A stretch of 25,911 nt of DNA from a virus (IMGVR_UViG_3300012232_000245:1-25911), one strand, 5' to 3'. Counted from the stretch's first letter, positions 1 through 25,911 are shown. Numbers and translations are program-made. The notes: generated by a model from the sequence alone, not told the origin.

Positions 1-1686
1 CGGTGGAACCCGAACACCAAGACGTGGACGGTGAAGCGGAGCAACCGCAACAAGTTCACGTTACAGTTCCTGATGGGAAAGCCCGTTTTCGAGCCGTACG
101 AGCGGGTTCTACCCGAGATCAAGCCACGTCGACCGATGCCGTGTGGTCATGGGATGCACCCGAAGAAGCCGTGCCCCACTTGTGGGTGCGCGTTTTGTCT
201 CGGTGAGCACCAGGTGGTGATGCTCGCTCACGCCCTCACCCGACGCCGGTCCATCATTGCCGGCAAGCCGGGGACCGGCAAGACGCTCGTCTACCTAGAG
301 GCGCTAGAAGCGACCGAGGGTGAGTTCGGTGAGAACGATCTCCCCTACTACGTCTCCACTGAGGCGGGACTCCTGACGCTGCGGACCGAGATCGTGGACC
401 ACAGATCCACCGTCCGTCCCCGTGCCCTCACCTTCGACGGTGTCAAGAGGCTCCTCTCCATCTGGCATCCGGGTGATCCGCCTCCACGGCGTCTGATCAT
501 CGATGAGAGTCAGAAGTGTAAGGGACACAAGACGCAACGAAGTGAGGCCGTCCTCTACCTTGCCACTGAGATGGAGAACTACTGGAAGGGTAAGGAGATG
601 ATCATCGAGGGTACCGGTACGCCGGACCCCAACGAGCCAATGGACTGGTGGATGCAGGCGGAGATCGCGAGACCCGGCTACCTTCGCGAAAGCAGCTGGT
701 ATGCTGAGCGGAAGCGCCTCGCCTGTATTGAGGAGCGCCAGGGACTCTCCGGCAACTACCCACACCACATCCAATGGAAGGATGGCAGCGAGTGTGAGAA
801 GTGCAAGGAGCGAACCCTCCTCCGTGAGGCGCAGCTGAAGGAGATGCGCGCCGACGGGACCCAGATGCCCAACCAGCTCGAAGAGATCATGATGGAACAT
901 CATGACAACGAGCAGTGTGAGCAGTGCGGCGGGACTGGTAAGGTCCCTGACGAGGTCTCACTCCTGTCCCGGCGTCTCGATGGCCTGGTACTCTCGGTCT
1001 CCAAACCGAAGGACCTGCCAGAGAAGAACTACCGGGTCATCGAGGTAGAGCCAGCGCCAGACATGCTTCGCGCGGCTGAGATCGTGGCGATGACCTCCAC
1101 GAACGCACTCGATGCCCTCAACCGATTGCGCCAGCTGAGTGATGGGTTCCTGTACGACGAGAACCACCAGCCGAAGTATGCCGGCTCCGCGAAGGAGACC
1201 ATCGTCCGGCAGCTGCTGGAGGAGTACGAGGACCAACGACGCTTGATCATCTACGCCGCCTACACCGCCTCCATCAATCGCCTGAAGGCGGTGTGCGAGG
1301 AAGAAGGTTGGCTGGTGTGGAAGTACGACGGCAAGTCGATGGAGGCGTGGGACAACAAGACCCTGGACGAAGCATACCGCGCATTCCAGAACCCGAAGAA
1401 ACACCCGGAGAAGATCGCATACGTGGCCCATCCTCAGAAGGGTGGTGTGTCCCTCACGCTGACCGCTGCGGTAGCCGCGGTGTTCTTCTCCAATGACTTC
1501 GTGGGTGAGAGTCGTGAGCAGTCTGAGGACCGCATCCACCGCATCGGGATGGACGTCAACAAGGGAGCCACGATCATCGACCTGATTCACCTGGGCACCG
1601 ATCGTCTCGTGCTTGACACCTTGATGAACAAGCGCGAGATGTCGAAGCTCACCATCGCCCACGTGCGTGATGCCCTCCGTAAGTGA
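1..1686 (+). CDS. SNF2-family (SF2) helicase/ATPase, 5'-truncated by the window edge
   Basis: Frame is open from base 1 (RWNPNTKTWTV). Walker A GKPGTGKT, Walker B LIIDESQ, motif III GTGTP, motif V-like GGVSLTLTAA, motif VI QSEDRIHRIG. Confidence 0.92.
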   Translation, partial: RWNPNTKTWTVKRSNRNKFTLQFLMGKPVFEPYERVLPEIKPRRPMPCGHGMHPKKPCPTCGCAFCLGEHQVVMLAHALTRRRSIIAGKPGTGKTLVYLEALEATEGEFGENDLPYYVSTEAGLLTLRTEIVDHRSTVRPRALTFDGVKRLLSIWHPGDPPPRRLIIDESQKCKGHKTQRSEAVLYLATEMENYWKGKEMIIEGTGTPDPNEPMDWWMQAEIARPGYLRESSWYAERKRLACIEERQGLSGNYPHHIQWKDGSECEKCKERTLLREAQLKEMRADGTQMPNQLEEIMMEHHDNEQCEQCGGTGKVPDEVSLLSRRLDGLVLSVSKPKDLPEKNYRVIEVEPAPDMLRAAEIVAMTSTNALDALNRLRQLSDGFLYDENHQPKYAGSAKETIVRQLLEEYEDQRRLIIYAAYTASINRLKAVCEEEGWLVWKYDGKSMEAWDNKTLDEAYRAFQNPKKHPEKIAYVAHPQKGGVSLTLTAAVAAVFFSNDFVGESREQSEDRIHRIGMDVNKGATIIDLIHLGTDRLVLDTLMNKREMSKLTIAHVRDALRK

Positions 1687-1924
1687 AGGAGCTGATGGCT
1701 CCATCTCCATCTCGGTGAACTGCCCAATGGGCTGTGGGCACCGTGTGGTGGTGCACTGGAAGCCACCAATCCCGCCGAAGACCGGGTCATTCGGCAAGGT
1801 GAGCGCTGATGGGAAGGTTGTGGAGATCGGTAAGGGTACGTTGTACTTCCCAGCACCGATGACGAAGCTGAACAAGGAAGTGTTCAAACAGTTGAAGCTG
1901 CACTACAAGGAGCACCACAAATGA
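1670..1924 (+). CDS. hypothetical protein
   Basis: Fills the gap between helicase and HNH; stop overlaps next start (ATGA 1921-1924); CPMGCGH motif. Start uncertain (1667 or 1670). Confidence 0.65.
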   Translation: MPSVSEGADGSISISVNCPMGCGHRVVVHWKPPIPPKTGSFGKVSADGKVVEIGKGTLYFPAPMTKLNKEVFKQLKLHYKEHHK

Positions 1925-2304
1925 GCTTTGTGGGGCGATGGATCAAGTGTAGGCATTGCCGCCAGAAGCTTTGGCAGGCAATACCACGCATGATCCTATG
2001 CTTCCCATGTAGCTTCTGGTGGCGGGTAGATAAGAAGGGACCCGGTGATTGCTGGTTGTGGCGAGGATCTAAGACCGCTAGCAATGACTATGGTGGTGTG
2101 CAGCAGGACTACAAGTGTCGACGAACTCACATCGTGGCTTGGGAGCTGACGTTCGGCCCGGTACCAGCAGGAGTTCTGGTTCTCCACAAGTGCAACATCA
2201 AACTGTGCTGCAATCCAGGTCACCTGAAGCTTGGTGATCACCTGGATAACGTAGAGGACATGAGAGAAGCTGGAACACTCGTAGTGTTTGGGAGGCCACA
2301 GTGA
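1921..2304 (+). CDS. HNH (His-Me finger) endonuclease, homing-endonuclease-like
   Basis: CWLW..G...YG...THIVAWELTFGPVP..VLHKCNIKLCCNPGHL..GDHLDN is the typical phage HNH_3 pattern. Confidence 0.9.
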   Translation: MSFVGRWIKCRHCRQKLWQAIPRMILCFPCSFWWRVDKKGPGDCWLWRGSKTASNDYGGVQQDYKCRRTHIVAWELTFGPVPAGVLVLHKCNIKLCCNPGHLKLGDHLDNVEDMREAGTLVVFGRPQ

Positions 2305-2792
2305 TAACGTTTTTACCCTCCAAGATCTTCACCGTCAGCGCGAAGGCGCTGGACGACAAGCGACTCGTGTCCCAGGTGGGAGAGGCGCGGATCATCCTCG
2401 ACGCCATCCTACGTGGTGAGCAAGTCGGTCAACCGGCCTTCGACATGTGGCGGCGTCACCCGGGACACCTCGCCATCTACGGCAAGATCATGTGTGACGA
2501 GCACCACATCCGCTTCAGTGCTCCCCGGTCCGAGCAGCGGTTCTTCGGGCCGAATATCCCACAGTGGTTCTGGAACCTGCCGTCCATCGAGGGCACCGCT
2601 CCCCACCCGTGGGATATCAGCCTCGACCCGCCGTGGCTCGGCGACCGCCGCCTCCATCTCAGCCACATCCGCGCGTTGTTCGAGAAGGCGCCCGATGTCT
2701 ACGCCAAGTGGCGGCCAGTGCGGGAGATCCCACCGGTCTACTGCTGTGTCGGTTGCAACTACTGGTGGCCGACCCACGCGGGTCTCGCATGA
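2301..2792 (+). CDS. pyrimidine dimer DNA glycosylase/endonuclease V-like protein (MSMEG_6728-like)
   Basis: MITFLP...SAKALDDKRL..Q..E..IL, MWR.H...L..YG..MC.E, PPWLGD..LH.SH..L..K.P..Y and terminal YWWP match the family pattern as I recall it. GGAGG upstream of the GTG start. Confidence 0.8.
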   Translation: MITFLPSKIFTVSAKALDDKRLVSQVGEARIILDAILRGEQVGQPAFDMWRRHPGHLAIYGKIMCDEHHIRFSAPRSEQRFFGPNIPQWFWNLPSIEGTAPHPWDISLDPPWLGDRRLHLSHIRALFEKAPDVYAKWRPVREIPPVYCCVGCNYWWPTHAGLA

Positions 2793-2974
2793 TGATCCGC
2801 GTCAAGATTTGGGTCGACGGCCAGATCAAGAAGGTCTTCACGACCGACATCGGTGAGGACGAGCACGTCGGACTCCAAAACATGCTGATGATCCCCGTCT
2901 GCGGTCGTGAGATCGCAGACGCACGAGGTTCATGGACCAGGGACGTTCGGTGGGAAATCGAGGTGATCCAATGA
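2789..2974 (+). CDS. hypothetical protein (61 aa, MMIRVKIWVDG...)
   Basis: ATGA overlaps at both ends and phage-like codon usage. Start reassigned from the 2564 ORF call. Confidence 0.7.
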   Translation: MMIRVKIWVDGQIKKVFTTDIGEDEHVGLQNMLMIPVCGREIADARGSWTRDVRWEIEVIQ

Positions 2975-3267
2975 GTGGGTACATCGATGTTGAGGGCATG
3001 CGATCCGCTGCCAGCAACATGTGCTCCGCCGCGAGCGACATGAAGAACGCTGCGTCGTGGTTCCACGACTACGTTCAGCAGATGAAGTCGGCGATGCAGG
3101 ATCATCAGATCGCGATGTCGCAAATCACGGACCGCGAGGTCCAATTGCTCGCTGCTCGGACCGAGCTGGAGCAGATGATTGCCCACGACGCTGGAATGCC
3201 AGATCAGGCTGGCCGCTACGCGGAGTCCGCGTACGATGACCTCCGGAAGAGGATCGCAGCACTATGA
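2971..3267 (+). CDS. hypothetical helical/coiled-coil protein
   Basis: GAGG upstream of ATG 2971; ATGA overlaps at both ends; Ala/Met-rich helical pattern. Confidence 0.72.
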   Translation: MSGYIDVEGMRSAASNMCSAASDMKNAASWFHDYVQQMKSAMQDHQIAMSQITDREVQLLAARTELEQMIAHDAGMPDQAGRYAESAYDDLRKRIAAL

Positions 3268-3629
3268 CCGACGAACACATCCTCAAGATCTGCGCCAAGT
3301 ACGCAGAGCAGCTCCGCGACATGGGATGCCCGCCGATGCGGGAGGTGGTGAACTTCCACGGCGTGGACCGCGACGCCTTCAAGATCTTCTCGCTCCGCCA
3401 CTGCGCCTACATGGTCCAGCGCATCGTCGAGCAGGTAGAGGCCGGGCAGTACGACAAGGCGAACCGGTGGCTCGGGTTCGTGCAGGGTGTCTTCTACGCA
3501 GTCGGCTACGCGGGTGTGGATGACATGAAGGACATGAACCGCGATGAGGACAACCCACTCCTCGCCAAGTTCAAGGGTTGGACGCCCGAGCAGATCACCA
3601 AGTTCATCGACGACGTGCTGGCCTCATGA
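3264..3629 (+). CDS. phage hypothetical protein (DKANRWLGFVQG motif)
   Basis: Strong G/C third-position bias; coupled at both ends; the KxxRWLGFVQG motif recurs in phage hypotheticals from memory. Confidence 0.8.
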   Translation: MTDEHILKICAKYAEQLRDMGCPPMREVVNFHGVDRDAFKIFSLRHCAYMVQRIVEQVEAGQYDKANRWLGFVQGVFYAVGYAGVDDMKDMNRDEDNPLLAKFKGWTPEQITKFIDDVLAS

Positions 3630-4120
3630 GAAGAAGCGGCCGGACGACCCGGATGATGGAGCAGGCGGAGAAGGAAGCGAAGGCTGGCAAAGCGGTCTAT
3701 GTGATCTTCGCGAACGCAGCACTAGCGGCGATGTACAAAACGCCGGAGCGCGAGGCGTTGGGCATCAAGTTCGAGACTCCATCCTCACTGCCCAACTTCA
3801 ACTGGCGACGGTGGACCAATCCCGGCGCCAACGAGAACTGCGTGTTCCTCGCCGATCACTTCACAATCGAGAACCATTGGTGCACCGTTTTGGAGATGGC
3901 GCATCGTTGGGACTCGACCACCACGTTCGCGGAAGGCGACTTCGTCCGGAAGGAAGGCGGAGACTTTAGCTTCGAAGGACACGTGGTCTCAGTGGTCCGA
4001 AAGAAGCGGAGCGGTGAGATCCGCTACGTGGTGGAGGATGACCGCGGTCTCCTATTCATCTTCCGTGGTGAGCAGCTCACATACGCTGGCCGCGGTAACG
4101 TGCGAGCAAGTGAGGCATGA
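3626..4120 (+). CDS. two-domain hypothetical: degenerate P-loop-like N-terminus plus SH3-like (DfrB/R67-like) C-terminus
   Basis: MRRSGRTT...VYVIF...FLADH followed by FAEGDFVRKEGG.F.FEG.VV...YVVEDDRG...IF; ATGA coupled. Confidence 0.7.
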   Translation: MRRSGRTTRMMEQAEKEAKAGKAVYVIFANAALAAMYKTPEREALGIKFETPSSLPNFNWRRWTNPGANENCVFLADHFTIENHWCTVLEMAHRWDSTTTFAEGDFVRKEGGDFSFEGHVVSVVRKKRSGEIRYVVEDDRGLLFIFRGEQLTYAGRGNVRASEA

Positions 4121-4293
4121 CCTTCACCGAGCACCTGGGGATGGAGTGCTTCAAACTCTGCGGCACGTGGCGGCAGGTACCCGGCTACGTGTTCCGTGTC
4201 CTCGTCATGGTGCACTTCCCGGTCAAGCAGGTGTTCCAACAGAAGCCGTTCAAGGAGATCAGCTGGGAATGTCGGTGCGGGGCTAAGTCATGA
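4117..4293 (+). CDS. hypothetical protein (58 aa, MTFTEHLGMECFKLCG...WECRCGAKS), not in the ORF track
   Basis: Translated by hand; exactly fills the gap with ATGA overlaps at 4117-4120 and 4290-4293; four Cys in two pairs. Confidence 0.72.
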   Translation: MTFTEHLGMECFKLCGTWRQVPGYVFRVLVMVHFPVKQVFQQKPFKEISWECRCGAKS

Positions 4294-6479
4294 TCTTCCT
4301 CGACTCTGAGACCGCAGGGTTCGTCGGTCCCGCTGTCATCTGGCAGTGGGCCGTCGACGACGGTCCGGTGGCGGTGCACCACGTCTGGCGCCGACCGGTC
4401 CGCGAGACCCTGGAGCTCATTGAGCGGTTCGCGGGAGCGAAGATCTGCGGCTTCAACCTGCCGTTCGACTGGTACATGGCGAACAAAGACTACAACGTCC
4501 TCCGCCTGTTTGAGGACTGCAGCTCCCTACCGACGATCAATGAGTGGAAGGCGAAGGAGCTACGTGGATCGAGGGAGGCGCTCTGTGTCAAACCGCAGGC
4601 TGCTCTTGATCTGTACCTCTACGCCTTGCGAGGCCCGCTGCAGGTGCTCCTTGATCGAGATGACATCCGGATCAAGCGCGTACCCAGGGTCCTGGCCGAG
4701 CTGCTTTGTCGGGAGCTGGCCGACCGGGTACAGCTCGACCAGATCTTCTTCAAGTATGGCGAGTCTTGGTTTGTGGACGACGAAGACGACGCCGATTACC
4801 CGGACATCATCCTGAAGTTTGGTGCCACCGCCGCCCTCAAGCCGATCGTGAAGTACGTCCTGAAGCTCGACGTCGTGGACTTCCCGGTCCCACCCGAACT
4901 GATGACCAAGGATGACAAGAAGGGGAAGGCGAGTACCACCTGGTTCCCATGGCACGTCCGACGTGACTGGTTGGAGAAGCTGCCGGGTCTCATCGAGTTC
5001 TGGTGGAAGTACGGTGGCCAGTACGCGGAAGAAGACATCCGCCACCTGCAGCGGCTCCACAATCATTGGGGCAAACCGGAGGCCGGAGATGACGACTCAA
5101 CTCTCGCCTGCTCTGTGGCTGCAGCTCGCTGGCGCGGGTTCGCCCTCAACCGGGACGCAGCTAAGCCTCTCTGGCAATCCCAAGTTGAGCTCGCTCGATC
5201 CGCTCCTCGATCCCCGAACGCTGTGCGAGCGGGGTTGCTGCCTCTACTGTCAGACGTTGAAGCACTTGCTGTGCAGAACACAAAGGCCGACACCCTCGAG
5301 GCAATCGTCCACTGGAACAATGACGGAACGCGAAGTGGCATCAATGAGGACGGTACTCCAATCGTCGGCACTCATCCAGCTGCGCAATTCGCTAACCGAG
5401 TCTCTGTTGCCCGGACTGCCCAGAAGCGAGCTGACCTCGCCGGTAAGCTATGGCGAGTTGGTTCGTTTCATCCAGACTTCAAGGTCCTTGGGGCGAAGTC
5501 CGCTCGAATGTCTGGCGCTGGTGGCCTCAATGCACAGGGCATTGATAACTGGGCACCCATGCGATCCTTGTTTCTACTCGCGTTCCCCGGTGAGTGTCTT
5601 TCAGGAGGAGACTTCATCTCCTTCGAGCCGTTCATCGGCGACGCGGTCTACAACGACCCGAACCTCCGACGAGATCTCAGAAGCGGCAAGAAGATCCACG
5701 GACTCTTCGGCGAGATGGCCTACGAGATGGACTACTCGATCGTCGTCGCGAACAAAGCGGCGGGCTCGATCTACGACCGCGCGAAGAAAGGGTACCTCGC
5801 GTTCTCCTACGGGGCGCAAGCGTTCAAGCTGAGCAAGGTGCTCGACATGGAGGAAAAGAAGGTCCAAGCCTTCTTCATGAAGCTCGGTCAGCGTTACCCG
5901 GAGATGCTGAAGTATCGTGAACGCCGTGCGATGGAGTTCTGCTCCATGCGACAACCCAGAGGGATCGGTACGCGGGTCGTGTGGGTGGATCCCCGGGACT
6001 ACGTTGAGTCACTCCTCGGTGACCGCCGGTACTTCACCTTGGAGAACAAGATCTGCAAGGCGCTGTTCGATCTAGCGCAGGACATGCCTGAGGCCTTCCA
6101 CGCGCTCGGTCGCTTCCAGGTGAAGCGCCGTGACCGTACGCAGACCGCGACCGGTGCGACCCAGTCCGCGCTCTACGCCGCTGCCTTCGGGATCCAGGGT
6201 TCCAACATGCGAGCGGCCCTGAACCACGAGATCCAGTCCACCGGCGCCCGCATCACGAAGGCCACTCAGCGCCGGGTTGAGGATCTCCAACCCTGTGGGA
6301 TCCATCCGTTCCGCGTCCGCCACATGCAGTCTCACGACGAGATCCAGGTCGTACACGACAACATCGCTGATGAAGTCAAGGGTGCGGTCGATGGTGCCAT
6401 CGAGTTCTACAAACCCAAGATCCCGCTTCTCGCCATCGACTGGCGGATGAAGCTCAACGACTGGAGCGAGATGAAATGA
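4290..6479 (+). CDS. polA: family A DNA polymerase with N-terminal 3'-5' exonuclease
   Basis: ExoI FLDSET, ExoII GFNLPFD, ExoIII YAEED; motif A GDFISFE, motif B AKKGYLAFSYG, NHEIQSTGA, motif C SHDEI. Confidence 0.93.
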   Translation: MIFLDSETAGFVGPAVIWQWAVDDGPVAVHHVWRRPVRETLELIERFAGAKICGFNLPFDWYMANKDYNVLRLFEDCSSLPTINEWKAKELRGSREALCVKPQAALDLYLYALRGPLQVLLDRDDIRIKRVPRVLAELLCRELADRVQLDQIFFKYGESWFVDDEDDADYPDIILKFGATAALKPIVKYVLKLDVVDFPVPPELMTKDDKKGKASTTWFPWHVRRDWLEKLPGLIEFWWKYGGQYAEEDIRHLQRLHNHWGKPEAGDDDSTLACSVAAARWRGFALNRDAAKPLWQSQVELARSAPRSPNAVRAGLLPLLSDVEALAVQNTKADTLEAIVHWNNDGTRSGINEDGTPIVGTHPAAQFANRVSVARTAQKRADLAGKLWRVGSFHPDFKVLGAKSARMSGAGGLNAQGIDNWAPMRSLFLLAFPGECLSGGDFISFEPFIGDAVYNDPNLRRDLRSGKKIHGLFGEMAYEMDYSIVVANKAAGSIYDRAKKGYLAFSYGAQAFKLSKVLDMEEKKVQAFFMKLGQRYPEMLKYRERRAMEFCSMRQPRGIGTRVVWVDPRDYVESLLGDRRYFTLENKICKALFDLAQDMPEAFHALGRFQVKRRDRTQTATGATQSALYAAAFGIQGSNMRAALNHEIQSTGARITKATQRRVEDLQPCGIHPFRVRHMQSHDEIQVVHDNIADEVKGAVDGAIEFYKPKIPLLAIDWRMKLNDWSEMK
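5089..5832 (+). CDS. candidate overprinted gene in the +1 frame of the polymerase (247 aa, MTTQLSPALWLQL...)
   Basis: GGAGG at 5078-5082, 6 nt before ATG; frame is stop-free from 4906 to the stop at 5830-5832; polymerase third-position A/T rises sharply at this start. Confidence 0.62.
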   Translation: MTTQLSPALWLQLAGAGSPSTGTQLSLSGNPKLSSLDPLLDPRTLCERGCCLYCQTLKHLLCRTQRPTPSRQSSTGTMTEREVASMRTVLQSSALIQLRNSLTESLLPGLPRSELTSPVSYGELVRFIQTSRSLGRSPLECLALVASMHRALITGHPCDPCFYSRSPVSVFQEETSSPSSRSSATRSTTTRTSDEISEAARRSTDSSARWPTRWTTRSSSRTKRRARSTTARRKGTSRSPTGRKRSS

Positions 6480-6706
6480 GACCCTTTATCCTTTGTTTGC
6501 TCCTGGTGGCTTGTTGTCCACAGCCATCGAAATACGCGGTGGTCCGCGCGTACAAGAAGGGTTCAACCACAACATCCGCCTCGGACTTCTGGACGATGGT
6601 CGACAAGATAGAGACCGCGGAAGATGGCTCACATACCCTGTACCTGCGTAACGGCAGGGTAGTTGAAATCCCAAATGAGTTCGTGCTTGTAAAGGAGCAG
6701 AGATGA
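6476..6706 (+). CDS. small predicted lipoprotein
   Basis: MRPFILCLLLVAC: basic residue, hydrophobic core and LVA-C lipobox; ATGA coupled at both ends. Confidence 0.68.
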   Translation: MRPFILCLLLVACCPQPSKYAVVRAYKKGSTTTSASDFWTMVDKIETAEDGSHTLYLRNGRVVEIPNEFVLVKEQR

Positions 6707-6948
6707 ACCTTTCAGTGGGACTCCCGATCGAGGTCACCGTTGCCGAGGACATGTCCAAGGCGACGTTCTCAACGGAGACATGGTTGGGCATCACCGCCTC
6801 CACGTTCAAGGCGAGAGACTCGGACAACAGACCGGTGGTTCACACCGGCACGTGCATCATGTTCAAGAACGGCCACAAGGTGACCGTCACCGAGAAGTAC
6901 GACGACCTCCGCGACAAGTGGATGGTCGCGTGGGGCGCGGGATCATGA
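6703..6948 (+). CDS. hypothetical protein
   Basis: AAGGAG upstream; coupled at both ends; C-terminal CIMFKNGHKVTVTEKYDDLRDKW. Confidence 0.78.
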   Translation: MNLSVGLPIEVTVAEDMSKATFSTETWLGITASTFKARDSDNRPVVHTGTCIMFKNGHKVTVTEKYDDLRDKWMVAWGAGS

Positions 6949-7250
6949 GGTTCCCACTCCGCTGGCTGCACAATCTCCTCAACCTGGTGGGCTGCGAACT
7001 CTCGATCGACATCACCGAGACCCACCCACCTCTCCCACCCCGTGGGACGCTGTCATACCCAGAACCCAAGATCCAGATCTACCTGGTCGTCCGGAGGAAG
7101 AATGCGCCAGTACGCGGTGTTGCTGCAGAAGAAGTCATTGGACGGATCGACGGCAGTGAGGTGGGTGATGGCGGGAGTGAAGCCGTTCAACGGCGAGGTG
7201 ACGGTGAGTCAGGATCTCCGCCCGTCGAAGATCACCCAGATCCCCAGTGA
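6945..7250 (+). CDS. hypothetical protein (MRFPLRWLHNLL...)
   Basis: ATGA-coupled start at 6945; first half has phage-like codon usage, second half overlaps the next gene. Confidence 0.55.
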   Translation: MRFPLRWLHNLLNLVGCELSIDITETHPPLPPRGTLSYPEPKIQIYLVVRRKNAPVRGVAAEEVIGRIDGSEVGDGGSEAVQRRGDGESGSPPVEDHPDPQ

Positions 7251-7380
7251 GAACGGTGGACCGCGGGCATTCGTCGCGACTTGCCTCGTGGTCTGGGAGG
7301 CCATCACCTGGGACGAGGTCTCTCGCCAGGCCGTGGAGCTTTGGGCCAACGGCGCCTTCATGGTGAGTGGTGAGGAATGA
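7102..7380 (+). CDS. hypothetical protein (MRQYAVLLQKK...)
   Basis: GGAGG at 7093-7097 before ATG 7102; stop coupled to the next gene. Confidence 0.72.
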   Translation: MRQYAVLLQKKSLDGSTAVRWVMAGVKPFNGEVTVSQDLRPSKITQIPSENGGPRAFVATCLVVWEAITWDEVSRQAVELWANGAFMVSGEE

Positions 7381-7586
7381 AGGTCTACTCTGTCCGCCTG
7401 ATCCACCCACACGCGGAGAACTTCCCGCGTTCCTCCTACTACGCCACCAAGGAAGAACTGTCGAAGAACCACTCCGAGCGCCCGTGGATCCAGATCGCAA
7501 TCAACGAGTGGCTCATCGTCACGCCGTTCTCTGAGCGCGGTCCGTCACTGATCTACCTGATACAAGAGATTGAGGTGTGGGGATGA
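7377..7586 (+). CDS. hypothetical protein
   Basis: ATGA overlaps at both ends; typical codon usage. Confidence 0.72.
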   Translation: MKVYSVRLIHPHAENFPRSSYYATKEELSKNHSERPWIQIAINEWLIVTPFSERGPSLIYLIQEIEVWG

Positions 7587-8557
7587 AGACCTTCGCCCCG
7601 ATGTTGGCGCAACCGTTGGACTACAAGCGGCACGTTCGCCCGGTACCCAGTGGTTACCTGCCTGATCCACTGGATGGGCAGCCGACGTTTGAGGAACCGC
7701 AGTGGCAGTGGGATGCCGAGGTCAAGCTCGACGGTGTCCGCGTCATCCTCTACCTGGAGAAGAACTGCCGGCACACCCGCGCACTCACCAGGATCAAGGG
7801 TAAGCACACCGGTCAGTACGCGGATAAGGCGACACACCTCGCGTGGGTGAGGAGCGATGACCTGGTGGAGGATACCACGATCATCGATGGCGAGGTCACG
7901 TGGGGCGCGAACAGTCGCGAAACCATGTCGATCCTCGGGTGCCACACCGCTGAGTCCCTCCGCCGTCAGGTCGACAGAGGACCGTTGAAGTTCACCGCCT
8001 TCGACCTCATCATGGCGGGTGGGAAGGACGTGCGCTTCAAGACCTATGAGCAGCGTCGCGCGATCCTGCAGCTGGTGATGTTCGGTTTCATGGAGGACTA
8101 CAAGGACGAGGTCGACATCGTCTACCCTGGTCCCGCGCGTCAACTGTGGGCGCAAGGGTGGGCCAAGGAAGGCATCATGCTGAAGGCACCGATGCACCAG
8201 TACCAGGATGGCATCCGATCCCCAGACTGGATGAAGGCGAAGCGCTTCCGCAAGTTCATCGCTGTTGTGACGGGGTTCCAGTGGGGCAAGAAGGGGAAGA
8301 CCGGACAGATGGAGGGACTCATGGGTTCCCTCTCTGTCTCCATGTTGAACAAGGATGGGATCCTCATCCACGTGGGCGACGTGGGCACGGGCTTCGCGAT
8401 GGTTGAGCGGAGTCCTGGTGCCTGGCCGATGAAGACCGTGGTCGAGGTGGAGAGCAGCGACGTAACCGAAGACAACATCCTCTGGCACCCGAGGTTCGTG
8501 GCCCGTCGGCCAGACCTACGTGTGGAAGATGCGATGCTCACACAGTTGGAGGTCTGA
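7583..8557 (+). CDS. ATP-dependent DNA ligase (minimal adenylation + OB domains)
   Basis: PMLA, motif I EVKLDGVR, III IIDGEV, IIIa FTAFDLI, IV EGIMLK, V WMKAK, OB-fold VGTGF and HPRF. Confidence 0.95.
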   Translation: MKTFAPMLAQPLDYKRHVRPVPSGYLPDPLDGQPTFEEPQWQWDAEVKLDGVRVILYLEKNCRHTRALTRIKGKHTGQYADKATHLAWVRSDDLVEDTTIIDGEVTWGANSRETMSILGCHTAESLRRQVDRGPLKFTAFDLIMAGGKDVRFKTYEQRRAILQLVMFGFMEDYKDEVDIVYPGPARQLWAQGWAKEGIMLKAPMHQYQDGIRSPDWMKAKRFRKFIAVVTGFQWGKKGKTGQMEGLMGSLSVSMLNKDGILIHVGDVGTGFAMVERSPGAWPMKTVVEVESSDVTEDNILWHPRFVARRPDLRVEDAMLTQLEV

Positions 8558-8558
8558 C

Positions 8559-8768
8559 GTGGCAAAGAAGAAGCCTGACCTCGCGGAGCTTGAAGTCACG
8601 CTCCGCGATGCCTTCCAGAAATACCGTCGTCGGTTGGACATGCTGACGAAGGTCAAGGGATTGAACATGTCCACGGAAGAGCTGACCCAGTTCATCGACG
8701 CCATGCACAATGACGACGAGGACATGGCAAAGCGCATCATGAAGATCGCGAGCGTGCGCAATGGCTAG
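8559..8768 (+). CDS. hypothetical helical protein
   Basis: GGAGG at 8548-8552 then GTG 8559 (VAKKKPDLAELE...). Confidence 0.72.
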   Translation: MAKKKPDLAELEVTLRDAFQKYRRRLDMLTKVKGLNMSTEELTQFIDAMHNDDEDMAKRIMKIASVRNG

Positions 8769-8931
8769 CACTGAGGTCCTGAGACAAGACGCCAAGTTGA
8801 AGTACCGCTTCTTCGACCTCCCGGAGCCGATCCGGACAGGTCACTACGCGGAGTTCAACCGCTTGTGCGACGAGCACCGCTGGCACGAGGCCGAGATGAT
8901 GGTGGAGAAGTTGGAGAAGCAGGCCAAATGA
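8761..8931 (+). CDS. hypothetical protein (56 aa, MASTEVLRQDAK...EKLEKQAK), not in the ORF track
   Basis: Translated by hand; fills the gap and ends in an ATGA overlap with 8928. Confidence 0.7.
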   Translation: MASTEVLRQDAKLKYRFFDLPEPIRTGHYAEFNRLCDEHRWHEAEMMVEKLEKQAK

Positions 8932-9830
8932 AGTCCATCACCCTCACGATGCCGTGCGGCCTGGGCGACTGCCACTGGGTCCTGCAACGAATGCGGGCCT
9001 TCCGGCAGTGGCTTGAGCAGCAACACGGCGAGGTCCATCTGGTTGCCCACATCGCCCATGACGAGCACCACAAGAGCACCGAGTTCGTGGAACTCACCGA
9101 CTTCTTCGATGCAACCGTGGAGGACGCCGATGGGATGCGTGGTGTTCGGGATCACCTGAACCCTAAGTTCGCCACGATTACCGGTAGCATCGGCAAGGAC
9201 TCCAAGTCCGGTGGCGCCCACCTGGACTACGCGTTCCAGGCGAACGGCCACCTGGAGCGAGGCCTCCGCATCGAGACGTGGCTCCCGGAGCTGGGTTCGC
9301 TGGACTACACCTATCCGATCCACATCCCACCTGGGACGCTGGCGATGGGTGGGTTCTCCGAGGAACCGCGGATCCTGCTGTATCCCTCCGGCACCGGCCC
9401 GAACAACTACTTCAAGAGCTACTGGACCCGCGACCAGTGGCAGGCGATCGTCAACCTGTTGAACTTCCACGGCCTACGTCCGACGTTCGTGGGCGCGAAC
9501 ACCAGGGACGACACGGGTTACTGGAACAGCCTCAAGCTGACCGGTGACTTCGAGGACCTGATCGGCAAGACCAACCTCCACCAGTACCTCGCCCTAATCC
9601 TCAACTGCCGGGTGTGGATGGGGTTGAACTCCGGTGGTGGGATCATCTCCGGGTCACAGGGTCGTCACACCATCATGCTCTGGTCCGACGCCGAGTATGG
9701 TGGTCGTCTTCACCCGAACATGGCCACGTCCTGGCTCCCGTTGAACCAGGACTGGTATCGCTCGTTCTCCTACGGCAAGAAGGGCATGGAACAAGAAGCC
9801 GCAGATCGGCTTGTGGAGGTGCTGCGATGA
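8928..9830 (+). CDS. GT-B glycosyltransferase, GT9 (heptosyltransferase)-like
   Basis: N-terminal GLGD motif, KSYWTRDQWQAIVNLL, DLIGKTNLHQYLALI..C...MGLNSG.......G..TIMLW parallel the GT9 consensus. Confidence 0.82.
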   Translation: MKSITLTMPCGLGDCHWVLQRMRAFRQWLEQQHGEVHLVAHIAHDEHHKSTEFVELTDFFDATVEDADGMRGVRDHLNPKFATITGSIGKDSKSGGAHLDYAFQANGHLERGLRIETWLPELGSLDYTYPIHIPPGTLAMGGFSEEPRILLYPSGTGPNNYFKSYWTRDQWQAIVNLLNFHGLRPTFVGANTRDDTGYWNSLKLTGDFEDLIGKTNLHQYLALILNCRVWMGLNSGGGIISGSQGRHTIMLWSDAEYGGRLHPNMATSWLPLNQDWYRSFSYGKKGMEQEAADRLVEVLR

Positions 9831-10018
9831 GGAAGCGGACGTTGGAGTTTTACACGACCAACGGCAAGTGGAACTGGCGCTACATTGGCCTCAACGGTGA
9901 GGTGATGGGCGGCCACAACCAGGGCTACAACCGTCTCTCCGACTGCAAGAAGTCGGCGAACATCGTGACCGGTGATCAGGTCAAGCGTGGACTCGTCCAC
10001 GTGGTCGTGAGCCAGTGA
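9827..10018 (+). CDS. YegP/DUF1508-like small protein
   Basis: EFY...GKWNWR....NGEVM...QGY...SDCKKS pattern; coupled at both ends. Confidence 0.7.
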   Translation: MRKRTLEFYTTNGKWNWRYIGLNGEVMGGHNQGYNRLSDCKKSANIVTGDQVKRGLVHVVVSQ

Positions 10019-10311
10019 AGAAGTCCAAGTTCCTGGAGCGGTTGATGGGGTGCCAGCCGGTCCTGAACCGCGCCGGCGTCTCGAACTTCACCGACCGCTA
10101 CGCGGAGCTGGAGAAGGCGAGTGGCGTCGACTTGTCCAAAGCCACCAAGTGGCTGAAGGCGATCGAGCGGGCGTGCGCCGAGGAGGCGGACGTCTACAAG
10201 GACATGTCGCCTACGGCGTGGAAGAACCTGGCGTTCATGCACCCGGGTTCCGCCGACCTGAAGCGTCTCCGCGGTCTGCGGACGGCGGTCAAGAAGATCT
10301 GGAAGTCGTAG
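10015..10311 (+). CDS. hypothetical protein, last gene of the + strand block
   Basis: GTGA-coupled start; strong G/C third-position bias. Confidence 0.75.
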   Translation: MKKSKFLERLMGCQPVLNRAGVSNFTDRYAELEKASGVDLSKATKWLKAIERACAEEADVYKDMSPTAWKNLAFMHPGSADLKRLRGLRTAVKKIWKS

Positions 10312-11074
10312 CCTCCGGTGGCACCGTGTGCTTGGCGAGTCGCTGCTGACCCTCCAAGTTATCGGCACTCCCAGCCCGGTGCCACCACACCAGACGTAGC
10401 TTGCGCACGTAAGCGACGGCATCCAGGTGCTGGTTGATGACCGAGTAGTTCCCGTCCCCGTTCCGCTTGGTCAAGCCGAGCGACGGCGCGTAGTCGTCCC
10501 GCCCGTTGTCGTACCCGTCGAACCCCACCATGACGACGGTACGGATGCCCCAGAACGCCATCATCTCCAAGGCCACCGGCGCGGTCTCGTGACCCGGCGT
10601 CGCGTGCTTTCCCCACTCGTAGATGGCCTTCCGCTCGAACGGCTGCTCAATGTGGTTCGGCTGGAGGCACGCGATCACGTCTGGCAGCCGTCCCTGCGTG
10701 AGCGCCCGCAACGGTGTCTCGTCGAGCGCGAAGAGGTACTTGCAGGGGAAGCGCAGCGCGGCCTCGTTGATCCCTACGGGGATCACGTGCCAGCGCGCCT
10801 TCTTGTACTCCGTGATGAAGCGGTCAAGGCTGGGACCCTTGCCGAGCAACAGACCCACCATGCCTTCGTGAACGCCACGGAGCTGATCCATTTGGAGGAC
10901 CAGCTGGTGTCCCTTTGGGATCTCACGCCAACGAAGCTCGTTCGGGCGGGTGCGGATCATCGAGCGATCGAGGAACGCCTCGATGGCGGGGTTGGGTTTC
11001 GTCAGCCAGATGGAACCATCGGGATCCCGTCGGAGGCCCTCACAGTTCTTGCAACCTGGGATCTGGATGGTCAT
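10289..11074 (-). CDS. Maf/MptE-like (DUF115-type; CstII-like fold) putative sugar transferase
   Basis: LLLGKGPSL, VGINEAA, YLFALD, TA.VALEMMAFWGIRTVVMVGFDGY. Start at the ATGA overlap 11074. Confidence 0.75.
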   Translation of the reverse strand: MTIQIPGCKNCEGLRRDPDGSIWLTKPNPAIEAFLDRSMIRTRPNELRWREIPKGHQLVLQMDQLRGVHEGMVGLLLGKGPSLDRFITEYKKARWHVIPVGINEAALRFPCKYLFALDETPLRALTQGRLPDVIACLQPNHIEQPFERKAIYEWGKHATPGHETAPVALEMMAFWGIRTVVMVGFDGYDNGRDDYAPSLGLTKRNGDGNYSVINQHLDAVAYVRKLRLVWWHRAGSADNLEGQQRLAKHTVPPEATTSRSS

Positions 11075-11271
11075 GACATCGCGTCCTTCCATTTCTGTAC
11101 GAGATCGGCATACGTCTCGTAGGTCTCGTATTCATGGTCATGTGTCTTCAGGTGAAACCAACCGAAGCCCTTCGGTCCAGACCACACATGACTGATGTCT
11201 CTGACATCGATGCTCATCGTCCCGTGGGCCACGCAGTTCACTTCTATGATGTACTTATCGTCGCCCGCCAT
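11071..11271 (-). CDS. hypothetical protein
   Basis: GAGGTG upstream of ATG; stop coupled to the next gene. Confidence 0.72.
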   Translation of the reverse strand: MAGDDKYIIEVNCVAHGTMSIDVRDISHVWSGPKGFGWFHLKTHDHEYETYETYADLVQKWKDAMS

Positions 11272-11279
11272 GGGTCACC

Positions 11280-12086
11280 TCATAGGTCAGGTGGAGGATC
11301 AGGTGGGACGTAGCCTCCCTGTCCCGTATTCGGACATCCACCCGCAGCGATGACGCTCGGAGCGTTGGCCCACCCGTTGAAGCAGAGGAATGACGGGCTG
11401 GAACCGCGGTACTGGAGGAGATCCGTGGTGACGCCCGCGGTGAATGCAGGCCAGTCTCGTCCCGCGGTTAGCCTGGTAGCGGTGCCGTCATTTGGATGAC
11501 CGTATCCGACCTCTACCTGGAACTTGATGGGGAACCAGAGGTCCACAGGTGCGCCAGGAGGTCCACCCATGAAGTAGTACAGCTGGCTACCACCAGGGAA
11601 CTCGTTGATCATGTTCCCGAACTCGTTACTGAACCCCAGCGCCCAACCACCACTCACGGCATTGAAGCCCGTCCCACCTTGACCGATTGAGGAGATCACA
11701 CCGGATGGAGTACGAGAGGGAGGAGAGGTCCCGTAGTATGCCAGGAAGTACCCGCCACGCCAGAGACCCCGGACTCGCCAGGCGCGGTAAGGGAGACCGT
11801 TCGCGATCTGTGCGTTGTTGAAGTATGAGGACAGGTCGATGTTCGCCATGTTGTCAGCGTAGAACCCAGACCACGTGAACGTTCCGAGCACCGCAGGTGG
11901 AGGGCCATCACTGAGGGAGAACGGTGAGTCGGCGGCGTAGTGGTTCACGTCCTCCGCGATGAGGACACGACCAGTCTCAGCGAAGTACTCGTCTGCGGTG
12001 GGGATGTGGAGCGGTTCATCTCCACGGATACCGCGCAGGTGTGGGAGCTCGTCGAGGTACCGGTTCTTCGTTCCGTCAACAGGCAT
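11280..12086 (-). CDS. Gly/aromatic-rich protein, possibly virion/tail-tip associated
   Basis: 268 aa from ATG 12086; composition and position downstream of the hub gene; function is inference. Confidence 0.6.
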   Translation of the reverse strand: MPVDGTKNRYLDELPHLRGIRGDEPLHIPTADEYFAETGRVLIAEDVNHYAADSPFSLSDGPPPAVLGTFTWSGFYADNMANIDLSSYFNNAQIANGLPYRAWRVRGLWRGGYFLAYYGTSPPSRTPSGVISSIGQGGTGFNAVSGGWALGFSNEFGNMINEFPGGSQLYYFMGGPPGAPVDLWFPIKFQVEVGYGHPNDGTATRLTAGRDWPAFTAGVTTDLLQYRGSSPSFLCFNGWANAPSVIAAGGCPNTGQGGYVPPDPPPDL

Positions 12087-12447
12087 TGAGGACCCCGTTG
12101 GTGAGGATCGCGTGGTACGTTTCTGGGTCTCCCATGCGGATGGAGGGCGAAACACTGAAGGTCGCCGGGTTACGAGGATCTCCGGTCCTCGTCCAAGGGC
12201 AAGCGTAGTGTCCGCGCTCCTTGGAATACCCAGGACCATCGATCACCCACGGCCCATCGGGCGTCACCACGGTGATGCACATGTTGTCGCCGTAGGTGTG
12301 GTAAAGAGGGACCATGTCTCCTTCCCTCAACCAACCAGCATCGTAGAGTGCGCCAGGTCCGAACATGGTCGGGTGGAGCATCCTCTCACCGGTATCGGGA
12401 CGGACCCAACCATGGTCACACCGTTCCACCCAGAAGCACTTGATCAT
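12076..12447 (-). CDS. DUF6527-like protein
   Basis: WTRTGDP....FSVSPSI......YHAILTNGVL C-terminal pattern; ATGA coupled to the hub gene stop. Confidence 0.6.
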   Translation of the reverse strand: MIKCFWVERCDHGWVRPDTGERMLHPTMFGPGALYDAGWLREGDMVPLYHTYGDNMCITVVTPDGPWVIDGPGYSKERGHYACPWTRTGDPRNPATFSVSPSIRMGDPETYHAILTNGVLNAC

Positions 12448-15329
12448 GCGAGCACCCGCGGGCGGATCAACGGGAGGTAGCCAACCCATTGCGTGCCGAG
12501 GCGGAAGACGATGAGCCATGTTCCCGCGGTGATCTTCGCAGTGGTGGCCAACGCCGGGGTTCTCACCGAGATGTCCTCATCACCGGCGCCTGCGAAGTCC
12601 GCGGTCCTGTACAGGCGGCAGGAGATCGCGGTCTTGTCTGCGGTGTCCGTCTTCACCCTCGCGGAGGCGAACGGTGAGGTAGAGATGCCACGACTCCAGT
12701 AGGTCCCGTCTGAGGACCTGAAGACGAGGACGATGTCTCCGACCACCACGTTGGCGTCGGACCCTACCAGTTGAACCGTGGCACCGTTCACCAGTAGCTG
12801 CGAGACAACCCCGTCTTCCTCGTCGGTCTGCTTCTCGAACAGGTCCGCGGTGAATGACCCGGTTCCTACCGCGGAGACCTGGGCGAAGAACGCGGCGGAA
12901 CCTGAGGTCCCTGGCAGCGCGTAGAACGTACCATCCTGGGCCTTGTGGATCACCACCACGTCGCCGACCTCGACCGGGTGGGAGTCCGAGAGGTTCAGAA
13001 CGGAGACCGACTGTTCGATGACGGTTCCAGTGGCAGCACCGGTCTTGTAGAGCTTCGCGTTGAAGATCCCGCTGATGGGGTCTGAGGAGACCGTCACCTC
13101 ACCCACATGGGTCTCCAGCTCCTGGAGGCTGAAGTCCAGCGGTCCGACCTCAATCACCTCGGCGACGTCGTCGGCGTCGGTGATAGACAGGTCGGCGGGC
13201 CGAGTATCGCCGCTGTCGTCGAGGTACGCGAACTCGGACGGGTCGCATGATCCAGCCTCCACCGGCGTCCACAGCAGGGCTGCGATCTGACACTCGTCGC
13301 TGTCATGCTCGAGAGACTCGATCACAGCGTTCGTCACCAGTTCCTCGAGGATGGACTTCACGTCGTCGTACACCGTCTGATCGATCGCGTCGAGGTCCCC
13401 AACGACCCGGAGTTTCCGCCATACCCGTGACCACCGGTTGAACCAGAACTGCGCGGTCTTCTGTACCAGCCGCTTGTGCCGGTAGACGTAAATCTCCAGC
13501 TCCTTCTTCTTGCGACCATACGAGGTGACCGACGACTCGCTCTTGTAGTGCAACCGCTCTGGGTGGGCCTGTGATCCTCGCTTGTGCCAGATGACCCACA
13601 GATCGTTGACGAGCTCCGTGAGCTCGGTGCTCGTCAGCTGGAGGGTTCCCTCAAGAGCCGTGTCCACATCGTAGGTGAACGAGACGGACGTGGGTTCTGT
13701 CGACAGGTACTTGAGGAAGGCCGTGGAGCCGAGGACCACGAGACCACAACGACCCTGGAAGGCGATGTCGTTGGCTAGGACTAACGCGTCCTTGCGGTCC
13801 AACACCGCGAAGTTCATCGGGTACTTCTCGCACGTATCGAACACCGCGTCGAACGAGGCACTGTCCTCCGTGAGACCAGCCTCCGCGATGAGTTGGCCGA
13901 TGATGTCGGCGATGTTGGGACCCCACTGCGACCTAGCCGTGACGTAGACCTCATCATCCCAACCAGAGCCGCGGCTGGAGAGGGGTTGCTCGAACGTCAA
14001 CGTTGTGCAGGCGTGGTCGGCCAGGTTGTCGTTCAGCGTCACCGTGTAGAAGCTGGGAGGGACGACCACGAGCTTCCGCTGCTTCCCACCACGCTCGTCG
14101 AGCTTCACGTCACGCCAGGCGCGGACCTGAAGCACCGCCTCCACCGGGATGTCCGACACCACGTACTTCACATCCGTCACCAGGCGGACATCGGTACCCG
14201 CCGGCCACAGGGTATCGTTGACGTCGAGGACACCCCGGATGTCTGCCTTCGCACCGATATCGATGAACATCAAGCCACCGGGACCGAACCACGGGAGCTG
14301 CGCGCGGGTGGCGTTGCCCTTCTGCATCAGGACGTAGCCCTTGTTACCCACGAAGCTCGGCACGAGGAACTGACCGTAGAGGTGATCCGCGACGAAGCCG
14401 AAGGTGTTGACCGCGCCAGCGTCGATCTGATCTGGGGCGTCGATCAAGAGGAGCCAGTTACCAGCGAGAACCTTACCTTGGGCATCCCACGCGACGTACC
14501 GAGGATCTACCGCCCAGGAACCGTACCCAGCTGGGGCATCTTCCAACGCCGTGAGGACATCACGGCCCTCTGAGAAGATGATGCCCTTGCTGACGTTGCG
14601 AGACTGGATGTCGAAGCGAAGGACCGTGCTGGGGTCTGTGCTGACCTCAGTGAACTGCCCAGTCATCCGCTCGTTCCCTACCTCGATGGTGACCAACTCA
14701 CCGAGCGGGAACTCGACGTTGTCCGCGACCTCCATCTCGAAGCTCTGGTGAAGCGCCTGGAGTTCCCGGGTCAGTGAGCCTTTCGGGGCATCCACCACGA
14801 GGACCGCGGGCACGTCAACCGGCGTCCCGTACAACCTGGGCCAGGTTTTGTTCCACGCGAACTCCTGGAGATCGGAGTCCTCCTCCGGCGCGAACGGGAC
14901 CTCGGTATCGCTGTTGCTCTCGTAGAGTGCCACCACGTCGAAGGTGAGGGTCTTGTCCTCCTCCTGCCACACCAGCGGACTACCGACGCGGCCGATGAAG
15001 AGCTCGACGTAGTCGGTGATGATCCCATCGTAGATCATCAACACCCGTGCGTGACACCCTTCGAGGCGGGTGGTGCACATGAGGTTCCGCAGGTAGTCGT
15101 CCTCGTCAGAGAGCTTCACGCTGACAGAACCCACCGTCGAGCCGGTCTCGGAGGCCGACGCGTTCAGGCTCCCGATCTCCATGATCCGAGGATCGGTACC
15201 CGGAACGCTGTCATGCTCTGAGAACGTGAGCAACTCTCCATCACCCAGGTCGATCTCGACGAGGATGGAGGCCTCGTGTCCATCCACGGCACGGGCCTTG
15301 GCGAGGAGGCTAGCTGAGATGGTCCTCAC
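12444..15329 (-). CDS. tail tip / baseplate hub protein
   Basis: 961 aa after the Dit-like domain; WPRLYG.P..VPAV, NIADII..L, S..SYG.K..ELEI and RW...W segments typical of hub/central tail proteins. Confidence 0.75.
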   Translation of the reverse strand: MRTISASLLAKARAVDGHEASILVEIDLGDGELLTFSEHDSVPGTDPRIMEIGSLNASASETGSTVGSVSVKLSDEDDYLRNLMCTTRLEGCHARVLMIYDGIITDYVELFIGRVGSPLVWQEEDKTLTFDVVALYESNSDTEVPFAPEEDSDLQEFAWNKTWPRLYGTPVDVPAVLVVDAPKGSLTRELQALHQSFEMEVADNVEFPLGELVTIEVGNERMTGQFTEVSTDPSTVLRFDIQSRNVSKGIIFSEGRDVLTALEDAPAGYGSWAVDPRYVAWDAQGKVLAGNWLLLIDAPDQIDAGAVNTFGFVADHLYGQFLVPSFVGNKGYVLMQKGNATRAQLPWFGPGGLMFIDIGAKADIRGVLDVNDTLWPAGTDVRLVTDVKYVVSDIPVEAVLQVRAWRDVKLDERGGKQRKLVVVPPSFYTVTLNDNLADHACTTLTFEQPLSSRGSGWDDEVYVTARSQWGPNIADIIGQLIAEAGLTEDSASFDAVFDTCEKYPMNFAVLDRKDALVLANDIAFQGRCGLVVLGSTAFLKYLSTEPTSVSFTYDVDTALEGTLQLTSTELTELVNDLWVIWHKRGSQAHPERLHYKSESSVTSYGRKKKELEIYVYRHKRLVQKTAQFWFNRWSRVWRKLRVVGDLDAIDQTVYDDVKSILEELVTNAVIESLEHDSDECQIAALLWTPVEAGSCDPSEFAYLDDSGDTRPADLSITDADDVAEVIEVGPLDFSLQELETHVGEVTVSSDPISGIFNAKLYKTGAATGTVIEQSVSVLNLSDSHPVEVGDVVVIHKAQDGTFYALPGTSGSAAFFAQVSAVGTGSFTADLFEKQTDEEDGVVSQLLVNGATVQLVGSDANVVVGDIVLVFRSSDGTYWSRGISTSPFASARVKTDTADKTAISCRLYRTADFAGAGDEDISVRTPALATTAKITAGTWLIVFRLGTQWVGYLPLIRPRVLA

Positions 15330-18300
15330 TAGACCAGCCTCCCCTCGAAGTCCATCACGAACGTGCCGCCCTTCTCACGCGCATCCACGGTGAGGTCGAT
15401 GTCGGAGTTGGTGATGTACCCATCCCACTTGCGGTTGAGCTCGTCGATGTAGTAGACCTTCCTCCCCTTGGTGGTGCGGAGGAAGTTGCCGACCTGATCG
15501 AGCTTCAGGAGCGTGAGGTCCTGGAAGGTGGCCGTGAGGGTCCGGTACGTCGGCGTCCGCTTGTGGACCCTGAGGTTCCCACCCCTGGTCCGGTTCACCT
15601 TCACCTGCAGACCCTGACGCTGCGTGTTGCCGTACTCTGGCCTCTTCAACTGAACGGCAAGCGTGAGCTCCGGCACCGGCCCAATCAGGTACACGTGGGA
15701 GACGGAGTCCTCGGCCGGGATCGGCTTCTCAGGCGTGAAGTTCGGCTCGCAGCCCTCGTCTGCCTTGTACCCGATGAGACCCTGGACGAACGTCAACATC
15801 GAGGAGAGGAGCTTGTTGAGACTGAAGTTCAGGGTCAGGGCGGATCCGAAGTTGATGTTCTGTGAGAAGCTCTGCTGCTTCACGATGTTCGCATCCGCGA
15901 TCCCCGAGAACACCATCGACGTTTCGAGGGTTGCGGACTTCGTCAGGAAGAGACCCTGTACGAAGTTGATGGTCTGCGTGATGCTCTTGATCGGCGTCTT
16001 GATCCCAGCAAGGGTGTCGGTGAAGTGGATCGTCTGGGTAATGACCTCGGTCGCGGTCGAGCCACCCAGGTGATGGATGAACTCAATGGTATTCGACATC
16101 GACTTGTTGGCGGTGAAGTTCAGGCGGTGGGAGAAGATGATCGTGTTGGTGAGGCCGATGCTCCGCACACCCACCAGGGTTCCCACGAAGTCGATGGAGT
16201 TGGACATCACCCGCTGGAGCGTCGACAGGATGCTGCCGAAGTTGATCGTGTTCTCCATGAACGCCGCGGTACCCGCCAACGCATCTGAGGACTGGAAGTA
16301 TTCCTCACTGCCTCGCATGGAACCAACGACGCCACGGGAGTAGGCGTAGGAGGAACCGAACCTCGGGCCATGCACCGTCTGCACCGTGTCACGAACGTTG
16401 GCGGTGATCTGGGAGTTCGACCAGGAGCTACCGTCAGTCGCCCGCAGCGCGCGGTTCACCCCGAGGCCGAGGCCCGCGGAAGCCCAGCAGATCACCGGTC
16501 GACGACCGTTCATGGAGAGGGAGGGGAAGTCCTGGTCACCGTCCGCAGTGGCATGCACGTCTTCCGCGCTCCAGACTCCTACCACCGAGCGTTGGTAGTA
16601 GCGGAGCTTCACGCGGCTCGTGTACGTGGTGTCCTTGATCCTCGCGATCAGATGAACCACGCCGAGATCATCGACCGCCATGGACAGGCCGGACTGGTAG
16701 TCCGAGAGATTGTTCCCCGAACCTCCGGTGACGATCGTCTGCTCGGTTCCCCACACGCCGCCGGAGTACTTGCGGTAGAAGAGCTTGTGACTCCCACCGG
16801 ACCGGATAGAGTACGCGGCGTGGATGTCTCCGTTGACGTCGACGAATGCCGCGACTCGCCGGTACTTCTGAGGACCGGTACCTGAGCCATCACCGTTCTT
16901 CATCAACACCGACGTTGCCCACGTGGTGAGGTTGGTTGAGGTCTTGGAATACACGCGTCGGTCCGAGGTACTCGTGATGAAGCCGAACACCAGCATGTAG
17001 GTGGAGCCGGTGTAGAGGATCTGGAAGCTCTCGCTCTCCGCGATCGGCTCGTTGAGCTGCTTCTTCAGGACCCACGAGGTCCCGTTGTACTGGTAGATGT
17101 AGAAGTCATCGTTGCTGGGACGGGTGGCAACGAGGACCGGTTCATCACCGGCTCCCACACACATCGCCATTCCTGCGGGCGCCCACGTGGGTCCCACAGC
17201 GATCTCGGTCCAGACCAATCCACCATCAGTGGAACGCGCGGTCTTCAACTGGCCGCCCGAGTAGTAGCAGTGCCACATGACACCGGCCGCGGTCCGGATG
17301 ATCTGTCGACCACCGCCTGGGATCCTGTTTACCGCGGCCGACGTCACTGACCGGATGATCCAACCCTGTGGCGCGAGGGACTGCGTAAAGTTGATCGTGG
17401 TTGTCATCACCCCGAACTTGTCGGGATCCGGAGGAGCCTCACCCCACCCGAACCCGTAGAGCCAACCGAGCCGCTTCTGCAGGGTGTCACGGCCAGCGTC
17501 GTTGAGGACCTCGTTGATGATGATCAAGGCGCAGAGCTTATGGGCGCTGTACTCCACCGCAAGACTGTTCCACGCGCGACCCATCACCGGTTGGACGTTG
17601 TTGTTTCCAGTGATGTTGAAGTTCGCGGCGATGGTGCAAGCCTGCTCCGCGTCGTCGTTGACCTTGCAATCCACGCTAGCGGCGGAGTTCACCTGATACG
17701 ACTGGACCACATAGGCGTTGTCTGCCGGCGGTGACGCAGGCGTCGCGGCAGCGCCGTCTCGACCGTTACCCCACCCGGTCCGATAGAACGACATGAGGCG
17801 TCGGTTGTCGTTGCTCGCGGCGAGGGTATGGTCACCCTTTGCGATGATGGGACCGGTGCCTCCACCGGTGGTCTTGTAGACCGCGAACACCGTGCAGGCT
17901 CCAAGGTCAAACTGAGACTCCCCGAGAGCAGTTTGTGGAACTACAGTGGTGGTACCGTTGAAGACGGCGGCCGCGCGACTGTTGAGCGCGGCGTCCTCCT
18001 TCACAGGCACCGTGCCGCCTGACCACACTCCCATCTGACCGCTGATGTCGAAGACGTTGGTGATACCAGCGCCGTTCGCGATCCCGTCGTTGGACTCCTC
18101 GATGTCGAGCCACAGCTTGATGTTGTTGGGATTGCTGACGAACTCACGGAGGCCGAACTGCAGCGGCAGCCTCAGGGCCGAGAAGCTCCAGTGGGTTTTC
18201 AGCCAGTCATGGACCGTGTCCATGTCACCATCACTGAGCGCGTTCTCATACACCACCACCTGGGCGATGTCACCAGTCAGCTGCTCCGCGCCAGTATCCT

Positions 18301-18865
18301 GTGCGGGGCGACCAACCGAGAAGCCCTTGGTGTTCGTGTTCGCCGTGGTGTTCAGCGTGCTGCCAGCGTACGTCATGTCGACGCCGTTGATCCACTGCTT
18401 GTAGGTGGTTGTGTTCGTGACGCGGACTGCGACGATCACGAAACGCGTGGGACCGACACCGGCGCCCAAAACCGGGGCGACGTTAGCGTCGGCACCCGAG
18501 TAGTGGTGAAGCGCGTTGATCTGGAGCTTGCGACGATCCAAATCAGTGGGTGCACCACCGTAGTTGTTCTTGCCGCAGACCGATCCCGACTTGAGCTTCA
18601 TCACCACGAAGATCGTGTAGGCCGCGAGGTTCAGGCCAGTGGTGCTATTGCAGATGCGGTGGGCGGTGCCATCGACCCGGATGATGGGGAGGCTACCGAT
18701 GATGTTCGTCTTGTAGACGAAGCTTCCAGCCCCGTTTGCAGCGTGACGTGCGTTCCCTGACCCGTCATTCCAGGTGGCAATGTTGGTTCCATCGGCGACA
18801 GGCGTGATTGCCTGAGCGTCGAGGTCAATGCCAAGACCAGAAATGCCGAGATCAGAGATGGGCAC
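15329..18865 (-). CDS. tail protein: two LamG-like domains, BNR/Asp-box propeller, repeat stalk, C-terminal distal-tail (Dit)-like domain
   Basis: LD(A/I)...(W/V).D.SG and GDIAQVVVYENALS LamG-like motifs; STDGGLVW Asp-box; TIxF repeats. GAGGT 5 nt before GTG 18865. Confidence 0.78.
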   Translation of the reverse strand: MPISDLGISGLGIDLDAQAITPVADGTNIATWNDGSGNARHAANGAGSFVYKTNIIGSLPIIRVDGTAHRICNSTTGLNLAAYTIFVVMKLKSGSVCGKNNYGGAPTDLDRRKLQINALHHYSGADANVAPVLGAGVGPTRFVIVAVRVTNTTTYKQWINGVDMTYAGSTLNTTANTNTKGFSVGRPAQDTGAEQLTGDIAQVVVYENALSDGDMDTVHDWLKTHWSFSALRLPLQFGLREFVSNPNNIKLWLDIEESNDGIANGAGITNVFDISGQMGVWSGGTVPVKEDAALNSRAAAVFNGTTTVVPQTALGESQFDLGACTVFAVYKTTGGGTGPIIAKGDHTLAASNDNRRLMSFYRTGWGNGRDGAAATPASPPADNAYVVQSYQVNSAASVDCKVNDDAEQACTIAANFNITGNNNVQPVMGRAWNSLAVEYSAHKLCALIIINEVLNDAGRDTLQKRLGWLYGFGWGEAPPDPDKFGVMTTTINFTQSLAPQGWIIRSVTSAAVNRIPGGGRQIIRTAAGVMWHCYYSGGQLKTARSTDGGLVWTEIAVGPTWAPAGMAMCVGAGDEPVLVATRPSNDDFYIYQYNGTSWVLKKQLNEPIAESESFQILYTGSTYMLVFGFITSTSDRRVYSKTSTNLTTWATSVLMKNGDGSGTGPQKYRRVAAFVDVNGDIHAAYSIRSGGSHKLFYRKYSGGVWGTEQTIVTGGSGNNLSDYQSGLSMAVDDLGVVHLIARIKDTTYTSRVKLRYYQRSVVGVWSAEDVHATADGDQDFPSLSMNGRRPVICWASAGLGLGVNRALRATDGSSWSNSQITANVRDTVQTVHGPRFGSSYAYSRGVVGSMRGSEEYFQSSDALAGTAAFMENTINFGSILSTLQRVMSNSIDFVGTLVGVRSIGLTNTIIFSHRLNFTANKSMSNTIEFIHHLGGSTATEVITQTIHFTDTLAGIKTPIKSITQTINFVQGLFLTKSATLETSMVFSGIADANIVKQQSFSQNINFGSALTLNFSLNKLLSSMLTFVQGLIGYKADEGCEPNFTPEKPIPAEDSVSHVYLIGPVPELTLAVQLKRPEYGNTQRQGLQVKVNRTRGGNLRVHKRTPTYRTLTATFQDLTLLKLDQVGNFLRTTKGRKVYYIDELNRKWDGYITNSDIDLTVDAREKGGTFVMDFEGRLV
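15770..16258 (-). repeat. nine degenerate 17-20 aa protein repeats, consensus roughly [MIL]x[NQ]TIxFxxxL
   Basis: MENTINF, MSNSIDF, LTNTIIF, MSNTIEF, ITQTIHF, ITQTINF, LETSMVF, FSQNINF, LSSMLTF; a further copy MTTTINF near 17390. Confidence 0.85.
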
Positions 18866-18879
18866 GCTACACCTCGATA

Positions 18880-18903
18880 CCGTGGGGCCTTGCGGCCCCA
18901 CGG
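18880..18903 (-). terminator. perfect 10-bp hairpin with GCAA tetraloop; weak terminator, attenuator or mRNA stabiliser
   Basis: CCGTGGGGCC-GCAA-GGCCCCACGG on the - strand; followed by TATC only, no U-tract. Confidence 0.6.
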
Positions 18904-18951
18904 CGGAAGAGAGGAACGCCCGGCCGTGGCAGCCGAGCTAGACGACGAGGG

Positions 18952-19935
18952 TTAGCTCGCCGTCGTGTTGAGGGTGTAGGTGAGCTTCAGCGTGTCGCCG
19001 TTGCTGACCGTCTGGTTGCCGCCCGAGAAGGTCGCGGTCATGAACAGCGTGCCGGTGGTGCCGGACTTCGTGGACGAGGAGGTGAGGAACCCGCCCGCCA
19101 CCGTGCCGGAACCGTTCATCGAGAAGTCCGACGTCACCGAGTTCGTCATCGAACCCGCGGCCGCCGCTCCCTCGTCCCACGCGACGCGGTTGGTCTGGGA
19201 GTACGTGGTGTACTCCGTCCAGCCCGCGTGCGAGCCCATCGTGTCGGCGGCCGCGAGCGTCGGGGCGCTCGAGCCGTTGATCAGGCCGAGGTACCACGTC
19301 GTCACCTGCGTGCCGGAGTTGAAGCCGGCGTCGAGGACGTAGTTGAGACCCACGGTGGTGATGCCGTTCAGGTCCATCACCCCGGTGGACTTCACCTGGC
19401 CGGCGACGTCGTACAGCGTGTACGAGATCCCACCACCGAGGGCGAGGATGGCCGCGATGCCCTGTCGGATCGCGAACCGCTTCATGATCCCGTAGGGCAC
19501 GAAGTTCAACATGCCCCGGAGGAACGCGTGCGCCTGACGCGCCAGCCAGTTCCACCCGAGGATCAGCTTCGTTCCGAGCCAGCGGAACGCGCCGCTGGTC
19601 GCCTGCTGCTCGAGCTCCGCCCGCGTGATGAGCCTCTGGTCTTCCAGCAGCGAAAGGCGCGTCGCCTCGGTTGCGACGGACTCGTCGCCGAGTTCCTCCG
19701 CCGCCGACTTGACGAGCATGAGCTTGCTCTTGCGGATGCGCTCCTGTCGCGCCGCCATCCGGACCGCGAGGTCCTGGACGCGCCTCTCCTCTTGCGCCGG
19801 CGTCAGGCGAACGACCTGAGCGTCCAGCGTGACCATCTGGCTGCGAAGACGCAACCTTCCATCCTTCGCCGCGCGGGACTCGACTCGCCGTCGCTCCCGC
19901 TCGGCCTCTTCCTCGGGCGTCAGGTGACGGCCCAT
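18952..19935 (-). CDS. virion structural protein (putative fibre subunit) with long N-terminal extension
   Basis: GGAGGTG RBS; C-terminal NGITTVG...WYLGLI...GWTE...R..W...F...GDTLKLTY beta-rich domain familiar from phage tail regions; very strong codon bias. Confidence 0.75.
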   Translation of the reverse strand: MGRHLTPEEEAERERRRVESRAAKDGRLRLRSQMVTLDAQVVRLTPAQEERRVQDLAVRMAARQERIRKSKLMLVKSAAEELGDESVATEATRLSLLEDQRLITRAELEQQATSGAFRWLGTKLILGWNWLARQAHAFLRGMLNFVPYGIMKRFAIRQGIAAILALGGGISYTLYDVAGQVKSTGVMDLNGITTVGLNYVLDAGFNSGTQVTTWYLGLINGSSAPTLAAADTMGSHAGWTEYTTYSQTNRVAWDEGAAAAGSMTNSVTSDFSMNGSGTVAGGFLTSSSTKSGTTGTLFMTATFSGGNQTVSNGDTLKLTYTLNTTAS

Positions 19936-19946
19936 GGCAGCACCTC

Positions 19947-22900
19947 CTATTTGCCGAGCGACGGTGCTTCGCCGCGCTCGATATGCCTCTTGATGTCCTT
20001 GGCCAGCCGACGCGCGTCAGCTTTCTTTGGCCCGCCTTCACCACCACCGACCTCTACGTGAAGGGTATCGACGTTGGTGATCTTGCTTGTGTTGTTGGTT
20101 GTCATGGAACGACTCGGCTCCATGGGTACGAACCCCGTGGAACCGCGAAGGAGATCGATGAGTTGCAGACCCTGGAGCTTCATGATGAGCTCGTCGGGTA
20201 CCGCGCCCATGACGTCCTTCAGTTCCTTCGCCTTCTCGATGACCTTGTCCATGGCCTGGAGCGCCGGGTTGGCGGTGAACTTTTCGAACCAGTTCGCCTC
20301 TCCGGTCAGCTTGAGGATCATCTCCTTGATCTTCATCAAGGCCTCGTCGGAGGGAGCGCTGCCGAGTTCCTTGATGGCGCGACCCACATCGACGACACCC
20401 TGCTCGAAGTTCTTGAGCTTCTCCTCGGCCTGCTTCGCGGCGGCCGTGAACTCCTGTTCCTTCTTGGTGGCATCCGCGAGCTTGGAGTTCAGGGACTCCT
20501 GCTCAGCGCCGAAGACCGCGTTCATCTCGCCCTGGAGTCTCTCCATGGCGCCGATGACCTTCTCACGGTTCCCCTTGGTGTTGCCACCAACGACTTCGAG
20601 CATGGACTCGTATGCGGCCATCGCGTCCTTGACGAGGTCCTCTGCGCGATCCTTGTCACCGGCCTTGAGTGCCTTGTTCGCGAGTTCCTCTAGCTTCTGG
20701 CCCTTCTGGAGACGGTTCTCCATCATCTGCTTGGGCGTGCGGTCCTGGTCCTTCAGCTTGTCGATGGACTCCTGGACTGAGTCGTTGAACTTATCGCGCT
20801 GATCCTTGAGCTTCTCCAGCTCCTTGATCGCATCTTCGGCCGCCCTGTGTTGCTCCTTGGCCCACTCGCGGTTCGCCGCGATCGCGCCCCTGATCGCGTC
20901 TCGGTTGTCCTTGATCCACTGCTGTAGACGCTCGTACCCCTCCATCACCTGACCCTTGAGGGTCTCGGAGTACCACTCCTTGATGAGCTGCGCCTGGTCG
21001 CGCTTCGCCTCCTCGATCTTCTTCCCGGCCTCTGCCGCCTCCTTACCCCAGGCCTTCTGCGCTCGCGCGGCTTGCTTGGAGTCGATCTCCATCTGCTCGA
21101 TCACTACGCTGAGGTCTGCGACCTCTTGCGCGAGCCGGGCGACGGCGTCCAGGTTGGCGCCGATCATCTCAGCGTTGCCCTTGATGAACTGACCCGCACC
21201 CTTCCACCCAGCGATGATGTCGTCAACGTTGGTCTTCGCGTCTTCGGCCGTGGTCGCAAACCCCTTCTGGGTCGCCTCGGCCATCTGGTTCAGGGTGTTG
21301 ATCTCATCATCGATTGCGGCCACACGCTCGAGCGAACCCTTCTTGACCGCCTCTGTTCGCTCCTCCTCGAGGCGCTTGATCTTCCCCTCGAGGACCGAGA
21401 TCTGGACCGTCTGTCCAGCCATCCTGAGTGCGTTCCAGACGTTGTGGATGGCGTTGAAGATCGTGCGAACCGCGGCCAGGATCCCAGCCAGGACTCCGGA
21501 GGCCACGTGCCAGAGGAACTGGAAGACGCCGGCGAAGATCCGCACCGCCATCTCGAGTCGCTTGAAGCCCGACTCGATCTTCTTCTGCATGATCTCGATG
21601 CCGTTCATCCCGTTGGTCGCATCACCGAAGACACCGAGCAAGCTCCCACCCATGTCGATGGCAGAGATCTTCATCTGCGCCATCAGCCGTTCCCACTTGA
21701 CCTGGGTGGTGTCCATCATCTCCTTGGTCTTCTGGTCCGCCATGCCCATGGAGTTGGACATCTCATCGAAGGTACTGGTCAGGGCGGCGAACTGGGAGTC
21801 AGTGAGATCACCCCACGCCGCCAATTCACGGAGGTCATCGGCCACCGTGTTGAGAAGTCCGGGATGCTTCTGGAGCTCCGCGCGGAAGTTGGCCACCGTC
21901 TTGATGAGGCCATTCGCCTTGAGCGCCGCGGGCGTGAGACCGAGCCCGAACTCCTGGATCGCTTTCCTCGCCTCCTTGCTGGGGTCCACGATGTTCTTGA
22001 AGAGGTTGCGGAGGAGGGTACCAGCCTGCTCCGTGGATCGCGTGCGAGAGAGGGCGGCGAACGCGGCCATCATCTCCTGGATGTTCACACCAGCGAGGCG
22101 AGCGGTGGGCGCGATCTTGCCGATTTCAGAGGCGAACTGCTCGACCTCCACGCGACCGCGATCGGTCATCACGAAGATCATGTCACGCAGGTGGGACATG
22201 TCGCCGATCGTCAGGTTGAACGCGTTGCGAAGCATGGCGAGCAGGTCGGTCGTCTTCTCCACAGAGGCGTTCGACATGGCCGCGAGCTTCGAGGCCTCCT
22301 TCATGAACTGCATCACTTCGCCAGGCGGGATATCTGAGGAGATCGCGATCCTCATTCCCTCAGCCGTGGCCAGCGGGCTGTTGCCGAACATCCGGCTCAG
22401 CTCCTTCGCCTGATCGCTGAGGGTCTTGAAGTCCGACTCGTTCTTCTTCACCAGCAGGTTCACGCGGGTCATGGCGTGCTCGAAGTCCATCGCCATCTTG
22501 AACACCGCACCAGCGGTGACGCCGGAGACCATGGCGACGAGGCCGGTGAAGGAGCTGGTCAGCAGGGCCATCTGGGAGTTCGCGTTCTGCAGACCTCGGA
22601 CCACTCCTAGGATACCCTTGGTACCGAGCGCCGTCCCGCGTTCCAGCCGCTTTGCCCACCGATCGATGAGGTTTGTACCGTGCACCACTTCCCGGTTCAT
22701 CGGTGAGATGACGCCCTGGCTGGCGAGCTCCCTCAAGCGGGTCCGACTGGGACCCTTCATATACATCTCGTTGAGGGACTTGAAGGTCCGCGTGCGGTGG
22801 AGCTTCTCCTCGGCCAGTTCCACCTTGCGGATCTGCGCGTGCTCCCGCTCGCGAGCGGCAACGGCGGCGCGTAGGCGACGGCTCATGTCAGCGTCGTTCT

Positions 22901-23645
22901 TGGCACGGGTCCTCTCCAGCTCCGTCTCTGCGCCCTTGACCTCCTTGACCTTGTCGCGGAGCTGCTCCATCGACATCTGGAGCCGTGCCATGTTGAGGGC
23001 CATCTTGCCCTCACCCATCTCGATGCTCGGCAGCTTGAAGTCCGTCATGCCAGCGCCGGTGGCCATCTTCTTCATGCGCTGCATGATGCGCGCGATCCGG
23101 ATGTCCGCCGCGCTGTCGTACGCCATGGGATCCGTGGACATGAACGTGTCCGCAGACTTACGGCGAGAGATGGGCTTACCGCTGGGGTCTACGATCGCCT
23201 GACGCCAGGCTCCTGCCTTCATCTCGTTGAGGACCTTCTTCATCCTCTCGAGGGCGGCGACGTTGACGACGATCTTCTCGGTGTTCTGGTCCCACTTGAC
23301 GCCCATCGAGTTGATGCTCTGCTCGAGCGTCATGTTGCCGGTCAAGATCGACTGGACCGTCGCATTCATCTGCTCGGCCGAGCCACCGATCCCGGACATC
23401 ATCTGGGCGAGCGTCATCTCACCAGCATGCAGAGAGTGGAGGTCTGCCTCCACCGCCTTGCTCACACCTCCAATCGACGCGATGGCACCAGCAACGTTCA
23501 TCGAACCAGAGGCAACCTGCTGGAACGTACCCTCGATCGTCGACAGGAAGGCGACGAACCTAGCGGCAGACTTCTGGGCAGCGTCAAGCCCAGCCTGCCA
23601 ACCACTAGGGTCGATGTTCATCCCAGCATTGACATCGTCACTCAT
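19947..23645 (-). CDS. tail tape measure protein
   Basis: 1232 aa, helical, Ala/Lys/Glu-rich; TP901-like core (DFEHAMTRV...LSDQAKELS...KLAA); follows the chaperone genes. Confidence 0.93.
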   Translation of the reverse strand: MSDDVNAGMNIDPSGWQAGLDAAQKSAARFVAFLSTIEGTFQQVASGSMNVAGAIASIGGVSKAVEADLHSLHAGEMTLAQMMSGIGGSAEQMNATVQSILTGNMTLEQSINSMGVKWDQNTEKIVVNVAALERMKKVLNEMKAGAWRQAIVDPSGKPISRRKSADTFMSTDPMAYDSAADIRIARIMQRMKKMATGAGMTDFKLPSIEMGEGKMALNMARLQMSMEQLRDKVKEVKGAETELERTRAKNDADMSRRLRAAVAAREREHAQIRKVELAEEKLHRTRTFKSLNEMYMKGPSRTRLRELASQGVISPMNREVVHGTNLIDRWAKRLERGTALGTKGILGVVRGLQNANSQMALLTSSFTGLVAMVSGVTAGAVFKMAMDFEHAMTRVNLLVKKNESDFKTLSDQAKELSRMFGNSPLATAEGMRIAISSDIPPGEVMQFMKEASKLAAMSNASVEKTTDLLAMLRNAFNLTIGDMSHLRDMIFVMTDRGRVEVEQFASEIGKIAPTARLAGVNIQEMMAAFAALSRTRSTEQAGTLLRNLFKNIVDPSKEARKAIQEFGLGLTPAALKANGLIKTVANFRAELQKHPGLLNTVADDLRELAAWGDLTDSQFAALTSTFDEMSNSMGMADQKTKEMMDTTQVKWERLMAQMKISAIDMGGSLLGVFGDATNGMNGIEIMQKKIESGFKRLEMAVRIFAGVFQFLWHVASGVLAGILAAVRTIFNAIHNVWNALRMAGQTVQISVLEGKIKRLEEERTEAVKKGSLERVAAIDDEINTLNQMAEATQKGFATTAEDAKTNVDDIIAGWKGAGQFIKGNAEMIGANLDAVARLAQEVADLSVVIEQMEIDSKQAARAQKAWGKEAAEAGKKIEEAKRDQAQLIKEWYSETLKGQVMEGYERLQQWIKDNRDAIRGAIAANREWAKEQHRAAEDAIKELEKLKDQRDKFNDSVQESIDKLKDQDRTPKQMMENRLQKGQKLEELANKALKAGDKDRAEDLVKDAMAAYESMLEVVGGNTKGNREKVIGAMERLQGEMNAVFGAEQESLNSKLADATKKEQEFTAAAKQAEEKLKNFEQGVVDVGRAIKELGSAPSDEALMKIKEMILKLTGEANWFEKFTANPALQAMDKVIEKAKELKDVMGAVPDELIMKLQGLQLIDLLRGSTGFVPMEPSRSMTTNNTSKITNVDTLHVEVGGGEGGPKKADARRLAKDIKRHIERGEAPSLGK

Positions 23646-23850
23646 CGTCGAGACTTCCGGCCTTCTCCTCCATACGGAGGGTAGCGAATGCGATCAACAG
23701 TACCTGCTCGGCGTAGGTCAGGTCACGCCAGCACCGTCCGTAGAAGCTGCGCGGATCGACCGTCTCAACCGCGCGCAGCTCCCAGTACCGCGTGTCCCGC
23801 CCAGAGTTCTTGGGAATGGGCTTCGATTGCCCCACCCCGCCGAGCGTGAT
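23638..23850 (-). CDS. tail assembly chaperone C-terminal extension (gpT-like, -1 frame)
   Basis: Short ORF between chaperone and tape measure, in the -1 frame of the chaperone, no clear RBS; WRDLTYAEQVLLIAF. Confidence 0.65.
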   Translation of the reverse strand: MTLGGVGQSKPIPKNSGRDTRYWELRAVETVDPRSFYGRCWRDLTYAEQVLLIAFATLRMEEKAGSLDDE

Positions 23851-24356
23851 CAGGAACTTCGTGCCTTCTCGATGTCCTCCGACAGGTTCATGAGGTTGGT
23901 GATCTCACCCATCAAGCGACCGAGGTCACCCATGGTGAAGCCGAACTCGACGAGCTCCTTGAAGAACGCCGTGTAGAACTCCGGCGTGTCCTTCTCCGGT
24001 GCCGCCGGCTTCTCCACCTCGGGATCGTCGATGCCGTGGAAGAGGATGAAGGCCATGCGGCCCTGGAAGCTCTTCCTGTTGGCCTCACGCCACTCGGGTG
24101 TCTCGAGATCGGCCACCTGAGGCTTCTTCGTCTCGGGGTCGCGGAGCACCACGCCCCTGGCATCCATCGCCCAGCCCTGCGGCTTCGGCGGTTCCGGGAA
24201 CAGGTCGAACATCTTGGTCTCGTTCCCGACCGGCAGTGCGCGAACGCGGATGGCGAGCTCTTCCATGCTCTCCACCCCGTTCTCCCCGGTGGTGGTGCGA
24301 GCGAGTCGCACCACCTTCCGGGGTACGTCGAACTTCGTCTTGCCACGGATCTTCAC
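23850..24356 (-). CDS. tail assembly chaperone (gpG-like)
   Basis: AAGGAGGAG RBS; position between major tail and tape measure genes. Confidence 0.75.
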   Translation of the reverse strand: MKIRGKTKFDVPRKVVRLARTTTGENGVESMEELAIRVRALPVGNETKMFDLFPEPPKPQGWAMDARGVVLRDPETKKPQVADLETPEWREANRKSFQGRMAFILFHGIDDPEVEKPAAPEKDTPEFYTAFFKELVEFGFTMGDLGRLMGEITNLMNLSEDIEKARSS

Positions 24357-24369
24357 AGCTCTCCTCCTT

Positions 24370-24400
24370 GGGCCTTCGCCCGGCTGCGGCAGTTAGCCGC
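24370..24400 (-). promoter_or_regulatory. two mini-hairpins between major tail and chaperone genes
   Basis: GCGGC-TAACT-GCCGC (24386-24400) and GGGC-GAAG-GCCC (24370-24381), directly before the RBS. Confidence 0.4.
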
Positions 24401-24402
24401 TG

Positions 24403-24915
24403 TTACACGCCTCGGACAGCGGTGGGCTCGAGCGCCAGGCACACGCCCGAGATCGGGAGCATGTCGGAGTCGTCGCCCTCTTCGAAGTTGACCTCGTCGG
24501 AGTGGAAGTCGGGGAACGTCAACCGCTCCGTCTGGTCCACACCCGCCGTCGGGCACGGGTTGGAGAGGTCGAAGCGGAGGTCCGTGCAGTACGGACCGCA
24601 CAGCAGCGTCGACGTCCAGCTCGCAGCGTTGCCCCTCTGACGGAGGGCGTCGGGGACGGAGGGGATGGCCGCGTACGCGGTGAGCGTGCGGCCGGTCCAC
24701 TCCTCGAACTTCGCCGTGAACGACACGGTCATGGGCTCCTCGTTGCCCTCGGCGAACGAGTCGACCCGGCCGCGGTTCATGATGACCTTCACCGGTCGCC
24801 GCACCGAGAACCTCAGGTTCCCCTCTTCGATGGGAACCACGAGGGTGTTGGGCGAGCCGGTCCCGTCCACGATCGTCAGTTGACCGTGGGTCAGGTTCCT
24901 GATCCTGTGCGCCAT
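24403..24915 (-). CDS. major tail (tube) protein
   Basis: AAGGAG RBS before ATG 24915; 170 aa, beta-rich; strong codon bias; canonical position. Confidence 0.75.
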   Translation of the reverse strand: MAHRIRNLTHGQLTIVDGTGSPNTLVVPIEEGNLRFSVRRPVKVIMNRGRVDSFAEGNEEPMTVSFTAKFEEWTGRTLTAYAAIPSVPDALRQRGNAASWTSTLLCGPYCTDLRFDLSNPCPTAGVDQTERLTFPDFHSDEVNFEEGDDSDMLPISGVCLALEPTAVRGV

Positions 24916-24928
24916 GCGCGTTTCTCCT

Positions 24929-25411
24929 TTAGGCGGCCTCGAGGGTCGCCTGGAACGTGACAACCACGGTGTGAGTGTTACCCTGCTCCACCGCGAAGTT
25001 GCCTTCTCCTTCGAACGTGATGTTGCGCCGCGGCAGGTAACGTTGCCGGGCCTCCTTGATGTTCAGGGTTGCGACGGTCGGCTCCGGAGCGACACCGATC
25101 GTTTTGATGGCGAGGTCCTTGTGCTCAAGGGTCTTCCGAACGAGGGCCGCCAACCGGTGGGCTGCCATGGTGTCCCGGTTCGCACTGTCTTCCTCGATCT
25201 TCGCATTGCAGGAGACTTGGAACATGATCCGACCGCCCCAGTCCTTCGCGCGACTACGGCGACGGACGTCACCCATGGGATAGAAGTCCACCCACGTGTC
25301 GAAGTCCGTCTTGGGTCGCATGCCGATCCCATTCATGTGAACGGGGTCGATGCCGGCCTTCAGGGTCTCCATGACACTCAGGTAGGCGTAGGTCTCCAGG
25401 TCGTCGATCAC
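24929..25411 (-). CDS. tail terminator protein
   Basis: 160 aa directly upstream of the tube gene; W...Y, FQVSC.AK, AHRLAALVRK.L pattern. Confidence 0.65.
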   Translation of the reverse strand: MIDDLETYAYLSVMETLKAGIDPVHMNGIGMRPKTDFDTWVDFYPMGDVRRRSRAKDWGGRIMFQVSCNAKIEEDSANRDTMAAHRLAALVRKTLEHKDLAIKTIGVAPEPTVATLNIKEARQRYLPRRNITFEGEGNFAVEQGNTHTVVVTFQATLEAA

Positions 25412-25902
25412 TTCTCACCTCGCCACTTGCGCTCGAGGGCTCTCACCTGAGAGGAGAGATCGTTGGGGTTGTCGAACCAATCAGCGTCAGGAACGGTGGG
25501 CTCGGTCTGGTTCGGGGTCTTTCGAACCCTCCCACCGAACACGTGCTCCACGGTCCTGGTTGGACGGGTACCCGAAACGCGGACCATCTCGTGGGTCTCC
25601 ATCGAACCACCGACCTGGATCAGGACGTCCTGAGTCTCGTAGGTCGGTTCCGTGCCGCGAATGACGCGGGCCTCGAAGATGTGGCCAGGTTCCTTGAAGT
25701 CTGAGACCGTGTGCCAGTCCTTCGGATCGTCGATCCTCATCGCGAGGTAGACGTTGGCGTTCAGATCGGCCACGGGACGGTTGAGCGGGAGCCGCGCCTT
25801 CAACTCATTGAGGAGACGCTGCCAGGCGAGCTTGGGGATCTTCCGCTCAATCGTTGCCGGGTCATACGGGACACCAGCCGCGAGATCGATGTCGAACTTC
25901 AT
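25408..25902 (-). CDS. hypothetical protein (neck/tail-completion position)
   Basis: GTGA coupled to the terminator gene; function inferred from synteny only. Confidence 0.55.
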   Translation of the reverse strand: MKFDIDLAAGVPYDPATIERKIPKLAWQRLLNELKARLPLNRPVADLNANVYLAMRIDDPKDWHTVSDFKEPGHIFEARVIRGTEPTYETQDVLIQVGGSMETHEMVRVSGTRPTRTVEHVFGGRVRKTPNQTEPTVPDADWFDNPNDLSSQVRALERKWRGEK

Positions 25903-25911
25903 ATTGCGCAG

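Follow-up and report, generated by a model that had tools for sequence, protein, structure and literature searches.

Does the DNA polymerase gene of this phage conceal a second gene in its +1 frame, and if so, what might that gene encode? The window, the whole 25,911-nucleotide stretch analysed here, is a 25.9 kb phage fragment with an estimated completeness of 48% that carries helicase, HNH, glycosylase, polymerase, ligase and tail genes. The original prediction proposed that an anomalous run of polymerase codons marks a separately translated protein, possibly zinc-binding. Our comparisons suggest that an unannotated gene is probably real in the clade to which the window belongs. The proposal of a hidden +1 gene under selection was borne out, whereas zinc binding, a conserved SD-ATG at 5089, the C-terminal tail and the alternative of a frameshift fusion were not.

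Codon shift and open +1 frame in the window

The host frame encodes a 729 aa family A DNA polymerase that has 301 homologues among 8000 proteins scored and whose profile aligns to solved Pol I chains. All codon numbers below are those of the window polymerase, codon n starting at 4290+3(n-1). The features discussed in the text are as follows.

4290..6479, + strand: 729-aa DNA polymerase of family A, forming the older host frame (PF00476, E 2e-10)
4906..5832, + strand: stop-to-stop +1 frame within the polymerase gene, with 308 open codons followed by a stop; the bounding stops are at 4903 and 5830
5023..5025 (codon 245), + strand: ATG common to four relatives, reading ACG in the window
5078..5091, + strand: GGAGG and ATG 5089, the likeliest start in this genome (anti-SD pairing -9.5 kcal/mol)
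5089..5319, + strand: variable N-terminal part of the hidden frame, holding the first Cys cluster; open and A/T-shifted in all five genomes
5316..5366 (codons 343-359), + strand: 17-residue polymerase insertion, a clade marker containing the beginning of the conserved core
5320..5610, + strand: conserved core of the putative hidden protein, about 95 aa, recognised by invariant codons, with fallback starts at ATG 5320 and ATG 5344
5425..5553, + strand: predicted strand-helix-helix unit, ribbon-helix-helix (RHH)-like, placed from AF2 helices, fold matches and profile register
5527..5545, no strand: perfect inverted repeat (7-5-7) without variation among the five genomes, covering 4 of 23 invariant codons
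5611..5832, + strand: Ser/Arg/Thr tail specific to this genome, in which A/T-ending codons drop to 8/74

A recount reproduced exactly the A/T-ending polymerase codons that had drawn attention to the locus (78/174 over 5088-5609, against 13/87 over 4800-5060 and 8/74 over 5610-5831). The excess relative to the rest of the polymerase gene gave a Fisher p of 2e-11, and against resampled codon usage of the same gene the shift reached z = 5.0 over codons 267-343 and z = 6.6 over codons 344-448. In a sliding analysis the best 90-codon interval was 0.49 A/T-ending, compared with at most 0.41 in nine other long ORFs of the window. The +1 frame had been described as open for more than 300 codons in a gene where stops are otherwise common in that frame, and we confirmed 308 open codons: 14 +1 stops occur over the whole polymerase gene, none of them between 4903 and 5830, and the remaining frames of both strands are all interrupted within the region. 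As described, the 247-aa translation from 5089 contains Cys/His words and a Ser/Arg/Thr tail. Within 4700-6000 no sigma-70 promoter was found. For the window alone the probability of finding no +1 stop over codons 235-448 was 0.054, which makes the open frame mildly unusual. Since the open frame of a single genome is only marginal evidence, the case for a hidden gene draws its strength from comparison.

Three other features of the window deserve mention. An HNH endonuclease gene lies at 1921-2304, between the helicase and glycosylase genes; it is probably mobile, because the equivalent interval in the genome G002 measures about 240 bases, too short for an HNH gene. After the ligase gene, at 8865-9830, is a glycosyltransferase family 9-like gene (E 5e-5) for which no counterpart was found among the G002 ORFs compared. 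On the minus strand, 18952-19935 contains a second same-strand frame without a stop across all 328 codons; with just 8% A/T-ending codons, this open frame is probably a by-product.

Distribution and conservation of the hidden frame

A protein search with the polymerase recovered close relatives (70-91% identity), a pair of sisters (57-61%) and many more proteins at about 40%. A quick tree built from 36 proteins united the ten close polymerases in a clade with support 98, in which the window and the genomes L001-L004 occupied separate basal branches. DNA covered five of the ten members, P0002-P0006 being known as protein. The nucleotide comparison comprised four distinct close genomes (L001-L004, 70-71% identity to the window) and 73 usable distant genes, and left aside L005 and L007 (each either the window or identical to it), L006, L011 and L012-L015 (duplicates), and L021 and L035 (short frame). 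As L001, L002 and L004 are mutually 91-96% alike, the five genomes represent about three lineages. The 17-residue insertion is present in P0001-P0008 and missing from P0009-P0016 in the protein alignment.

The +1 frame is open over codons 235-448 in all five close genomes versus none of the 73 distant polymerase genes, a set that includes some near-copies and excludes the nearest sisters, P0009-P0019. Over codons 344-448 it is open in one of the 73. The A/T-ending fraction of codons 344-440 is 0.49-0.57 in the clade and at most 0.31 in 26 distant genes of similar GC3. Avoidance of +1 stops, one of the checks originally suggested, was evident in the close genomes: TGA-capable junctions are realised at 0/42 positions inside the segment (0/21 in codons 235-343 and 0/21 in codons 344-448) versus 51/133 outside, with p 0.03-0.04 when taken genome by genome. 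Six environmental contigs of at least 80% identity added substitutions, and no +1 stop was seen among 40 of the 42 differences listed; the contigs from runs X6 and X14, whose RNA origin is a guess, served for variants only. A query with a single polymerase found no locus in viral contigs or annotated phages, nor did the close-clade alignment when searched against GTDB genomes. With a clade of five sequenced loci on one side and 73 broken-frame relatives on the other, the new frame has a narrower distribution than the polymerase frame, and the polymerase frame is far older than the hidden +1 frame.

Long +1 open runs of 212 and 208 codons were also noted in the distant polymerases L046 and L048 (codons 463-671) and L009 (codons 413-597). 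At motif B of the polymerase (window 5784-5812, codons 499-507) a Leu is common to P0001-P0010 and a Phe occurs in P0011 and P0012. We take this Leu to be the equivalent of E. coli position 762. According to one study, Leu762 is associated with temperate phages (PMC6302109). Despite the Leu762-type polymerase, no tyrosine integrase or serine recombinase matches were found in two complete relatives.

Suppressed synonymous variation, another of the suggested checks, was seen in the core codons. Among sites at which all five genomes share a degenerate residue, A/T-ending codons were invariant at 23/69 in codons 344-448 versus 7/369 elsewhere (p 9e-15, for sites that are not independent of ancestry). 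Of these 23 codons 18 end in T, which yields Leu, Ile, Val, Phe or Met in the +1 frame; two environmental contigs differ at codon 376, one of the "invariant" set. Between pairs of genomes, A/T third bases were retained at 0.78 in the core, 0.49 in codons 235-343 and 0.34-0.37 in the flanks, and in a control clade of 42 members and similar depth retention was flat at 0.29-0.32. The +1 protein of the core is 63-66% identical to that of the relatives, and the +1 residues shift from 13% to 34% LIVFM and from 3% to 11% D/E. Over codons 267-343 the A/T shift persists in each of the five genomes (z 2.5-5.0), with invariant A/T-ending codons at 1/48 sites. The proposal of a protein-like region of about 175 aa is upheld in part: the frame is open and A/T-shifted throughout, but selection concentrates on codons 344-440. 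Tests at the protein level were less telling. NN/NS in the +1 frame was 0.41-0.52 in the core versus 0.55-0.66 outside, a weak difference, and exceeded 1 in codons 267-343 on very few counts; observed +1 changes had a BLOSUM score of -1.06 versus -1.13 expected, giving no clear protein-level signal. On the comparative evidence, the constraint on the +1 frame likely reflects protein coding by a clade-specific overprinted gene.

The putative gene appears to begin at different places in different genomes. In the window, GGAGG lies at 5078-5082, six bases upstream of ATG 5089 as described, and provides the strongest anti-SD pairing ahead of any +1 ATG, GTG or TTG over codons 200-370. The expectation that this SD-ATG would be conserved failed: an ATG occurs at codon 267/268 in four of five genomes (L003 has none), and GGAGG at good spacing is private to the window (1/5). 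The relatives would instead use the ATG at codon 245, which is 22 codons before ATG 5089 and is preceded at 7-8 bases by AAGG or GAGGG in L001-L004. In these four genomes a rare A/T-ending codon is kept at 6/17 comparable sites of codons 245-266, beginning at codon 245. The A/T shift sets in at about codon 245 in the relatives and at about 261-267 in the window, each coinciding with its own ATG. A further ATG, at codon 343/344, is found in all five genomes, each via the rarer AAT codon and without an SD; at codon 344 it is replaced by CTG in one environmental contig (96% identical, depth 3.6). No start is common to all genomes and each lineage has a plausible one, and the simplest reading is that the start, preceding a variable N-terminal part, moved between lineages. 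A short product starting at 5320 or 5344 may also be made. At the other end, the +1 stop falls at codon 449 in L001, L003 and L004 (window 5635-5637), at codon 463 in L002 and at codon 514 in the window. The three relatives keep the stop at codon 449 through a rare ATA polymerase codon, and the Ser/Arg/Thr tail of the original prediction is a private extension beyond it.

Candidate fold and competing explanations

Zinc binding had been suggested from two Cys clusters and is unsupported, since neither is conserved. The first retains one invariant Cys in the relatives, dictated by polymerase Leu codons; the second reads CxPC in four genomes and CxPS in L003, its first Cys being forced by polymerase Met-Arg. 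A zinc-binding protein was accordingly rejected, as the ligand Cys/His residues are not conserved. Homologues of the +1 protein were found neither by word-index search nor in Pfam or PHROGs; against PDB sequences the best E was 0.63, the best ESM Atlas value was 0.85-0.86 (low recognition), and Foldseek against viral and PDB structures gave nothing at E 0.001. A profile search of 1.84 billion representatives gave no homologue apart from one hit at E 3e-4, to a 982-aa repeat protein, which we rejected as a match to the core. We also discarded a hidden homing endonuclease of the ShiLan type, as there was no Pfam or PHROG match and the segment is ancestral polymerase sequence.

Structure prediction, which had been proposed as a check, returned a helical core in both AF2 models. 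With five rows as input, helices were placed at residues 3-29, 44-56 and 61-77 (mean pLDDT 54); a single 59-aa piece of L003 again formed the two helices 44-56 and 61-77, with the helical blocks at pLDDT 70-78 (mean of the model 66). DSSP assigned no strand in the monomer models. A structure search of 48,161 chains matched many RHH proteins to residues 37-78 of both models (Z up to 4.7 and 3.9), PutA being aligned over 42/44 residues with Z 4.7 and rmsd 3.2. PutA, TacA1, VapB12, AmrZ, NikR, CopASO, Arc and SvtR appeared in both searches, and unrelated helical chains (amylosucrase, a homeodomain, PKA D/D and Mozart1) ranked equally. In a hydrophobic-moment test one helix, at codon 390, passed the 99th percentile and the remaining helices fell below it; Pfam RHH models had no match to the core at E 10.

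Two complete genomes of the clade carry a stand-alone gene for an RHH-like protein of 83 aa (L089:1399-1650 and L088:1324-1575), outside the part of the genome represented by the window. It has eight homologues and was found in 2/50 records searched, both under the Pfam cut-off. An RHH profile built from this gene aligns to the core without gaps and in register at about 30% identity (hhalign P 0.018-0.053, probability 1-2.5%). The profile gave L001, L002 and L004 scores of 22-29, all higher than the best of 116,585 off-frame windows (18.8) and the best of 58,570 polymerase windows (15.8). On the window it scored 13.8, equalled by 18/2000 shuffles and passing the 99.9th percentile; the score on L003 was weak (5.2, 175/2000 shuffles). 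Because the family was chosen after the likeness had been noticed, the match counts as support and not as proof.

RHH proteins read bases through basic or polar residues of the ribbon and bind a repeated operator. In the core, basic residues are scarce in the putative ribbon, where one Pro is invariant, and acidic and basic residues are about equally numerous over the unit as a whole, with near-neutral charge; by these RHH rules, the ribbon Pro and near-neutral charge would argue against strong DNA binding. From the models, we consider it an even call whether residues 37-78 of the core form a strand-helix-Gly turn-helix unit that pairs as a homodimer.

We lean slightly towards the reading that the +1 frame is a separately translated gene whose core is an RHH-like dimer acting as a regulator. 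Ribosomes could start internally on the polymerase mRNA, at ATG 5089 in the window and at the codon-245 ATG in the relatives, a step whose chances we regard as balanced. The product would consist of a variable N-terminal part followed by a core folding as an RHH-like homodimer. Made off the replication transcript, it might tune phage transcription at the onset of replication, which we regard as doubtful. Its target would be DNA or a second RHH protein with which it pairs, for instance the stand-alone RHH protein of the two complete relatives; the latter option is proposed because the DNA-reading residues look weak. We think it unlikely that convergence produced an RHH DNA-binding fold de novo from the +1 reading of the polymerase thumb-palm motifs and that the product, made from the phage's own replication transcript, now serves as a regulator, perhaps as partner or decoy of the ordinary RHH regulator.

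A rather unlikely alternative is that the hidden gene is real but encodes a small helical protein without relation to the RHH family, such as a factor for host takeover or anti-defence that works by binding proteins; its RHH likeness would then be a coincidence of a widespread helix-turn-helix shape. The conservation evidence fits such a protein equally well, as do Z values of at most 4.7 with unrelated chains interleaved, the lack of any sequence homologue and the weak DNA-binding residues. Overprinted frames also mostly encode accessory proteins (PMC8227390). Against chance likeness stand the gapless RHH-register match, which exceeds all control windows in three of five genomes, and the recovery of the same family on the same residues by two models.

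Improbable, by our estimate, is that the constraint represents a nucleic-acid signal, such as an mRNA structure, operator, origin or nuclease target, with the open +1 frame as a by-product. In its favour are two conserved elements, the invariant 7-5-7 palindrome (5527-5545) and another hairpin near 5436-5457, together with the weak protein-level tests; however, the folding z was -1.49 (16/200 shuffles as good), the covariation term was unfavourable (+3.4), two-sided change occurred in just 4/105 pairs, and a signal would leave unexplained the T bias, the stop avoidance over 214 codons and the stop kept at codon 449 via a rare ATA. As a multi-site operator the palindrome was rejected, because the window and two complete genomes each have one copy of it.

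Fusion of the +1 core to the N-terminal exonuclease part by frameshifting, in the manner of dnaX gamma/tau, had been offered as an alternative in the original prediction and now seems very improbable. It would account for the absence of a start codon common to all genomes and for the sharp onset of conservation near codon 344-355, but inspection of the codon alignment by eye over codons 200-407 revealed no slippery heptamer or A/T run, and the A/T shift begins at each ATG, near codon 245 in the relatives and 261-267 in the window. PMC5009743 reports dnaX and T7 gene 10 frameshifts, with no phage polA case among the matches listed. A recombinant segment from a lower-GC phage or functionless codon-usage drift is largely refuted: the open frame alone has P 0.007-0.10 per clade genome, but the segment is as similar to relatives as its flanks are (0.71-0.74 vs 0.70-0.72, best outgroup 0.46), GC1 and GC2 are not lower, and the shift spans the basal clade split although third positions in codons 267-343 differ at 68% of sites.

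Relation to known systems

It is well known that overprinting yields clade-restricted accessory proteins (PMC8227390), and 30% of annotated viral overlaps are given as fully nested in another survey (PMC7017920). Among the matches listed in a largely open-access literature, we found neither an overprinted gene in phage polA nor an overprinted RHH protein. The locus would offer a dated and testable gene birth by overprinting on a highly constrained stretch of a replicative enzyme, with the ancestral broken frame visible in 73 relatives. Genes of this kind escape annotation by gene callers, and studies of phage polA, a popular marker, that rely on codon usage or dS would be biased by them. Should the RHH fold be correct, a known DNA-binding fold would have emerged anew in an alternative frame, a point of relevance to the de novo origin of folded proteins.

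Same-strand nested genes of phages include lambda Rz1 in Rz, phiX174 E in D and T7 4.2, 18.7 and 19.2. In these, as in the candidate gene, a shorter gene lies wholly inside an older one in a shifted frame with an internal start. The candidate differs in that its host is a DNA polymerase and the overlap falls on conserved thumb-to-palm motifs, and in that its predicted product is helical and soluble, inspection by eye showing neither a membrane segment nor a lipobox. The hepadnavirus surface gene within the polymerase gene is likewise a polymerase overlap with one variable and one conserved part (PMC8227390), but its 3.2 kb genome is that of a reverse-transcribing virus of eukaryotes, whereas the overlap described here belongs to a tailed dsDNA phage of about 54 kb whose polymerase is of family A, and is limited to one small clade. 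ShiLan, an out-of-frame HNH in phage methylases, resembles the candidate as an unannotated out-of-frame gene in a phage enzyme gene that itself keeps an open frame (PMC11855218); ShiLan is an inserted mobile nuclease, whereas the candidate lies on ancestral catalytic sequence, of which only 17 codons are an insertion, and matches neither a nuclease nor any other family. With RHH proteins (PF01402; PutA52, Arc, CopG, AmrZ, antitoxin N-domains and SvtR) the core would share a predicted strand, two helices and a Gly turn at the same spacing, but it differs from them in having no Pfam match, a Pro in the ribbon, few basic residues and an extra N-terminal helix. An RHH gene inherited in the usual sense is impossible, because the same bases encode ancestral polymerase motifs.
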